Shown here: positions 1-64,000 of the stretch, piece after piece
Position numbering within the stretch: position 1 is the first letter of the stretch
How the letters are laid out: the number at the start of each line of letters is the position of its first letter
NCBI GenBank assembly: GCA_965217585.1
Contig: OZ244561.1
Span: 6,496,001 to 6,560,000 of the forward strand
Length of the DNA: 64,000 nt
Direction of reading: 5' to 3'
From: Candidatus Latescibacterota bacterium
GTDB lineage: Bacteria; Latescibacterota; UBA2968; UBA8231
Program-made: the position numbers and the translations under genes
Notes under the pieces: generated by a model
Databases searched by the model: none
Told to the model about the DNA's origin: nothing
What the model saw: the letters and a program-made list of their open reading frames with translations, nothing else

Positions 1-499
1 TGCCGCCGCTGGCCAAGATCACGCGCGCTCCGGTATAGCACTGCCCTTCGGCGTCGTGCAGCTCAAAGCGAGACGAGCCGGAAACGCGGCCCATGCCCAC
101 CACCCTAGCATTGGTTTCGACGCGGACGCCTAGGCAGCGCATGCGGTCCGCGAGCAAATCGACGACCGCCTGCGCTTGATCTGACATCGGAAAGAGGCGC
201 TGCCGTTTTTCTTCGCGGAACTCGATCCCTAGATCGGCAAAAAACGCCAGGGTCTCCTCTAGGCGGAATTGGTCCAGCGCGCTGCGGACAAAGCGCGGAT
301 GCGTGCCGTGGTAGTGCCTGAGGTCGTCCGCCGCCCTATTCGTCAGGTTGCAGCGACCATTGCCCGAAATCAATATCTTCCGCCCCAATTTTCCGCTGCC
401 TTCGAGCAGGGTGACCCGCTCGCCCGCCTCAGCGGCGACAATGGCCGCTAGCATCCCGGCGGCCCCACCGCCGACCACTATGCTATCCCTTGATTTCAA
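1..499 (-). CDS. HI0933/BaiN-family NAD(P)/FAD-dependent oxidoreductase (3' part runs off the window)
   Basis: Manual translation from TTG at 499 (AGGAA upstream): MKSRDSIVVGGGAAGMLAA...GRKILISGNGRCNLTN...RLFP...ILASGG; GxGxxG plus the family motif GRKxxxSGNGRCNxTN. Absent from the ORF track because it has no stop in the window. Confidence 0.9.
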   Translation of the reverse strand, partial: MKSRDSIVVGGGAAGMLAAIVAAEAGERVTLLEGSGKLGRKILISGNGRCNLTNRAADDLRHYHGTHPRFVRSALDQFRLEETLAFFADLGIEFREEKRQRLFPMSDQAQAVVDLLADRMRCLGVRVETNARVVGMGRVSGSSRFELHDAEGQCYTGARVILASGG

Positions 500-582
500 G
501 CTGGTTCCTAAATCACTAAAGCTATTATAAAAACAATAAGATAGAACGGTTTTAACCCCTGGTCAAACCAATCGCCTTTAGC

Positions 583-611
583 TTGACATGCCCTCGTTTA
601 TTCTCTATGTT
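583..611 (+). promoter_or_regulatory. sigma70-type promoter upstream of 658..2988
   Basis: TTGACA(583-588)-17 nt-TATGTT(606-611) in an AT-rich intergenic region. Confidence 0.6.
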
Positions 612-657
612 GTTTAACTTTGGAAAATATTAAAAACGCGCTGAGTCAGGATATTCC

Positions 658-2988
658 ATGACAGACCTCACAGGGGCGGCGACGGCTCCGGACGAGCAAC
701 GGCTCGCGTCCGCTAGCCAGAGCCAATCCTCGATGTATCCCGCGCTCCACGAAGAAGTCGAAACCTCGATCCGCAAAGAGGGTATTTCCTTTGTCTTTGA
801 AAGCCGCTCTGTCTCTGCCGTCGTCCAATTTATCTACACGCCAATTGATGGAACCTTCGCCGATATCGAGCTAGAAGTCAACAACAGCGACCCAATCAAA
901 CCGGCCGAAGACGGCGGGATTGCCGTGGAAATGGGCGGCTCGATTTGGCCGGCTGACAGTGAAGAAGTAGAGCGGCACTTCATCTCCTGCGAGCAAGTCG
1001 GCGATTGCGTCGAGGCCCGCTGGCAGTGGAAGCTAGGGGAGGAACAAGCCAACTTCCTCTACCGGTTCCGCATCAGCGGCAAATCCCTCGTCGTGGAAAT
1101 CGAGGGCGGGCACGGCAAGGGCACCGGCCTCTCGCTCGGCCGAGTCACCGGGGCCTTACATCCGCGCCTGATCACAATCCCCTATTTCAACTTCGGCGAC
1201 AACTACCCGCGTATCCTCTGCACCGCGGGCTACTTCTTGTCTAGCTTCGTGGATTGGCACTACTCGCGTGCTTCCACCCTGTACGCCCCGCCCGAAGAAG
1301 AGTCTCAGCGCCTCGTCCAGCTCAACGGCGGCTGTAGCTACGCCAGCCAAGGCGACGGCAAGCGCAGCGATCTTCAGGAGCGCTGGCTCATAACCGTCTC
1401 CACCCAATACGAGGAAGTCCTCCCGGCCTTTTCCACGGCTGAGGCCGGGCAAAGTGAAACGCTAGCCGATTGGGCCTGGTACAACATCCCCTATATCGAC
1501 GCATCCCAAGAGAGCTACGTCGAGCTATACGAGAACATGCGCCTGCTCAAGCTGATGGGCGTTGATCACCTGCTGATCAACCACCCCAGTGAGACTTGGC
1601 ACGATGGCGACGGCGACGCCACGCTCGTAGTGGAAGGAGCCGAGGCTAAAGGCGGTGAAGACGCCCTTGGCGAGTACCTAGATGCCCTGTCCGATCTGGG
1701 CTACAAAGTCAGTCTCCAGGTCAACTATCGCCACATCGCTCCTACCAATCCCTGCTGGCGGCCCGAATTGGCGGCCCAACTCTCCGATGGCACCCCGACC
1801 CCGACCGGACCTGGGCTCTATTTGCTCAAGCCGTCCGAAGCACTGGCGCGCGCACCCGAACACGCGCGCACCATCATCGACAAATACCCCTGCGACGCGC
1901 TGTACGTAAGCGAACACGCCGAGGTCCCGCCTTGGGAATTCAACGACTTCAGCGACGACGCGTCAGCAACCGGCCACTTGGCGAGCAGCTATTCCCTGCA
2001 ACAGAGCGTCCTCCGCTCCCAAGCCCAAGCCGGCTTGGCCATCGGGAGCGGAGGCAACCACTGGTTCTACGCCGGCGTCCTGACTGGCCACCTCGCCCGC
2101 ATGGTCGGGGCCGACCCCAGCCGCATCCCGCCGCTGGTGGACTTCGACCTGCAAAACCTCCATACCATTGAGACCGACGCGGGTCTGGGCACCATCGACC
2201 AGTACTTTGCCGGGCACATCCCCCAAGGTGAGAAACACAACCGCAGTGCCTATCTCGACCGCTATCTTGCCGCTACCGCGGCCTTCGGCCACGCCTGTCT
2301 GCTCCCCGACCAGCTAGAATGGGGCATCGCGTCTACAGTCAAGTCCTATTACATGCTGCGCGAACTGCAAAAGCACTATCTCCGCGTCCCTGTTCGCTCC
2401 ATCGCCTACTGCCACAACGACCAGTTCTTGGCCACCAATGACGCGCTACTTTCCGGCGCCTTTGCCCAAGGACAGGTGCAGGTGACGTACGACAATGGCC
2501 TTGAAGTCTATGCCAACCTCGGCTGGGAACAGCCTTGGACCGTCCACCGGAGCGATGTGGCCTACCACCTTCCTCCAGGCTCGTTTTGCGCCTGGAAGGA
2601 CCCATCGCTGCTAGTCTATTCGGCCGACGCCGGCTCGGGACGCATAGACTACGCCTCTTGCGAGGACTATTTGTTCGTCGATACCCGAGGGCAACGGGGG
2701 CAATTTGGCCCTGTGGAGCTCGACGGCGCCGTCGCCATTAAAGAGCGCAAATGGGAAATTGACGTAGTGCCCTTTGCGTGCCAAGCCGATATAGTAATCG
2801 ACGTAGGCCAGTACTGGCCAGACCGCAAACTGCCCCCGTTGCGCCTTTTGGCCTTCAAGTCCGAGGACGAGGTGCCCGACATCTACCGGGCCGACATGGA
2901 AGGGGACCGCGTCCGCTTCAAACCGCTGGAGGATGTGGTCACCTATCGCATCGCCCTGCCCGAGTGGATGGTCGAACCCGGTCGCTAG
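658..2988 (+). CDS. Hypothetical 776-aa protein with a possible glycoside-hydrolase-like (DUF5696/GH129/GH101-like) TIM barrel
   Basis: Long ORF with AGGA RBS; the segment GGEDALGEYLDALSDLGYKVSLQVNY resembles GH101/GH129-type barrels; no signal peptide. Confidence 0.6.
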   Translation: MTDLTGAATAPDEQRLASASQSQSSMYPALHEEVETSIRKEGISFVFESRSVSAVVQFIYTPIDGTFADIELEVNNSDPIKPAEDGGIAVEMGGSIWPADSEEVERHFISCEQVGDCVEARWQWKLGEEQANFLYRFRISGKSLVVEIEGGHGKGTGLSLGRVTGALHPRLITIPYFNFGDNYPRILCTAGYFLSSFVDWHYSRASTLYAPPEEESQRLVQLNGGCSYASQGDGKRSDLQERWLITVSTQYEEVLPAFSTAEAGQSETLADWAWYNIPYIDASQESYVELYENMRLLKLMGVDHLLINHPSETWHDGDGDATLVVEGAEAKGGEDALGEYLDALSDLGYKVSLQVNYRHIAPTNPCWRPELAAQLSDGTPTPTGPGLYLLKPSEALARAPEHARTIIDKYPCDALYVSEHAEVPPWEFNDFSDDASATGHLASSYSLQQSVLRSQAQAGLAIGSGGNHWFYAGVLTGHLARMVGADPSRIPPLVDFDLQNLHTIETDAGLGTIDQYFAGHIPQGEKHNRSAYLDRYLAATAAFGHACLLPDQLEWGIASTVKSYYMLRELQKHYLRVPVRSIAYCHNDQFLATNDALLSGAFAQGQVQVTYDNGLEVYANLGWEQPWTVHRSDVAYHLPPGSFCAWKDPSLLVYSADAGSGRIDYASCEDYLFVDTRGQRGQFGPVELDGAVAIKERKWEIDVVPFACQADIVIDVGQYWPDRKLPPLRLLAFKSEDEVPDIYRADMEGDRVRFKPLEDVVTYRIALPEWMVEPGR

Positions 2989-2992
2989 CGCT

Positions 2993-4024
2993 TTGTCCGA
3001 TCCGTCTGCCCCCTTTCTCCAAGCCTGTCGGGGCCAAGTGCCGGCGACTCCTCCCATCTGGATCATGCGCCAAGCTGGCCGCATCCTCAAGCCGTATAGA
3101 GAACTGCGCCAGCGGCACGGCTCGCTACTCACACTTTTCAAAACCCCCGAGCTCGCCGCTGAAATTACCCTCATGCCGGTCGATCTGCTCGGAGTTGATG
3201 CGGCCATTCTCTTTACCGACCTAGTGACGCCCTTAGAGGCGCTCGGCTGCGAGCTGGCCTACGCGCCCGGCCCGGTTTTCGCCCGCCCGATTCGCTCGGC
3301 TGCCGACATCGACGGCCTCCGCAACCCCGTCCCCGAGGACGACCTCGCCTACGTCTTAGAAGCCGCGCGGCTAGTGCACAACGCCCTGCCGCCAGCCGTC
3401 CCGCTCATCGGGTATGCCGGCGGGCCTTTTACCTTGGCCACTTGGCTAGTGGAAGGAAGCCATGCCAAGGACTTCCCCGCCTTTCGCCGCATGTTCCACA
3501 GCAACCCCGCTCTCGCCCACCGGCTACTCGACCTGCTCAGCGACCTCGTCGGCCGCTTCCTGCGCGCCCAGATCGAGGCCGGTGCCCAAGCCGTCCAAAT
3601 TTTCGACACTTCCATCGGTTTGTTGTCTCCGGCGCAATTCAACGAATTCGCCCTGCCCTATGTACAGCGGGTTTGCCGCAGCCTCGCATCGCTGAATGCT
3701 CCGGTCATTTACTTCCCGCTCGCCGGGGCGCAAAACCTGTCCTGCTTTGGCCGCGTCGGTGCCCACGTCCTGAGCCTCGATTGGCGGATCGACTTAGATG
3801 CGGCTTATAGATTGTTCGGGGATACCATGCCTTTACAGGGCAACCTAGATCCCTGTACCCTCTACGGCTCGGAGGCGGGCATTGCCGCTGCCGCCCAGTG
3901 CATTCTAGAGCAGGGCCGGGGTCGCCCTCACATCTTCAACTTGGGGCACGGCGTCTATCCAGACACGCCCTATGAAAAGGTCAAATTGTTAGTGGATGAG
4001 GTCCACCAGTTCGCGCAAACTTGA
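2993..4024 (+). CDS. hemE: Uroporphyrinogen decarboxylase
   Basis: PIWIMRQAGR, DAAILFTD, PLIGYAGGPFTLA, LQGNLDP, HIFNLGHG motifs; start placed at in-frame TTG 2993, after the stop of the previous gene. Confidence 0.95.
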   Translation: MSDPSAPFLQACRGQVPATPPIWIMRQAGRILKPYRELRQRHGSLLTLFKTPELAAEITLMPVDLLGVDAAILFTDLVTPLEALGCELAYAPGPVFARPIRSAADIDGLRNPVPEDDLAYVLEAARLVHNALPPAVPLIGYAGGPFTLATWLVEGSHAKDFPAFRRMFHSNPALAHRLLDLLSDLVGRFLRAQIEAGAQAVQIFDTSIGLLSPAQFNEFALPYVQRVCRSLASLNAPVIYFPLAGAQNLSCFGRVGAHVLSLDWRIDLDAAYRLFGDTMPLQGNLDPCTLYGSEAGIAAAAQCILEQGRGRPHIFNLGHGVYPDTPYEKVKLLVDEVHQFAQT

Positions 4025-4037
4025 AAGGGTACGGCGG

Positions 4038-4274
4038 ATGGAAAGTATGGAAGGCAAAGAAAAAGGCATGACGCGGCGGCACACCTTTTTCTGTATCAAC
4101 AAAGACCGGCATACGGCTTCATCCAAGGTCATCGACGCCCAGCGCAAGGAGATCAGTGTCTTCGGTCAGCGGGTGCGCGGCTGGATCGTGACCACCGAAG
4201 AGCCGGTCATCGACAAGGGCATCTCTCTCGACGAATCAACGCAAGGCGCAATGCCCCACCGCGACCCGGAATAA
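4038..4274 (+). CDS. Small hypothetical protein (about 78 aa)
   Basis: ORF directly after hemE filling the gap; start uncertain (4038, 4047 or 4068). Confidence 0.5.
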   Translation: MESMEGKEKGMTRRHTFFCINKDRHTASSKVIDAQRKEISVFGQRVRGWIVTTEEPVIDKGISLDESTQGAMPHRDPE

Positions 4275-4286
4275 GGGCGCTAACCC

Positions 4287-4769
4287 TCAGCGCCCCCAAG
4301 AGAATTTGTTTTCCAACCAAGTGCCGATTTCCCGCGGCGGATCGTTCCACTTCTCACCTGGACCGAGAAATTGCCCGCGGACATCCTGGTTGGTGTCAAA
4401 GTCCGACCACAAGTCCGGGAACTCGTCGCGGATCAATGCCTCTACTTGGTCGCTTATGCCCTGCGCGTGGTAGGAAATCACATCGTCGGCTTCGCTCTTG
4501 CCCAGCTCTTCGGTCAGATGCTTGGCCATCCCGCTACTGGCGACAAAGGTAAATTCAATTGCCGAGTCTTCGGTCAGCTTTAGGTCGATGCGGTAGGCCG
4601 GATAGCTCAGTTTTAATCCCAATACGGACAGTTGTAACTGCAACCACTTGGCTTCGGTGACTTCGCGCGTGCTATTCAGGGTGGCCCAGTCCAATTCAGC
4701 CCTAACCACTAGGGGGCTTAACAGGACCAACGCGAGGAGCGAATATATCGCCGTGCGGCTCAATGGCAT
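4287..4769 (-). CDS. Hypothetical exported protein
   Basis: N-terminal signal peptide (AIYSLLALVLLSPLVVRA) and acidic mature region; GGTGG RBS. Confidence 0.7.
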   Translation of the reverse strand: MPLSRTAIYSLLALVLLSPLVVRAELDWATLNSTREVTEAKWLQLQLSVLGLKLSYPAYRIDLKLTEDSAIEFTFVASSGMAKHLTEELGKSEADDVISYHAQGISDQVEALIRDEFPDLWSDFDTNQDVRGQFLGPGEKWNDPPREIGTWLENKFSWGR

Positions 4770-4819
4770 TGCACAACCACCTTTCCAAAAAACTGGAGCT
4801 AGCCCGACGGCCTACTCCC

Positions 4820-5338
4820 TCAAGCTGCGGAGGAAAAGTTCTCTTCGATAAAACGGACGATGTACCTAAACGACACCAAGCCAACCGGGCGATCGTCATC
4901 GTCCAACAGCGGCACGTGGCGGAAGCCGTGGATGCTCATCAAATGCAGGGCGTGCTGCACGGCCGCATCGGCTTTGAGCGCGGTAGGCCGCGGCGTCATT
5001 AGGCTCTCGACCGCGATCTGTTCCAGATTGCTGATCAAGCCCGCCACCCGATAGAGGATATCGCGCTCGGTAAATATGCCAATTAGCTGTCCGCTCTCGC
5101 CGGTCACCAACACGCAACCGACGTGCCGCTCCTTGAGCAGTGAGATGACCTCGGCCAACGAGGTGGTCGGCGACACGCAGACCATCTCCTGCGGATTGAG
5201 CGCGGAAAGCGGCTCGGTGAAAATTTCCTTAAACTCTCCGCTTCCCCAATCTTGGTACGCTTCACTCAGGCTCTGGCCGCACTCCTTGCAGAGGTCCACT
5301 CCAGAGATATTGTCGTGGGCACACGAAGGGCAAATCAA
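4820..5338 (-). CDS. Zinc-ribbon plus CBS-pair protein
   Basis: CPSC...CKEC at the N-terminus, then GIFTERD and GFRHVP CBS motifs; TTG start at 5338 with GGAG RBS. Confidence 0.85.
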   Translation of the reverse strand: MICPSCAHDNISGVDLCKECGQSLSEAYQDWGSGEFKEIFTEPLSALNPQEMVCVSPTTSLAEVISLLKERHVGCVLVTGESGQLIGIFTERDILYRVAGLISNLEQIAVESLMTPRPTALKADAAVQHALHLMSIHGFRHVPLLDDDDRPVGLVSFRYIVRFIEENFSSAA

Positions 5339-5349
5339 TGGCTCTTCTC

Positions 5350-6369
5350 CTATTCGACGACCCAAGTATCGCCCGTGCCAAACAGAGCTGCGAGGTCGCC
5401 CGCGCCCCGTTGTTGGGTCGTCGCGGCGATTTGGTCGAATAGCAACTCGGTATAGGTTGGCCTGTCGAGGGCACGCAAAACGCCAAAGGGCAGCGGCATC
5501 GACGGGTATTCCATCCGGCTGAGCATATAGGCGTAGCTGGCGTTTTCGCGCCCTTCGCGATGCACGACCAGCTCGTCTGGGGCCACGTCGTTGAACGCGA
5601 CGACTTCGGGCTCGGTGCCGTTCATGCGGATGCCTCGATCCCGATCCTTGCCAAAGACGAGGGGCTGTCCCTCTTCCAAAAACACGATATTATCGTCGCG
5701 CACGTCCGAATCCGTGGTGTGCTCCCAAGCCGTGGGATTGAGCACGACGCAGTTTTGGTAGATCTCGACAAAGGCCGCGCCCTTGTGTTCGGCCGCTCGT
5801 CTGAGCACGTAGCTCAGGTGCTTGGTATTGGTGTCCTGCGAGCGGGCGACAAAGGTCGCTTCGGCACTCAGCGCTACGGATATCGGATTGAGCGGATAGT
5901 CGATCGACCCCATGGGGGTGGACGTGGTGCGGTGTCCTAGCAGCGAGGTCGGCGAGTACTGGCCCTTGGTAAGCCCGTAGATGCGGTTGTTGAACAGAAT
6001 AATCTTCAGATCGACATTGCGCCGGAGGCTGTGCAGGAGGTGATTGCCCCCGATCGAGAGCCCGTCGCCATCGCCGGTGATGACCCAGACGCTCAAATCC
6101 GGGTTGGCCGTCTTGATCCCCGTGGCGATCGTGGGCGCGCGCCCGTGGATCGAGTGAATGCCGTACGTATTCATGTAGTAGGGAAAGCGGCTAGAGCAGC
6201 CGATCCCGGATACGAATACGATGTTTTCCCGCGCGATCCCCACTTCGGGCAGCATCCTTTGCATTTGGGCCAAAATCGCGTAGTCGCCGCACCCAGGGCA
6301 CCAGCGGACCTCTTGGTCGGAAACAAAATCTTTGCGGCTCAACCCAGTTTCTACAACGGCTTCGGCCAT
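5350..6369 (-). CDS. korB: 2-oxoacid:ferredoxin oxidoreductase beta subunit
   Basis: WCPGCG, SGIGCS, HGRA, TPP motif GDGDG...NNRIYGLTKGQ. Confidence 0.93.
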   Translation of the reverse strand: MAEAVVETGLSRKDFVSDQEVRWCPGCGDYAILAQMQRMLPEVGIARENIVFVSGIGCSSRFPYYMNTYGIHSIHGRAPTIATGIKTANPDLSVWVITGDGDGLSIGGNHLLHSLRRNVDLKIILFNNRIYGLTKGQYSPTSLLGHRTTSTPMGSIDYPLNPISVALSAEATFVARSQDTNTKHLSYVLRRAAEHKGAAFVEIYQNCVVLNPTAWEHTTDSDVRDDNIVFLEEGQPLVFGKDRDRGIRMNGTEPEVVAFNDVAPDELVVHREGRENASYAYMLSRMEYPSMPLPFGVLRALDRPTYTELLFDQIAATTQQRGAGDLAALFGTGDTWVVE

Positions 6370-6384
6370 CTCGATCTCCCTGCT

Positions 6385-8259
6385 TTAGCTTAGCACTTGG
6401 TGAATTTTGTCGGCCACTTCCCGAATTTGGAAGGGGCTGCCCTGGACCTTGTTCAGCTTGACAACGCGCACGGGGAAGTGCGCTTGGAGCAACAGGACCA
6501 ATTGGCCGAGGTTTAGCTCGGGTACCAACACTTGCTTGTAGCGGCCGAGCAGGTTGCCGAGGTTGCGAGGAAACGGGTTCAAGTAACGCAGATGTGCGTA
6601 GGCCACGTCGAGGCCCTCTCCCCGCACTTGCTCAACCGCTGCGCGAATGGCACCATAGGTCCCCCCCCAGCCCAAGACCAGCAGATCCCCTTGGTCGGGA
6701 CCGGTCACTTCCAACTCGGGAATGAAATCGGCAATGCCGCGGATTTTGTCGGCCCGGACGTGGACGATGCGCTCGTGGTCTTCGGGCGCATAGGAGACAT
6801 TGCCCGTCACATCCTGCTTGCCCAAGCCGCCAATCCGGTGCTCCATCCCTGGCGTCCCCGGCAAGACCCAGGGCCTAGCCAAGGTCTGCGGGTCGCGCAT
6901 GTAAGGTTGGTAGTCATCGGGATCGGTGTACGGCTCGGCATCAATGGCCGCGATAGAATCCGGGTCTGGTATTTTCCACGGCTCGGAGTTGTTGGCCACG
7001 TACCCGTCGGACAGGAGAAAAACCGGCGTCATATAGCGCACGGCAATGCGGAATGCCTCGATGACCATGTCGAAGCATTCGCTTGGGGTCGCCGGAGCAA
7101 TGACCGGGATCGGGCTTTCGCCGTTGCGTCCGTAGAGCACCTCCAGCAAATCAGCCTGCTCGGTCTTGGTGGGCAAGCCCGTGCTAGGACCGCCGCGCTG
7201 GACGTCAATGACCACTAGCGGTAACTCCATAACTACGGCCAAGTTGATCCCCTCGCTCTTGAGCGCGATGCCCGGGCCGCTGCTGGCGGTAGCCGCGAGG
7301 CTACCGGCAAAGGCCGCACCAATCACCGACCCCATGGCTGCGATCTCGTCCTCGGCCTGGAACGTCCGCACGTCGAAGTTCTTCAGCGCCGCCAAGCCCT
7401 CTAGGATGGTGCTGGCCGGCGTGATGGGATACGAACCATAAAAGAATGGTTTGCCAGCCTTTTGCGCAGCCGTGACCAGCCCCAAGACAATCGCCTCATT
7501 GCCAGTGATCCGCTTGTACACCCCCGGTTCGACAATCTGCCGCTTCGGCACCGAGATCTGCGTCTGAAAGGTCTCGGCCGTTTCGCCGTAGTAGTAGCCA
7601 GCTTTCAAGGCCCTCGTATTGGCCTCAACTACCTGGGGCCGGCCGGCGAACTTGGTCTCGTAAAACTTGAGCGTGTAGTCGAGCGGGCGGTCGAACATCC
7701 AGAACACCAAGCCCAAGACAAAGGCATTCTTGCACATGTCCTTTGCTTGGTTGCTCATGCCCTCGATGTCGGCGAGGGCATTGCGGGTCAGGGTGGTCAA
7801 GGGGACCGGATGCACGTCGTAGCCGCTGAGGCTGCCGTCTTCGAGTGGGTTTTTCTCGTACCCAGCCTTGCGGAGGCCATTGCGGTTGAACGGATCCGTA
7901 TTGACGATGATGGTCCCGCCCGGCTCGAGATCGGGCAGATTGGCTTTGAGCGCGGCCGGGTTCATCGCCACCAACACTTGGGGCGAGTCACCCGCCGTAT
8001 AGAGATCGTTGGCGGCAAAGTTGACCTGATAGCCACTCAGCCCGGGAATGGTCCCGGCCGGGGCGCGGATTTCGGCGGGAATGTCGGGAAAGGTACTGAC
8101 GTCGTTGCCCACCACGGCCGAAGTATTGGTAAACTGCCCGCCGGTTAGCTGCATCCCATCGCCCGAATCGCCGGAAAATGAGATGACTACAGATTGGCGT
8201 TCTTCTTGCGAGTACTCTCGCTTGCCCGTAGGTGCCGCTGGGGCCACGATTTCGGCCAT
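6385..8259 (-). CDS. korA: 2-oxoacid:acceptor oxidoreductase alpha subunit (gamma-alpha fusion)
   Basis: SGDSGDGMQLTG, YPITPA, QAEDEIAA, QRGGPSTGLPTK; AAGGAGG RBS before ATG 8259. Confidence 0.93.
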   Translation of the reverse strand: MAEIVAPAAPTGKREYSQEERQSVVISFSGDSGDGMQLTGGQFTNTSAVVGNDVSTFPDIPAEIRAPAGTIPGLSGYQVNFAANDLYTAGDSPQVLVAMNPAALKANLPDLEPGGTIIVNTDPFNRNGLRKAGYEKNPLEDGSLSGYDVHPVPLTTLTRNALADIEGMSNQAKDMCKNAFVLGLVFWMFDRPLDYTLKFYETKFAGRPQVVEANTRALKAGYYYGETAETFQTQISVPKRQIVEPGVYKRITGNEAIVLGLVTAAQKAGKPFFYGSYPITPASTILEGLAALKNFDVRTFQAEDEIAAMGSVIGAAFAGSLAATASSGPGIALKSEGINLAVVMELPLVVIDVQRGGPSTGLPTKTEQADLLEVLYGRNGESPIPVIAPATPSECFDMVIEAFRIAVRYMTPVFLLSDGYVANNSEPWKIPDPDSIAAIDAEPYTDPDDYQPYMRDPQTLARPWVLPGTPGMEHRIGGLGKQDVTGNVSYAPEDHERIVHVRADKIRGIADFIPELEVTGPDQGDLLVLGWGGTYGAIRAAVEQVRGEGLDVAYAHLRYLNPFPRNLGNLLGRYKQVLVPELNLGQLVLLLQAHFPVRVVKLNKVQGSPFQIREVADKIHQVLS

Positions 8260-8307
8260 GCACACGACCTCCTTAAAAAGAAAAAATCTTCGCTCCGCAG
8301 CGCATGC

Positions 8308-8775
8308 TCAAGCTCCCTCTTTGGTGCGGGCTATGCGCTCGGGGTCAGGCGGCAGGTTGTAGATGTCTTCGGGAAACTGATCCGTGAGAAAGCGGATGAC
8401 CTCGTGTTGGGGCAAATTCCCCTTTATGTGGCCGTTTTCATCTACAATCGGCACGTTGCGGTAGTCGCCAGCATTCATCAGCCGCAGTGCGCTGCTAATC
8501 GGCTGCTGGGCATCCAAGCTATGAGGGTCGCGGGTCATCAACTCGGCCACCGGCCGCGTCCAAGTCGCCGGCTGGTCGGCCACCTTGGTGAGCGCATCGC
8601 GCTCGGTAAAGATCCCCACCAAGCGGCCATCCTCTTCCACCAGCATGGCGCTGACGTGTTGGTGGCGCATTTTCTTGAGTACTTCAAGGACCGACTCCTG
8701 CGGCTCGCACACAGCGTACCCGTCTAGGTCCAAATGGCCGATGACCTCTTCTTGTAACTTCTGCACGACCGTCAT
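8308..8775 (-). CDS. CBS-pair domain protein
   Basis: GIFTERD, YRNVPIVD; start placed at ATG 8775 after AAGGGG. Confidence 0.85.
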   Translation of the reverse strand: MTVVQKLQEEVIGHLDLDGYAVCEPQESVLEVLKKMRHQHVSAMLVEEDGRLVGIFTERDALTKVADQPATWTRPVAELMTRDPHSLDAQQPISSALRLMNAGDYRNVPIVDENGHIKGNLPQHEVIRFLTDQFPEDIYNLPPDPERIARTKEGA

Positions 8776-8905
8776 TAGAAAGCCCCTTTCTCGGGGCTTG
8801 GATACCGCATTATTCACCTCGTTTACTTGAGCATCTATATCCAAGTTAAGATAGATAGGAGCGATGCATCTCGCAAGGTGCTATGTTACAACGACGTTGC
8901 GACTT

Positions 8906-11035
8906 TTAGCCCGCTAAATCCACCACCCAATCCGCAGCCGCCCTCACCGTTGGATGCTGGTCGGCGACGACGACTGTGGCCCCCCGATCCACCAGCCCCC
9001 GCAAGGCCGCAACCATCAAGCGCACATCTTCCAGATGATCGCCGCTGGTCGGATCGTCAATCAGCACCCAAGTGCGCTGGGAGGCTCGCGTCGATTCGAG
9101 CGCCAGCCGCAGCCGCAACCACTCCCCTCGCTCCAGCCCCTGCACCTCCTGCCCCAGAAGCAGGTAGCCGAGGCCACACTCCACGGCCGCCTCTAGGCGC
9201 GGGCGAATTGGGGCGTGCCGGGCAAAGTGGATACGAGCCTGTTCCAAGGTCATGCCCAACACATCGGCAATGCTCGCGCCACGCAGGGTCACCTCGCAGA
9301 TTTCGTCTCGGTATCGGCGGCCCTCGCAAGCGGCGCACACGAGCGCTATATCCTCTAGAAACTCCAAATCGAAGTAGCATTGGCCGCGGCCTTCACAGCT
9401 CGGACAACGCCCCCCTGGCCGATCCAACAAGAAGGCATCGCGGGCCCAGCCGCGGGCCGTTGCAGCCGGCGATGCGGCGTACAGATCGGCGATGCGCTCG
9501 AAAAGGCCTAGCCCCTCCAAAAGCGTGGCCTTGCCGCTCGGGGCTTCCACCGTTGTGACTCGGCTGTTGCGCGGCGCACCCGCGGCGACGTACTCGACGG
9601 GCCGCCCCTTGAGCAGTGGCAGCAAGACCTCGTGCAACAGCCGGGTTTTGCCGCTGCCGGAAGGCCCGCATACGCAGGTCAGCACTCCGTGCGGCAGCTC
9701 GATAGCAAGCGGCCCGACCACACCGCTCCCGCGAAGGACCAATGCCAGCTTAGCTTGCTCGGCGACCCGCCTTCCATCCACTCCATCTAGCTCTAACTCA
9801 GTCGCCTCCCCCATCCGCGCTCGCCCCTCTGCAAATGCCCAGACCTCGTCCGCGCTCGCTACGAGTTCAGGCGTGTGATCCAACAATAGCGCGGTATTGC
9901 CGCCAGCGACCAGTCGGCGAAGACCCGCCGCAACCGCGTTCAGTATTCCCCCTGACAATTGGCTGCCCAAACCCTCCAAAATGTAGAGGATGCCCGTCAG
10001 GCCGCTGCTGAGACAGGACGCCAATTGCAGGCGCTGCCACTCGCCAGCCGCCAGCGATTCGAGCCGGCGGCTCAACGGCAGGTGCTCCAGCCCCAAACCG
10101 CAGGCCTCGGTGAGCGCACCCTCTACCTTGGCGCACCCCTGGCCCATTTTGCCAGCAGCGGCCAGCCAATCGCGCAACGAGCCGAGGGGGGCCTCCATCA
10201 GCTCGTGCATGGTGCGGCCATGCAGGGTCACCTGGCCAGCCAAGGGCTGGCCCGCGCCGAAGTCGGCTGCGGCCAGCGGCTCGTACTGGCGACCGCACTC
10301 GCCACAGGTCGGCTGCTGGTTTAATTGCATCATCTCGCTGGCCCCATCCACCAAAACCACCGTCCGCCCCGATGAAATAGAGCGGCTCACGCGCACTGCT
10401 TCCAAAAATCGCACGCTAGCGTTCGGGTCTGGCACCAAGCGGTCCACCACGATGTGTACCTCGTGTTCGCCGCTCGGCAACGCTGGCCCGTCGCCTTCCA
10501 ACCGCTGGATCTGGCCGTCGATTGCGACCCGGGTAAACCCGGCCTGCACAAGTTGTTGCCACATCCCTGCGTTCCGCAGGGTCAAAGGGGCCAATACCAA
10601 ACAGCGAGTGCCTGGATGAACGCGGGCAATCTCTCGCTCTACCTCATCGGCCGCATAGCGGCGGCAGCGGCCACCGCATTCGAGGCAGTGCATCTGTCCG
10701 TCTTCCAATATGATCTGCGCCAAAATCCCGTCTAGCTGCAAGTAGTCCCCGACCGTGCGCCCGCGGCGCGGTGCCCCCAAGTAAATGGCCGGCGGCAAGC
10801 CCGAGACCTCGTCCACATCGGCGCGCGCCGTCCCGCTGACGCCCTCGCGTTCGGCCGGAGACAGGGCCTGCATGTAGCGCCGGCGGCTCTCCGCGTAGAG
10901 GATGTCTAAAGCCATGGCGCGGCGGCCGCTGCTACTGCGGCCGGTAAAGCAAATAACCCGGCCCAGCGGCAAATCCATATCGACATTGGCGAGACCGCCC
11001 GCCCGGGCGCCGCGTACACAGAGGGTCGCTTTCAA
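8906..11035 (-). CDS. Divergent, shortened UvrA-like ABC protein with degenerate ATPase motifs
   Basis: UvrA-like N-terminus (VRGARxxxLxNV, LYAESRRRY), second Walker A GPSGSGKT, C-terminal Zn finger CPSCEG...CAACEG; only 709 aa. Confidence 0.8.
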   Translation of the reverse strand: MKATLCVRGARAGGLANVDMDLPLGRVICFTGRSSSGRRAMALDILYAESRRRYMQALSPAEREGVSGTARADVDEVSGLPPAIYLGAPRRGRTVGDYLQLDGILAQIILEDGQMHCLECGGRCRRYAADEVEREIARVHPGTRCLVLAPLTLRNAGMWQQLVQAGFTRVAIDGQIQRLEGDGPALPSGEHEVHIVVDRLVPDPNASVRFLEAVRVSRSISSGRTVVLVDGASEMMQLNQQPTCGECGRQYEPLAAADFGAGQPLAGQVTLHGRTMHELMEAPLGSLRDWLAAAGKMGQGCAKVEGALTEACGLGLEHLPLSRRLESLAAGEWQRLQLASCLSSGLTGILYILEGLGSQLSGGILNAVAAGLRRLVAGGNTALLLDHTPELVASADEVWAFAEGRARMGEATELELDGVDGRRVAEQAKLALVLRGSGVVGPLAIELPHGVLTCVCGPSGSGKTRLLHEVLLPLLKGRPVEYVAAGAPRNSRVTTVEAPSGKATLLEGLGLFERIADLYAASPAATARGWARDAFLLDRPGGRCPSCEGRGQCYFDLEFLEDIALVCAACEGRRYRDEICEVTLRGASIADVLGMTLEQARIHFARHAPIRPRLEAAVECGLGYLLLGQEVQGLERGEWLRLRLALESTRASQRTWVLIDDPTSGDHLEDVRLMVAALRGLVDRGATVVVADQHPTVRAAADWVVDLAG

Positions 11036-12972
11036 GGATGGGCCTGCGTCATGGAATCGATTTTCGCCTGCAAGCGCGCGTCAGCGGGATTTCGCGTGCG
11101 CAAAAACGCCCAGTGGGCTTCTGCTGCGCGGGGACGCCCCAAGCGCAACAGTACTTCCCCGCGCCGGTAGTGCGCTTGGACGTGGTTGGGGTCCAGTTTG
11201 AGTGCCCGAGCAAAGGCATCCACCGCGGCTTGGTCATCCCTCTGCTTAGCATACACCAAGCCGAGATTGAAATGCGCTCGGGCATAGCCGGCGTCGAGCG
11301 CGAGGGCCTTGTGGAAGTGCGCGGCGGCCTCGCTCCATTGACCGAGGCGATAATAGCACAGACCGAGGTTGTTGTATAGGCCGGGCGCGGGCCGGGCGCG
11401 GCTAAAGGCCGCAATCGCCGCCTCGTATTCCCCCGCGCCGAAGAGCTCTAACCCGCGCCTAATATCCGGGTCGCCGCCTTCTTGCTGCGCCAACACGGCT
11501 GTTAGGCCAGCGGCGGCGGGCGCAAAGGACGGGTCGATGCGCAGAACCTCGCGGAACATGTTCTCGGCCGCCGCCCAATCCCCTCGGCGTTGGTACAAAG
11601 CGCCGAAATTGTAGTAATCGACCCGTTTGCGGGTCAGCCGCTCAGCCCCGGCATCCCGGTAGTTGATCGGCAGCGCGACTAGGGCCACCAAGAGGCACGA
11701 CCCTAACAGCCGGCGATGCGCACCGCCCACCACCCAAACCGCGGCGTTGGCAATCCAGCAAGCGGCGTAGAGCAGAATCACCGGCACGACGGGCAGACGA
11801 TATTCCGAAGACGTAAAAAACAGCAGACAAGCGGCCAGATAGGTCGCCAAGTACAGGTCGAGGAGGGACGAGCGGCGACTAGTAGCCCAGCCCACGACCG
11901 CCAGCGGGGCTACCAGCCCCCACCCCAAAACGCACCAGCGCAACAGGGGCACAAAGTCCCGCGCCAAGTACAGACTCAGGTTGTTTTGCGCCTCGACCCC
12001 GTTCCAGAACATGTAAAGTTTGCGGCCTTGTAGCGACAGATACGCGAGGGGATTTTCCACGGCAAAGCGCAAGCCGGCCATAAGCCAAAATCTAGAGGCT
12101 TGAGCCGGGGTCAGTTCCCGGCCCGTGCGCGCCTCGGCCTCGCGGATAAACGCCTCGCGCTCCAAGTCCGGCTCGGCGCTGGGCAGGAAATCGACCTGCG
12201 CGTAGATGCCGTTGGCTTCGGGGTGGTTGCCCACGTAGAAGTTCATCCCGGCTGAGGACGTGGTCAGCAGCCACTCCCCTCCGACGAGATAGTTGCGGCA
12301 AGCCACCGCGCCCACTACGAGGCCGCAGCCCACGACCACCACCACCCACTGCCGCCAATCGCGCCGCCCCCACTGCGCGACAAACCAGCCCGCGACCACC
12401 GCGACAAACAGCAAGACCATGGGCCGCGCCGTAGCCGAAAGCCCCAACAGCAGACCCGCGGCCAACAGCCAACGCGCCGAGCCTTGCGCGTGCGCTAAGC
12501 AATACAAGGCCGCGAGATTCAAAAAGGTGATCGGCGTGGCGGTCAGCAGCGCCCCGTCGTAGAACACATACGGCTGGTAGATCGCCGCCATGCCCGCGGC
12601 TAACAACCCAATTTGCGCGCTCCACAGTTTCCGGCCCAGCGCGTAGATCAAATAGCAACCACCCGTTCCCAGCGCCGCCTGCACCAAGCCAACCCACCAA
12701 TATTCAGCGCCCAACAGCGCGTAAATGGTGGCCAAGAAGTAGGAGTAAAACGGATTCATAAAGAAAGGCTGGTCGCCCAGCCAATCGCCCGCGATAATGG
12801 CCCGGGCGCGGCGGTCGTAGAACTCGGAGTCGATCAGGAGGACGTCGAAGAGCGGCGTATCAACCGCTTGGTAGAGATAGGCTAGGCGCACGCCGAGGGC
12901 GGCGATTAGGATCGCCCAGAGGATGGCTTCCTCTCGCCTCAGCCGCGCCGCGCCGATACCTATGGTCTGCAT
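11032..12972 (-). CDS. GT-C (ArnT/PMT-like) membrane glycosyltransferase with C-terminal TPR repeats
   Basis: Many TM segments, D-x-x-x-Y in the first loop, NFYVGN, and TPR repeats (YNNLG, AHFNLG). Confidence 0.8.
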   Translation of the reverse strand: MQTIGIGAARLRREEAILWAILIAALGVRLAYLYQAVDTPLFDVLLIDSEFYDRRARAIIAGDWLGDQPFFMNPFYSYFLATIYALLGAEYWWVGLVQAALGTGGCYLIYALGRKLWSAQIGLLAAGMAAIYQPYVFYDGALLTATPITFLNLAALYCLAHAQGSARWLLAAGLLLGLSATARPMVLLFVAVVAGWFVAQWGRRDWRQWVVVVVGCGLVVGAVACRNYLVGGEWLLTTSSAGMNFYVGNHPEANGIYAQVDFLPSAEPDLEREAFIREAEARTGRELTPAQASRFWLMAGLRFAVENPLAYLSLQGRKLYMFWNGVEAQNNLSLYLARDFVPLLRWCVLGWGLVAPLAVVGWATSRRSSLLDLYLATYLAACLLFFTSSEYRLPVVPVILLYAACWIANAAVWVVGGAHRRLLGSCLLVALVALPINYRDAGAERLTRKRVDYYNFGALYQRRGDWAAAENMFREVLRIDPSFAPAAAGLTAVLAQQEGGDPDIRRGLELFGAGEYEAAIAAFSRARPAPGLYNNLGLCYYRLGQWSEAAAHFHKALALDAGYARAHFNLGLVYAKQRDDQAAVDAFARALKLDPNHVQAHYRRGEVLLRLGRPRAAEAHWAFLRTRNPADARLQAKIDSMTQAHP

Positions 12973-13088
12973 ACTATCAATATAGCCGGAATTCCCGGCG
13001 CTGGCATGGCTCCTGCTCCCTTGACTTGGCTACTGCGCCGTCTCAAGCTATGGCCCTGCTCAAACCGCAAACAAAAGGCCCTGTTTAC

Positions 13089-15548
13089 ATGCGATTGTCT
13101 TGGAACGAAATCGGCGCCCGCGCCGCCCGATTTGCTCAAGAATGGCAGGACGCAGGCTACGAGAAGGGGCAGACCCAACTTTTCTACCGCGACTTTTTCG
13201 ACATCTTCGGCGTGCCTGTGCGCCGAGTGGCCGCGTTTGAGCAACCCGTTAAGCTGCTCGGCGCTAAGCGCGGCTTTATCGACCTGTTTTGGAAAGGCGT
13301 GCTGCTCGTCGAGCAGAAAAGTGTCGGCCGCGATCTCACCAAGGCCAAGACCCAAGCCCTCTCTTACTTCCCCGGTCTCAAGGACGCCGACCTGCCGCGC
13401 TACATCCTGCTGAGCGACTTTGAGACGTTTGAGCTATACGACCTCGACGAAGACGAAAGCGTCGCCTTTGCCCTCGCCGACTTACCCCAACACGTCGAAA
13501 AGTTCGGCTTCATCTTGGGCGTGCAGAAGTGGACCTTCCGCGACCCGTTGCTCATTCCGTCGTTCGATTCCGCGATGCGCCAGCGGCTCATCGACGCTTG
13601 CCATTTCAATTGGTCCGACATCTCTCCGGCGATCTTTGGCTCGCTCTTTCAGTCGGTGATGGACAAGAACGAGCGCCGTGCTCAGGGGGCGCACTACACC
13701 ACCGAACAAAACATCCTCAAGGTTATTGAGCCGCTGTTTCTCGATAAGCTGCGTGTGGAGTTCCGCCGCCTCCAGTCGCGCCGAGACAATCGCCGCATTC
13801 CCGAACTCATTGCCTTTCAGCGGCGGCTTGGCCAGTTGCGCTTTTTTGATCCGGCCTGTGGCTGCGGCAACTTCCTCATCATCGCCTACCGCGAGTTGCG
13901 GGCGCTGGAAATCGAGGTACTCAAAGAGATTCGTCCACACGGCCAGCTCGACGTTTTAGCCGAGCTGCTTTCGGTCGTCGATGTGGATCAGTTCTACGGT
14001 ATTGAGTTGGGCGAGTTTCCAGCGCACATCGCCGAGGTAGCCTTGTGGATGATGGACCACATTATGAACAACCGGCTGAGCTTGGAGTTCGGCCAGACGT
14101 ACACGCGCATTCCGCTGGAGAAGTCGCCGCACATCCGGCATGGCGATGCGCTGAAGACGGACTGGAGCGAACTGCTGCCGCCGGAGGAATGTTCCTACGT
14201 GCTCGGCAATCCGCCGTTTGTGGGCGCGAAGTTCCAATCGCCCGAACAGCGCGCACAGGTGCGCCGCATCGCCGCGCTGGGCAAAAGCGGCGGCACGCTC
14301 GATTACGTCACCGCTTGGTTTATCAAGGCGGGCGAATACGTGCAGCAGAGCGCGGCGCGGATCGGCTTTGTGGCGACCAATTCCATCACACAGGGCGAAC
14401 AAGTAGCACAGCTTTGGCCGATTTTGTTCGACCGCTGCAAGCTGGACATCGCCTTTGCGCATCGCACCTTTGCCTGGGGATCGGACGCTCGCGGCATGGC
14501 GCACGTTCACGTCGTCATTATCGGGCTGGCCAAACGAGGCGAGGCACCGAGGGAGAAACGGCTGTTTTCCTACGACGCAGCACCCAAGGGCGAGCTACAC
14601 GGAAGCCAACATGCGGCCCTCTCGCCTTACCTGTTCGACGCCAGCGGGCTGGCCGATTCGCGGGTTGTGGTAAAATCGGAACACCGGCCGATTAACGGAT
14701 TCCGGCGGCTAAAGACCGGCGTTCAGATGATCGACAACGGGATTCTGACCTTCAGTAAGGAGGAAAAAGAAGCGTTTCTCGCGTCTGAACCAACGGCATC
14801 CAAATTCTTCCGTCGCTATATAGGCGGCGACGAGTTCATTAACGGCTTTTATCGCTGGATCCTTTACCTGCGAGAAGCTACCCCAACAGAACTGAGGCAA
14901 CTGCCGATGGTCGCCAAGAGGATTGCGGAGGTTCGCGCGTACCGAGCAGCGAGTAAGCGTGTGAGTACGCAGAAAATGGCTGACTATCCAACTTTGGTCG
15001 GTGTTGATGAGCGGCTAAACGCGGATTACTTGGTCATTCCCAATACCAGTTCGGAACGCCGCACTTATATCCCTATCGGCTGGCTCGGCACCGATGTCAT
15101 TGCAAACCAAAAGCTGCGTATTCTTCCAGAGGCAACTCTTTGTGATTTTGCCTTGCTCACCTCCACCATGCACATGGCTTGGATGCGGGCGGTCACAGGG
15201 CGTCTAGAGAGCCGTTATATGTACTCCGTAGGCGTAGTGTACAACACCTTCCCCCTACCTCCCGGCCCCGCAGAACGCCTACAACGCCTTGCGCCCCACG
15301 CCGACGCCGTCCTCGCCGCCCGCGCCAACCATCCCGACGCAACGCTGGCCGACCTCTACGACCCCGACCTCATGCCCGCCGACCTTCGCAAAGCACACCA
15401 AGCCCTCGACCGCGCCGTCGATAGACTCTACCGCCGCAGCGGCTTCACCTCCGACCGCGAGCGCGTCGAACATCTATTTGGACTGTACGAAAAAATGCTA
15501 GTGCCGCTGACGGCCAAGGCCAAGCCGAAGCGGCGACGGAGGGCGTAG
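13089..15548 (+). CDS. MmeI/YeeA-like Type IIL restriction-modification enzyme (N6-adenine MTase) with an apparent internal in-frame deletion
   Basis: MRLSWNEI...; PD-ExK-type IDLFWKGVLLVEQKS; GAHYT; motif I DPACGCGNF; motif IV GNPPF; C-terminal TLADLYDP...AHQALDRAVD. Confidence 0.9.
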   Translation: MRLSWNEIGARAARFAQEWQDAGYEKGQTQLFYRDFFDIFGVPVRRVAAFEQPVKLLGAKRGFIDLFWKGVLLVEQKSVGRDLTKAKTQALSYFPGLKDADLPRYILLSDFETFELYDLDEDESVAFALADLPQHVEKFGFILGVQKWTFRDPLLIPSFDSAMRQRLIDACHFNWSDISPAIFGSLFQSVMDKNERRAQGAHYTTEQNILKVIEPLFLDKLRVEFRRLQSRRDNRRIPELIAFQRRLGQLRFFDPACGCGNFLIIAYRELRALEIEVLKEIRPHGQLDVLAELLSVVDVDQFYGIELGEFPAHIAEVALWMMDHIMNNRLSLEFGQTYTRIPLEKSPHIRHGDALKTDWSELLPPEECSYVLGNPPFVGAKFQSPEQRAQVRRIAALGKSGGTLDYVTAWFIKAGEYVQQSAARIGFVATNSITQGEQVAQLWPILFDRCKLDIAFAHRTFAWGSDARGMAHVHVVIIGLAKRGEAPREKRLFSYDAAPKGELHGSQHAALSPYLFDASGLADSRVVVKSEHRPINGFRRLKTGVQMIDNGILTFSKEEKEAFLASEPTASKFFRRYIGGDEFINGFYRWILYLREATPTELRQLPMVAKRIAEVRAYRAASKRVSTQKMADYPTLVGVDERLNADYLVIPNTSSERRTYIPIGWLGTDVIANQKLRILPEATLCDFALLTSTMHMAWMRAVTGRLESRYMYSVGVVYNTFPLPPGPAERLQRLAPHADAVLAARANHPDATLADLYDPDLMPADLRKAHQALDRAVDRLYRRSGFTSDRERVEHLFGLYEKMLVPLTAKAKPKRRRRA

Positions 15549-15576
15549 GGGAAAGGCTAGTGCCGAAGGTGATTTT

Positions 15577-15759
15577 TTAAGAGGTTATTCCCAGTTGTTG
15601 TTTGATCAATTTACACAAACTTTCCTTAATCTCTCGATGTCTTGGTACTGGAGCCTGCTTACCATTTTGAATATTGGCATAAATATCATGCCTGCTGCCA
15701 TGCCTTTTCAAGTAGCACCCTTCATCGGTCAGGTGTCTGATGAAGTCCCTCCGCTTCAA
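15577..15759 (-). CDS. hicA: HicA-family toxin
   Basis: 60 aa, basic, RHGSRHDIY...PVPRH motif; TTG start overlaps the hicB stop. Confidence 0.88.
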   Translation of the reverse strand: MKRRDFIRHLTDEGCYLKRHGSRHDIYANIQNGKQAPVPRHREIKESLCKLIKQQLGITS

Positions 15760-15965
15760 GGTACTTCCATATTTATATCGATTGAACTGTATTCTTCTAC
15801 AGGTACCGGCATAGCCTCTTGTGCCATGAGCTGGTAGGCGTCTTTGATATTCACTTTCAACTCTTCTAAACTTTCCCCTTGGCTGAACACTCCAGGAACT
15901 TCACGGAGTTTCCCAATGTACCAACCATCATCTACCCAAAAATCCAAGGTAAAACTTCTGAACAT
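15756..15965 (-). CDS. hicB: HicB-family antitoxin (short, no DNA-binding domain)
   Basis: DGWY...EVPGVFSQGESLEELKVNIKDA HicB signature; low GC. Confidence 0.88.
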   Translation of the reverse strand: MFRSFTLDFWVDDGWYIGKLREVPGVFSQGESLEELKVNIKDAYQLMAQEAMPVPVEEYSSIDINMEVP

Positions 15966-16085
15966 ATCCCTGTCCTCTCTTACGATGCACTTACAAATTC
16001 TATAAACGTGAAGGCGATCACTCTCAGATGTTCAAATAAGTTAAGAGAGATGTCAAGCTACAACCTCCTCAGTTGCAACGCGGAG

Positions 16086-18137
16086 TCACCGCTGCACAAC
16101 CCAATAGTGAAACGAAACAATCGGCCGCAAATCGCCGCCAAAGTGGATCGGCTGCGTCTCAATCTCGACGCGGTCGCTCACATCCGAGGCCGGTATCTGG
16201 CCGACGGCCAGTTCGAGCCACTGACGGCCCCGCCCCCCCGGCAACTCCACGTTGGCGATCTTCTTTCCATTGGCGAACACCGCAAAGTGCTGAGCGATAC
16301 CCGTAACCGTGCGCATAATCACAGCCGCCGGTTGGCCAGCGTTCAGCGCAACCTCCATCCGCTCGCCTCCCGTTATCGTCCGGCCCCCGTCGATGTACAC
16401 GGCCTGGGGATCATCGGCAGCACTCAGGGCCAGCAGCAAATTCGCCTCCCCGCTGCCGGGGACCCACACCGCGGATTGGTAGCCGTGCCGACGTTCGTTT
16501 TCCAAATCGGCGACATCCACTTTATCAACCACCCGCCAGCCTTCCTCTAAGAGCGTCTGGTTGCGGATGGCCTCGCCGCTGAGACCGGCGGCCCAATGCG
16601 CCTGATACAACACCTTCTCCGCATCTATAATCGACGGCTCCAAGACGCGGATGCGATGCAGCGGCTGCAAGAAAATCCCTTCGGGGAAATTGAACCAATT
16701 GGGAAAAATGGCGAAGTACTGAGGACGCTGGCCCGGCGGCATGGCCTCCAGCCGCTCGAATAGCGACCCGCTCCCGTGCCGCCAAGGCGCGCTGTTCCCG
16801 GCCGTGGTCAACCCAACTAAGTCGATGGTTCGGCGGCGGCTGAAGTAGCGCAGGGCACCGGCGTCGTTGACGGCGATGCGCGCATCGGGCGGCAACTCGT
16901 CGTCTATAAAGCGCGCCATCTCGACCTGCTGGTTGCGGATATCGCTGCAATTTTCCCCGTACGCCACCGCGAAAAACCCCGCCGACATCAACCCCCACAA
17001 GCCGAAAAAGCAAGCCAAGCCCCGCGCCAGTTTGCTGCCCCATTCCCCCCCGGCCGCGTCCAAGCGCCCCAAGCCCAAGGCGGCAAAGAGAATGTAGAGC
17101 GGCAAGAAAGGCTGCTGGTAGCGGTTGAAGTGGGCGTCGTATTCGACGAGGGTGCAGGTTAGTAGAACGCCGCCGACAAACCACGCCCCACCCAATGCCG
17201 CCGCCCCGAACTTCCTCTCGGACAACTCGCTCCAGAGCCGATAGCTTAGCTCGGCTATAAAAAAGAGCGCCACAAAAGGGGCAAACACCACACGGCGGTA
17301 GTTGCCGTCGTACGCGTATAAATTGGCGCTGGTCTGATGCCCCAGCGACCCGGTGAGAATCCCTTTGACAAATTCGGCGAAGTCGAAAAAGACGGCTCGG
17401 ATCTGCTCGGGCAATGAGCCGTGGGGTTCGGCAAAGCGCCATTTGGCCTCGACCCCAGATGCCCCGGCCTCCCCCGTACACCAAGCCAGCAGCAGGGCTT
17501 GGAGCGCGTACACTCCCAAAGGCACCCCCCACTGCCAGTTCAACGCCCGGCGATAGGCGACTAGCGCCAGCAGCAGCAAGACCAAAGCGATCCCCTCGGG
17601 CCGCGCCAACGCCAGCAAGGCCGCCGCTAGCGGGGCGCGCCGATCTCCCGTTAGGTACAAATACAGGGTCAGCAAGATGGAGAAGGCAAAGAGGCCGATG
17701 GCCATGCCGCTGTAATAGCCCCACAGCAGCGGACCGCACAACAGGAACATCAACGCGGCCACCCAGCCGCTGAACGAGCCGCCCAATCTGCGGCCCAGCA
17801 GTAGGAGCAGCCACGCGCTCAACCCGAGCCACCCAGCCCCCAACGCCAACGCGTACAGCGCAATCCCCATCCCATCCAGCCCCAGCCAAAAGCCCGGCAC
17901 CAACAGCAAGGTGTACAGTAGGCTAGTCGCACCGGCCGTTGGCTCAGCGCCGGTATTGTATTCGAGGAAGTGCCCTTGGGCTGCTTGCCGCGCGTATTGG
18001 AAATAGATGAAGGAATCGTCCAGCGGCAGGGCCAAGCGGCCGCCGGTGTGGTAGAGCATGGAGGCCGCAAAGACCAAAAGCCACAAAAGGGCCAAGCCCC
18101 AAAGGATGGCCCCCTCTCGTCGAATTGCGTTCATCAC
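16086..18137 (-). CDS. GT-C-like polytopic membrane glycosyltransferase
   Basis: PLDDSFIYFQYARQ, GATSLL, LARPEG, DAGA...IDLVGL; multiple TMs; start 18137 (GTG) or 18134 (ATG). Confidence 0.7.
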   Translation of the reverse strand: MMNAIRREGAILWGLALLWLLVFAASMLYHTGGRLALPLDDSFIYFQYARQAAQGHFLEYNTGAEPTAGATSLLYTLLLVPGFWLGLDGMGIALYALALGAGWLGLSAWLLLLLGRRLGGSFSGWVAALMFLLCGPLLWGYYSGMAIGLFAFSILLTLYLYLTGDRRAPLAAALLALARPEGIALVLLLLALVAYRRALNWQWGVPLGVYALQALLLAWCTGEAGASGVEAKWRFAEPHGSLPEQIRAVFFDFAEFVKGILTGSLGHQTSANLYAYDGNYRRVVFAPFVALFFIAELSYRLWSELSERKFGAAALGGAWFVGGVLLTCTLVEYDAHFNRYQQPFLPLYILFAALGLGRLDAAGGEWGSKLARGLACFFGLWGLMSAGFFAVAYGENCSDIRNQQVEMARFIDDELPPDARIAVNDAGALRYFSRRRTIDLVGLTTAGNSAPWRHGSGSLFERLEAMPPGQRPQYFAIFPNWFNFPEGIFLQPLHRIRVLEPSIIDAEKVLYQAHWAAGLSGEAIRNQTLLEEGWRVVDKVDVADLENERRHGYQSAVWVPGSGEANLLLALSAADDPQAVYIDGGRTITGGERMEVALNAGQPAAVIMRTVTGIAQHFAVFANGKKIANVELPGGRGRQWLELAVGQIPASDVSDRVEIETQPIHFGGDLRPIVSFHYWVVQR

Positions 18138-19550
18138 CTATTCGTCCGCACGCTTGCCAATCGCATCCGCTAGGTGGTCCATCAAATCATCCAGTGCCTG
18201 CCGCGATGCGCGACCACGCAGCGCTTTGAGTGCCGGATCGTCTGTCGCCACCATCCATTCCTCAAGCGCATTTCTCAGACCCTGAATTTCATTGGCATAG
18301 CTGGGATCATCAATCAGGTTGTTCAGCGCATTGGGGTCGTGCTCAAAGTCGTAAAATTCTTCCACTACGCGATACGTAAACAAATGGTTGCGCGCCGCCA
18401 ATGCTGGATCGTTGGCCGCTGCTGCTTCCATCGCCTGCCAGGACCGGCCACTCTGGGACTCATTGCGAAACGCTCGCTCGCCATCGGACCAGGGGTTGAA
18501 AATGTAACCGAACCGCGCATTTTGCACGCACCGCATGGGGTAATTGCGCCGCGCCGAAGTCTGGTGAAATTGCGTGAACACCTGCTCGCAGCCAGCCTGC
18601 TCTGCACCCCGCAACACCGGCAAAAGCGATTTGCCATTGACGCCGTCTGGAATATCCACGCCCATTGCATCCAGCACGGTAGGCAGGTAATCGATCCCAG
18701 CAATAAAATGCTTGGTATCCACGCGCCCGGCCTGCATAACCGCTGGCCAGCGCACCACCCAAGGTGTGCGCGTACTGTGCAAATAACAATTGGTCTTGGC
18801 AAATGGAAATGCCATGCCATTATCCGACAAAAACATCACTAGGGTATTCTCCGCCGCGCCCACCGCATCCAACACATCGAGCAATCGCCCCACCGTATCA
18901 TCGCAGCGGCGCACAGAATTGTAATACTCGGCTATTTCCAGCCGCACATCCGGTATATCGGGCAAAAACCCGGGGACGATCACCTCTTCTGGCGCAAATG
19001 TGCGCGAGGGTGGCACGGCCGGCGGATCGAGTTTGCCATACCACTCGGACTTGTCATTGCCGTAAAACGGACGATGCGGATCGTGGGAATTTGCCATTAA
19101 AAAAAACGGGCGGTCGCCAGCTATGGCATCCTGCACAAAATTTTTCGCATACCGATAATACACCTCGGGATTTCGTCCCTGCCCCAAATGGATCTGCTCA
19201 GGTGCCATATCCCATTGAAATGCCTGGTATGGCGTCGAATGTGTCACTTTGCCCAAAATGCCCACATCATACCCCGCAGCGCGCAAAATAGCGGGCAGAA
19301 TGGGCACGCCTTTGCAGCGCAAACGATAAAAGCCCTCGCCCCCACTCAGATGCGGATAGCGCCCAGTCATCAACGCCGAGCGGCTCGGTTGGCACACCGC
19401 AATTGTCACATGACCGTGCTTAAATCGCAATCCCGCTGCGGCCAAGCGGTCGATATGGGGTGTTGTTCCCGCGGTCGGACACCCAAATGTCCCCACCGCA
19501 TCCCAGTTCATGTCATCTGCCGTAATTAGCATAAAATTTGGTCTATTCAT
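18138..19550 (-). CDS. Sulfatase (Cys-type, N-sulfoglucosamine sulfohydrolase-like)
   Basis: RPNFMLITADD, CQPSRSALMTGRYP (CxPxR), GKVTH, DPHRPF, SDNG. Confidence 0.9.
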   Translation of the reverse strand: MNRPNFMLITADDMNWDAVGTFGCPTAGTTPHIDRLAAAGLRFKHGHVTIAVCQPSRSALMTGRYPHLSGGEGFYRLRCKGVPILPAILRAAGYDVGILGKVTHSTPYQAFQWDMAPEQIHLGQGRNPEVYYRYAKNFVQDAIAGDRPFFLMANSHDPHRPFYGNDKSEWYGKLDPPAVPPSRTFAPEEVIVPGFLPDIPDVRLEIAEYYNSVRRCDDTVGRLLDVLDAVGAAENTLVMFLSDNGMAFPFAKTNCYLHSTRTPWVVRWPAVMQAGRVDTKHFIAGIDYLPTVLDAMGVDIPDGVNGKSLLPVLRGAEQAGCEQVFTQFHQTSARRNYPMRCVQNARFGYIFNPWSDGERAFRNESQSGRSWQAMEAAAANDPALAARNHLFTYRVVEEFYDFEHDPNALNNLIDDPSYANEIQGLRNALEEWMVATDDPALKALRGRASRQALDDLMDHLADAIGKRADE

Positions 19551-19595
19551 AAATTGGTTCGCCTCTCTAATCCATCCTAACCCATTGGAAAAACC

Positions 19596-20411
19596 ATGCG
19601 CTCACTTTATTTCCTACTCTCGTGGCTGCTCGTCCCGGCCGCCCTTTGCGCAGCCGCTCCTTTTGATCACAGCTCCTTTGACCAAGTGCTGCAAGAATAC
19701 GTGGATGACCAAGGCTTGGTCCGCTACGCCGCCCTAGCCAAAGACCGCGCTCAGCTCGACGCCTATGTCGATAGCCTCGGCCACTCCAGCCCCGCAAGCC
19801 ACCCCGACCGCTTTCCCACCCGTGAACACGAGCTGGCCTACTGGATCAATGCGTACAACGCCTTTACCCTGCGGGGCGTCATCGACGCCTATCCCATCGC
19901 CAGCGTCAAGGATGCCTTTGTGCTCAGCGGCTTTTTCAACCGCCAAACCTTTGTCGCTGGGGGCCGTGAGATGACGCTGGACCATGTTGAAAACAAAATT
20001 ATCCGCCCCAACTACCGCGATCCACGCATCCACTTTGCGGTCAACTGCGCGGCCCTTAGCTGCCCGCAACTGGACAACCGGGCCTTTACCGCCCCCGATC
20101 TCGACGCCCGCTTGGAACGGGCGCTAACGCGCTTTGCCCAAGACTCCAACCACGTGCGCCTGCAAGGCAAGCAGCTCTACCTATCCAAACTTCTAGACTG
20201 GTACGGGGAAGACTTCTCGGCTTGGTTCCCACCCGATCGCCCCAATCCCGAGGACATGCCCACCATCGTCAACTACCTGCGCCCGTACCTTCTCCCGGCC
20301 CTAGCCGCTGGACTGACCGAGGATATAACTGTCGAATACAACGACTACGACTGGGCGCTCAACGAAGAAAAAGAAACGGGAAGCCCCCGCCCAGCGGCAG
20401 ACTCCCCGTAA
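19596..20411 (+). CDS. DUF547 domain exported protein
   Basis: Signal peptide; LAYWINAYNA, DPRIHFAVNCAALSCP, YDWALN. Confidence 0.88.
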   Translation: MRSLYFLLSWLLVPAALCAAAPFDHSSFDQVLQEYVDDQGLVRYAALAKDRAQLDAYVDSLGHSSPASHPDRFPTREHELAYWINAYNAFTLRGVIDAYPIASVKDAFVLSGFFNRQTFVAGGREMTLDHVENKIIRPNYRDPRIHFAVNCAALSCPQLDNRAFTAPDLDARLERALTRFAQDSNHVRLQGKQLYLSKLLDWYGEDFSAWFPPDRPNPEDMPTIVNYLRPYLLPALAAGLTEDITVEYNDYDWALNEEKETGSPRPAADSP

Positions 20412-20438
20412 TCATCGTCCTAACGCCATCTTGGCGTT

Positions 20439-21281
20439 TTATAAGAAAAACGGATTGTGCTCCCGTTCTTCCCCCACAGTAGTAGCTGGCCCATGACCGG
20501 GAAAGAGCGCGACGTTTTCGTCTAGAACGAGTAGCTTCTCGGCCACCGCTTGGCGCTGCATCCGGTAGTTGACCACACTGCGAGTGCCCCCGAGAGAACC
20601 CGCGAAAAGCGCGTCCCCGACAAAGGCCATTTCCTCGTGGACCAAGCTGATGCCGCCCGCCGTATGTCCGGGCGTGGAGCGGACCTCAAAGCGCAATTTG
20701 CCGACGTGCACGACTTCGCCTTCTTCTAGCTCGCCTGCGATTTGATCGGCCAAGCTGCCCATGAGGGCCAAGTCGCCGCGGTGAATCCGCGCTGGCGCGG
20801 CCGTGGCGCGACCAATCTCGGCGAGAGCGCCGATGTGGTCTTGGTGGCCGTGCGTCAGCAAGATCTGTTCAACCGTCAGCCCGGAGGCGGCCAAGCGCTG
20901 GAGAATTTTATCCGCGTCGAACCCTGGGTCGATGACCGCAGCTTGGCCCGTTGCCGCACAGCCGACGATGTAGCCGTTCATCAGAAAGCCGCTGCCGAGC
21001 ACCATCATCTCCACCTGCGCCCCGGCAAGCGGGTGGCCCGCTGGATGGCGCGGGAAAAACGCCTGCGCCGCGCTCGCCTGCAATTTGCCCGGGTGCAACC
21101 CGAGAGCTTCGGCCAGTCGCTCAATGGTGTCTGCGGCCGGGATCAGCTCGTAGTCTTCGACCCTGGCGATATCCCCGGCAGTCAATCCCACCCGGTCCGC
21201 CAGTGCTGCGGTCGCAATCTCCTGCCCGCGCCGGGCCTTGGCGATGATATCGCCGAACTCATCTTCTAATTGTGTGTACAT
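20439..21281 (-). CDS. XRE-type HTH fused to MBL-fold metallo-hydrolase (glyoxalase II-like)
   Basis: N-terminal KARRGQ...LADRVGL...IERLAEALGL HTH; THGHQDH, TPGHT, GDALF, PGHGP. Confidence 0.85.
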   Translation of the reverse strand: MYTQLEDEFGDIIAKARRGQEIATAALADRVGLTAGDIARVEDYELIPAADTIERLAEALGLHPGKLQASAAQAFFPRHPAGHPLAGAQVEMMVLGSGFLMNGYIVGCAATGQAAVIDPGFDADKILQRLAASGLTVEQILLTHGHQDHIGALAEIGRATAAPARIHRGDLALMGSLADQIAGELEEGEVVHVGKLRFEVRSTPGHTAGGISLVHEEMAFVGDALFAGSLGGTRSVVNYRMQRQAVAEKLLVLDENVALFPGHGPATTVGEEREHNPFFL

Positions 21282-21287
21282 GTTCCC

Positions 21288-21959
21288 TCAGTATTCAAGG
21301 TTCGACTGGGCGGCTTGCAAGCTACCCAAGAATTCATCAAAGCTGGCGGCCCATTGCTCGATGGTTTGGGCCGGTCCAGTCATCTTGAAAAACACCATGC
21401 CCGAGTGGTGGACGGCGATGGCCCCGAGCATCCGGTACCCGGCTTGGGGCTCCGCATTCCCCATCCCCATGCCGGCGGAGAAGGTGCCGCTGACATCAAC
21501 TCCGGTTATCTCGATGTCCTCCCCCACCTGCCGCGTCCAACGCCGCCCTTGGGCCGGCTGGCCGTCCTCCTGTTTGAACTGGCCGAACCAGCGCTCAATA
21601 TTGGCCTCTACGCTTCCGCCTTGCCCTGGGCCAAAGAAAAAGATGCCCAGCGTCGCTTCTCCGGCTGGCCCAGAGAGGCCGTATTGGGCCACCCGCATGG
21701 AGCTCGACGGCTGCTGCGCCACCCAACCCTTGGGAGCCACCGCGCTGAGCGGCCCCAGTGCCTGCCGCTCGCCCGCTTGACCCAAAGGGGACGCTGGCGT
21801 CGCAGTGGTTGGCGTTGGGGAGCGGGCGGTGAATCCCCGCTCGGCCATGGCCGCCGCCGGCTCTTGATCGCTGAAATTTTGGCTGCACCCGATAGCCCCA
21901 AAGACCCAAGCGCATATCCATATAGATTGGCCCCAAGGCCAAAAATTGTCCTTTAGCAT
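21288..21959 (-). CDS. Hypothetical lipoprotein
   Basis: Lipobox-like GAIGC, Pro/Ala linker, then PKGW...SSMRVAQY...ANIERW; ATG 21959 coupled to the upstream stop (TGATG). Confidence 0.7.
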   Translation of the reverse strand: MLKDNFWPWGQSIWICAWVFGAIGCSQNFSDQEPAAAMAERGFTARSPTPTTATPASPLGQAGERQALGPLSAVAPKGWVAQQPSSSMRVAQYGLSGPAGEATLGIFFFGPGQGGSVEANIERWFGQFKQEDGQPAQGRRWTRQVGEDIEITGVDVSGTFSAGMGMGNAEPQAGYRMLGAIAVHHSGMVFFKMTGPAQTIEQWAASFDEFLGSLQAAQSNLEY

Positions 21960-22471
21960 CACAGATTTCCCCAAGCAATGAAGGCGGCGAGGGCCGCTAA
22001 TACGACCAAACCCCCCAAGTACAACCAAACCCTGTTTCGCGCGCGCCGTTGCGGTCTTTTAAGCGGTTGCCGCCTAGGCCGATTGAGAGCCAGCGTCCCC
22101 ACTTGCAGCGTCGGCGACTTGTGTTGGATATAGTGGGCCATTCCCTCGTATATGCAGCGGATACTATGGGCATTCTCGGCCTCCGCGTAATCGGCCAGAT
22201 GCGATAGCGGCAACCACTGCACCGGGGCGATGTCTTGGGAAATGGGGAATTCGATTTGCGCTTTGACCCGCGCCTGTTCGTAGCCCAAGAGGCGGACGTA
22301 ATAGCGCAGCCGACAGCTATCGAAATCGACCAGACAACAGCGGTAGCCAACCGCGCATAGCTGGCGCAATCCCTCCTCCACATCGCGCAACAAGCCCAAG
22401 TCGCGTGCCTGGCGCGCGTTCACTAGCTGCTCGCGCAGCACTTTGACGGTTGTTGGGGTGCCTTCGTTCAT
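21959..22471 (-). CDS. Hypothetical protein with a C-terminal membrane anchor
   Basis: AGGA RBS; Arg-rich stretch followed by a single hydrophobic helix at the extreme C-terminus. Confidence 0.65.
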   Translation of the reverse strand: MNEGTPTTVKVLREQLVNARQARDLGLLRDVEEGLRQLCAVGYRCCLVDFDSCRLRYYVRLLGYEQARVKAQIEFPISQDIAPVQWLPLSHLADYAEAENAHSIRCIYEGMAHYIQHKSPTLQVGTLALNRPRRQPLKRPQRRARNRVWLYLGGLVVLAALAAFIAWGNL

Positions 22472-22634
22472 CGTCCTACTGCGAACTTAGAGCGCGAAAA
22501 TAAGGCCGTTTTCGCATAGGTTGTCAACTTTCTTCCGGCGTGCTTGCGCATGCAGGCTTTGGTTTGACAGACTAGCGCTGCATCGGTTAAGATAGCGGCC
22601 AACTTGTACCCGCCTTGCCCTTCTCAGCCATCTT

Positions 22635-24140
22635 ATGTTGCGCTACAGCCGCCCCTACTTCCCGTTGGGTTGGATCTTCCTGCTTGCGGTCCTTTTGCTC
22701 CCAGCCGGGCACGCGCACGCCGAGGACGACCTGCGGCGCATCCACCGCATTGTCATCCTCGGGCTCGAGCGCACCGACGAACGGGTCATTCGCCGCGAAT
22801 TGCTCTTTGCCGCAGGCGATGTCCTCGACTCCACCCGCGTTGCCGAGACAGCGCGCAACCTGCGGCGCTTGCTCTTTATCGGCGAAGTACATATCCGCTT
22901 GCTCGACCGCGGCGACGGTATCGAGGTAACGGTCTCGGTAGAGGATCTCTACTCTAGAGCCTTATCTCCCTTGCTCTCAGGACAAATCGACGAATTGAGC
23001 TTCGGGGTGGTTGCGCTCGACTACAATTTTCGCGGCCGCGGCCAACGCCTGCGCTTGGGCCTCGGAAACCAAGCCATTTCCGGCCCTTGGGCCGAGTTGC
23101 TCTTTGCCGCGCCGCGCCTCGGCGGTAGCCGACGCACCCTGGCGGTCCAACTCGCCACAGATGCCGAAGGCCATGCCCATGCCCTAACCTTCTCGCGCCC
23201 CTTTGCCACCCTAGCCGATCGCCGCGCCTATGGCTTTTCCCTATCCAGCCAAAAGGCCGTTCGGCGCCTGTACTCGGGGGGGCGGCTTGAAACGCGCTAT
23301 CAAGACGCGCTCGACGGCGGTCGCATCTGGCTGACCCGCTCCTATGGCGCACAGATCAAGATACGCCCCTCGGTGCAATTGCGCGTCTCTCGACGCCGAT
23401 TTACCGCGAGCACGAGTCACGGGTACGCACCCTCCGACCGGACGCGGATCGTGCCGAGCGTCGGCCTCCTCGTGTGGCACCCCCGCTATAAGCGCGTCCG
23501 CTACATGCGCGACTTAGGCCCGCTAGAGGACTTGCAAACGGGCAGTTGGCTGTCGCTGCGTTGGGGCTTCGCCCATCGCTCCTTGGGATCAGATCGGACC
23601 TTTTCCTTTTATCAAGCCCAACTGGCCCCCCGATTCGAGCCGACCAAGCGCAGCTACGCCGAGCTGACCTTGGTCACCAGCACGTACCTAGGCGAGGGGA
23701 AATTTTACAACACCTTCGCCCAGGCATCCGCAACCACGTACTTCCGGCTGGGAGCGGTTCATTCGCTTGCCTTGCGCGCCTCTTGGGAAGCACTGCACCG
23801 CAGCGAGGACGCCGACCAACTCCTCCTCGGCCTAGTGCGCGGCTTGCGCGGCTATGCCCCCCGGCGCTACGATGGCACTAGGCGCGTACTGTTCAACTTG
23901 GAAGCGCGCCCTACCTGGGTGCGCCGACCTTGGTACACCCTCGCCAGTGCCGCCTTTGTAGATTGCGGCGCGGCTTGGACACCCGACCGCGAGAGAGCAA
24001 ATTTGGTATGTTCCCCCGGCTTGGGCATTCGCTTAGGCTGGCCCAAGGTGTACAACACGCCCGTGTTTCGCGGCGATATCGCCTGCGGATTAGAGGAGGG
24101 TACTTATGTGTTGTCCGTGGGATTGGGGCAGTACTTTTAG
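22635..24140 (+). CDS. BamA/TamA (Omp85)-family outer-membrane protein with one POTRA domain
   Basis: Signal peptide; GLERTDERVIRRELLF POTRA; LRGY motif; C-terminal GLGQYF. Confidence 0.8.
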   Translation: MLRYSRPYFPLGWIFLLAVLLLPAGHAHAEDDLRRIHRIVILGLERTDERVIRRELLFAAGDVLDSTRVAETARNLRRLLFIGEVHIRLLDRGDGIEVTVSVEDLYSRALSPLLSGQIDELSFGVVALDYNFRGRGQRLRLGLGNQAISGPWAELLFAAPRLGGSRRTLAVQLATDAEGHAHALTFSRPFATLADRRAYGFSLSSQKAVRRLYSGGRLETRYQDALDGGRIWLTRSYGAQIKIRPSVQLRVSRRRFTASTSHGYAPSDRTRIVPSVGLLVWHPRYKRVRYMRDLGPLEDLQTGSWLSLRWGFAHRSLGSDRTFSFYQAQLAPRFEPTKRSYAELTLVTSTYLGEGKFYNTFAQASATTYFRLGAVHSLALRASWEALHRSEDADQLLLGLVRGLRGYAPRRYDGTRRVLFNLEARPTWVRRPWYTLASAAFVDCGAAWTPDRERANLVCSPGLGIRLGWPKVYNTPVFRGDIACGLEEGTYVLSVGLGQYF

Positions 24141-24203
24141 AGAGAGCGAATCTTTTGGCACACTTGGAGCGTTTATAAAAAACCCAACGCAAAAGGAGGA
24201 GCC

Positions 24204-25259
24204 ATGAACGCCAAACTACTCATTCTGACCGGCGCGGCCTTGTGTGTGCTTAGCATTCAAGCCAGCCACGCCCAAAACCACGCCCAGGCGACGTTTGCCG
24301 GGGGATGTTTCTGGTGCATCGAAGCGCCCTTTGACAAGGTCGAGGGGGTCGTCTCAGCCGTTTCCGGCTACACCGGCGGCGAGCGCGAAAACCCAACCTA
24401 CAAGCAAGTCAGCTCCGGCGCGACCAAGCACATAGAATCCGTACTGGTCACCTTTGATCCCGAGATTATCTCCTATGGTCAACTCCTCGACATCTACTGG
24501 CGTCAATTCGACCCCACGGACCCAAGGGGCTCCTTTTACGACCGCGGCCATCAATATACCTCGGCTATATTTTACCACGACGAAGAGCAACGCACCTTAG
24601 CCGAAGCCAGTAAACAGGCCCTCGACGAGTCGGGCCGCTTTGACAAACCCATCGTCACGCCTATCCGCCCAGCCACCACCTTTTATCCGGCCGAGGAGTA
24701 CCACCAAGATTACTACCGAAAGAACCCCCAGCACTACAAGCGCTATCGCCGAGGATCGGGCCGTGACCGCTTTATCGAAGAGACGTGGAGCAAAGACCTC
24801 CCGGCACCAATGGCCAGCGGCCAATACGCCAAACCTCTCATCGACACCTTGCGCACCCAACTCACGGACTTGCAATTTCAGGTCACGCAGGAAGACGCCA
24901 CCGAGCGGCCCTTCCGCAACCTGTATTGGGACAACAAGGCCGCGGGCATCTACGTCGATATTGTTTCCGGCGAACCCCTCTTTAGCTCGCAGCACAAGTT
25001 CAAATCCGGCACCGGCTGGCCCAGCTTTACTCAGCCCTTAGTGCCGGATCACATCGTCGAGCACACCGACAGTTCGCTGTTTATGACTCGCGTAGAGGTT
25101 CGCAGCAAATACGCCGATTCGCATCTCGGACACGTCTTTGCGGACGGCCCGGCCCCCACCGGGCTGCGCTACTGCATCAACTCGGCTTCTCTGCACTTTA
25201 TTTCCGTCGAGGATTTGGCCGAGGAAGGCTATGGCGAGTACGCGGCCCTGTTTGAGTAA
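24204..25259 (+). CDS. msrAB: Peptide-methionine sulfoxide reductase MsrA/MsrB fusion, exported
   Basis: [16 protein letters not shown] (MsrA); [21 protein letters not shown] (MsrB); signal peptide. Confidence 0.95.
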
Positions 25260-25291
25260 GCGCGGGGCCTTTGCCGCATTGCAGAAATGCA

Positions 25292-25340
25292 AACGGCCGG
25301 ATAACCTCACCCAGAATCGGGATCGGTTTATCCGGCCGTT
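25292..25340. terminator. Hairpin between convergent msrAB and cupin genes
   Basis: Perfect 13-bp inverted repeat AACGGCCGGATAA(25292-25304)/TTATCCGGCCGTT(25328-25340); no long U-tract. Confidence 0.5.
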
Positions 25341-25372
25341 GTCTAAGTGGCTCCCCGTATGCTCAACTCACC

Positions 25373-26101
25373 TCATCCAGGATAGCGCGCGAAGTAAAAG
25401 ACTTTGAGCGGCTCTTCTGTATCGTTGATGAGACTGTGGCCCGGATTTGAGGGCGTGACGCAGATCGCATCTCCCGGCCGCTGGCGATAGACGTCCTGGC
25501 CCACCACGTGGATGCCGCTGCCCTCCAGCATGTACCACACCTCATCCATATTGTCTTCGTGGCCGTGCGTGTCGGGCGTCTGCATGGCTTCGATGCGCAC
25601 GACTAGATTATTGTGCATGACCACGAGCCCGTCCTCTCTGCTGAAGATCGGATGGACGAGGTGGGTCCAGTGCCCTTGGGCGAGGGGGAGTTCCCGGTAG
25701 TTGCGGATGAGTGCCTCTGTTCGGGAAGCCTCCACACCGTCGCGAAGCACCTCCTCCAGTACGAGAAATTCGAGCGGCGTGTCCACCTCGTTGGTCAGCA
25801 CGTGCTCCAAGCCTGGCGGCACAATGATGCCGTCGCCCTCGCGCACTGTCTGTTTGAGCGCGCCGGCCGCGAAGGTGCCCTTGCCATCGACGATATAGAG
25901 GACCAGTTGGCGGTCGTCGAGCGTAGTTGGCACCGAGGCGACGCGCGGCTCGAGATAACAGCGCGAGAAGCTGTCGACAAAGTTCAGGATAGCCCCCTCT
26001 TTGGAGAAGTCGCTAGGGTCTTTTTTCGAAAAGATCTCCCGCTTGATAATGTTGCCGTGGGTGATGCTCGAGGGGCACTGTAGCCAGTTTCTGATGCGCA
26101 T
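25373..26101 (-). CDS. Bicupin-domain protein
   Basis: Two cupin-like repeats (YIVDGKG...GDGIIVPPGLEH; HGH...EVWYMLEG...GD...GHSLIN); AGGAG RBS. Confidence 0.8.
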   Translation of the reverse strand: MRIRNWLQCPSSITHGNIIKREIFSKKDPSDFSKEGAILNFVDSFSRCYLEPRVASVPTTLDDRQLVLYIVDGKGTFAAGALKQTVREGDGIIVPPGLEHVLTNEVDTPLEFLVLEEVLRDGVEASRTEALIRNYRELPLAQGHWTHLVHPIFSREDGLVVMHNNLVVRIEAMQTPDTHGHEDNMDEVWYMLEGSGIHVVGQDVYRQRPGDAICVTPSNPGHSLINDTEEPLKVFYFARYPG

Positions 26102-26194
26102 CTGGACTTATCTCCTATCTGCGTGTGGTATAATGGTTGTAGCTATGGCCGCTGGCACCCGCTACGTCGCCACCGCCACAGCTAACAAATCGCC

Positions 26195-28498
26195 CTAGTA
26201 AACCACCGACACCCCCCACCGCACCTTCTCCACCCGGGCATCTCCCTCCATGTGCAGTTCCAGCAGATACAGCCCTGGCACCACCAGCCTGCCGCTGCTG
26301 TCCCGCCCATCCCAGATCAGTTCCCGATGACCGGCCAGCCCCTTCCCTTCGACCTCCCCGAGCAAACGCCCGGAGAGATCGAACACGCGCATCCGCAGCG
26401 GCCGCTGCTCCAGCACATTGACCAGATCGACCGAGACCACCAGCACATCGTTGCGCCTATCTCCGTTCGGTGTGAGCACCCGGGTATCGAGCTCCGCATT
26501 GGCGAACAGGCGGGCAGAAACCGGCAGACTCACCACGTTGGTGCTGCTCTCCACCGCCGGAGCCGCGTCTCCAGGCTCCACCGCCTGGCGGCCTAATTCC
26601 TCCTGCCCGCTGTCCACCAGAAAGACATCGAAGCGCGTCGACTGCAAAAAGACCGAAGACGTGAAGCGCAGCTCCACCAGCTCCCGCTGCCGGATCGGGC
26701 GCGGAAACTCGACCTGAAATCCCTCCCCGGTTTCCTCTACCTCCGCTTCCGCCGGCTTCTCACCGACCAGCACCTCCCTGAACTGCATCGGCGCCGAGGC
26801 CACCACCATCAGCCGGTCGAATCCCGACGTCCGCCCGGGCCGCACGAAGTACGAAAACTCCGTCGCCTCGCCCGGCAGCACCTCAGTTGGGAAGATCTCG
26901 CCCACCACCTCGTCGGCCAGCGGCTCGTAGAACTCCACCTCAAGATAGTCCAGGGACGCCGCCCGGTCCGGATTTTCGGACACCAGACTTACCTCCAGCT
27001 CCATATAGCGGCGGGGGGAAGGGGACTGGAATCTCTGATCCGGTGCCAGATAGACATTGCTCCAGGGGCTCTGGTCGTCTCCCGGCACCGAAGTAGTATC
27101 CACGGATCCTCGGAAGCTGGGGATCAGTTTGTCCCACTTCCTTTTGGTCACTTGCTTGCCGTTCTTGTCGTAGTAGGTGATGTCGTACCGCACCTCGTTG
27201 CTCGTGCGGCTGCGCACCTCGATCCGAGCGTCCGGTGAGGTATCTGCCCGCCAGCGGATGGCGCTCACCTGTTTGTTCCCTTTCAGGTCAATCAGCGGGG
27301 AGCGGAAAGTCACCCTGGCGGGATGTCCCTCGCCGAAGACCTGCAACTCGCGTGTACTGCCATAGAAATTGCAGGGATTTGCTACACTGCTGGCCCAGAG
27401 CGCCGCGCAGGCAGCGTCGAAATACACCCAGGCGATGCGCACGTACCGGGTCTGAATGAGTTCGAAGTGGTGCTCGGCGAAAGGCCAAAGTTGGTGCTGG
27501 GCGGTACTCTTGCCGACGAAGTGCCGGTGCCAGATGCGGGTCCCATCCGGTGCCAGGGAGCCGGCCGAACTTAGCACCTCGTAGGTGTCGAAGTCGAAAT
27601 AGCTTCGCGACCTGGGACCCAACAGGAAATGGCCCACGATGCGCACCAAGTCCACCCAGTACACGGCGCCCAGATCCAGCGTCATGTGTGAGATGACGTT
27701 GACCTGGCTGTTGATTCGGCGGGGCTGGAGCCATGCGGAGAAGTTCCCGTCCGCGATGGACATGGCATTGCCTAGGGTAACGGCGTCGCTGGCACCCTCC
27801 ACGTCCAGGACGATCTCCAGTCCTCCCCCTCTTTCCAGTAGACCCAGCGTAATATTGTCGCCGATGGCCTCCACTTCCACTTCCACCAGGCGCGCTCCGG
27901 CAACGTGGAGCAGCGACTCCACCCTCAGGAACTGGACTGGCGGTTGTTTGGCCAGGTCCAGGTCCAGGGTCACCCGGTGTCTTTTGTTCTCCTTGAACCG
28001 TTCCCGGAAGCGGTAGATCAGGCTGCTTTCGACGATATTGCCGACCGCGTCGATGGCCGATTCGCCCGTCGACAGGAAGAGTCTGAAAAGTTCAAAAGGC
28101 GGGGCTTCTTCGTCGAAAACCAGGGTCACTCCCCTAGCCGCAACAGCTCTGCCCAGATCGATCTCGATGAACCAATCTTCGGGGGAATCATTCGGGTCCA
28201 GGCTCCAGCCGGTGGCCGGATCGCCATCCATGACGAACGCGGCCTGTCCTGAATTCGAGCCAACGCTGCGGATGCCGCCGCCGAAATCCGCGGCGTTGAG
28301 CGCGGCGTTGATCTCCTTGCGGATGCGGACCGGACGGATCGTGCCGTTCTGTGTGAGTTCAACCGCACCGAGCGGGAGTTCCCATCGCCTCCATTCCGAC
28401 GCCGTGTCAAAGCGCATCTGCTCTCCGTATCCCCCCAGCGCCGTGCATCCGCACAGTGCCAGAGAGCGAAGAACCTGGAAACGGACTCGATTGTCCAT
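26195..28498 (-). CDS. Large secreted protein with discoidin-like modules and a C-terminal FlgD-Ig-like domain
   Basis: Signal-like N-terminus; DGDPATGW...IDLG and LDLGA modules; C-terminal TPNGDRRND...VFDLSGRL...WDGRDSSGRLVVPGLY. Confidence 0.75.
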   Translation of the reverse strand: MDNRVRFQVLRSLALCGCTALGGYGEQMRFDTASEWRRWELPLGAVELTQNGTIRPVRIRKEINAALNAADFGGGIRSVGSNSGQAAFVMDGDPATGWSLDPNDSPEDWFIEIDLGRAVAARGVTLVFDEEAPPFELFRLFLSTGESAIDAVGNIVESSLIYRFRERFKENKRHRVTLDLDLAKQPPVQFLRVESLLHVAGARLVEVEVEAIGDNITLGLLERGGGLEIVLDVEGASDAVTLGNAMSIADGNFSAWLQPRRINSQVNVISHMTLDLGAVYWVDLVRIVGHFLLGPRSRSYFDFDTYEVLSSAGSLAPDGTRIWHRHFVGKSTAQHQLWPFAEHHFELIQTRYVRIAWVYFDAACAALWASSVANPCNFYGSTRELQVFGEGHPARVTFRSPLIDLKGNKQVSAIRWRADTSPDARIEVRSRTSNEVRYDITYYDKNGKQVTKRKWDKLIPSFRGSVDTTSVPGDDQSPWSNVYLAPDQRFQSPSPRRYMELEVSLVSENPDRAASLDYLEVEFYEPLADEVVGEIFPTEVLPGEATEFSYFVRPGRTSGFDRLMVVASAPMQFREVLVGEKPAEAEVEETGEGFQVEFPRPIRQRELVELRFTSSVFLQSTRFDVFLVDSGQEELGRQAVEPGDAAPAVESSTNVVSLPVSARLFANAELDTRVLTPNGDRRNDVLVVSVDLVNVLEQRPLRMRVFDLSGRLLGEVEGKGLAGHRELIWDGRDSSGRLVVPGLYLLELHMEGDARVEKVRWGVSVVY

Positions 28499-28556
28499 AG
28501 CGAAACTCCCGCACTGGAACGGCTGGTGGGTTCTATGTTTGCTATGTTCTGCTATG

Positions 28557-28985
28557 TTAGGCGTGGCAATAATAAACCATTATCGCCGTAACTGCCACAT
28601 CACGACCATGACGCACGCAAGCGATCTCGGCTGCGCTCACTACTATGAGAACGGTCACAATACTCCAGAGCACGCCGGCACCTTTGGTAGAAAGAGAAAG
28701 GTCCCCGAACAACAGCCACGCTGCAAGAACCAAGGCACCACAGAGGTTAATCACAATCGCTCCACCAAGCCCAAGACCGCGTCCGCGAACGCGGTCCGCC
28801 CGCCGCTCTATCCAAAGCGCGATGCCAATGCCAAACAGCACGGCACCAAGGATGCTGGGATAGAACGCTGAGGCGGGTTGAGGAATCCCCAGGAAGGAGA
28901 CGAAGTCTCTTGGGAACACAATCAGGAATGCGCCCAGTCCAAAGTTGATGAAGCCGTCGATACCAATCAATAGCGAGTGTCTCAT
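28557..28985 (-). CDS. Hypothetical membrane protein (about 4 TM)
   Basis: 142-aa ORF with four hydrophobic segments. Confidence 0.65.
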   Translation of the reverse strand: MRHSLLIGIDGFINFGLGAFLIVFPRDFVSFLGIPQPASAFYPSILGAVLFGIGIALWIERRADRVRGRGLGLGGAIVINLCGALVLAAWLLFGDLSLSTKGAGVLWSIVTVLIVVSAAEIACVRHGRDVAVTAIMVYYCHA

Positions 28986-29118
28986 GGATCATCCCATCAA
29001 TCGCATAGACCCTTGTAGCGAAGCCGTCACACCAATTGGACCCCATGTTGAATTTGCGAACCGGAGAATCGAAAAGCATGTATGAGGGGGCGCAACTCCT
29101 CGATAAAGCGCCAGATAC

Positions 29119-29152
29119 CAAAAGACCCCGATAGGCTCTGCCATCGGGGTCT
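29119..29152 (-). terminator. Rho-independent terminator downstream of tRNA-Asn
   Basis: AGACCCCGAT(29123-29132)/ATCGGGGTCT(29143-29152) stem followed by a T-run on the minus strand. Confidence 0.7.
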
Positions 29153-29193
29153 AGTGTCAACTAACGAGTCGCCTAAGTTGGCGGCCAAAAAAA

Positions 29194-29269
29194 TGGCTCC
29201 GCGGGTAGGATTCGAACCTACGACCAAGTGGTTAACAGCCACCCGCTCTGCCAGCTGAGCTACCGCGGA
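29194..29269 (-). tRNA. tRNA-Asn (GTT)
   Basis: Reverse complement TCCGCGGTAGCTCAGCTGGCAGAGCGGGTGGCTGTTAACCACTTGGTCGTAGGTTCGAATCCTACCCGCGGAGCCA: 76 nt cloverleaf, GTT anticodon, TTCGA T-loop, encoded CCA. Confidence 0.97.
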
Positions 29270-29369
29270 ATGAACAAATATACTAACGAAAAATCGGGCA
29301 AAAATCAAATAAGGCCAAGACGCCAGCGGCCTTGCTCACCCACTTTTCTCACCCCGCAGCAGCGGATAA

Positions 29370-30215
29370 TTAGTCCGCGTAGTACTCCTTGAGAGAGTCG
29401 CAACGAGCGGGATGGCGGAGCTTCTGTAGGGCTTTTTCCTTGATTTGCCGCACCCGCTCCCGAGTGCGCCCTACGTAAGCCCCGATCTTCTCCAAAGTCA
29501 TCGGCTCGTGCCCATCCAATCCGTAATACATCTTCAAGACACGCGCCTCGCCCTCGCTCAGGACGTGCATGGCGTTGAAAATCTCCGCTTTGAGCTCGTC
29601 GCTGGAGAGGACCTCGTCGCTGGAAGGCTGGCTGTAGTCGGGAAGCAAATCGCCGAAACAGCGATCCGGTTCGGATTCGTCGCAGGGCATCTCCAGCGAA
29701 ACGGGTCTTTGGGCCAATCGCAACAGGAGATCCATGTCTCCGGGTTCGACCTCTAGCTCTTCGGCTATTTCATCTACTTCCGGGGGACGCCCCAGTCCCT
29801 GTTCGAGCTTGTTGAGCACCCTGTTGATACGCGTCAACTCGCCGATGCGGTTCAGCGGCAACCGCACGATGCGCGACTGATTGGCCAACGCTTGCAGGAT
29901 AGACTGGCGGATCCACCACACGGCATAGGAAATGAATTTGAAGCCCTTCGTGCCATCAAAGCGCTTGGCGGCGACGATAAGCCCCAAGTTCCCCTCGTTG
30001 ATCAGATCCGAAAGCGGCAAGCCCAGATTCTGATACTGCTTCGCCACGCTTACGACAAAGCGCAAGTTGGCTTTGACCAGATCGGATAGAGCCTCTTCAT
30101 CGCCCTCTTTTATTTGCTGAGCGATGGCCACTTCGTCCTCGGACGATAGCCCGACAGCATCCTCGATCTCGTGGAAATACTGATCGACGATAGAATCGGT
30201 CTGCAAGGTAGTCAT
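29370..30215 (-). CDS. RNA polymerase sigma factor, RpoD/SigA family (short form without region 1.1)
   Basis: ANLRFVVSVAKQY, DLINEGNLGL, GFKFISYAVWWIRQ, TLEKIG...TRERVRQI. Confidence 0.92.
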   Translation of the reverse strand: MTTLQTDSIVDQYFHEIEDAVGLSSEDEVAIAQQIKEGDEEALSDLVKANLRFVVSVAKQYQNLGLPLSDLINEGNLGLIVAAKRFDGTKGFKFISYAVWWIRQSILQALANQSRIVRLPLNRIGELTRINRVLNKLEQGLGRPPEVDEIAEELEVEPGDMDLLLRLAQRPVSLEMPCDESEPDRCFGDLLPDYSQPSSDEVLSSDELKAEIFNAMHVLSEGEARVLKMYYGLDGHEPMTLEKIGAYVGRTRERVRQIKEKALQKLRHPARCDSLKEYYAD

Positions 30216-30376
30216 AACTTGACGCCTCCTGTTGCTAATGAGCCAGCATGGGGACTCGTGGCTGCATTAAGCTATGATGGTACCTAATGTGGTATGGCTG
30301 GGAGTTTCGGATGTGGGGGAAATACATCCGAAAAGCAAAGCGGTTTAGATAAACCGAATAGGAGAGGATGAAGGCT

Positions 30377-30405
30377 AATATAGGGCCTAAATGTTATATA
30401 ATCAA
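30377..30405 (-). promoter_or_regulatory. sigma70-type promoter for the sigma factor gene
   Basis: Minus strand TTGATT-17 nt-TATATT. Confidence 0.5.
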
Positions 30406-30448
30406 CTCTTTTCGTTCTTTTTTGTTCCTTAACTGTTTGGTGTTTGGC

Positions 30449-31891
30449 TCAATCTATGCCGATGGCTTCTTTGGCTAGCCGGACACAACGCTCGACATCG
30501 TAATCGCGCAGAATGGTGATTTTCTGGGTTTCCAGTGAGCCTTCGGCGTGGATGGCCAGTAGCTCATTGTAACCACCAAAGGTCGAAGCCGTCAGGTCGC
30601 GCACCAAGTTGATCGCCTTCAGCCGCGTCTCGGCATCAACCCCGCTCCCACCGCCCAAGAAGTGTTCGATGTAGTCCTTGGTCTCGGGATTCGCCAAGTC
30701 CTCTTCCGACGGCCCGGTGACCACCAGCCCTCCGGCGATGTCCTGGACCCAAGACACGGCTTGGTGATAGTTATTGGCGAAGTGAAATTTGGCCAAGTTA
30801 GTGAAGACGACATTGGGCACGGCCGTGCCGTTTGCCGCGATGCGGCAATCGTGGGCCGCGGCCAAGGTCAGCCCTCGGACGGTCTCGGCATAGGTGATGA
30901 GCTTGGTCAGTTTCTCGCGCACATGGCTGGCCTTGGCGATGCCGTTGTACTGGGCTAGGAGCGCCGCCGCCCCGATAAAGAGGTCGCAGAGCGGCGGTTT
31001 GTAGGAGGCGGCCGTAAAGCGGTGAAATTCGACGAACGCGTTGGCCAGTGGCCCGGCGTATTGCCACTCCCCCTTGAGGAAGACGCGCTCGTTGGGAATA
31101 AAGACATCGTCGAAGATCGTCAGTGTGTCGATCATGCGGTGCTCAGAGCTGACCGGGTGGTGGAACTGGCTCACCGGAGGCGAGCCAAAAGGGCTGGCGA
31201 TCAGCTTAATCCCCGGGGTATTGACCGACGTGGCAAAGGCAACAGCATAGGCCGCGTCCGCCTCCTTGAGCGCGCGAGTCGGCAAGACGATGAGTTCATC
31301 TACATATGGGGCGCATGTCGTATGGGCTTTGGCTCCGCGCACCACGATCCCATCGCTCCGCTCTTCGACAATGTGGACATAGTAGTCGGGGTGCGCTTGC
31401 TGCGAGGGCAAGAGGCTGCGGTCGCCCTTTACGTCGGTTTGGGCCACGGCCAAGCTCAGGTCGCGCTGTTTGCACTCGCGGTGGAAGGCTTGTACGCGCG
31501 CATTGTATTGCCTACCGGCATTTTGGTCCAAATGGTCGGAGACCAAGTCGAGGGCGAAGAGCGCGTCGGTGCCAATTTCCTTGATTAGCAACACCACACT
31601 GCTGCAAAGCCGCGTCGAACGCTCAATCATCTCGCGCCGGTTGAGCAAATCCGCGGCATCCGTCGGCGTCTTAAAGTAGCGACTGACGGGTTCGCCCAGT
31701 TCTTCATCCATCCAAGTCATCAGGTCGCGGTGCGCCCGGTCCTCGGCCAGTTCAAAATCCAAGGCGACGTGATCCACCCCAATCCCCAAGTCGTCATGCG
31801 CGGTTACGTCCTCGACCCGCTCTCCCCGATGATACACCTCGCGCCCGTCGCGCAAGCCCTCTTTAAATTCGGCGGCGCTACGCAAGCCCAT
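30449..31891 (-). CDS. HpaB / 4-hydroxybutyryl-CoA dehydratase family flavoprotein
   Basis: AQTDVKGDRS, DGIVVRGAKAHT, FDDVFIPNERVF, QDIAGG, HAEGS. Confidence 0.85.
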   Translation of the reverse strand: MGLRSAAEFKEGLRDGREVYHRGERVEDVTAHDDLGIGVDHVALDFELAEDRAHRDLMTWMDEELGEPVSRYFKTPTDAADLLNRREMIERSTRLCSSVVLLIKEIGTDALFALDLVSDHLDQNAGRQYNARVQAFHRECKQRDLSLAVAQTDVKGDRSLLPSQQAHPDYYVHIVEERSDGIVVRGAKAHTTCAPYVDELIVLPTRALKEADAAYAVAFATSVNTPGIKLIASPFGSPPVSQFHHPVSSEHRMIDTLTIFDDVFIPNERVFLKGEWQYAGPLANAFVEFHRFTAASYKPPLCDLFIGAAALLAQYNGIAKASHVREKLTKLITYAETVRGLTLAAAHDCRIAANGTAVPNVVFTNLAKFHFANNYHQAVSWVQDIAGGLVVTGPSEEDLANPETKDYIEHFLGGGSGVDAETRLKAINLVRDLTASTFGGYNELLAIHAEGSLETQKITILRDYDVERCVRLAKEAIGID

Positions 31892-31907
31892 AAGGCCCCC
31901 TTCCCTT

Positions 31908-34181
31908 TCAATTTCTCAGTGGTTTACCCGTGTGCAGCATGTGTGCGATGCGCTGTCGCGTGCGCTCGGTGCCGCATAGATGCAGAAAGACCTCGCGTTC
32001 CAAATTGAGCAAGTGGCGCTCCTCTACTTCCCGGCGCGCCCCACCACCTCCTGTAAGCACCCGCGCCAGACCGCGCCCTACGACCACATCGTGCTCGCTG
32101 AACTGCCCAGCAGCCCGGCCTTCATCTAGGCGCTCGTGCAAAAGCGCTAGCCCTTCGGCTCCAGCGACCTCTACCCCATCCGGCGCACCAGCGCAGTAGC
32201 CTGCGGTGAGTAGGCTGTGCAATTTGGCTACGGCCCGCTTTAAGAGCTGGCCCTCGGCAAAGGCAATCTCGTCCTCAGCGCCTAGAAGGTTCCACGCTCG
32301 GGCCTGAAAGGCGTTGTCGCTGAAGTTTCCGGTAAAAATCGTCTCAAACGCGGATGCTATATCGCTTGTTCCCCTTCGTGCCATCTCCATACAGCCGCCG
32401 CTGCCGGGGATCAGGCCGACCTTGGTCTCCACCAAGCCCATGCCTAATTCAGCCATCGCCACGCGCGCATCGGCACCCAAGGCGAACTCGCACCCGCCTC
32501 CCAGCACCAAGCCGCGGAGGGCCGCGACGACCGGAAAGGGCGCGTAGCGCAGCGCTTGCACGGCCTCTTGGAAGGCGGCGACAAACGCTTCCAGCCCCGG
32601 CCAGTCGCTCTCATTGACGAGCTTGGCTACGTGCTTCAAGTCGGCACCGACCGAGAACCAGCGGCCAGCTCCAGCGAGCACCAAGCCAGTAAAGGGGGCC
32701 GCATCCACCGCGTGGTGGACGGCTTCTAGTGCCGCTGGCCCCAAGGCGTTCATCTTGCCGCTAAAAACCAATGCCCCCATTCCCTCGTCCAACTCGACCA
32801 AGTAGGCCCCGGCATTGGACCAGATGGCTCGCTCGGAAGCTAGCCTAGCCCAATCGTCTGCTGGCTGTTGCCAGCTTTCGCGCCGCAACCGGGTCGGCGA
32901 GAAAGCGCCCTGCTCTCCATAAAAGTGCGTTTCACCTGCGGCGAGCAATTGGACGGCGAGGTCGGGTACGCGCTGTTGGTTGGCTTCCAGAGAGGAGACG
33001 ACCTCTTCGACGCCGAAGAGATCCCACAACTCAAAAGGCCCTAGCTCCCAGTTAAATCCCCAGCGCATCGCCTGATCGATTTGGACGATATCGCTGGCTA
33101 TGTCCCCGGCGTGCTCGGCGGCGTAGGCTAGCACGGCCATGAGATGCGCCCTCCCGAGTTGGCCCCACGGGCCTGGATCGTCCCATAAGGCGCGGAGGCG
33201 GCGCGCTGGGGAGCGCTCGCTCAACGCCGATTCCAAGGTCTCCACCTTTTGCACGGGTTGGTAGGCGAAGGTATCCAAGTCGAGGGCCTCGATACCCGCC
33301 TCAGCCTTGCGGTAAAACCCGGCATTGACCTTGGCCCCGAGTAAGTTCTCCTCCAACATCCGCCGATAAAACGCCGGCAGCGTAAAAAGCGACCGCCACG
33401 GATCCGCTGGCAACCCCTTGTAGCTGGTCTCGGCCACGTGCGCGACCGTGTCCAAACCCACGATGTCGCAAACGCGCAAGGTCGCGCTTTGGGGCCGCCC
33501 CATCAGGGGGCCGGTTAGCGCGTCAACTTCGGCCACACCCAACCCGTCCTGCTCCATCCTCTGCAGCATGTCGCAGACGGCAAAAATCCACAGGCGATTG
33601 CCGATAAAATTAGGCGTGTCTCGGCCGCAGACCACGCCCTTGCCCAACTCCCCGGCGAGGAAATCCACCATCTGCTGGACGATAGCTGGCTCGGTGTCAG
33701 GCCCGGGTATGACTTCGACCAGCTTCATGTAGCGCGGCGGGTTGAAGAAATGTACCCCAAGGAAGCGGCGGCAAAACTCCGGCGACCGGCCGTGGACCAA
33801 ATCGGCGATGGATAGCCCCGAGGTATTGCTGCTGATGACCAATCCGTCGTGTAGGTACGGCTCCAAGCGGGCCAGCAACGACCGCTTGGGCGCGCTTTCT
33901 TCTACTACGGCTTCAATGACCCAATCGGCCGCTCCAACGCATGTTAGTTCCTCCATGCTTCCCAGCTCGATGCGCTGGGCCATCTCCTCTAGATAGAAAG
34001 CGGGAGGTCGGCTCGCGAGGGCCTTCTCCAGCCCCTGACGCGCGCGGCCCGCCCCATCGCCTGCCAGCGGCAGGTCGAGGAGGCGCACCTTGTGGCCCGC
34101 ACAGGCGAGTAGGGCCGCGATTTGCCCTCCCATGACCCCAGCGCCGAGCACCACTACGTTTGTCACTTTTTCATTCTCCAT
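31908..34181 (-). CDS. 3-hydroxyacyl-CoA dehydrogenase / enoyl-CoA hydratase fusion (FadN-like)
   Basis: GAGVMG, SNTSG, HFFNPPRYMKLVE, GGGCE, GLVETKVGLIPG, C-terminal TGKPLRN. Confidence 0.9.
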   Translation of the reverse strand: MENEKVTNVVVLGAGVMGGQIAALLACAGHKVRLLDLPLAGDGAGRARQGLEKALASRPPAFYLEEMAQRIELGSMEELTCVGAADWVIEAVVEESAPKRSLLARLEPYLHDGLVISSNTSGLSIADLVHGRSPEFCRRFLGVHFFNPPRYMKLVEVIPGPDTEPAIVQQMVDFLAGELGKGVVCGRDTPNFIGNRLWIFAVCDMLQRMEQDGLGVAEVDALTGPLMGRPQSATLRVCDIVGLDTVAHVAETSYKGLPADPWRSLFTLPAFYRRMLEENLLGAKVNAGFYRKAEAGIEALDLDTFAYQPVQKVETLESALSERSPARRLRALWDDPGPWGQLGRAHLMAVLAYAAEHAGDIASDIVQIDQAMRWGFNWELGPFELWDLFGVEEVVSSLEANQQRVPDLAVQLLAAGETHFYGEQGAFSPTRLRRESWQQPADDWARLASERAIWSNAGAYLVELDEGMGALVFSGKMNALGPAALEAVHHAVDAAPFTGLVLAGAGRWFSVGADLKHVAKLVNESDWPGLEAFVAAFQEAVQALRYAPFPVVAALRGLVLGGGCEFALGADARVAMAELGMGLVETKVGLIPGSGGCMEMARRGTSDIASAFETIFTGNFSDNAFQARAWNLLGAEDEIAFAEGQLLKRAVAKLHSLLTAGYCAGAPDGVEVAGAEGLALLHERLDEGRAAGQFSEHDVVVGRGLARVLTGGGGARREVEERHLLNLEREVFLHLCGTERTRQRIAHMLHTGKPLRN

Positions 34182-34428
34182 TTTCCCCTCCCGTCGGGAA
34201 GAGGGAGAGTTGATCTGGATTGGACGGCGTCGCCCTACCCCGCAAGAGCGCCGGTCCCTCGTGGTACAGGGCCAACCAGCGCTCGATCTCGCTCAGGCGA
34301 AATCGCACTAGCTTGCCAAGTCTATAGTGGGGAATCTGGCCTCGACGGACCATGCGACGCACAGTGGAGGGCGAACAGCGGAGATAGGCGGCGACCTCTC
34401 CGGCGATCATCATCCGTTCCTGAACCAT
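34171..34428 (-). CDS. Excisionase-like (HTH_17) DNA-binding protein
   Basis: EVAAYLRCSPSTVRRMVRRGQIPHYRLGKLVRFRLSEIERWL. Confidence 0.85.
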   Translation of the reverse strand: MVQERMMIAGEVAAYLRCSPSTVRRMVRRGQIPHYRLGKLVRFRLSEIERWLALYHEGPALLRGRATPSNPDQLSLFPTGGENGE

Positions 34429-34446
34429 AGCTCTGCACCCAAGTGC

Positions 34447-34887
34447 TCAGCAACGCAGAAGGCGCTCGGCAACAAAGAAATTGTTGTCGGTTTCCTGGAT
34501 GGAAACTTCGATGTGGTACTGATAGCCGCGCCGCGGGAACAGCCCCTGTAATACCTCGACTGCTTGGTCAAGGCAGTACTCGGCCACGTTTTCCACACTC
34601 GGATTTTCGCCTGGAATGACCACGACCCCCTGCGGATCAAAGAGCTTAGGGTCGAGAAAGGTCGCATCCCGAGCGGCAACCAGCATTTTGTGATCCAAGA
34701 ATTTGAAGATGTCCTTGAGCGCACCGAAGTCAACGGTCATGTCCAGTTTTTCGAGCCGCGGAAAGCGCTCGGTGCGGACGACGAACACGCCGCGCCAAGT
34801 ATGCCCGTGGACGTAGGCGCATTTGCCGTCGTAGTCTAGCTGCCGATGGGCGGCGTGGAATTTACCTCGCGCCTTAATGGTCTCCAT
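34447..34887 (-). CDS. queD: 6-carboxy-5,6,7,8-tetrahydropterin synthase (PTPS/QueD family)
   Basis: FHAAH, C-x3-HGH, VDFG, LDH, PSVEN, ET; ATG 34887 after GAGGGGG. Confidence 0.85.
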   Translation of the reverse strand: METIKARGKFHAAHRQLDYDGKCAYVHGHTWRGVFVVRTERFPRLEKLDMTVDFGALKDIFKFLDHKMLVAARDATFLDPKLFDPQGVVVIPGENPSVENVAEYCLDQAVEVLQGLFPRRGYQYHIEVSIQETDNNFFVAERLLRC

Positions 34888-35146
34888 GCAAGTTATCCCC
34901 CTCGATCCCTGCCAGCACTTTCTCCAAGCGAGTGCGGTAGTACCAAGTCCCCACCGACGTGAGGGCCTGCAACGCGATGACGTAGTAGAGTACCTTGCCA
35001 ATCGCGCGCACCCACTCCGCTGTCGAGATCGTGGTTAGGATGATGATGAGCGCAAAAGCCGCGAGTATGACCCCGGTGTTGATGCGGAGCATCTTCTGGC
35101 ATAGCGCCAGTATTTTGTGCCGTGCTGCGTTGGTGTCTTCCGCCAT
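34874..35146 (-). CDS. Small membrane protein (2 TM)
   Basis: 90-aa ORF tightly packed between dxr (3-bp gap) and queD (overlap). Confidence 0.65.
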   Translation of the reverse strand: MAEDTNAARHKILALCQKMLRINTGVILAAFALIIILTTISTAEWVRAIGKVLYYVIALQALTSVGTWYYRTRLEKVLAGIEGDNLHGDH

Positions 35147-35149
35147 AAG

Positions 35150-36316
35150 TTATCCCGCCTGTCCAGCGACCCACTCCCGGGCTAGCCGCCGTGCACAGCG
35201 GTCCTCGTCTAATATGGATTCGAGGGAAACCGCCTCCTGCGTGCCGCAGCGTGCAAGCACGTCGCGGTTCAGGTCGGCGATGTCGAGGAACCCGATTTTC
35301 CGCGCCAAAAAAGCCCCCACAGCTTCCTCATTGGCCGCGTTGAGGGCGGCTGGAAAGGTCCCTCCATTCCGGCCGGCTTCGTAGCACAGATCCAGACAGG
35401 GAAAATTCGCTCTGTCCGGAGCGGCGAAACTCAGTTGGCCCACTTGCTTGAGGTCGAGGCTGTCGAGAGGCACCTCCCGCCGCTCTGGGTGGGTCAGCGC
35501 GTATTGGATCGGCAGCAGCATATCGGTCTTGCCCATGTGCGCCAACAGCGATCCATCGGCAAATTCAACCAGTGCATGCACAACCGACTGGCGGTGGACG
35601 ACCACATCCACTTGTTCGACCGCCACGCCAAAGAGCCAAGCAGCCTCGATAACTTCAAAGCCCTTGTTCATCAGGGTTGCCGAATCCACGCTGATTTTGG
35701 GGCCCATTTTCCAAGTGGGGTGATCGATAGCCTGCTCTGGGGTAATGTCGCGCATCTGCTCGCGACTGTGCCCAAAAAACGGCCCCCCAGAGGCCGTGAG
35801 GATGATCCGCTTCAGGCTTTTGCGATTTTCGCCCTTCAGGCACTGCCAAATGGCATTGGGTTCGCTGTCCAACGGCAGCACGGTCCCCCCGCCGCGCTGG
35901 GCTTGCTGCAAGATTAGCCCGCCGGCCATAACCAAGGGCTCCTTATTGGCCATGGCCACGGTCTTGCCCTGCGCCAATGCCGCCAGCGTCGGAGCGAGGC
36001 CGACGGCACCGACGAGCCCATTGACCACTATATCGGCCTCCGGCATGGTGGCGAGCTCACACAGCCCCTCTTCGCCACAAACCACCTCGACCCGCGGCAA
36101 TGCGCTCTGCACCTGTTTTCTAGCCTCGACATCTAGAACGCAGATTTTTTGCGGTTGCCAGTGGCGCGCGCGCACGATCAGCTTTTCGACCTTAGAGCCA
36201 CCTCCCAAGCCCACGACCTCGTACCCATCTCCCAAATTTTCGAGGACCTTGAAACACGTGTCTCCAATGGACCCGGTGCAGCCGATAACGACGATTTTGG
36301 GGGGGTCGTCAGCCAT
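35150..36316 (-). CDS. dxr: 1-deoxy-D-xylulose-5-phosphate reductoisomerase
   Basis: GCTGSIG, ANKE, LPLDSE, LTASGGPF, HPTWKMGPKISVDSATLMNKGFEVIEA, NAANE. Confidence 0.95.
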   Translation of the reverse strand: MADDPPKIVVIGCTGSIGDTCFKVLENLGDGYEVVGLGGGSKVEKLIVRARHWQPQKICVLDVEARKQVQSALPRVEVVCGEEGLCELATMPEADIVVNGLVGAVGLAPTLAALAQGKTVAMANKEPLVMAGGLILQQAQRGGGTVLPLDSEPNAIWQCLKGENRKSLKRIILTASGGPFFGHSREQMRDITPEQAIDHPTWKMGPKISVDSATLMNKGFEVIEAAWLFGVAVEQVDVVVHRQSVVHALVEFADGSLLAHMGKTDMLLPIQYALTHPERREVPLDSLDLKQVGQLSFAAPDRANFPCLDLCYEAGRNGGTFPAALNAANEEAVGAFLARKIGFLDIADLNRDVLARCGTQEAVSLESILDEDRCARRLAREWVAGQAG

Positions 36317-36333
36317 GTTCAGTTGGGGCGAAT

Positions 36334-37992
36334 CTAGCTGCTGTCGCCCCCTCTGCGCCCCCCGTTGCGCGGCCGACGACCGTTCCCATTGCGGGCGCCG
36401 TTATTACGCCGGTCACCGCGGCCCCGTTCGGTATGGCGCACCACCTGCGTCTGGCGCACGACCACGACCTTGACTTGACCTGCAAAGGTCAATTCGGCCT
36501 TGACCCGCTCGGCTACATCGAACGCCAGCATCTCAGCGTCTTCATCCCCGATCTGCTCACCGCAAACCATGACGCGGATTTCGCGACCAGCGTTGATGGC
36601 GTACACGTCGTTGACGCCCCCAAACGACGTCGCGATTTCTTCCAAGCGCATGATGCGGCGGGTATAGCCTTCGAGGTCTTCGCGCCGCCCCCCGGGCCGT
36701 ATCGACGATATAGTATCCGCTGCCTTAACCAAGAAGCAGATCGGCGAAAGGCGCTCGTGGTCCTCGTGGTGCTCGGCGATGACTTCCTTGACGGTCAGAT
36801 GCTCGTCAAATCGCTCGCCGAGCTTAATGCCCAATTCGACGTGGCCCCCTTCCATCTCCTTGCTGACGGTCTTGCCGATATCGTGCAAGAGGCCCGCCCG
36901 CTTGGCCAACGGCACATCCAATCCTACTTCGGCGGCCATCAACCCCGATAAATGGGCGACTTCTAGGCAGTGCTGTAAAAGGTTTTGCCCAAAGCTAGCG
37001 CGATATTTGAGCATGCCCACGTAATGGGGCAAATCGGCGTGGTATTGGCTAGCCCCAATCTCGCTGAGGGTGCTCTTGCCGACCTCGACCATGTCTTTGT
37101 CTAGGGCCTTGCGGCACTCCTCTACCACTTCCTCGATTTTGGTCGGGGTGAAGCCACCGGCACCGATTAGCTGATGCATCGCACGGCTGGCCACTTCGCG
37201 CCGCGCTGGATCGTAGGACGAAAGCAACACGGCGTCGGGTGTATCATCGACCACGACTTTGACTCCGGTCGCCGTCTCAAATGCGCGCACATTGCGCCCT
37301 TCCTTGCCGATAATGCGACTTTTGATTCCCTCGTTGGGCAAGGGCACCGTCGAGGTGACCAAATGGACGGTCTCTTCAACTGCACAGCGCTGAATGGCTT
37401 GGGCGATGATTTTTTTCGCTTCTCGATCCGACTCTTCCTTCGCCTTGGTGCGCTCGCTGCGGATCATGGCCGCCGCTCGCCCGCGGACCTCGCTGGCCAG
37501 ATGCTCCATCATCTGTTCGCGCGCCTCGTCTGCGGGCAGCCCACTGGCCAGCTCTAGACGTTGCTGGTACTCGATGCGCATCTGGCCCAGTTCCTGTTCT
37601 TCCTCTTTTAAGGTCCGTTCGCGTTGGCCAATCCGCCGCTCCTGATTTTTGAGGCGGTTCCACGCTCGGCTCTGCTCTTCTTTTTGGCTATTGAGGTCGC
37701 GCACAAGCTGTGCCAAGCTCTTATCGCGGCGGTCCAAATCGGCCAATTGATCTTCTAACTCGGCCTCTTGGCGGGCTTTGGTTTTATACCAGTTATCCCG
37801 CTCTTCGAGTAAGCTCAGCCGTACCGCGCGCTCTTCTTCGGCCAACTGCTGCCGCACTCGGTCTTCTGCCTCTCTCTCTACTTGGGGCAGGACGCCCCTT
37901 TTTAATTGATAACTCAGCAGAAAACCCAGACCTCCGCCCAAAGCGAGCAGGCCCAAGCCCGCTAATGCTTGGATCATATCTGGATATTCCAT
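36334..37992 (-). CDS. rny: Ribonuclease Y
   Basis: N-terminal TM, coiled coil, KH (RIIGKEGRNVR), HD (LLHDIGK), RPGGRRE, AINAGREIRV. Confidence 0.93.
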   Translation of the reverse strand: MEYPDMIQALAGLGLLALGGGLGFLLSYQLKRGVLPQVEREAEDRVRQQLAEEERAVRLSLLEERDNWYKTKARQEAELEDQLADLDRRDKSLAQLVRDLNSQKEEQSRAWNRLKNQERRIGQRERTLKEEEQELGQMRIEYQQRLELASGLPADEAREQMMEHLASEVRGRAAAMIRSERTKAKEESDREAKKIIAQAIQRCAVEETVHLVTSTVPLPNEGIKSRIIGKEGRNVRAFETATGVKVVVDDTPDAVLLSSYDPARREVASRAMHQLIGAGGFTPTKIEEVVEECRKALDKDMVEVGKSTLSEIGASQYHADLPHYVGMLKYRASFGQNLLQHCLEVAHLSGLMAAEVGLDVPLAKRAGLLHDIGKTVSKEMEGGHVELGIKLGERFDEHLTVKEVIAEHHEDHERLSPICFLVKAADTISSIRPGGRREDLEGYTRRIMRLEEIATSFGGVNDVYAINAGREIRVMVCGEQIGDEDAEMLAFDVAERVKAELTFAGQVKVVVVRQTQVVRHTERGRGDRRNNGARNGNGRRPRNGGRRGGDSS

Positions 37993-38087
37993 TGCTGTAA
38001 GCCTTGATGGTCTTGTTTAATTGTTGCTAATAGATAAGGCATACGAGTCCACAAGGGCAAATGCCGGCCCTTGTAGCTTCCCGCTCG

Positions 38088-39449
38088 CTACGCTTGGATA
38101 GCGGCCTCTAGCGCCGCTTGCCGCATGGCCGCGCGTTCGGCCGGGTCGCTCCAGCGCTGGACGATCAGCGGGTCGAGCGCATCTAGGGGATCGTAATAAA
38201 AGAAGAACTCGCCGGGCCGCACGGCCGGACTGGTAAATACGGCGATGCCCGTCTGGCGATCGTAGTGTTCGTAGGAGTGGACATCGCGTTTCCCACCGCC
38301 CCCCATAGTGTCGAGCACAAAGGCCGGCGTATTGAACCCAGCGGTCCGCCCCCGAACCGACTTCTCCAAGTCGATCGCCGTCGCTAAGGTCGTGCGCAGC
38401 TCTTCGACCCCGCGAACCATATCGTGGACAAAGGTGTAATACGGATGCACGTTGAGGTAGCTGAGCCGCCGCACGAGATCCTGCATGGTGTCGACGTCGT
38501 CATTGACGTCCTTTTGCAAGACGGTTTGGTTGCGCACGCAGATGCCGCGCTCCATCAATTCGTCGAGTGCGAGGCCACTGATGGCCGTGATTTCGCGCGG
38601 GTGGTTGAAATGCGTGTGCAGCGCGACTTCCTTGTGAACCTTGCGCCCCGCTTCGACAACTCGTGTAAGGGCATCGACCCACTCTCGGTCTGTGACGAGT
38701 TTCTGCGGCATAATCGCCGGAGCCTTCGTCGCGTAGCGCATCCGCCGCACATGCTCAATGTTGAGCAAGCGAGTACCGATGTATTCGATGTGTTCGGCCT
38801 TGAGGTTGGCCACATCGCCGCCGCTGATGACGATGTCTTCTAACTCGGGTCGCGAAGAGATATAAGCAAAAACCTGCTCCCACCGCTGGACAACAGCCCC
38901 AAAATGCACTTTTTCCACATCCTCGGTATCCAACCCTACCGCATAAGAGCGGGTGCAGAAACGACAGTACACCGGACAGGTATCAAGCGTCAGAAACAGC
39001 GCCCGGTCGGCATAGCGATGCGTCAGGCCCGGCACGGGGGAATCCATTTGTTCGTGCAGCGAATCTAGGGCGAGCTCCGGGTGATCGGGCCGCATACGCG
39101 ACCCCATGGGCAGAAACTGAATGCGCAGCGGATCCTCGGCTGGCTCCGACCAGTCGATCAAGCTCAGCAGGTACGGGGAAATCCGCAGGCTCATCGGCGA
39201 GCGCAAAAGCCCCTGCTCGACATCTCGATAAAACGCCTCTGGAACGAGGCTACCGAGCACCTCGCGCAGCTTCTTCAGGCTCGTCACGCTATTGCGGCTC
39301 TGAAAGCGGTGCTCGTGGAACTCATCTGCACGCAAATCGGCATAGGCGGGGATAACGCGCCAATACTCGTCGTCGCGCAAGTCCCAGTGGGATATATCGA
39401 GTACCGCGCTGGTAGGCGGCGTCAGTACCTGCTCTTGAATCTCAGACAT
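38088..39449 (-). CDS. KamA-family radical SAM aminomutase (lysine 2,3-aminomutase-like)
   Basis: GLTHRY, CPVYCRFCTR, SGGD, THFNHPRE, NQTVL, PYY, GGGGK (PLP lysine). Confidence 0.88.
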   Translation of the reverse strand: MSEIQEQVLTPPTSAVLDISHWDLRDDEYWRVIPAYADLRADEFHEHRFQSRNSVTSLKKLREVLGSLVPEAFYRDVEQGLLRSPMSLRISPYLLSLIDWSEPAEDPLRIQFLPMGSRMRPDHPELALDSLHEQMDSPVPGLTHRYADRALFLTLDTCPVYCRFCTRSYAVGLDTEDVEKVHFGAVVQRWEQVFAYISSRPELEDIVISGGDVANLKAEHIEYIGTRLLNIEHVRRMRYATKAPAIMPQKLVTDREWVDALTRVVEAGRKVHKEVALHTHFNHPREITAISGLALDELMERGICVRNQTVLQKDVNDDVDTMQDLVRRLSYLNVHPYYTFVHDMVRGVEELRTTLATAIDLEKSVRGRTAGFNTPAFVLDTMGGGGKRDVHSYEHYDRQTGIAVFTSPAVRPGEFFFYYDPLDALDPLIVQRWSDPAERAAMRQAALEAAIQA

Positions 39450-39468
39450 GGGTTTGTCCCGTGCTGCT

Positions 39469-40095
39469 TCAATTTTTCTTGATTAAATTGAAAAATTCCT
39501 CGCGCACTATCGGCTCGGCAAAACGGCCCCGGAGCGCCGAAGTGGTCGTCACCGCTCCAGGCCTTTCCACCCCCCGCATCTCCATACACAAATGCCGGGC
39601 CTCCATTACGACGATGGATCCTTTGGGTGCCAGCTTCGCTTCGAGGAAGTCCACAATTTGCTTGGTGAGACGTTCTTGAAGCTGGGGCCGGCGGGCATAG
39701 AATTCGACGACGCGCACGATTTTGCTCAAGCCGACGATGGCGTCCCCAGGTATGTAGGCTATGTGCGCCTTGCCGAAGAACGGGATCATGTGGTGGGAAC
39801 AAACCGAAAAGAACTCAATGTCCTTGACGATCACCATGTTGCCGTAGCCATCGCTATTGGGAAAGCAGGTAATCTCCGGTTCGCCTTGGTCGTCCAGTTC
39901 CCGAAAGATCTCCATGTACATCCGCCCGACGCGGTCTGGGGTACCCCGCAAGTGCGGATCGTTCAAGTCGAGCTCCAAAACCTGCATGATTTGGGCGAAG
40001 TGACCGGCTATTTCGGCAGCCTTGGCCTTGTTCTGGCCCTGGAGCCAGCTCGGGGTATCTCGCTCGCTAAGCGGCCCTGTCGTCGCATCTTCCAT
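39469..40095 (-). CDS. folE: GTP cyclohydrolase I
   Basis: TPDRV, CSHHMIPFFG, GLSK, RRPQLQERLT, HLCMEMRG. Confidence 0.95.
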   Translation of the reverse strand: MEDATTGPLSERDTPSWLQGQNKAKAAEIAGHFAQIMQVLELDLNDPHLRGTPDRVGRMYMEIFRELDDQGEPEITCFPNSDGYGNMVIVKDIEFFSVCSHHMIPFFGKAHIAYIPGDAIVGLSKIVRVVEFYARRPQLQERLTKQIVDFLEAKLAPKGSIVVMEARHLCMEMRGVERPGAVTTTSALRGRFAEPIVREEFFNLIKKN

Positions 40096-40125
40096 TGCGT
40101 GCTTTCCTTTGCGGGCACTATAAAC

Positions 40126-40158
40126 AGTGGGGCAAAGCCGTTTGTGCCTTGCCCCACT
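40126..40158 (-). terminator. Hairpin between the peroxiredoxin gene and folE
   Basis: AGTGGGGCAA(40126-40135)/TTGCCCCACT(40149-40158); weak U-tract. Confidence 0.45.
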
Positions 40159-40179
40159 CTACTGCGAAAACGAAGTGCT

Positions 40180-40647
40180 TCAGTTGAGCGATTGCAAACA
40201 AGCCCTGATCGCCGCAAAATCTGGCAGGACCTTGGGATTGTCGGACACCCAAGCGTAGCGTACGGTGCCTTGCCCATCGACGACAAAAGCCGAGCGCTTG
40301 GCAACGCCTCTGAAGCCCAACAAGTCTTCGTGCTGGGCACCGTACGCAGCGGATACCTCCTTGTTGAAATCGCTGAGCAGCGGAATCTCAATGCCTTCCT
40401 TTTCGGCCCAAGCGCTGAGGCTAAACGGACTATCGACGCTGATTCCCAAAACTTGGGCATCGAGCTCCTGGTACGCATTGATTCCAGCGGAAATCTCGCA
40501 CAACTCCTGCGTACAGACGCCAGTGAAGGCCAGCGGCACGAAGAGCAAGACGACGTTTTTACCGGCGAACTCTCCAAGGCTTACGTCCTCCATGTCCGCA
40601 TTCTTGAGGGTGAACGCAGGCGCGTTGTCTCCTACTTGAATCGCCAT
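40180..40647 (-). CDS. Peroxiredoxin (AhpC/TSA, AhpE-like)
   Basis: PLAFTGVCTQELC, GISVDSPF, LLSDF, AKRSAFVVD. Confidence 0.9.
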   Translation of the reverse strand: MAIQVGDNAPAFTLKNADMEDVSLGEFAGKNVVLLFVPLAFTGVCTQELCEISAGINAYQELDAQVLGISVDSPFSLSAWAEKEGIEIPLLSDFNKEVSAAYGAQHEDLLGFRGVAKRSAFVVDGQGTVRYAWVSDNPKVLPDFAAIRACLQSLN

Positions 40648-40650
40648 CTG

Positions 40651-41271
40651 CTAACTCCCCATCGCCTCGGCAAAGCGGCGATTGACTTCGTTCCAGTTGA
40701 TGACCTTGGTCCAAGCCTCGATGTAGTCGGGGCGGCGGTTCTGGTAGTTGAGGTAATAGGCGTGTTCCCAGACATCGATGCCGAGGATGGGCACTCCGTC
40801 GCCGGTCATTAGGGGATTATCTTGGTTGGCAGTGCTGAGGAGGTCTAGCTTGCCGTCCTTGACTACGACCCAAGCCCAGCCGCTGCCGAACCGTTTGGTT
40901 GCGGCGTCCACGAAGGCTTGGTGAGCCTCGTCTTGGCTACCGATTGCGGCTTCCACGGCAGCCAGAAATTCGGCCGAAGGCTCGCCGCGCTCCCCTGCTG
41001 GAGCCATGATCTGCCAAAACAGGCTGTGGTTGGCATGACCGCCGCCGTGGTTGCGCACCGCCGTGCGGATGCTCTCGGGGACGGCGTCGAGGTCACTGAT
41101 GAGGTCTTCGACGCTTTTAGCGGCCAAGTCATCGTGCCCTTCGAGCGCGGTGTTGAGGCTGGTCACATAGGTATTGTGATGCTTGGTGTGGTGAATCTCC
41201 ATGGTGCGGGCGTCTATGACAGGCTCTAGCGCGTCATAGGCATAGGGGAGATCGGGAAGAGAGTGAGCCAT
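40651..41271 (-). CDS. sodA: Mn/Fe superoxide dismutase
   Basis: [37 protein letters not shown]. Confidence 0.93.
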
Positions 41272-41316
41272 GGTGCAATCCTTTCGGCTTGAGGTTAAAA
41301 TGCAAGAGTAAATGCG

Positions 41317-41694
41317 TTAAGAGATCGTATTGGCTTGGTAGTTTTTCACTAAGGCCCGAGTCGCATCAGCGGCTAATTGGGCGGCGTGGCGCTTCATGGG
41401 TGGTAGCCCTCCTAGCGCCTCTTCAATAGCTGCCGGCTCTAGCTGGGCGGCGTCCACCAGCAACAAGTCTGCCAGCAATTCGGTGAGCACCGAACCAGCC
41501 GCGACCGAAGGCGCGCAGCCAAAGGTCTTGCAGCTAGCGCGGACGATGCGACCGTCTTCGACGCGGGCAAAAAGCTGCATCGCATCGCCGCAGGCCTGAT
41601 TCTCAGCTTGCCCCGAGGCATTGGCATCACCGATTTGCCCAGCGTTGCGGGGATGCCGGTAGTGGTCGAAAACTGCTGCGCTAAAGGAGGTCAT
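41317..41694 (-). CDS. IscU/NifU-N-like Fe-S scaffold protein
   Basis: DHYRHPRNAG, ACGD, FGC, LGGLPPMKRH; the third canonical Cys is replaced by Ala. Confidence 0.85.
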   Translation of the reverse strand: MTSFSAAVFDHYRHPRNAGQIGDANASGQAENQACGDAMQLFARVEDGRIVRASCKTFGCAPSVAAGSVLTELLADLLLVDAAQLEPAAIEEALGGLPPMKRHAAQLAADATRALVKNYQANTIS

Positions 41695-41740
41695 TTACTC
41701 GCTTCAACAGCATAGTGAAGAGGTCCGAGAAACGGGTTGT

Positions 41741-41769
41741 ATAATACTTGGGACCGAGAGGATTGTCAA
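41741..41769 (-). promoter_or_regulatory. sigma70-type promoter for the iscU-like gene
   Basis: Minus strand TTGACA-17 nt-TATTAT. Confidence 0.65.
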
Positions 41770-41819
41770 CCACACATCCCCCTGAACTGCAATCTATACA
41801 ACGAGTTAGAGCCACCGTA

Positions 41820-42143
41820 TCAGGCATTGAGGCCACCGGAACCACCCGGACCACCAGAACCGCAATCCCGCCAGTAGGTCCGCACCATCTGCAAGATGTC
41901 CCAGAGTATGGTATCCTTAGCTACTTGATCGATCAACACGTGCAGCCTCGCGGCCTTCTCAGGTTCGATCAGCCCCAGTCCGCTCATCATCGTCAGGTGG
42001 TGGATCAAGCCCGTTTGCAACAACGTTCGGTTCATGTCCGAAAGGGGGATACTGCTTTTGTTGGCGAACTCCTCTTCGAGGCCGGCATAGAGTTCGGCCA
42101 AGCTGTGGGAAAGTGTGGTCTCGACTTTGTAAACTTTTTCCAT
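41820..42143 (-). CDS. Hypothetical 107-aa protein, possible ribbon-helix-helix N-terminus
   Basis: GAGG RBS; own promoter-like TTGACA-16-TATATT (42201-42174); beta-alpha-alpha pattern. Confidence 0.65.
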   Translation of the reverse strand: MEKVYKVETTLSHSLAELYAGLEEEFANKSSIPLSDMNRTLLQTGLIHHLTMMSGLGLIEPEKAARLHVLIDQVAKDTILWDILQMVRTYWRDCGSGGPGGSGGLNA

Positions 42144-42229
42144 GCGCCTCTTGCCCGTGTGGGAGCCTCGGTTAATATACCCGGCGCGTTCCCACTGTCA
42201 ACAAGACTCGGCCCGGAGGACGCGGTTGG

Positions 42230-43654
42230 TCATTTGGCGGTGATTCGGTATTTGCGGAGCAAATGTCGAAAGCGATCGTAGGTCAAGCCCAATTGCTGTG
42301 CCGCGTCTTTCTGCCGCCCTCCCACTTTGGCGAGCGCACCGTCGAGCAAGCCCCGCTCGACGCGCGCGACTTGCTCATCGAAACTGCCCCCATCGGGAAG
42401 GGCAACGCCACTGCCGCCGCGTACTTCCGGGGGCAAGTCCTCCACGACCACTTCATCTCCTTGCGCGACGCAGAGGGCGCGCTCGACGGCGAATTTGAGT
42501 TCGCGCACATTGCCCGGCCAAGTGTAGGTCTCGAGCGCGGCCAAAACGCCTTCGGCGAACGGGCGTCGTTCAATCGCAGGCACCTCGTCGCATAGCTGCT
42601 GAGTAAAGTAAGTAACCAAGGGCCGGATGTCCTCGGGCCTCTCCCGCAAGGGCGGTAGCTGGAGCACGCTAAACCGCAGGCGGTCGTAGAGGTCAGCGCG
42701 AAATTGCCCGCTAGCTATTTCCCGCTCCAGATCCGCGTTGGTTGCCGCCACGACGCGAACGTCAACGTGGATCGTCTGCGTCCCACCCGTGCGTTCAAAT
42801 TCTTGGTATTCTATAACGCGCAATACGTTTCTTTGGAAGTCCAGCGAAGTGTTGCCGATCTCGTCGAGAAAGAGCGTGCCGCCATCGGCGGCTTCAAAGC
42901 GGCCGTGGCGCATTTCGGCCGCGCCCGTAAAGGCCCCTTTCTCGTGGCCGAACAGCTCGCTTTCGAGCAAGGTATCCGATAGCGCCGCGCAGTTCATCTT
43001 GACAAAGGCCCGCTCGCGGCGATTGCTCCCGTAGTGCAAGGCGGCGGCGATCAATTCCTTGCCAGTGCCGCGCTCGCCGCAGATCAACACGGGCCGCGGT
43101 ATGGAGGCGATTTGTTCAACTTGCTCTAGCAGGTCCTGAATCAGGGAACTGCGGCTAACAATCTGATAGCGCTGACCTAGCTGGGTCCGGTAAAAGGTAT
43201 TGTCGCGGTCGAGAGTCTCGTTCTCAGCTTTGAGGCGAGCATTTTCGCGCAATACCGCCAACATCCGCTCGACCTTTTCCATCTCCACTTCGAGCTTGTC
43301 CTCAACGTACAAGTCCTTCTCGATAAAATCCGCCGCCCCGGCCTGCACCGCTTCGACCGCCAAGTCAACGCTTCCCTTGCCCGTGAGAATGATAACCGGC
43401 AGCTCGGCCCACTGCTTTTTGATCTCTTTCAACACTTCGAGGCCATTGGGCTGGCCAGCGCCAAAGTCAAAGTCCAGCACCACAAGTTCGACGTCCATCG
43501 GCCTAGCGGCTAGATGCCCGAGCAACCGCTGGCCATTGGAAAACGAGATGACTTCCTTGCCCAAACTGCTCAGCTTCTCCGCCAACATCTCGCGCAATTC
43601 CCGTTGGTCATCAGCTATTAAGACGGCTTTCTGTTTTTTGCCTACCATGACCAT
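42230..43654 (-). CDS. sigma54-dependent response regulator: REC plus PspF-like AAA+ plus HTH
   Basis: REC (IADD, VLD, LTG, IEK); GERGTGKE, ESELFGHEKGAFTGA, LFLDE, RVIEY, FRADLYDRL, WPGNVREL; PspF-like HTH QKDAAQQLGLTYDRFRHLLRKY. Confidence 0.9.
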   Translation of the reverse strand: MVMVGKKQKAVLIADDQRELREMLAEKLSSLGKEVISFSNGQRLLGHLAARPMDVELVVLDFDFGAGQPNGLEVLKEIKKQWAELPVIILTGKGSVDLAVEAVQAGAADFIEKDLYVEDKLEVEMEKVERMLAVLRENARLKAENETLDRDNTFYRTQLGQRYQIVSRSSLIQDLLEQVEQIASIPRPVLICGERGTGKELIAAALHYGSNRRERAFVKMNCAALSDTLLESELFGHEKGAFTGAAEMRHGRFEAADGGTLFLDEIGNTSLDFQRNVLRVIEYQEFERTGGTQTIHVDVRVVAATNADLEREIASGQFRADLYDRLRFSVLQLPPLRERPEDIRPLVTYFTQQLCDEVPAIERRPFAEGVLAALETYTWPGNVRELKFAVERALCVAQGDEVVVEDLPPEVRGGSGVALPDGGSFDEQVARVERGLLDGALAKVGGRQKDAAQQLGLTYDRFRHLLRKYRITAK

Positions 43655-43675
43655 CCTCGTTCAATCACTGAAAGG

Positions 43676-45031
43676 CTAGGTCTGGCCGCCCGCGAAATTG
43701 AGCGGCAGATCGAGCCGAAAAACGGTCCCATGTCCCTTTCTGCTCTTGACGCGCAACACGCCCTGATGGGCCTGGGCAATGCGGCGCGCAATGCTCAAGC
43801 CATAGCCATTGCCCTGCTCCCTAGTGGTAAATCCAGGCTCGAATATCAATTCCAAATGCTCTTCCTCAATGCCTGGCCCATCGTCCTCGACCTCAATAAA
43901 GACCAGCGATTGCTCCTCGTCGTAACCAGTGCCCAGCACCACCCGGCCGCCGCGGTTTTCTTCGAGGATTTCCAAGGCGTTTAGGCAGAGGTTGGTAATG
44001 GCCTCGCGCAGCATCCGCTCGTCTGCCTCCACGCGCGGCAAGCCCTCTTGGACCCGCGTCTGGATCGCGGATTTCCAAGTTTGGCGATCAAATCCGGCGG
44101 CCACTCGTCGCACCAAGCGCCCGAGATCAATCACCGCCGGGTGGATTTTATCCGTTTTCATCGCTTCCAAGAACCCCACCCACTCGTCGTACAGAGCCTC
44201 GTATTCGCCCCCTAAGCGATTCAATTCCCCCCGCTGCGCCTCTTCGGCCTTGCGCCCCAACCCCCGCAAGCGGCTGCCGATGATCCCCATCAGGTTCTTG
44301 ATGCGATGCCCCTTCGTATAAAACCCCTCGTACACCTGCTCCTTTCCCAGCTCGACCATTTCCAGCGACAGACGCGCGAGGACTTGCGGAGCGCTTTGCT
44401 CAAATTCCTCGCAGATATGCTGGTACTCTTGCTCTAATTCAGGGGGTTTTACATGGCGAAAGAACAAACGGGCCAAGTTCGCGTACGGCTGACTGAGCTT
44501 GGGGTCGAGTTGGATGGCGACCTTGAATTCCCCCATCGCTCCCAACACCTGGCCGCCTTGCAGTAAGAGTTGGCCTAAGCTGTTGTGGCCAACTGCCGAA
44601 AGCGGGTTGAGCGCCAGCCCCTGGCGGAACGCGCGGATAGCTTCTCCACGCCGCTGCGGATCTTCGTTGTATTGACTGCCAAGAGCGAAAAAGACGTGAT
44701 CGAGAGCTGGGTATTCGCGTCCCTCCTCGGCCGCGCACACGATGGCTTCAAAGTGCGCCAGCGATCGCTCGCGGAACCGGGCGTTCCGCCGCCCTTGGCG
44801 CATTGCGAGCAAGCCGAGTTGGTAGTGGCTTTCTAGATGCCCGCTCGACGCGGCTGCTTCCAGCGCAGTAATGGCCGCTTGCTCGTCCCCCAGTTCCAAC
44901 AGACAAAGCCCTTTGCGATGCTGAAGCTCCAAGTCGTCGGGCTCCTGCGCTAGGCCGCGCTCGCACCACTCCAGCGCCTCGGCCCAACGCGCACCTTCAC
45001 CGGCCTCTACAGCGCAGTCGAGCCAATTCAC
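43676..45031 (-). CDS. Soluble TPR-repeat sensor histidine kinase
   Basis: TPRs in the N-terminal half; H-box GHRIKN, N-box NLCLNA, DDGPG, FEPGFTT, GNGYGL; no TM segment; GTG start. Confidence 0.88.
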   Translation of the reverse strand: MNWLDCAVEAGEGARWAEALEWCERGLAQEPDDLELQHRKGLCLLELGDEQAAITALEAAASSGHLESHYQLGLLAMRQGRRNARFRERSLAHFEAIVCAAEEGREYPALDHVFFALGSQYNEDPQRRGEAIRAFRQGLALNPLSAVGHNSLGQLLLQGGQVLGAMGEFKVAIQLDPKLSQPYANLARLFFRHVKPPELEQEYQHICEEFEQSAPQVLARLSLEMVELGKEQVYEGFYTKGHRIKNLMGIIGSRLRGLGRKAEEAQRGELNRLGGEYEALYDEWVGFLEAMKTDKIHPAVIDLGRLVRRVAAGFDRQTWKSAIQTRVQEGLPRVEADERMLREAITNLCLNALEILEENRGGRVVLGTGYDEEQSLVFIEVEDDGPGIEEEHLELIFEPGFTTREQGNGYGLSIARRIAQAHQGVLRVKSRKGHGTVFRLDLPLNFAGGQT

Positions 45032-45034
45032 GGT

Positions 45035-45403
45035 CTAGCCTTGCTCTCGCGGGTCTTGGCGCTCCCAAGGTTTAGATTCTGCCCCGTCCATATGGTCGAT
45101 CTTTTCGCTGAGAGCGATCATCACGTCCTGTACCTCAGTCAGCCGCTGCTCGACTGCGGCCAATCGCTCCCGTAGCTCGTCTGACTCAATACCCTTGTCC
45201 TCGGATACAGTCGCCTTGAGCTTGAGGTAGTCGGCAACTTTGGCGATAACAAAAATCGCCACGGCAGCCAACAAGAGCGGCGTCAGAATGACGGGGCCCA
45301 TCAAACCATAGGGGCCGGGGTGGCTAGAAAACGCAGAGTAAAAAAGAACGCACAACGCGATACCAGTGAAGAATCCGAAGACGATCCCCTTATTCTTGTC
45401 CAT
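45035..45403 (-). CDS. Psp-operon membrane/coiled-coil protein, paralog 1
   Basis: 2 TM then EQRLTEVQDVMIALSEKID; AAGGAG RBS. Confidence 0.8.
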   Translation of the reverse strand: MDKNKGIVFGFFTGIALCVLFYSAFSSHPGPYGLMGPVILTPLLLAAVAIFVIAKVADYLKLKATVSEDKGIESDELRERLAAVEQRLTEVQDVMIALSEKIDHMDGAESKPWERQDPREQG

Positions 45404-45858
45404 AATTTAGCTCCTTTCCCTCGCCTCCAGCCGGTCGAATTTCTCGCTAAGGGCGATCATTACGTCCTGTACCTCGGTCAGCCGCTGATCCAGAGTGCTT
45501 ACCCCGTCTCGTAATTCTTTCGCCAGCGATTTTCTAATGGCCTCCTTACCTGACCTTTTACCTTCCATTTTAGGTACTCGATAATTTCGACCGCGACCCA
45601 ACCCGCTATTGTGATTGCCGTCACCGGGACTAAGTATTCAGTAGCCGCGACTTTACCTAGCACAAATGCAAAAGCCGCCAATCCAATGAGTGGTATCAGC
45701 AAACCTATCCCGCCCAGAAGAACTACGACTGTCATCTCTCTTTTATTCATGGTTTAGCCTCTCTTTTCGTTCATCTTTCTCTTCGTCCCTACCCCATCCA
45801 TATAGTCGATTTTCTCGCTGAGGACGATCATCACGTCCTGCACCTCGGTCAGCCGCTG
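45095..45858. repeat. Three 54-bp imperfect direct repeats (45095-45148, 45434-45487, 45805-45858), coding
   Basis: GTCGA...TCGCT...CGATCAT.ACGTCCTG.ACCTC.GTCAGCCGCTG in all three; encodes the shared QRLTEVQDVMIxLSEKxD. Confidence 0.9.
45407..45750 (-). pseudogene. Psp-operon membrane/coiled-coil protein, paralog 2, split by a frameshift
   Basis: TM part in ORF 45499..45750 and the DQRLTEVQDVMIALSEKFD part in ORF 45407..45601 (different frame); total span 344 nt is one short of a multiple of 3. Confidence 0.75.
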
Positions 45859-46017
45859 CTCAACTCGCTCTAGCCGCTTGACGATCAAATCCTCTTCCTC
45901 TTTGGCTTTTTTGTCTCGTCGCTTGCGGCTCGAATAATACTTGTTGCCCCAATTGACCAATCCACTGCACAGGATGATGAGACATACGCCAATGGCGACC
46001 TGCAAAAACCAATTCAT
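45754..46017 (-). CDS. Psp-operon membrane/coiled-coil protein, paralog 3 (PspB-like topology)
   Basis: 1 TM, basic linker, EQRLTEVQDVMIVLSEKID; GGAGG RBS. Confidence 0.8.
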   Translation of the reverse strand: MNWFLQVAIGVCLIILCSGLVNWGNKYYSSRKRRDKKAKEEEDLIVKRLERVEQRLTEVQDVMIVLSEKIDYMDGVGTKRKMNEKRG

Positions 46018-46119
46018 TTGCTCCCTCCCTGTCTGAGCTATGCACGCCCCAGCCGTGAGCGCGTACTATTGAATTGCGGCAAAAATCAGTTCACTCGCTC
46101 CCTCCTCAGCCCGTTTGTA

Positions 46120-46638
46120 TCAGGCGCTTTCGACGCCCCGACTCCAGTGTTTTTCGTGCGCGAAAAGCACTTCTGGAAAGCGATAGACGATCAGGCCCGA
46201 ATCGGTTATTTCGACCTCGACGAACCCCCCATCGGCCAAGCGCTTGAGAATCTCCGCAGCTTCCTCGACCGTCAGTCCGGTATCGGCCGCAGTTTCGGTC
46301 ACCGTCAGGCGGCCACTTCTCTTCTGGGCCAAGCGCACTACGCGATTTTGTTGACGTCGGTAGCGGACCAAGTGCGCGGCCGCATCGAGCTTTTTGGCCA
46401 GTATCCAGAGTAAGCTGCCGAAAATGGTCTGGGTGACGCCAATGGCAAAAAACTCGAAATGGGAATCTGCACCATCGGCATGGAGGATTTGAAACAGTCC
46501 GTAGAGCATAAACCCCAGCCCTATCGGCACCATCGGCACGGCCATTACCTTGAGAAAAAGAGCGCCTAGGCGCTTGAATCCCCCTTCCATAGCACTTCTT
46601 ACCTCGCTTTTTGCCGCGTTGGGCGGTCTCATCGTCAT
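46120..46638 (-). CDS. Membrane protein (2 TM) with a C-terminal winged-helix-like domain
   Basis: Two hydrophobic helices, then GRLTVTETAADTGLTVEEAAEILKRL...DSGLIVYRFPE; start 46638 or 46590. Confidence 0.75.
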   Translation of the reverse strand: MTMRPPNAAKSEVRSAMEGGFKRLGALFLKVMAVPMVPIGLGFMLYGLFQILHADGADSHFEFFAIGVTQTIFGSLLWILAKKLDAAAHLVRYRRQQNRVVRLAQKRSGRLTVTETAADTGLTVEEAAEILKRLADGGFVEVEITDSGLIVYRFPEVLFAHEKHWSRGVESA

Positions 46639-46691
46639 AGCCGTTAGTTCTCCGAATTCAGCAGTCGCACAATATGCTGCGGGCCATAGGG

Positions 46692-47369
46692 TTACTTATC
46701 TTTTTTCATCTTGTCCTTTAAAGCCTTCAATTCGTCGTCAACGCTGTGATCTGCTTCGATTTGGCGGATCTCCTTCTCAACGTCTTCCATCTCGCCCGAA
46801 ATCTCCACGTGCGCGGCAGCCTCTGCCTCGCTCTCTTCTACTTTCTGCTCAAAGCGCTCAAAACTGGAAAAGGCATCCTGACCCAACCCGGAAATGCTCT
46901 GGGCCAGACGCTTGCGGGCCTGGGCAGCTTGGTGGCGAGCGATCAACGTGCCCTGTCGGGTCCGTGCTTCTTCGAGCTTGGTCTTTAGCTCGCGTAACTG
47001 CTCGCGCAATTGCTCGGCCGTCTGCCGACTCTCCTCCACGGCCGGAGCCAGATCCTCAGCAGCTTTAGCAAACACCGCTTTGCGCTCCAGCGCGCGTCGC
47101 GCCAGCACATCCTCGCCCGCTTCCACCGCCCATTCGGCCTTGCGCTGCCATTCGGCGACCTGGCTTTGCTTGTCGTTGAACTGGCGCTCGAGCCGCTTGT
47201 GATTGGCCACAGCAGTCCCTACCGAGGCCGTGGCCTTGCCGACTGCCTCTTCCATGTCCCGCACCATTTGGCGGATCATCTTGTCCGGCTCTTCGGCCCG
47301 GTCGAGCATTTCGTTGATATTGGACTTGAGGATATCACTTATCCTCGCAAAGGCTCCCTTAGCCATCAT
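46692..47369 (-). CDS. pspA: PspA/IM30 (ESCRT-III-like) family protein
   Basis: FARISDILKSNINEMLDRAEEPDKMIRQ, AVEAGEDVLARRAL, FERFEQKV, VDDELKALK; AAGGAGG RBS. Confidence 0.93.
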   Translation of the reverse strand: MMAKGAFARISDILKSNINEMLDRAEEPDKMIRQMVRDMEEAVGKATASVGTAVANHKRLERQFNDKQSQVAEWQRKAEWAVEAGEDVLARRALERKAVFAKAAEDLAPAVEESRQTAEQLREQLRELKTKLEEARTRQGTLIARHQAAQARKRLAQSISGLGQDAFSSFERFEQKVEESEAEAAAHVEISGEMEDVEKEIRQIEADHSVDDELKALKDKMKKDK

Positions 47370-47414
47370 ACACCTCCTTGATTGAGTGAAGCTTATCATG
47401 TGCTGTTTCTAACT

Positions 47415-47430
47415 TGCAAAGGCCGTGCCA
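47415..47430 (-). promoter_or_regulatory. sigma54 (-24/-12) promoter of the pspA operon
   Basis: Minus strand TGGCACG-GCCT-TTGCA matches the consensus TGGCACG-N4-TTGCW exactly, 46 nt upstream of the pspA ATG. Confidence 0.9.
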
Positions 47431-47508
47431 AAAGTGATAGCGCACTCATAATTTATTACAGCCCAACGTATTATATAAAAAACATAGATCGAATTATTAC
47501 TTGATTAA

Positions 47509-47544
47509 TGGCCAGATTCGCCACTTGGCTGGCGTCATTGGCCA
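47509..47544. promoter_or_regulatory. Tandem TGGC-N7-GCCA sites, putative enhancer (UAS) for the bEBP
   Basis: TGGCCAGATTCGCCA (47509-47523) and TGGCGTCATTGGCCA (47530-47544), 21 bp apart, about -105 to -140 relative to the sigma54 start. Confidence 0.7.
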
Positions 47545-47592
47545 TTTTCGCTCCTTTAGTTATTATAACAAATCTTCAAAAAGGATCTTGCC

Positions 47593-49035
47593 ATGGCCAA
47601 TCCATTGGTCTTGATCGGCTTGGGTGTCTATCTCGCGGTGATGCTCGGCGTTGGCCTATACGCTGGCCGCCGCGTCCGCAGCTCGACCGACTTCATCGTC
47701 GCCGGCCAACGCCTGCCCCTGTTGCTCTGCACCGCAACTCTTGCTGCGACGTGGTTTGGCGGTGGAATCTGCATTGGTGCTGCAAGTGCTGCATACAAGG
47801 GCGGCGTCCTCGCGGTCATTGCCGACCCTTTTGGCGCGGCTTTGTGTCTGTTTATCGCCGGCCTCTTTTACGTGCGGATGATGCGGCGCATGGGCTTGAT
47901 GACGATCGCATCCTTTTTTAGCCGCCGCTTCGGCCCGCGGGCGGGCCTGCTGGCCAGCCTTTGCACCATTCCCGCCTATGTTGGCTGGACCGGCTCGCTC
48001 TTGGTGGCCTTTGGGCGAATCCTGCAGAGCCTCACCGGCATCGATCCCGCCATCGGCATCTGTGCAGCCGCAGTCATCGTGCTGATCTACACTTGGGCCG
48101 GCGGCATGTGGGCTGTCACGCTAACCGACTTCATCCAAGTAACCGTCCTCGTACTAGGGTTGTTTATTTTAACGCCGATTCTCCTCGGCGACATGGGCGG
48201 CTGGGAGGCCCTCGTCGCCCAAATCCCGGCCTCCCGCTTCGATTTCTACCCTCGCGGCGACGCGGCCAGTTGGTTGGCCTATGCGCGCGACTGGCTGGTC
48301 ATCGGCCTCGGCAACCTAGCGGGCCAAGACCTAATCCAGCGCAGTCTGTCCAGCCGCGACGAAAAGGTGGCCTACCGCAGCGCTTACCTCGCTGGGCTGC
48401 TTTATATAACGGTGGGGCTATTGCCCGTTTTTCTTGGCATGGCGGGTGCGATCGTCCTTCCGGATTTGGCCGATCCCGATCTAGTCATGATGGCCCTCGC
48501 ACTAAAATATCTCCCGGATCTAGCCTTGGTCCTCTTTATGGGTGCCCTCGTCTCAGCCCTCCTGTCCAGCGCCGACAGCGCCCTCCTCGCTCCAGCGAGC
48601 GTCATTGGTTGGGATCTCCTTCACTACTTCAAACCCGATGCCGAAGAGCGGTCGTCGCTGCGCCTGACGCGCTTGTCCGTCCTCCTCTTGGGCGCGGTAT
48701 CTCTACTGTTGGCCCTCCAAACTACTTCGATTTACGACTTGATGGTCGACTCTTGGTCCGTGCTCCTCGCCTCGCTATTCGTCCCACTAACCGCTGGCTT
48801 GTGGTGGCCCAAAAGCAACGGCCCCGGGGCCTTAGCTTCCATAGGGGTCGGCCTGTGCGCCTGGCAGGTCCTGAGGATGCTCTCCGCGGATTTGCCGGCC
48901 GACCTTTTGGCCGTGCCCTTTTCCGCCCTCGCCTTAGTAATAGTCAGCTTACTAACCCAAAAACAGGCCCCGCCACAGCCCTTACTCGATGCCGAGGGAC
49001 GTCCCCTGCCCTATAAAAACCGCTTGGGCATTTAA
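47593..49035 (+). CDS. Sodium:solute symporter (SSS, choline-transporter-like)
   Basis: DFIVAGQRL, ATWFGG, YTWAGGMWAVTLTDFIQ, QRSLS, SALLSSADS; about 13 TM. Confidence 0.9.
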   Translation: MANPLVLIGLGVYLAVMLGVGLYAGRRVRSSTDFIVAGQRLPLLLCTATLAATWFGGGICIGAASAAYKGGVLAVIADPFGAALCLFIAGLFYVRMMRRMGLMTIASFFSRRFGPRAGLLASLCTIPAYVGWTGSLLVAFGRILQSLTGIDPAIGICAAAVIVLIYTWAGGMWAVTLTDFIQVTVLVLGLFILTPILLGDMGGWEALVAQIPASRFDFYPRGDAASWLAYARDWLVIGLGNLAGQDLIQRSLSSRDEKVAYRSAYLAGLLYITVGLLPVFLGMAGAIVLPDLADPDLVMMALALKYLPDLALVLFMGALVSALLSSADSALLAPASVIGWDLLHYFKPDAEERSSLRLTRLSVLLLGAVSLLLALQTTSIYDLMVDSWSVLLASLFVPLTAGLWWPKSNGPGALASIGVGLCAWQVLRMLSADLPADLLAVPFSALALVIVSLLTQKQAPPQPLLDAEGRPLPYKNRLGI

Positions 49036-49116
49036 TCCGAAACTCGCTTGACAGGTATAAGCTCGCGCTTAACTTGTTGGAAACTTACCACGACCACCTT
49101 AAAAAGGAATTTAACC

Positions 49117-50526
49117 ATGAAGATGTACATCGCCGGAGAATGGGTTGACAAAGCCGCAACCATGGACGTCGTCAATCCCTATGACGGCTCGGTCATCGAC
49201 ACCGTCCCGAGGGGCGACGCCGCAGACATCAACCGTGCCATTGACTCGGCCGAGCGCGGTGCCAAATCCATGGCCGCAATGAGCGCCTATGAGCGCTATC
49301 AGATCATTCATCGGGCGGCGGATCTAATGCTAGAGCGGCTCGACGACCTAGGGCGCACGATTACCCTCGAAGAGGGCAAGGTCCTAGCCGAGGGCATGGG
49401 CGAGGCGTCCCGTGCCCAAGAGACCATCGTCCTCTCCGCCGAGGAAGCCAAACGCCTGACTGGCGAAACGCTCGACCTGAGCGGAGCCTCTAACGGAACG
49501 GGCAAATTCGGCTTTACGCTGCGGGTCCCCTGTGGTGTGGTAGCCGCTATTACGCCCTTCAACTTCCCGCTCAATCTGGTCTGCCACAAAGTCGGCCCAG
49601 CCCTCGCGGCTGGCAATGCGATCATCATCAAACCCGCTAGCGACACTCCGCTTTCGGCACTCAAACTGACCGAGATTTTTGTCGACGCGGGCCTGCCGGC
49701 GGAAGCCATTCAATGCGTCACGGGTTCGGGCGGCGTCATTGGCGACGCAATCAGTTCCAATCCCAAGGTCCGTAAAATCAGCTTTACGGGCAGCCGCGAT
49801 GTCGGCGAACACATCTGTCAGGTCGCCGGCCTGAAGAAAGTGACGATGGAGCTAGGCTCCAACGCCCCGCTGATCGTCATGCCGGACGCCGATCTCGAAA
49901 AGGTCGCCGCCGCTACCGCCAATTCCGGCTTTGCCAACGCGGGTCAAGTCTGCATCTCGACTCAGCGAGTATTCGCCAGCAGCGAGGTGTACGGGGATTT
50001 TATAGACGCCCTCAAACCCGCCGTCGAAGCCTTAACGACCGGCAATCCCCTTGACGGCGACGTCAAGATGGGGCCAATGATCCGCGCCCAAGACGCCGAG
50101 CGCGTCGAGTCTTGGGTACAAGAAGCCGTTGGGTCTGGAGCCAGCATCGTCACCGGCGGGACCCGCGAGGGCACGATGCACGCCCCGACCATCCTAGCCG
50201 ATGTAGCACCAGAAATGAAGGTCTCCTGCGACGAGATTTTCGGTCCGGCGCTCGGCGTCAGCCGGATCGACGATATCGACCAAGCCATCGCCATGGCCAA
50301 CGACACCAACTATGGTCTCAGTGCCGCGATTTTCACCGAGAACCTCAACTGGGCCCTCCAGTTTGCCCAGCAGGTGGAATCGGGCAACATCCACATCAAT
50401 TGGGGCACTCAGTGGCGCGCTGATCTGATGCCTTACGGCGGCCTCAAGGAAAGCGGCATGGGCAAGGAAGGGCCCAAATACGCGATCGAGGAGATGACCG
50501 AAACCAAGATGGTCGTCATTCATTAA
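49117..50526 (+). CDS. Aldehyde dehydrogenase family protein
   Basis: ITPFNFP, KPA, FTGS, MELGSN, AGQVCIS, EIFGP, PYGGLKESG; AAGGA RBS. Confidence 0.93.
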   Translation: MKMYIAGEWVDKAATMDVVNPYDGSVIDTVPRGDAADINRAIDSAERGAKSMAAMSAYERYQIIHRAADLMLERLDDLGRTITLEEGKVLAEGMGEASRAQETIVLSAEEAKRLTGETLDLSGASNGTGKFGFTLRVPCGVVAAITPFNFPLNLVCHKVGPALAAGNAIIIKPASDTPLSALKLTEIFVDAGLPAEAIQCVTGSGGVIGDAISSNPKVRKISFTGSRDVGEHICQVAGLKKVTMELGSNAPLIVMPDADLEKVAAATANSGFANAGQVCISTQRVFASSEVYGDFIDALKPAVEALTTGNPLDGDVKMGPMIRAQDAERVESWVQEAVGSGASIVTGGTREGTMHAPTILADVAPEMKVSCDEIFGPALGVSRIDDIDQAIAMANDTNYGLSAAIFTENLNWALQFAQQVESGNIHINWGTQWRADLMPYGGLKESGMGKEGPKYAIEEMTETKMVVIH

Positions 50527-50545
50527 AAACCTCTAGCAACAACGC

Positions 50546-50584
50546 AAAAAGGGGGGGACGCGCCGACTGGGCGTCCCCCCTTTT
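50546..50584. terminator. Bidirectional Rho-independent terminator
   Basis: AAAAA-GGGGGGGACGC...GCGTCCCCCC-TTTT between convergent ALDH and aminotransferase genes. Confidence 0.85.
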
Positions 50585-50605
50585 CATGTATCGTACCCGC
50601 TCCTT

Positions 50606-51457
50606 TCAGGTCGAATCCAGTGATTCCAAAAACGCGGCGCGGATCTGCCGCGTAATCGTCCCCGGCGTCCCATCGCCGATAACAGCGGTATCGATTTGTA
50701 CTACCGGCATCGCCTCGGTGGTAGTACCGGCGAGAAAGACCTCATCGGCGGCCTTAAATTGCTCCAGCGTGCAAAACTCTTCGTCTATAGGTATGCCGAG
50801 CTTGCGAGCCAAATCGAGGAGAATCCCTCTGGTGATACTCGGCAGGATATGAGGGCCAATAGGCGTAGTGTACAATCGCCCCGCCTGTATGCAGAAGGCA
50901 CTGGTCGAAGCCCCTTCAGTGACCCGTCCTTCTGCATCGACCAGCAGCGCCTCAAAAGCTCCCACTTGCGCCGCCGCCTGTTTAGCCAAGATGTTGGGCA
51001 GTAAGGCAATACTCTTGATATCGCAGCGCTTCCAGCGCAAGTCTTCGGTACTAATGACCTCGACTCCGCAGTCGTAGAGGTCGTGCGGCAGGCGACGCAA
51101 TTCCTTAAACGTCATTACGACGGTGGGAACGACCGGGACAGCGGGAAACTCATGCCGCCTAGGGGCGACCCCGCGCGTAACTTGTATATAGATCAACGTC
51201 TCGCCAAAACCGCTCCGCTCGACACCCTCCATCAGCTTGGCCTTAAGGCCGTACTCGCGGATATCCAACGGCAGGTGTAGCGCTTCTAGGTTGCCCTGGA
51301 GGCGCGCCAAGTGCGGCTCTAAGGCATAGGGGCGACCGCCGTAGGTTGCGACAACCTCGTACACGCCATCGGCGAACTGATAGCCCCGGTCCTCGACCGA
51401 CACCACGGCTTCGGCCAGTGGACAGAAGCGGCCATTGACATAGGCAATCTCAGGCAT
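50606..51457 (-). CDS. dat: Class IV PLP aminotransferase (D-amino-acid transaminase-like)
   Basis: DRGYQFADGVYE, YIQVTRG, RWKRCDIKS, TEG, ILPSITR, ADEVF. Confidence 0.85.
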   Translation of the reverse strand: MPEIAYVNGRFCPLAEAVVSVEDRGYQFADGVYEVVATYGGRPYALEPHLARLQGNLEALHLPLDIREYGLKAKLMEGVERSGFGETLIYIQVTRGVAPRRHEFPAVPVVPTVVMTFKELRRLPHDLYDCGVEVISTEDLRWKRCDIKSIALLPNILAKQAAAQVGAFEALLVDAEGRVTEGASTSAFCIQAGRLYTTPIGPHILPSITRGILLDLARKLGIPIDEEFCTLEQFKAADEVFLAGTTTEAMPVVQIDTAVIGDGTPGTITRQIRAAFLESLDST

Positions 51458-51467
51458 TGCCCCCCGC

Positions 51468-52232
51468 TCAGCGTTTGGCGAGGGCCTGCCACAAGGCCCG
51501 ATAATAGCGCATCAGGCGCAGGGGATCCGGACTTTCGGGGATTTCGGCGAGACAATAACCTGCGTAGCCGCTCTGTCGCAGCAGGGTAAAGAGCCGCTCC
51601 CACGGGTAATCGCTCCACAATTCGGTAATGTGGACCAAGGCAATGGCGTCCTGCAAAGAGGCGAAACTGCCGTCGATGGAGCCGTCGACTAGGTCCGTCG
51701 CATTGGAATTCCAGCATACAAAGACGTTGTCGTAGTCGGCGTAGTCGATGATCTTGCGGATGTTGGCTGGATCCGAGGTCGTGCGGCCGTGGACCTCCAA
51801 GCGGATCTGCACCCCTAGGTCGCGGGCAAATTCGCCGCACTCGCGCAAGCTGACGCCGATCTGCTCCAAGGTCTGCCCAATGGGGATCCCCTCATCTACG
51901 TGTACGTTGTTGGGACGCACCTTGACTCCGCTGACTCCGAGATCATGGGCCAAGCGCACGTATTCTTTGGTCCCGTCGATGTGCCTTCGGAGCACCTGCG
52001 GATCGACGGCGTCGTATTCAAAGGCGCTGCCCAACCCTACCAACTCGACCGCCGAGTCGGCAAAGCGCCTTTTGATCTCGGCTCGTTCAGCAGCACTGAG
52101 GCCGACTTCGACCCCATGGGCATGCGTCGTCCGCAACTCAACTCCGGCAAAACCGGCTTCTTCGCAGCGGGCAATCAGCGTCTCTAAATCCCAATCACGG
52201 CCCAAATTGTAGGTCACCATGCCGAGCTTCAC
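51468..52232 (-). CDS. Sugar phosphate isomerase/epimerase (AP endonuclease 2 TIM barrel)
   Basis: GFAGVELR, RLEVH, VHITE, GYAG...E. Confidence 0.8.
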   Translation of the reverse strand: MKLGMVTYNLGRDWDLETLIARCEEAGFAGVELRTTHAHGVEVGLSAAERAEIKRRFADSAVELVGLGSAFEYDAVDPQVLRRHIDGTKEYVRLAHDLGVSGVKVRPNNVHVDEGIPIGQTLEQIGVSLRECGEFARDLGVQIRLEVHGRTTSDPANIRKIIDYADYDNVFVCWNSNATDLVDGSIDGSFASLQDAIALVHITELWSDYPWERLFTLLRQSGYAGYCLAEIPESPDPLRLMRYYRALWQALAKR

Positions 52233-53584
52233 GTTGCATTCCTCCCTGTTTGATCACCGGCGAAGAGTTCCCGGCGAAAGAGTGCCTTTTGTTGTTGGAG
52301 ATATTCGCCCTTACTCATGTTGGGCGCATGGGTTTGCAGGATGCCCTGGGCCGCAGACGCATCGCCGTACAGCAGGTCGATGGCCATCATGGCCAAGATT
52401 TTGGCCGGGGCGAGGTACCCAGCGGCTGGGTCGGCGATACCCCAATCGGGTCCGTGGATCGTGCCGCTGGCCCCGATCATGGCCGGGTGCAGCACGGGCA
52501 TGATCTGACTGAGGTCGCCAGCGTCAGTGGAGCCGCCGCCGTGGGGGTAATCCCGGTACTGATCGGGGCCGAAAATCTGCGTAGCGTTGTCCTTGAAAAG
52601 CTGCCCTAAGTCGGGATCATTGCACAGCGGCAGATACCCAGGCACGGTTTCGATCTCAACTGAGCAGCCGAGGGCGACCGCAGCGCCCCGCAGCGCCCGA
52701 TCGACCTTGTGAGACGCATCGAGTATCGCCTCGGAGGTGCGGGCACGGACGTAGGTTTCCAGCCGCACGTCGGCCGGGATGATATTGACTAGATCGCCCC
52801 CCTTGGTGATGATCGGATGCACCCGCACGCAGTCCTGGTCGCGGAAGGTCTCGCGCTGGGCGTCAATCGCGCTGAGGGCGAGTGTCGCCGCGCTAAGTGC
52901 ATTGACGCCTTTCTCCGGCGCGCCCCCGGCGTGGGCAGCCCGGCCAATGAAACGCACGTTCTTGGCCAAGAAGCCATTGGACGAACGGGCGATCCCCACT
53001 GCTCCCTCGGTTTGGGCCGCACTGCTGGTGTGGATCATCACGGCCATATCTACGTCGTCGAAATGCCCCAATTCGACCAACTCGGGCTTGCCGCCGAGAA
53101 ACGCGATCTTGCCTTCTTCGACAAGTCCTAAGCGGTAGTCTATCTCGACGTATTCTTCTGCCGGCACGGCGAAAAACGCGATATCCCCGGCCAGTTCCTC
53201 GCTAACGCCGGCCTCTACAAGCCCACAGGCGGCCCCTACCATCCCGGCGATCTGGGCATTGTGGCCACAGGCGTGTGCCGCCCCGGTTGCCGGGTCGGCG
53301 CGTGGGTGATCGGGCACGATGAGCGCGTCGAGTTCGCCCATCAGCGCCACTGTCGGGCCTGATTGCCGCCCCTTGAACCGGGCCTTCACGCCGGTCAGCG
53401 CTAGTTCCCGCTCGTACTGCAATCCGAGATCGGCAAAATTTTCGCAGACGCGGCGGGCCGTCTGTTCCTCCTTAAAGCCCAATTCGGGCTGGTCCATGAT
53501 GGCTTCACCCAGCCCGATGATCCGCTCGCTCTGCCGATCAATAGCCGCGCAGACAGCCGCCTTTAATTCCTCTTTGCTCCGCAT
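52229..53584 (-). CDS. M20 family amidohydrolase
   Basis: PELGFKE, GELDAL, HACGHN, PAEE, GRAAHAG, GSTD; ATG 53584 with GGAG RBS. Confidence 0.88.
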   Translation of the reverse strand: MRSKEELKAAVCAAIDRQSERIIGLGEAIMDQPELGFKEEQTARRVCENFADLGLQYERELALTGVKARFKGRQSGPTVALMGELDALIVPDHPRADPATGAAHACGHNAQIAGMVGAACGLVEAGVSEELAGDIAFFAVPAEEYVEIDYRLGLVEEGKIAFLGGKPELVELGHFDDVDMAVMIHTSSAAQTEGAVGIARSSNGFLAKNVRFIGRAAHAGGAPEKGVNALSAATLALSAIDAQRETFRDQDCVRVHPIITKGGDLVNIIPADVRLETYVRARTSEAILDASHKVDRALRGAAVALGCSVEIETVPGYLPLCNDPDLGQLFKDNATQIFGPDQYRDYPHGGGSTDAGDLSQIMPVLHPAMIGASGTIHGPDWGIADPAAGYLAPAKILAMMAIDLLYGDASAAQGILQTHAPNMSKGEYLQQQKALFRRELFAGDQTGRNAT

Positions 53585-53730
53585 AAATCTCCGTCTTTTT
53601 AGGTCGGCCAGTATAGCCGGCGTCCATGAGGTTGTCAAGCTATTCCCTGGCTTGCGCAGGTTTAGTGCACCCCTTAATTTTTTAGGTCGTAAGCCTTCGT
53701 CCGGCCCCAAACCCGCCCAGAGCTATTGCA

Positions 53731-54099
53731 TTGTACAAAATCCTGATCATCGACCGCAATGCCATATTCGGCGCAACCCTCGCCGGGCTGCTCGAGCGGG
53801 CCGGTTATCAGGTCGAAGTCGCCAACCAATTGACCGATGGACTCGACCATTACCGACTCAACGCCCCGGACTTAGTCCTCCTCGGCGTCGAGGTGGACGA
53901 TCCCACCCCTTTTGTCTCAGCAAGTCGCTTGCTCGACAACACCAAGCTCATCGCCTTCCTGTCGCGCCAAAGGCGCTCATCCGACGACCTCCAAGAGGTG
54001 CTGCAAGCTCTCAAGGGCTGCCCCATTTTTTATAAGCCCTTCCGCACCGAGGACGTCCTTGCCGCTATTGCCGCAGAATTGGTGCCGCACGAGACCTGA
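53731..54099 (+). CDS. Stand-alone receiver-like protein (pseudo-receiver)
   Basis: KILIID, PDLVLL, KPF fold motifs; the phospho-acceptor Asp position is Gly. Confidence 0.7.
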   Translation: MYKILIIDRNAIFGATLAGLLERAGYQVEVANQLTDGLDHYRLNAPDLVLLGVEVDDPTPFVSASRLLDNTKLIAFLSRQRRSSDDLQEVLQALKGCPIFYKPFRTEDVLAAIAAELVPHET

Positions 54100-54102
54100 G
54101 CC

Positions 54103-55080
54103 TCAGCCGTGTGGCAGCACCCCGATGTCCTCGCCGCGCTGATAGTTAAGGGCATCGACCATCATCCGCACGATGTCGCAACTGGGGCTAAACCCTAGAT
54201 ATTCCTCGGCCTTGCGCAGGTTAAATTCGTAAAAGGTGGGAGTAGCCTTTACAGCCGCTTCGACGTGGGGCATGTCGCGCAATTCGGCGAGCCGGTAACT
54301 AACCTCGTCCCAAGTGAAAGGACGCGGCCCAGCTAGCTGAAAGGTCTCGCCCAACGCCCTTTCTTTGCCCAAGGCGCAAAGGCACCCATGCACGATGTCA
54401 CGCACATCGGCGATGTGCTTTTTGAAGGGACGGTCGCGCTGGTCTTTTAGCAGCACCGCGCACTCCTCGCCCTGCCACAGGGCAGCTAGCTCCGGGTGCA
54501 CCTCCTTCATCTTGCTCAGGTAGAACTGTGGGAACTGCAAAATTTCATCCGCCGCCCGCACCATGGCGAAACGCAAGATCGTCGTCGGCACCCCGTAGCC
54601 CTGCCAATAGCCGTTGCACAATTCCTCGCCCAGCGCCTTAGTCAAAGCATAAGCTCCCTTGGGCACGCGCGGCGTGTGTTCGTCAATGGGCGCACTCATG
54701 CCGCCGGGAACGTACTTGTCGTAGAGTGCGTCCGAGCTGGCGAACAGGAATTGGCCCATCCCCTTCACTCGACGCACGGCCTCTAGCATGTTGAAGGTGC
54801 CGCGCACGTTGATCTCAAAAAACTCCTCGTCGGTAAAGGGGCCACCACCCTGAAAGGCCGCCCCCAAATGATAGACGGCCTCGATCCCCTCGACCGCCTG
54901 CTCGACTGCGGCCGGCTCAGTCAAACTTCCCTCGACTAGTTCGACCTGCATCTTCTTGAGGTTTTCCACCCGCGGATCTCGGGGCCAGACCAACCCGCGG
55001 ACCTGGTGCTCGCGCTCGACAAGCTGTCTGGCCAAGTTGGCACCAATGCGGCCGGTAATCCCAGTAATCAATATCCTCAC
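54103..55080 (-). CDS. NAD-dependent epimerase/dehydratase (extended SDR)
   Basis: ITGITGRIG, NVRGT, ASS, YALTK. Confidence 0.88.
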   Translation of the reverse strand: MRILITGITGRIGANLARQLVEREHQVRGLVWPRDPRVENLKKMQVELVEGSLTEPAAVEQAVEGIEAVYHLGAAFQGGGPFTDEEFFEINVRGTFNMLEAVRRVKGMGQFLFASSDALYDKYVPGGMSAPIDEHTPRVPKGAYALTKALGEELCNGYWQGYGVPTTILRFAMVRAADEILQFPQFYLSKMKEVHPELAALWQGEECAVLLKDQRDRPFKKHIADVRDIVHGCLCALGKERALGETFQLAGPRPFTWDEVSYRLAELRDMPHVEAAVKATPTFYEFNLRKAEEYLGFSPSCDIVRMMVDALNYQRGEDIGVLPHG

Positions 55081-55239
55081 GCAAACCTCCCGGTTGAATC
55101 GCCAACAACAAACCGCACCGCACCGCCGCTGGCAACCCCACCGTGGCGAGAAAGAAGGCTGGAAAAGATGACGGTCTGTCTTATATTTAATGGATAGTAC
55201 TTCCCGAGCTAGTCCTTGGCTTGACGCCTTACAACGAAG

Positions 55240-56520
55240 ATGTCACCTGCTCAACTTCGCATTCTGGTCCCTCTCGAAAACCCGCACCAAGAGCACAATC
55301 TCGTCGACTTGGCCGCGACCCTCGCCCCTTCGCCTTGGAGCGAGTTGCACTTAACTCACATACTTACGCCCGACTCTACCCCCCAGCCGGACATAAAACA
55401 GGCACTCCAAGTTTCGGCCGACCGGGCCATGGCCCACGACATCGGCGCTATCGCGCATTTGGAAAAAGACGAGGACGTGACGAGCGGAATTCAGCGGGCT
55501 GTCCGCCGCTGGAGCTGCAACATGATGCTCATGGCCTGGAATGCAAATGTCGAGCGCGACGCGATCCTATCCGCGCCCAACCGCGCCCTGACCAAGGACA
55601 TCGACGTCGACACCTTGATTTTTAAAGAAAAGAAGAGCGGGCCGGTGCGCCGGATTCTCGTGCCCTTCGGCGGCGGCAATCACGCGCTGGTAGGCGTGCA
55701 GATCGCCTACGATCTGGCCCAAACTTGGGGCGCTGAACTGGAAATTCTCCGCATCGTCCGCGACATCCGCGACCCCTCCGACCCGATACTCCAGCGCTAC
55801 TGTTCGCAGCTAGCCGCAGACACGCGCTTGCAGCTAGAGCTGCTGAAGATCGACGCGCCGTTGACTGTGGTCCCAGCCGTCAATGTGGTTCCGGCCATCG
55901 TCGAAAGAGCGCAAGGCCACGATTTGATCGTACTCGGTGCCTCAAACGACTGGCGCCAAGAGGAACATCTTGCCGGCTCCATCCCGGACGAGATCGCCTA
56001 TCAGGTGCCATGTTCGGTGCTAATGGTCCGCTCGGCCGCGGCCAACGACTTGCAGCTAAGTCGCATTTTCTGGGAACATACCATCCGCTTGGATCTCACC
56101 CCTAAAGACAAGTGGGATGCCATCGCTCAGATGGTCGATGCGTTAATAGAAGAAAAACAAATCCCCGCCAGCGAACGCCAGACCGTACTCGAGGCTGCGC
56201 TCGACCGCGAGCACAAAGGCTCGACTTCCCTAGGGCACGGCACGGCTATCCCCCATGCGCCCATCCCCGATCTGGACGGGATTATCGGCTGCTTGGGGAT
56301 TTGCCGACAGGGCATCGAGTTTGAAGGCCCTACCCCTGAGCCGGTACACTTCATCTTCCTGCTGTTGACCCCGGAACAAAACTACCGCAGCTATATCCCG
56401 ATCCTCGCCCAGATCGCGACCTTGATGCACGCCGACACCACCCACCGTGACATGCTCGCCTCGCAGACGCCGACGGAAATAACCGCCGTCCTCAAGCGCC
56501 TGCCGCAACCACGCCGCTAA
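55240..56520 (+). CDS. Tandem universal stress protein domains fused to a PTS EIIA (Ntr/Fru-type) domain
   Basis: RILVP twice, DLIVLGA...VPCSVLMV; RE...STSLGHGTAIPHA, PVHFIFLL. Confidence 0.85.
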   Translation: MSPAQLRILVPLENPHQEHNLVDLAATLAPSPWSELHLTHILTPDSTPQPDIKQALQVSADRAMAHDIGAIAHLEKDEDVTSGIQRAVRRWSCNMMLMAWNANVERDAILSAPNRALTKDIDVDTLIFKEKKSGPVRRILVPFGGGNHALVGVQIAYDLAQTWGAELEILRIVRDIRDPSDPILQRYCSQLAADTRLQLELLKIDAPLTVVPAVNVVPAIVERAQGHDLIVLGASNDWRQEEHLAGSIPDEIAYQVPCSVLMVRSAAANDLQLSRIFWEHTIRLDLTPKDKWDAIAQMVDALIEEKQIPASERQTVLEAALDREHKGSTSLGHGTAIPHAPIPDLDGIIGCLGICRQGIEFEGPTPEPVHFIFLLLTPEQNYRSYIPILAQIATLMHADTTHRDMLASQTPTEITAVLKRLPQPRR

Positions 56521-57167
56521 GTCCCCTCGATCTGGCTGGCAAAATAATCGCAATGCGGCATGAGTACGCACTCGTCGCACAGGGGCTTGCGTGCCTTGCA
56601 CACGTAACGACCGTGCAAAACCACGCGCTGTCCAAAAGCCGTCCACTCCTCGGCCGGCAGTAGCTGCGCCAAGGCCATTTCGACCTTGACTGGATCCTTT
56701 TCTGCGGTCAGCCCCAAGCGCCGACTCACCCGACCCACGTGCGTATCTACCACGATGCCAGGCACGCCATACACGTTGCCGAGGATGACATTGGCACTCT
56801 TGCGACCAATGCCGGGCAAGCGGGTCAAGGCGTCCATTTGCCCGGGGACTTGGCCGTCGTGATCGACGATGAGCATCGCCATGGCTGCACGGATATTTTT
56901 GGCCTTTTGTCGGTAAAAGCCAGTCGGGCGGATATCCTCCTCCAGTTCCTCGGTCGCCACCGCCACGTAGTCGGCTACGCACTGGTATTTTTTGAATAGC
57001 ACTGCGGTGACTTCATTGACCTTGACATCCGTGCTCTGCGCCGCGAGCACGGTGGCCACCATCAGCTCCAAGGCATTGTCGTAGTTGAGTTCCACTCTCG
57101 CTTCGGGAATGGTCCTCTTTAATTCCCTATAGACGGTCTGTGCCCGCTCGACTTCGTGCTCCTCCAC
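56517..57167 (-). CDS. nth: Endonuclease III
   Basis: LAAQSTD, GFYRQKA, LPGIGRKSAN, VDTHV, C-x6-C-x2-C-x5-C; start placed at GTG 57167. Confidence 0.93.
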   Translation of the reverse strand: MEEHEVERAQTVYRELKRTIPEARVELNYDNALELMVATVLAAQSTDVKVNEVTAVLFKKYQCVADYVAVATEELEEDIRPTGFYRQKAKNIRAAMAMLIVDHDGQVPGQMDALTRLPGIGRKSANVILGNVYGVPGIVVDTHVGRVSRRLGLTAEKDPVKVEMALAQLLPAEEWTAFGQRVVLHGRYVCKARKPLCDECVLMPHCDYFASQIEGT

Positions 57168-57181
57168 TTCGACTTCCTTCT

Positions 57182-58378
57182 TCAGCGCCGGGACGGCTGG
57201 GATAGCTCGACGCCGGTGCCGGCACCGCGCACGCGCCGACCCCATAGGTGGATGCGTCCCTTCCAGCGAAAAATCCCCAAGCATCCCAAGCTGCCGACCA
57301 AAACTACGTGCAAAGGCTGTAACAAGGCCCAAAAAGGAAAATAGCGGCGCAACTCGCGCCGACCCGATAGCACTATTCCGCCGTTAAATACACCCCACTC
57401 GCCCCACACTTTTGCCCCCACCGCACCCAAGGCCCACAGGGGATCTAGCAAGCCGGCACAGCACAGCAAGGGCACCATTAGCATCGCCCAGCTCAAAACG
57501 TATGTGAGCAACATATAGCCGAAAAAGAGCGGATCTAAGCGGGCTAGGGTCGGGGCATTGGAGGCCCAGCGGCTGCGCTGGCCGAATAATCCGCCCCAAG
57601 ACGCGGCCACCGGGTGCCGCACAAAGGTCGCCGGCTGGTTGGCAAAAACAATGGACCACCGGCCTGAGCAGCGCATGGTCTGCATGAGCAGCACATCGTC
57701 TCCAGAAGCCCGGTGCATGACTTTTTCATAGCCACCAACGTCAAAAAACGCCTCCCGCAAAAAGGCCAAATTCTGCCCAGAGGCCGCCATGGGGTGGCCC
57801 CACCCGGCGCTGCCCCATATACAAGCCATCAAGCAGGTGAAGTCAACGGCCTCATATCCCTGACGCCAACCCTTGATCTCGGACGGCGAGCCGATTTGCG
57901 AAAAGCCGATGACCATCCCCACCCCGTCGGCAAAGTGCGACAACATGCCGCGAATCCATCCCGGAGCGACCTGGCAGTCGGCATCCGTGGTGAGAATCAC
58001 CTCCCCCCGCGCTTCGGCGATCCCTAAGCTGAGCGCGGCCTTCTTGGAACCCGGCCCTTCGGTTCGCAGCAATCGCACAGCCGCAGTCTCCCCGCTGAAC
58101 TCGCGCACGATGTGGCCCGTGCCGTCGGTGGAGCCGTCGTCAACGACGATGATTTCGTAGCGATCTTGGGGGTAATCCTGCGCCAGCAGGGCGCGCATAC
58201 AGCAGGCGATGTGCGTAGCTTCGTCGCGGGCGGCGACGACGACCGAGGTCAAGGGGACGCGCTCGACATTGGCATTGCTGGGACGGCGGCGCATCCCGAT
58301 AACGAACCAACAAGCCCCCAGCAAGTAGGCCAGCGCACAGAACGCCAAGAGGTATTCGGGCGCGTACAGCGCGGGCAT
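57182..58378 (-). CDS. Membrane GT2 glycosyltransferase
   Basis: ARDE, DDGSTD, TDADC, SGDD, QRSRW; N- and C-terminal TMs; ATG overlaps the upstream stop (TAATG). Confidence 0.88.
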   Translation of the reverse strand: MPALYAPEYLLAFCALAYLLGACWFVIGMRRRPSNANVERVPLTSVVVAARDEATHIACCMRALLAQDYPQDRYEIIVVDDGSTDGTGHIVREFSGETAAVRLLRTEGPGSKKAALSLGIAEARGEVILTTDADCQVAPGWIRGMLSHFADGVGMVIGFSQIGSPSEIKGWRQGYEAVDFTCLMACIWGSAGWGHPMAASGQNLAFLREAFFDVGGYEKVMHRASGDDVLLMQTMRCSGRWSIVFANQPATFVRHPVAASWGGLFGQRSRWASNAPTLARLDPLFFGYMLLTYVLSWAMLMVPLLCCAGLLDPLWALGAVGAKVWGEWGVFNGGIVLSGRRELRRYFPFWALLQPLHVVLVGSLGCLGIFRWKGRIHLWGRRVRGAGTGVELSQPSRR

Positions 58379-59445
58379 TAGCCCCTGATCTCCTTGATCA
58401 GCGAGAACATACCTCGATAGCCTTCGGAACAGTTGCGGCACATGTCGAAGCTATTGCGGTCGGCGAGGACCTGACCGCGAAAGTCCATATAGGCCCGGCT
58501 GCGCCAGATCTCGTCAAAAGAACGGCCGTCGAAGGCCTGTCCCATGGCAAAGTCAACGTCCTTGTCGAAACAACAAGGTGCGACCGCTCCGTTCCAATTG
58601 ACCATCGAGCTGTACCACAGCACCTTGCAACCCCGCGCGGGCTGCCCCTTGACCACCAGTGCGTCCTCCGCGCTCTCGTAGCGGCTGTACTGTTCGTCCT
58701 CGGGCAAGAACGCCTCGGCGTCCTCCGCGGTGTAAACCTGGGCGGTCTTGACCAAGAATTTGTCAACGCGCAGATCCTTAGCCAGCGCTTCGGCCGTGGC
58801 CATATCGCGCTCGTTGTGCTTCATAACGATGAATTGCAAGTTGATCTGCGGCGTCTGCGACCCGAGCGTCTCTTTGGCTGCGACCAGCAGGCGAACTCCT
58901 GAGAAGACGCGCTCGATCTGGCCGCCGACCCGATACTGTTCGTACGTGGCTTGGTCAACCCCGTCCAGCGAGACGATCATCTCGTCCAGCCCAGACTCAA
59001 CGATAGCCTGCGCCTGCTCTGGGCTACGGACGAAGTGGCCGTTGGTGCTGGTGAAGGTAAAGATGCCGCGGTCGCTGGCGTAGCGCACCATCTGGTTGAA
59101 GCACTTGTTGATATATGGCTCGCCTTGGTTCCACAGCATCATCATAAAGACCTCGCCGCCGAGCTCGTCAACCAGCTTTTTGAAATCCTCCAAGCCCATA
59201 GTCCCCCGGGGGCGGCGCATCTGGCCGTTGCCCGAGGGGCACAAGGGGCACTTGAGGTTGCAGAAGTTGGTCGGCTCGACCATGAGCATAAAAGGACGCC
59301 CCCACACGATGGGCCGGCGGGTCATCCACGACAGCCCCATGGAGGCCAAAACGGCGAGAAAATTAACCAGCCGCTTCCAAGAAAATACGCGGGCGTAGCG
59401 CCGAACGTAGCTCGGCAGTGCTTTGGGCGTGATTAGGTAGGCCAA
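58378..59445 (-). CDS. Radical SAM protein with SPASM/Twitch domain
   Basis: CNLKCPLC, GEP, STNG, SLDG; C-terminal C...PCC...CRNC. Confidence 0.9.
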   Translation of the reverse strand: MAYLITPKALPSYVRRYARVFSWKRLVNFLAVLASMGLSWMTRRPIVWGRPFMLMVEPTNFCNLKCPLCPSGNGQMRRPRGTMGLEDFKKLVDELGGEVFMMMLWNQGEPYINKCFNQMVRYASDRGIFTFTSTNGHFVRSPEQAQAIVESGLDEMIVSLDGVDQATYEQYRVGGQIERVFSGVRLLVAAKETLGSQTPQINLQFIVMKHNERDMATAEALAKDLRVDKFLVKTAQVYTAEDAEAFLPEDEQYSRYESAEDALVVKGQPARGCKVLWYSSMVNWNGAVAPCCFDKDVDFAMGQAFDGRSFDEIWRSRAYMDFRGQVLADRNSFDMCRNCSEGYRGMFSLIKEIRG

Positions 59446-59458
59446 ATCAGCTCCTTTA

Positions 59459-60571
59459 TCAGGTTTTCCAGCGAAACCATCCCCAACGGCCGAGGATCGT
59501 AAAAATCAGCACATAAGGAATATATAAAACTTCCGCTAGCGGCAAATAGCATAGGTGCGTGCGCTCCTCGGGCGCGGCCATCCGCTTGAGTAACAAAAAG
59601 TCAACAACCCAGCGCATAAACCACGCGCCCGCGACCCATCCATCCCAGCTTTGCGTCCATAGCATCTGCACCAGCCCCCAAGCGAGAAAGCCGTGGAACA
59701 GATAGACACCTACGGCCAAATAGAATGCGCGGCCCTTGTAGTGGCCTCCTTTGGCAGCATGCCGCAGCTTTTGCTGCACCGCGTCCGCGAGCTTGGCCGG
59801 CGGCGGCTGCGAGAGGACGACGGCCCGGCTGTTAAACGCCATGGCCCACCTCCCTTGGGCACTCAACAGGCGCATGAAGTACACATCGTCGCCCCCGATC
59901 AGATGCCCGATTTGCGCGAAGCCACCTAGCTCGTCGTACACTCGGCGACGGTAGCCCAAATTGCGGCCTGTACACGACAGTGGGTGCCCCATGCCAAAGC
60001 TGCCCGCCCCCAGCGCCCCGACCCCGATATTGTCCACGGCCAAGACCTTGGCCAACACGCCGGAGACCGGATCGGGCCGCGCGTACCCGGCGACTAAGCC
60101 AACCTCTGGCGCAAAGTGAGCCACCATCGAGCGGACCCAGTCTGTAGGCGGGCGGCAATCGGCATCGGTAAAGAGCAATATCTCCCCAGTGCTCGCTGCA
60201 ATCCCCTCGGCTAAAGCGCTTTTCTTCGGGCATTTAAACCGCCCGTCTGGCGCGGCCTGCACGCCCTTGAGCGTCGGCCAAGTCGCCGCCTTTGCGGCAA
60301 TGAGGTCCCAAGTTCGGTCGCGCGAGCGGTCGTCCACGACGATCACTTCAAACGCCCCCTGATAGTCCTGACGGGCGAGAGCGTCCAAGCAGTGCGGCAA
60401 GGTCGCCTCCTCATCGCGCGCCGCGACGATGGCGCTGACCGAGAGCCGACCACCGACTAGGGCCGGGCCGGGCCGCCGCCCGCTCAAGCCGCGCCACAGC
60501 CAGAGAACGCTGCCCACGTAGATCGCACCGCTCAAGAGCAAACCCGCCTTTTGCAGATCCACAAGCTCCAT
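59459..60571 (-). CDS. Membrane GT2 glycosyltransferase
   Basis: ARDE, DDRSRD, TDADC, GGDD, QKLRH (variant of QxxRW). Confidence 0.88.
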   Translation of the reverse strand: MELVDLQKAGLLLSGAIYVGSVLWLWRGLSGRRPGPALVGGRLSVSAIVAARDEEATLPHCLDALARQDYQGAFEVIVVDDRSRDRTWDLIAAKAATWPTLKGVQAAPDGRFKCPKKSALAEGIAASTGEILLFTDADCRPPTDWVRSMVAHFAPEVGLVAGYARPDPVSGVLAKVLAVDNIGVGALGAGSFGMGHPLSCTGRNLGYRRRVYDELGGFAQIGHLIGGDDVYFMRLLSAQGRWAMAFNSRAVVLSQPPPAKLADAVQQKLRHAAKGGHYKGRAFYLAVGVYLFHGFLAWGLVQMLWTQSWDGWVAGAWFMRWVVDFLLLKRMAAPEERTHLCYLPLAEVLYIPYVLIFTILGRWGWFRWKT

Positions 60572-60580
60572 AAGGCGGCC

Positions 60581-64000
<3,420 letters not shown>

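Follow-up and report, generated by a model that had tools for sequence, protein, structure and literature searches.

A probable sigma-54-dependent Psp-type membrane-stress regulon of Latescibacterota governed by a two-component pair

To our knowledge, phage-shock regulation is understood in depth only for the enterobacterial PspA-PspF switch and the LiaFSR system of Firmicutes. The consulted portions of published accounts describe two activator sites at pspA of E. coli and a second target, pspG, with one site (PMC3709507), a YLW patch on PspF (Y51, L52, W56) that serves as the docking site for PspA (PMC3791423), and a LiaIH-LiaFSR system that unites a PspA homologue, a two-component system and membrane proteins in one autoregulated locus (PMC9239133, PMC11237479). 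The locus analyzed here would represent a further wiring beside those two, kept in about 100 species-level genomes of an uncultured phylum. It probably belongs to a Latescibacterota sigma-54 Psp-type membrane-stress regulon in which a two-component pair replaces the enterobacterial PspA-PspF binding as the regulator. No published description of this wiring was found in the literature, Psp surveys included, within the portions of those sources that were accessible.

The unit lies on the minus strand of the window (the whole 64-kb stretch of DNA analyzed, part of a 7.32-Mb Latescibacterota (WS3) MAG) and runs in the order two dyads, sigma-54 promoter, pspA, 2-TM gene, small paralogs, kinase and activator. 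From the promoter to the activator, every component was found where a sequence-only reading had placed it:

47507..47546, minus strand: enhancer-like site (UAS) of two TGGY-N7-RCCA dyads, from invariant columns of an 8-genome alignment
47415..47430, minus strand: sigma-54 -24/-12 promoter, TGGCAC-N5-TTGCA, from sequence match and conservation
46692..47366, minus strand: pspA (PspA/IM30 family, PF04012), start placed by conservation
46120..46638, minus strand: 172-aa membrane protein of no named family, with a winged-helix-like C-terminal domain predicted to be cytoplasmic
45754..46017, minus strand: small paralog 1, 87 aa, with an N-terminal membrane segment, a basic stretch and the helix motif RLTEVQDVMI
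45499..45750, minus strand: membrane part of small paralog 2 (83-aa frame), with a stop before the motif
45407..45568, minus strand: motif part of small paralog 2, in the -1 frame relative to the membrane part
45035..45403, minus strand: small paralog 3, 122 aa, with two membrane segments and an RLTEVQDVMI-type motif
43676..45031, minus strand: TPR histidine kinase, 451 aa, predicted cytoplasmic (HATPase_c, E 3e-23, and several TPR families)
42230..43654, minus strand: REC-AAA+-HTH sigma-54 activator, 474 aa, with a PspF-type AAA+ core (Pfam domains)

Gaps of 3 bp separate paralog 1 from paralog 2, paralog 2 from paralog 3 and paralog 3 from the kinase, and 21 bp lie between kinase and regulator. 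A simple scan found neither a sigma-70-like promoter nor a convincing terminator within the unit on its own strand. Contigs from RNA libraries span the unit, one of them extending beyond the promoter to 47483; since that one crosses the promoter and all come from relatives of 95-96% identity, they mark no transcript start and do not prove that the unit is transcribed as one. Oxidative-stress genes adjoin the unit on its downstream side.

The first gene of the unit encodes a clear PspA/IM30 family protein. Over the whole protein, its product scores 161 bits against PF04012 (E 4e-47), above the Pfam gathering score of 33.9, and does not reach the equivalog cut-offs for TIGR02977 and LiaH; it is also the sole match of E. 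coli PspA in this genome at E<=1e-10. The alignment of relatives, together with the ribosome-binding site, places the start at the ATG at 47366 (or 47369), and a candidate start at 47399 was rejected, the conserved start in relatives being 47366 or 47369. The reported absence of a canonical pspC from the window extends to the whole genome, in which nothing matched PspC (PF04024) at E<=0.1; in 9 of 14 control genomes this search was positive. Likewise, no stand-alone pspF was found in the window or anywhere else in the genome, and the genome likewise yielded no PspB family match, its best PspB hit (E 0.44) lying away from this locus.

The predicted promoter of pspA is of sigma-54 type and is conserved. 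The element at 47415-47430, predicted from its letters, is the sole perfect match in the window and is kept in relatives, whose alignment shows conserved GG and GC elements 10 nt apart and variable spacer letters. Perfect matches number 11 across the 7.32 Mb of the genome, this promoter among them, and matches with at most one mismatch occur in the window about as often as expected (3 observed, 2.24 expected). The strict pattern is present at 53 of 67 loci, and by eye the other 14 have one-mismatch variants in the same place. The genome encodes rpoN. About 90 nt upstream of the promoter, the two dyads at 47507-47546 jointly form a 17-nt inverted repeat with a 6-nt spacer; among the 67 loci, 61 have at least one dyad and 42 at least two, at a median distance of 92 nt from the proximal dyad to the -24 element. 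Only four double-dyad sites exist genome-wide, and the two that adjoin sigma-54-type promoters both stand ahead of pspA genes, the second belonging to another pspA operon elsewhere in the genome that is preceded by the same dyads and promoter type. In relatives, the corresponding pspA2 loci (n = 14) have a dyad in 13 cases and a sigma-54-type element in all 14 when the TTGT variant of the -12 element is counted; the E. coli pspA promoter, TGGCAC-N5-TTGTA, has this variant too. Because the same sites precede the second pspA operon, whose first gene is a stand-alone copy of the activator's HTH, the regulon would comprise at least two operons.

The gene set is a stable feature of three families of the phylum. 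The co-oriented arrangement of pspA, 2-TM gene, small paralogs, kinase and regulator was present at 16 of 16 loci, at 8 further loci and at 64 of 69 loci, these three sets overlapping in genomes, and the five incomplete members of the last set are cut by contig ends. An ortholog of the kinase occurs in 99 of 168 genomes of the phylum (49 of 75 in f1, 28 of 31 in f2, 21 of 22 in f4), the eleven other families having none (0/39), and the predicted synteny of the kinase/regulator pair with pspA holds throughout the three families. In f2 and f4, 3 to 5 kb of other genes, including an ECF sigma factor and an SPFH/Band 7 protein, separate the paralogs from the kinase, and co-transcription of paralogs and kinase is doubtful there. 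Three pspA loci of family f9 that lack the kinase/regulator pair have neither promoter nor dyads. Among 34 pspA loci of Gemmatimonadota and Acidobacteriota, one has a loose promoter match and none has kinase/regulator neighbours within 1.5 kb. These alignments and gene neighbourhoods support the view that the sigma-54 promoter and dyads track the pair and are missing where it is missing, with the exception of the pair-less genome G077. In this genome, pspA is accompanied by a single small paralog and a sigma-54-like element; a kinase ortholog is missing, and the best regulator-like match reaches only 42% identity. That exception, together with the at least 21 activator-like stretches encoded in the genome studied here, would fit an arrangement of mere neighbours, in which the pair controls other genes and a different sigma-54 activator fires the pspA promoter. 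However, promoter and pair occur together in three families and are both missing from f9, the only two double-dyad sites beside sigma-54-type promoters both precede pspA genes, and no other activator of the genome groups with PspF, all of which makes such an arrangement very improbable.

The activator combines a PspF-type engine with a complete receiver. Its Pfam domains are Response_reg, Sigma54_activat (PF00158, E 9e-65), an AAA lid and HTH_8 (E 5e-5), and the receiver (residues 11-116, E 5e-19) is intact, unlike the receiver-less PspF. All 19 orthologs compared keep the receiver residues D15, D16, D61, T91 and K113; 17 of them have GAFTGA and the other two GAYTGA. E. coli PspF finds this protein as its top match in the genome (269 bits, against 231 for the next) and is its reciprocal best hit. 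The AAA+ core alone scores best with TIGR02974 (pspF) at 337.7 bits, ahead of NifA (325.8), AtoC (278) and NtrC (271), and the HTH is close to that of PspF. The full protein remains under the curated pspF equivalog cut-offs (365.8 against 443.55 bits for TIGR02974; 305.6 against 529 for PRK11608), and its best solved full-length match is NtrC1 of Aquifex (4l4u/1ny5). The suggestion of a PspF-like core was borne out by phylogeny: the activator and E. coli PspF, the sole outside PspF sequence in the tree, form a clade at 99/99 support, and 20 further activators of the genome fall outside it. The residues equivalent to the YLW patch are Y208, G209 and R213 in this activator; among the 19 orthologs, 17 retain Y51, all have G or A in place of L52, and all have R, K, S or A in place of W56. 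The PspF-type core, the retention of Y51 and the first position of pspA in the unit, as in E. coli, could speak for dual control, i.e., phosphorylation plus a direct hold of PspA on the activator, with the kinase merely tuning the classical PspA-PspF switch. However, two of the three docking residues are missing in every ortholog, even if another contact surface is possible, and the receiver in cis renders an inhibitor in trans unnecessary; we regard dual control as improbable. If PspA exerts feedback, its target is probably the kinase or the membrane partners, and not the AAA+ surface that serves this purpose in E. coli.

The kinase is predicted to be soluble. No hydrophobic segment was detected in it, and it matched none of the HisKA-type Pfam models at E 0.01. 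Across 19 orthologs the predicted phospho-accepting histidine, H242, never varies, nor do the N, G1, F and G2 boxes; AtoS and ZraS are the kinases closest to the catalytic part.

The membrane proteins encoded between pspA and the kinase fall outside named families. The 172-aa protein has hydrophobic segments at 24-52 and 63-81 and no match in Pfam or NCBIfam at E 0.01; its C-terminal part gave sub-threshold matches to TrmB, SelB-wing, MarR_2, HTH_24 and IclR in 5 to 9 of 19 members, and its best PDB match has an E of 0.2. Among 5.8 billion proteins it has 238 relatives, all of them unnamed. Of three transmembrane/coiled-coil paralogs originally proposed, those of 87 and 122 aa are intact, and the middle one is split over two frames; a relative has an intact counterpart (L069:9786-10007). 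The letters of the split paralog recur without gaps in contigs of public runs X1 and X5, which come from two studies, one of them possibly the source sample, so an assembly error in this genome does not account for the split. Copies per locus range from 0 to 5, the paralogs being absent at L085 and L086. None of 19 members matched PspB (PF06667) at E<=5, and hhalign gave the small proteins a 52.7% probability of relationship to E. coli PspB over the membrane part only.

The lack of a membrane segment in the kinase, the many kinds of peptide that TPR domains bind, the variable copy number and local breakage of the small paralogs, as would suit dispensable effectors, and the oxidative-stress genes directly downstream are all compatible with a kinase that reads a cytoplasmic cue, such as a TPR-bound misfolded or orphan protein or the metabolic state. 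The operon of pspA would then be one output of a general stress response, with the small membrane proteins acting as PspA anchors or effectors instead of sensors. This account is unlikely, as all the conserved outputs detected are pspA operons that include membrane proteins, and the f2 and f4 loci also hold the SPFH/Band 7 protein, a known companion of PspA in the consulted portions of two sources (PMC9239133, PMC11237479).

Under the favoured reading of a membrane-stress regulon, a disturbance of the inner membrane would be registered by PspA and/or the membrane proteins of the operon, i.e., the 2-TM winged-helix-like protein and the small membrane/helix proteins, and the signal could be relayed through protein contact to the TPR domain of the kinase. 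Judging from conserved residues, the kinase would autophosphorylate on H242 and pass the phosphate to D61 of the activator. In NtrC1/DctD-type regulators, phosphorylation frees the AAA+ core for ring formation. By analogy, the phosphorylated activator may form a ring on the two upstream dyads, and the conserved promoter, the dyads and their co-occurrence with the pair suggest that the ring would open the sigma-54 promoter of pspA. With kinase and activator inside their own unit, the circuit would amplify itself; if both were made only from the promoter that needs them, a basal source would be required, and the simple scan found none. The initial proposal of a PspF-like receiver-bearing activator beside pspA stands in its synteny, its conserved promoter and dyads, and its PspF-type core; the count of small paralogs had to be corrected, and the second pspA operon is an addition.

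A bolder reading, which we advance tentatively as possible but less than probable, is that the PspF lineage here works as a true response regulator and the switch in trans has moved one level up. PspA, or the conserved helix that the small PspB-like membrane proteins expose to the cytoplasm, would dock on the TPR domain of the soluble kinase and restrain it, and membrane damage would draw these partners off and let the kinase fire. If so, the receiver-less enterobacterial PspF with its direct inhibition by PspA would be a derived short-cut of an older kinase circuit; three components would be new to the Psp system, namely the RLT(D/E)VQDVMI proteins, the 2-TM winged-helix-like protein and the TPR kinase; and the stand-alone HTH of the second pspA operon could occupy the enhancer and exert negative feedback. 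Beyond that reading, the locus presents a natural experiment in the shift of an AAA+ activator from cis to trans control, a defined promoter-enhancer pair suited to testing in E. coli, and three unannotated protein families as candidate Psp partners.

Among described systems, three come closest to the locus. With the enterobacterial Psp system (pspF divergent from pspABCDE in E. coli and Yersinia) it shares a sigma-54 promoter ahead of pspA, two upstream activator sites at that gene, a PspF-type AAA+ core with a Fis-type HTH, and small single-pass membrane proteins after pspA; the second, one-site target is pspG in E. coli and pspA2 here. In contrast to that system, in which the PspF gene is divergent, the activator has a full receiver and lies inside the operon, the YLW patch for PspA docking is not kept, and the locus adds a TPR kinase predicted to be cytoplasmic. 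LiaIH-LiaFSR of Bacillus subtilis and other Firmicutes likewise places a PspA homologue under a two-component system with accessory membrane proteins; however, LiaS is membrane-bound, LiaR is not an AAA+ protein and sigma-54 is not involved, whereas here a soluble kinase is paired with a sigma-54 enhancer-binding protein. Activators of the NtrC1/DctD/AtoC/ZraR type have the same REC-AAA+-HTH_8 architecture, GAFTGA motif and long helical linker, whereas the core of this activator groups with PspF, its partner kinase takes its input through TPRs and is free of membrane and PAS domains, and its proposed target is pspA. The wiring thereby joins a PspF-type engine devoid of the PspA-docking patch to what appears to be ordinary phosphorylation control.

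A sigma-54-type Psp unit is conserved in gene order across much of Latescibacterota. In the window, the ORF list, a Pfam scan and sequence inspection recovered the whole gene set named by the sequence-only reading, on the minus strand between 42230 and 47546, in the following order of transcription:

47507-47546, minus strand: two TGGY-N7-RCCA dyads (17-nt inverted repeat), putative enhancer
47415-47430, minus strand: predicted sigma-54 promoter, a perfect match to the sequence pattern (TGGCAC-N5-TTGCA)
46692-47366, minus strand: pspA (PF04012, E 4e-47)
46120-46638, minus strand: gene of a 172-aa membrane protein with two hydrophobic segments and a winged-helix-like tail (2-TM gene)
Between the 2-TM gene and the kinase gene, minus strand: small paralogs with the common motif RLTEVQDVMI
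43676-45031, minus strand: TPR histidine kinase
42230-43654, minus strand: REC-AAA+-HTH_8 activator

The perfect promoter pattern occurs once in the window and 11 times in the 7.32-Mb genome, which encodes rpoN. The genes are closely packed, with 3 bp from paralog to paralog and from paralog to kinase and 21 bp between kinase and activator. A simple scan of the unit's own strand found no internal sigma-70-like promoter and no convincing terminator, and no Rfam family matched 41000-48500 at E ≤ 0.1. The claimed lack of a canonical pspC extends to the whole genome, which has no PspC or PspB family match. Directly 3' of the unit, a strong sigma-70-like promoter (42201-42174, TTGACA-16-TATATT) is predicted to serve the next gene. 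The 107-aa gene after the activator (41820-42143) has no family match and is present in most loci of f1, the family of the phylum to which the window's genome belongs, with 66-98% identity. Further downstream on the same strand, genes for IscU-like, Fe/Mn superoxide dismutase, peroxiredoxin, GTP cyclohydrolase I and lysine-2,3-aminomutase-like proteins were named by eye (38088-41694).

The small genes had been read as three paralogous membrane/coiled-coil genes; the paralogy stands, and the middle copy is split over two frames. Its membrane part (45499-45750) stops before the motif, which is encoded in the -1 frame (45407-45568); the intact form in a relative (locus L069) is 72 aa. The split stretch is letter-identical and gap-free in contigs from two public sequencing runs of two studies, X1 (45218-45907; possibly the source sample) and X5 (45374-45812), so the split is real sequence rather than a slip of the window's assembly. 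No slippery heptamer for a programmed frameshift was seen by eye, and we treat the middle paralog as a probable decaying duplicate or two small frames. Among 69 related loci, the operon strand carries no copy of the motif gene in 4, one in 20, two in 40 and three to five in 5, a range that suggests rapid duplication and decay.

The kinase and activator travel with pspA in related genomes. Kinase orthologs (E ≤ 1e-40) are present in 99 of 168 genomes of the phylum, comprising the window's own genome, 49 of 75 others in f1, 28 of 31 in f2, 21 of 22 in f4 and none of 39 in eleven other families; pspA matches (E ≤ 1e-15, paralogs counted) were found in 113 of the 168. The one-strand order of pspA, 2-TM gene, small paralogs, kinase and activator was kept in all 16 kinase-centred loci and 8 further loci. 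When 185,579 species genomes were scanned for the 2-TM family, 69 loci from Latescibacterota came up; in 64, pspA and the 2-TM gene are co-oriented with kinase and activator, and contig edges cut the remaining 5. Some of these relatives were deposited as Gemmatimonadota; genome taxonomy assigns them to the window's own genus. Outside the phylum, 11 loci of true Gemmatimonadota and Acidobacteriota have the winged-helix-like part alone in common and lack pspA. One full locus (L045, G151:C35:10000-26000) has a pspA with two TAG codons and kinase and activator matches in several pieces, owing either to decay of this copy or to poor assembly.

In f2 and f4, 3 to 5 kb encoding an ECF sigma factor, an SPFH/Band 7 protein and unnamed membrane proteins are inserted between paralogs and kinase, and a SpoIIE-type phosphatase gene lies 3' of the activator. 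These neighbours link Psp to a flotillin-like module as well as a second signalling layer. Sigma-54 promoter matches within these longer loci are sporadic and in-gene at most. In one locus of this type (L025:4393-7284 and 10447-12027), the SPFH/Band 7 protein accompanying the ECF sigma factor has 534 aa, and the phosphatase after the activator is a membrane SpoIIE/PP2C protein.

The activator is PspF-like in its AAA+ core and HTH. Its best full-length NCBIfam model is pspF (TIGR02974) at 365.8 bits, below the cut-off of 443.55, and the core alone ranks pspF (337.7 bits) ahead of NifA (325.8), RtcR (299.9), AtoC (278), NtrC (271) and ZraR (243). The E. coli PspF query retrieved it as the top match in the genome (269 bits, 48.7% identity), the next of 21 scoring 231 bits. 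A maximum-likelihood tree of 27 AAA+ cores, with E. coli PspF as the sole outside PspF sequence, joined that protein to the activator and five orthologs with 99/99 support, and the 20 other activators of the genome fell apart from this clade. The HTH is close to that of PspF. Unlike PspF, the activator has a receiver domain, whose residues D15, D16, D61, T91 and K113 are invariant in 19 of 19 orthologs. The YLW patch of PspF (Y51, L52, W56), described as docking PspA (PMC3791423), differs as well: its positions are Y208, G209 and R213 in the activator, with L and W replaced. Of the 19 orthologs, 17 retain Y and none retains L or W.

The kinase contains no hydrophobic segment. No variation was seen in its H-box (H242) or in its N, G1, F and G2 boxes, and the dimerisation helix is immediately preceded by a conserved TPR block. 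A search of 5.8 billion proteins at E ≤ 1e-5 gave 238 relatives of the 2-TM protein, none of them named or carrying a Pfam domain. The small proteins share with PspB the plan alone (N-terminal membrane segment, basic stretch, cytoplasmic helix); they fail the PspB family tests, and kinship with PspB is not supported.

Promoter and dyads are found where the kinase-activator pair is found. Among the 67 loci with enough upstream sequence, the strict sigma-54 pattern lies 5' of pspA in 53, and the other 14 show, by eye, one-mismatch forms at the same place (e.g., GGGCAC or TGGTAC with TTGC). Of the 67, 61 have at least one dyad and 42 have two, and the median distance from proximal dyad start to -24 element is 92 nt. 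Aligned sequences vary in the spacers but not in the GG/GC elements or dyad arms; covariation of HTH and dyad letters across families appeared mixed by eye. The three pspA genes of family f9 are without a neighbouring kinase, activator or 2-TM gene, and both promoter and dyads are missing; the encoded PspA is 60-64% identical to that of the window, and the best activator-like match in these genomes is 39-40% identical. Control pspA loci of Gemmatimonadota and Acidobacteriota had a kinase or activator within 1.5 kb in 0 of 34, a loose promoter match in 1 of 34 and a dyad in 1 of 34; the tally for this control, 172 of 201 genomes, takes in four unpublished genomes, none of which is among the loci read. 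The exception is a complete f4 genome, G077 (L044, G077:C1:1010000-1026000), which keeps pspA, one small paralog and CGGCAC-N5-CTGCA and has no kinase ortholog, its best activator-like match being 42% identical. Either the pair is being lost in this genome or a different activator controls pspA there.

Only four double-dyad sites occur in the window's own genome (G000), and two adjoin sigma-54-type elements: that of the unit and G000:C1:5124039-5124072, which has CGGTAC-N5-TTGCT 78 nt further on. The latter heads a second pspA operon, pspA2:

L047:7040-8557 (G000:C1:5124039-5125556): double dyad and sigma-54-type promoter, then three genes
Gene 1: 77-aa frame, C-terminal half like the activator HTH (34% over 53 residues, E 1e-6 in a single comparison)
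Gene 2: second pspA (PF04012, E 2e-26)
Gene 3: 122-aa membrane protein

Pfam gives the 77-aa frame weak RWP-RK matches at best. In f1, the operon begins with an HTH-like gene of 55-77 aa, which could encode a stand-alone DNA-binding copy giving feedback at the enhancer. In 14 relatives (f1, f2 and f4), pspA2 loci have a dyad in 13 and a sigma-54-type element that is strict in 8, TGGCAC-N5-TTGTA in five and TGGCGC-N5-TTGCT in one; the TTGTA form is also that of the E. coli pspA promoter (L055 4013-4028). For a third PspA (236 aa; L046:4626-8928, G000:C1 about 6453600-6457900), neither a sigma-54 promoter nor dyads occur within 330 nt. Its neighbours, named by eye, are a 133-aa gene, a 553-aa FAD amine-oxidase-like protein and a 548-aa spermidine-synthase-like membrane protein, a context resembling the spermine-synthase group of PspA neighbourhoods described in PMC11237479.

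The unit is not silent in the RNA libraries of two metatranscriptome studies, a result to which we give no further weight. The contigs, 95-96% identical to the window, are those of relatives and may include DNA; they span 45833-47375 (pspA through paralog 1) and 46382-47483, showing no start, strand or single transcript. Others lie on parts of the kinase and activator. Stretches left uncovered carry no meaning. A 4.9-kb contig runs from the activator end into the 38088-41694 block.

From conserved residues, sites and co-occurrence, the most likely wiring would lead from the kinase through the receiver and the PspF-type ring to sigma-54 at two pspA operons. Such a circuit would be self-amplifying and would need a basal source of kinase and activator. 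By analogy with established Psp systems and NtrC1/DctD-type regulators, membrane disturbance may be handed to the TPR domain by PspA or membrane partners, and the activator may undergo a relief-of-inhibition step.

In the main-text passages covered, neither a receiver-bearing PspF-type activator nor a TPR kinase associated with pspA is described, and Psp in Latescibacteria is not mentioned; the wider tables of PMC11237479 (Table S3, web app) might include such neighbourhoods. The "third architecture" of the sequence-only reading narrows to a variant of the Psp response that is real and conserved and, in the literature covered, apparently undescribed; it is not a separate kind of system. Two Psp surveys describe Lia-type systems, kinases fused to PspC and variants of PspF that have ACT/PAS inputs (PMC11237479, PMC9239133). 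In the D. vulgaris sigma-54 regulome, the regulator of pspA is listed as single-component and lacking an N-terminal domain (PMC4641369). In E. coli, two activator sites are reported at pspA and one at pspG (PMC3709507), a second target beside pspA, as pspA2 would be here.

Follow-up and report, generated by a model that had tools for sequence, protein, structure and literature searches.

Textbooks describe two wirings of the Psp response. In proteobacteria, a receiver-less sigma54 activator is sequestered by PspA; in Firmicutes, the Lia two-component system works at an ordinary promoter, with LiaR acting at a sigma-A promoter. In the ZraSR system of E. coli, the ZraS kinase is subject to feedback from ZraP, the effector that the system induces. 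For E. coli PspF, passages of PMC3791423 report that Y51 is the primary docking residue for PspA, that the W56A protein by itself escapes PspA, and that W56C retains weak PspA binding. In the accessible portions of two large Psp phylogenomic surveys (PMC9239133, PMC11237479), LiaR is described as a regulator with REC and a winged HTH. No activator of the architecture described below is seen in these portions, the web app and supplements of PMC11237479 may list similar ones, and PspF-type regulators were explicitly excluded from the dedicated searches of one survey, according to its accessible text. The 2010 paper on Psp evolution (PMC3041696) makes no mention of an N-terminal, receiver or regulatory domain or of W56. 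Literature searches combining Latescibacter with phage shock found no paper, and searches for pspA under an NtrC-like activator and a histidine kinase in membrane stress found nothing describing the wiring reported here.

Here, we analyzed a pspA operon within a 64-kb stretch of DNA (the whole stretch is referred to as the window). The observed domains, catalytic residues, gene order, promoter and enhancer conservation, and phylogenetic position of its last gene point to the response regulator of a two-component system whose dedicated target is the pspA membrane-stress operon, and to a sister of PspF with an ancestral receiver, a reading that we consider quite probable. The locus resembles the PspF/pspABCDE system of E. 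coli in its sigma54 AAA+ activator with a near-identical HTH helix, in pspA as the putative target, and in a sigma54 promoter with two enhancer sites upstream of it that are built on related half-sites. Unlike PspF, the window regulator has a receiver and a putative cognate kinase, whereas the AAA+ domain of canonical PspF starts at the N-terminus. The arrangement of REC, helical linker and AAA+ is shared with NtrC1 (Aquifex aeolicus) and DctD; however, these have other targets, the linker is longer in the window regulator, and its AAA+ and HTH are closer to PspF. ZraSR-ZraP of E. coli is likewise a sigma54 two-component system of envelope stress, and its ZraS gives the best match to the core fold of the window kinase. 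Nevertheless, ZraS sits in the membrane and has its sensor in the periplasm, whereas the window kinase is a soluble protein whose sensor consists of TPR repeats; ZraR falls outside the PspF superclade, and the effector in the window is PspA. Similarly, LiaRS-LiaIH of Bacillus subtilis includes a two-component-induced PspA homologue and small membrane proteins in the locus (parts of PMC9239133 and PMC11237479), but LiaS is a membrane kinase, and the Lia system has neither sigma54 nor an AAA+ domain.

Regulator gene and pspA operon

The regulator, encoded at 42230..43654 (minus strand), is a response-regulator enhancer-binding protein of 474 aa with REC, sigma54 AAA+ and Fis-type HTH domains, as identified from the ORF, Pfam, NCBIfam and PDB matches and alignment A4. 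It is the only enhancer-binding protein within the window. The receiver domain occupies residues 11-116 (43307..43624, minus strand; Pfam Response_reg, 5e-19) and is followed by a helical linker reaching to about residue 160. The sigma54-interaction AAA+ domain and its lid occupy residues 165-414 (42413..43162, minus strand; Pfam Sigma54_activat PF00158 at residues 165-328, 9.4e-65, and AAA_lid_14 at residues 337-414; alignment A4), and the Fis-type HTH lies at residues 429-460 (42275..42370, minus strand; Pfam HTH_8 PF02954, 5.2e-05). Walker A (GERGTGKE), GAFTGA and Walker B (LFLDE) are all present, with GAFTGA invariant across alignment A4. In the same alignment, the recognition helix of the HTH is near-identical to that of E. 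coli PspF (L079). The receiver contains D15, D16, D61 (and D63), T91 and K113, which are kept in 14/14 aligned family members. D61, the likely phospho-acceptor, aligns with the acceptor Asp of NtrC1 (HMMER vs PDB). An earlier note on this DNA had described the receiver as apparently intact (DD, D, T, K), in agreement with these residues. All strings quoted there, namely GERGTGKELIAAALHY, RVIEYQEFERTGG, FRADLYDRLRF and the C-terminal LGLTYDRFRHLLRKY, occur in the regulator, and the E. coli PspF strings it gave agree with the real K-12 pspF (L079:6936-7913).

A protein search obtained at least 120 relatives of the regulator at 57-94% identity among the matches listed, and the regulator gene was recovered at 43 related genome loci, which were drawn from Latescibacterota and Gemmatimonadota assemblies. 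The names that relatives bear in the database include sigma-54-dependent Fis family transcriptional regulator (or a shorter form). The others are DNA-binding response regulator, NtrC family response regulator (with or without the prefix DNA-binding), NtrX and, once, PspF.

The operon has the order pspA, membrane winged-helix protein, small membrane proteins, soluble TPR histidine kinase and, at the end, the regulator. Intergenic gaps are 3-102 nt (21 nt from the kinase gene to the regulator gene), and no convincing terminator was found within the operon. Unlike in E. coli psp, the regulator gene is co-oriented with pspA at the operon end, not divergent from it, and PspB and PspC are not detectable. 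The pspA gene (46692..47366, minus strand) encodes 224 aa from an ATG at 47366 that is preceded by AAGGAGG. Its product matches Pfam PspA_IM30 (PF04012, 4.3e-47, 161 bits; 12-sequence alignment A3) and scores 164.1 bits with the equivalog model TIGR02977, under the cut-off of 242.95. The next gene encodes a 172-aa membrane protein, P172 (46120..46638, minus strand), predicted to contain a transmembrane helical hairpin and a C-terminal winged-helix domain (alignment A5; AF2 pLDDT 72.9). No known family was found for P172: its PDB fold matches are generic winged-helix proteins, all with E > 0.001, and the ESM Atlas gave unnamed clusters only.

The small membrane proteins include ORFs of 87 aa (45754..46017, minus strand) and 122 aa (45035..45403, minus strand). 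A conserved C-terminal helix motif (RLTEVQDVMIALSEKID) is present in the 122-aa protein, which has no Pfam or NCBIfam family, and recurs at the C-terminus of the 87-aa protein. According to three-frame translation and ORFs, a third paralogue at 45407..45750 (minus strand) is split over two reading frames, the membrane part at 45499-45750 and the motif part at 45407-45601. These proteins were considered as PspB/PspC and rejected, the hhalign probability against E. coli PspB being only 6.6%; in Pfam, none of the operon proteins matched PspB or PspC at E <= 0.01, and none of 13 small proteins did so at E <= 10. The small proteins share with PspB only their layout, in which a short cytoplasmic helix comes after a membrane helix.

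The histidine kinase (43676..45031, minus strand; Pfam TPR and HATPase_c) is soluble and consists of TPR repeats (residues 1-193), a long helix, DHp (238-291, with H242) and CA (299-443), with no membrane segment. H242 (in GHRIKNLMG), N347 and the G-boxes are invariant or conserved in 14 sequences. The AF2 model has the layout TPR-DHp-CA (pLDDT 85.4), and the best PDB fold matches are the DHp-CA parts of ZraS, CckA and HK853 (ZraS 9jfj, E 2.3e-12). The adjacency and conservation of the two genes suggest that this kinase pairs with the regulator. Analysis of the family loci revealed that pspA, P172, kinase and regulator genes are complete on one strand in 39/43 loci, with regulator identities of 69-98%, and that three of the four incomplete loci are interrupted by contig ends. 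The kinase gene is found at 41/43 loci, namely the 39 complete ones, L004 and L041. The two exceptions are L043, whose contig begins inside the regulator gene, and L031, a low-coverage assembly contig on which the regulator directly follows pspA and no kinase gene is present.

Relationship to canonical PspF and the PspA docking loop

The top NCBIfam model for the regulator is TIGR02974 (PspF), with 365.8 bits, below the curated cut-off of 443.55. The models for AtoC (359.7 vs cut-off 714), NtrC (350.9 vs 558.6), NtrX (314.5 vs 600) and ZraR (302.5 vs 760) all stay far under their cut-offs. The TIGR02974 cut-off is exceeded by 13/13 canonical-clade PspF proteins tested (449.9-541 bits) and by 0/15 of the clade-B (see below) or outgroup proteins tested (305-365 bits). 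The identity of the regulator is 48% to E. coli PspF vs 39% to NtrC. Its best AAA+ match is also E. coli PspF (PDB chains 2vii/2bjw, 257 bits, query residues 168-395, HMMER), and its best full-length PDB match is NtrC1 (4l4u, 267.6 bits), with REC, linker and AAA+ aligned.

On the AAA+ tree, whose rows were picked as best matches to the regulator, the regulator was placed inside a clade with canonical PspF (support 100/94, the bootstrap values of the careful tree not being fully settled), apart from E. coli NtrC, AtoC, ZraR, GlrR, NorR and FhlA. Canonical PspF forms a separate clade that excludes the regulator (100/99, with the same reservation on bootstrap values) and comprises 14 rows, all without REC and all with Trp at the W56 position. 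The sister clade (clade B), which holds the regulator family, has 34 rows, 27 of them with REC and none with the Trp. The Trp is also absent from 36/36 outgroup rows, and it appears as a single change on the tree, confined to canonical PspF. Parsimony on the TyrR-rooted tree gave an ancestor with REC and without the Trp; the AAA+ tree itself is unrooted, and the direction of the REC and Trp changes requires a root outside the PspF-plus-sister clade. Furthermore, the 8 best non-family matches of the REC-plus-linker segment are all clade-B proteins, as for the AAA+ domain, which argues that REC was inherited jointly with the AAA+ domain and against a recent domain gain. Among five clade-B lineages of known context, two adjoin pspA (the window family and L046), and no pspA was found near the activators L042, L044 and L058 within the stretch scanned. 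L046 has neither REC nor the Trp and is divergent from two pspA genes.

As judged from the alignments and the tree, the regulator belongs to a sister lineage of canonical PspF in which most members carry REC. Most likely, its receiver is a retained ancestral one and the PspA-docking Trp was never part of its loop, and in the simplest history canonical PspF would be the derived form, in which the receiver was lost and the Trp gained. The earlier note had supposed the reverse, a receiver gained and a Trp lost; here, a canonical PspF sequestered by PspA would have acquired a receiver and then lost W56, control moving to phosphorylation. The AAA+ and HTH of the regulator are indeed closest to PspF, its gene is tied to pspA, and an AU test constraining the window family and canonical PspF to one clade, as immediate sisters, did not reject the constraint (p = 0.223). 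However, the Trp-less, mostly REC-bearing sister clade and the Trp-less outgroups argue against both the gain and the loss, and we regard this order of events as clearly improbable. The PspF-like character that the note had assigned to the AAA+ and HTH is borne out by the top model, the identities and the common clade. The tree that it had called for places the regulator with PspF and away from E. coli NtrC and AtoC, though outside the canonical PspF clade.

The equivalent of the PspF 'W56 loop' is HYGSNRRERAF, residues 207-217 (43004..43036, minus strand). Both HMMER against PspF in the PDB and MAFFT (alignment A4) aligned H50-Y51-L52-S53-S54-R55-W56 of PspF to H207-Y208-G209-S210-N211-R212-R213 of the regulator. 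In this way, Y51 is retained as Y208, L52 is replaced by Gly209, and W56 is replaced by Arg213, the last substitution being the one first noticed from the sequence. Unlike E. coli PspF, the regulator therefore lacks two of the three residues of the YLW patch, W56 included. In the loop strings of the regulator family, the W56 position is occupied by R, S or A, and the position of Y208 by Y, F, H or S.

The retained tyrosine raises the question of dual control, in which the regulator would depend on phosphorylation and PspA would yet bind and damp the AAA+ domain through Tyr208 or another surface. PspA feedback of the E. coli kind would then be added to the two-component input. Y51, kept here as Y208, is the main docking residue of PspF, and W56C still binds PspA weakly (passages of PMC3791423); additionally, L046 may be regulated by PspA without the Trp. 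On the other hand, two of the three patch residues are replaced (L52 by Gly, W56 by Arg, the family loop strings having R, S or A there), W56A alone escapes PspA in E. coli (same passages), and a receiver with a dedicated kinase already gives on/off control. Dual control is thus unlikely in our view.

Promoter, enhancer and proposed control of the operon

A sigma54 promoter (TGGCACGGCCTTTGCA) is located at 47415..47430 (minus strand), some 50 nt ahead of the start codon of pspA, and is the sole zero-mismatch match to TGGCAC-N5-TTGCW in the window. The element is found upstream of pspA in 36/40 family loci by the strict pattern, and versions with one mismatch occur in 3 more. A putative enhancer (UAS; 47509..47544), made of two tandem TGGC-N7-GCCA palindromes 6 nt apart, lies farther upstream, about 80-115 nt from the -24 element. 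The search pattern allowed a spacer of 5-8 nt, as a fixed 7-nt spacer gave 0 matches with the window spacer of 6 nt, and it had one match in the window vs 0 in 100 shuffles. When 84 loci were searched, exactly one match was obtained in each of 32, all of which are family loci, and every match lies upstream of pspA. The enhancer arms are conserved across family loci, and the inner bases are variable. Two UASs are also described at E. coli pspA in a passage of PMC3709507. In our own reading of the sequence, the E. coli pspA intergenic region contains AATTCGCCA and AATTCGCTA, 20 nt apart, which correspond to the family half-site TGGCGAAT in reverse complement.

These elements bear on a further possibility, that a generic NtrC/AtoC-type two-component system simply lies beside pspA and controls other genes. 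The AtoC (359.7 bits) and NtrC (350.9 bits) scores of the full-length regulator are close to its PspF score, and the database names of its relatives, listed above, also speak for this reading. However, the order of genes around pspA persists in 39/43 loci, at regulator identities as low as 69%; the window has one perfect sigma54 promoter and one tandem enhancer, both upstream of pspA, and in 32 loci the enhancer recurs at that place only; the AAA+ domain groups with PspF, not with E. coli NtrC or AtoC; and the generic models all remain far under their cut-offs. Synteny, promoter and enhancer placement and the tree largely refute the generic reading, and we consider it highly improbable.

Returning to a dedicated two-component system, the conserved promoter and enhancer indicate that the pspA operon is very probably switched on by the regulator. 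In the proposed sequence of events, the TPR kinase would autophosphorylate at H242, and the phosphate would then pass to D61 of the regulator. By analogy with NtrC1/DctD, phosphorylation would release the AAA+ domain, allowing it to assemble on the tandem enhancer at 47509-47544, to whose TGGC-N7-GCCA palindromes the HTH of the regulator presumably binds. Because the architecture and the best full-length match are those of NtrC1, the unphosphorylated receiver is expected to repress this assembly. The assembled regulator, using ATP, would open the sigma54 promoter at 47415-47430, and pspA would be transcribed together with the genes for the 172-aa protein, the small membrane proteins, the kinase and the regulator, which would amount to positive autoregulation. 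Since the kinase has no membrane segment, we infer that its TPR domain may sense membrane stress by touching PspA, the cytoplasmic tails of the operon's membrane proteins, or both. Control by phosphorylation, as the earlier note had suggested, is plausible given the intact, conserved REC and the kinase gene directly upstream in the operon.

The circuit might also include PspA feedback at the level of the kinase, one step before the activator, a tentative idea that we think possible, if rather doubtful. PspA or the conserved cytoplasmic helices of the small proteins would bind the TPR domain of the soluble kinase and keep the kinase off, and membrane damage would draw them away, releasing phosphorylation of the activator. 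The operon would then preserve or reinvent such a Psp circuit, and canonical PspF would be a stripped-down descendant that discarded receiver and kinase and in which PspA was captured directly, as a regulatory domain acting in trans, via the new Trp patch.

Meaning for the Psp response

The window locus joins the two textbook wirings, with a PspF-sister sigma54 activator and its own putative soluble TPR kinase, and this combination is conserved over many Latescibacterota and Gemmatimonadota assemblies. The TPR kinase, the winged-helix protein and the small membrane proteins, which belong to no described family, are candidate stress sensors or PspA partners. The locus offers a testable comparison for the origin of PspF trans-regulation, which may have come about through loss of the receiver and gain of the Trp patch.

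Domain composition of the regulator and its PspA-docking position

The regulator is encoded by an ORF of 474 aa at 42230-43654 on the minus strand, in which Pfam models identified a receiver domain (residues 11-116), a sigma54-interaction AAA+ domain (residues 165-328, E = 9.4e-65), an AAA+ lid (residues 337-414) and a Fis-type HTH (residues 429-460). Every PspF-like string quoted in the earlier note was present in this translation, and the E. coli PspF strings it gave matched the K-12 pspF sequence (L079, the E. coli pspF locus, 6936-7913). PspF chains in the PDB matched the window protein with 257 bits over query residues 168-395 (HMMER). Because HMMER and the MAFFT alignment of the regulator family with E. 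coli PspF (A4) agreed in aligning PspF H50-Y51-L52-S53-S54-R55-W56 with H207-Y208-G209-S210-N211-R212-R213, the W56 position is occupied by Arg213, as had been claimed, Leu52 is replaced by Gly, and Tyr51 is kept. According to the accessible part of PMC3791423, the PspA-docking patch of PspF consists of Y51, L52 and W56, Y51 is in the authors' view the main contact with PspA, and the W56A variant escapes PspA, which bears out the statement that W56 is needed for inhibition. The receiver is apparently intact, with D15, D16, D61 (together with D63), T91 and K113 found in 14 of 14 aligned family members. The observation on the window protein was confirmed.

Relationship to PspF and direction of change

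Among NCBIfam models, the PspF equivalog TIGR02974 was top-scoring for the full-length window protein (365.8 bits, below its cut-off of 443.55), with AtoC (359.7 bits) and NtrC (350.9 bits) close behind. When the AAA+/HTH part alone was searched against the whole library, receiver-bearing and short proteins were mixed at 45-55% identity. A first tree started from a pool of 240 proteins (the window protein, eight references from E. coli, 150 library matches and the activators encoded at the loci); 27 proteins without exactly one long AAA+ match were set aside, near-duplicate family rows and domains shorter than 200 aa were dropped, and the resulting 184 domains were analyzed with FastTree. A careful IQ-TREE tree then comprised 84 rows, namely 49 of the 54 rows in the clade of interest (five near-duplicate family rows were left out) and 35 representing the rest. 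In this tree, which is itself unrooted, consists of best matches to the window protein and has a bootstrap that was not fully settled, a 48-row clade (support 100/94) divides into clade A, the canonical PspF (14 rows, 100/99), and clade B (34 rows, 100/93), within which the window family is placed (99/96). Clade A includes E. coli PspF and the activator of locus L059, whose neighbours are pspA-pspC-pspB-pspC; all 14 of its rows have the tryptophan and none has a receiver. In clade B there are 27 receiver-bearing rows, five short ones and two fragments, and the tryptophan is absent from all 34. E. coli NtrC, AtoC, ZraR, GlrR, NorR, FhlA and TyrR fall outside, where 0 of 36 rows have the tryptophan. 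The PspF-likeness of the window protein therefore held up in the tree, which groups it with PspF and leaves NtrC and AtoC outside. All 13 clade A proteins tested passed the TIGR02974 cut-off, and none of the 15 proteins tested from clade B or the outgroup did. Given this placement and the cut-off, the window protein is PspF-like and belongs to PspF's sister lineage, not to the PspF family as curated.

The earlier note had also described the protein as having gained a receiver and lost the tryptophan, a wording which, judging from the sequences compared, most likely has the direction reversed. The tryptophan requires a single state change on the tree, and Fitch parsimony with a TyrR root reconstructs a receiver without the tryptophan at the ancestor of both clades, at that of clade B and at the family node. 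With the receiver plus linker (residues 1-160) as query, the eight best non-family matches were all clade B proteins (132 down to 59 bits), and proteins outside clade B reached at most 55 bits, so the receiver appears to have travelled with the AAA+ domain, with no recent gain. In the simplest history, the receiver was lost and the tryptophan patch gained on the way to canonical PspF, and the window lineage retained its receiver. A placement of the family as immediate sister of canonical PspF was not rejected (AU test, p = 0.223); even with that placement, fewer changes are needed if the tryptophan was gained on the PspF stem.

Organization and conservation of the pspA operon

The regulator gene is the last of a co-directional row of genes on the minus strand (families by Pfam/NCBIfam), separated by spacings of 3-102 nt: pspA (46692-47366, PspA_IM30, 4.3e-47), a protein of 172 aa that matches no described family (46120-46638), a pair of small membrane proteins and a third split over two frames (45035-46017), and a histidine kinase of 451 aa that has TPR repeats at its N-terminus and lacks a membrane segment (43676-45031). 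The following gene, on the same strand, encodes a conserved 107-aa protein without family match (41820-42143) and comes after the regulator in most family loci as well. Because it is preceded by a sigma70-like promoter of its own (TTGACA-16-TATATT, 42201-42174), it is probably a separate transcription unit, which makes the regulator the probable last gene of the operon.

One scan of species-representative genomes yielded 78 loci, of which 43, almost all from Latescibacterota and Gemmatimonadota assemblies, had regulators 69-98% identical to that of the window. The gene order pspA, 172-aa protein, kinase, regulator is kept in 39 of the 43, and between one and three small proteins are interspersed. 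Of the four exceptions, L004, L041 and L043 are truncated at contig ends; in L031 (6265-8419, a low-coverage contig), the regulator comes immediately after a shortened pspA (176 aa), and the 172-aa protein, small proteins and kinase are missing, owing to either a deletion or an assembly collapse.

The small proteins, of which a locus has one to three, are built from one or two membrane helices and a C-terminal helix that is strongly conserved (RLTDVQDVMIALSEK-like; alignment A1; consensus RLxExExRLTDVQDVMIALSEKxDRxE). Their layout resembles that of PspB; no homology to PspB or PspC was detectable. The third paralogue (45407-45750, minus strand) is split near an A-rich stretch into a membrane part (45499-45750) and a C-terminal motif part (45407-45601), and locus L030, which is 98% identical, lacks a gene at this position; the split marks either a pseudogene with a frameshift or an error of the assembly. 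In its structure model (pLDDT 72.9), the 172-aa protein, directly 3' of pspA, has a transmembrane hairpin and, on the cytoplasmic side, a winged-helix domain. Its PDB matches were generic winged-helix folds, including ArsR and MarR regulators, all with E > 0.001; an ESCRT-II winged-helix subunit among them is a lead only. Its Atlas matches, in Latescibacterota, Myxococcota and Actinomycetota, are all to unnamed clusters. This protein may serve PspA as a partner or as a membrane anchor.

Upstream of pspA lies a consensus sigma54 promoter, TGGCACGGCCTTTGCA (47415-47430), the sole zero-mismatch match within the 64 kb. About 80-115 nt further upstream are two tandem palindromes TGGC-N7-GCCA (47509-47544), a putative enhancer whose tandem pattern occurs once in the window versus never in 100 shuffles. 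In 36 of 40 family loci examined, the strict sigma54 pattern lies 65-138 nt upstream of pspA, and three more have it with one mismatch; in the remaining one, L036, the pspA start is misassigned. The tandem pattern has exactly one match in each of 32 of 84 loci, all of them family loci and every match upstream of pspA, and its arms are conserved and its inner seven bases variable. Two UASs are also described upstream of E. coli pspA in the accessible part of PMC3709507. In the E. coli pspF-pspA intergenic region (L079, 7918-7950), AATTCGCCA and AATTCGCTA, i.e., AATTCGC(C/T)A twice, 20 nt apart, lie about 65-95 nt upstream of TGGCAC and, read by eye, match the half-site TGGCGAAT of the family in reverse complement. 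This likeness fits the near-identical HTH recognition helices of the window protein and E. coli PspF (A4), and suggests candidate sites and a DNA recognition common to PspF and its sister lineage. A divergent ORF of 480 aa (47593-49035, plus strand), hydrophobic and membrane-protein-like, has a sigma70-like promoter (47538-47566, plus strand) that overlaps the enhancer, so this gene could also be affected by activator binding; by comparison, E. coli pspF is repressed by PspF binding (PMC3709507, accessible part).

Predicted control by a two-component system

Among 14 aligned sequences of the kinase, no variation occurs at H242 (in GHRIKNLMG), at N347 or in the G-boxes. Its AlphaFold2 model (mean pLDDT 85.4) comprises TPR helices (residues 1-193) followed by a long connecting helix, a two-helix DHp (residues 238-291) and a CA domain (residues 299-443), and its best PDB fold matches were the cytoplasmic parts of ZraS (E = 2.3e-12), CckA and HK853. 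As modelled, it is a bona fide soluble kinase with the TPR domain as sole candidate sensor. The best full-length PDB match of the regulator was NtrC1 (267.6 bits, spanning receiver, linker and AAA+), and its linker is long, helical and highly conserved (A4).

We commit to a dedicated two-component circuit controlling the pspA operon; the proposed control by phosphorylation is well supported by genomic context, as a prediction. The TPR kinase would phosphorylate D61 of the regulator, the phosphorylated receiver would free the AAA+ assembly, and the activator on the tandem enhancer would open the sigma54 promoter and induce the whole operon, kinase and regulator genes included. Since the kinase is soluble, the most likely input to its TPR domain would be the state of PspA and/or that of the cytoplasmic helices in the operon's membrane proteins. 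Dual control, in which PspA still touches the AAA+ domain of the regulator, is an improbable variant, for which the retained Tyr208 (equivalent to PspF Y51) speaks, as does locus L046 (5243-7960, a Desulfobacterales assembly), where a clade B activator with neither receiver nor tryptophan is divergent from pspA-pspA, an uncharacterised gene and a Band_7 (SPFH) gene. This locus is a further Psp wiring without explanation in the W56 docking model.

In the accessible parts of two Psp phylogenomic surveys (PMC11237479, PMC9239133), PspF is NtrC-AAA plus HTH, also with ACT/PAS N-terminal variants, the two-component systems are of the receiver-HTH kind, and no receiver-AAA+ activator with a TPR kinase was seen; one of the surveys made no dedicated search for PspF or two-component systems. 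In two of three places, a survey supplement has PspF-NtrC-AAA+FIS-HTH forms only, and further supplements and a web app may bear on novelty. A literature search returned nothing joining 'Latescibacter' with 'phage shock'. Under the two-component reading, the locus would represent a sigma54 Psp circuit placed under a two-component system.
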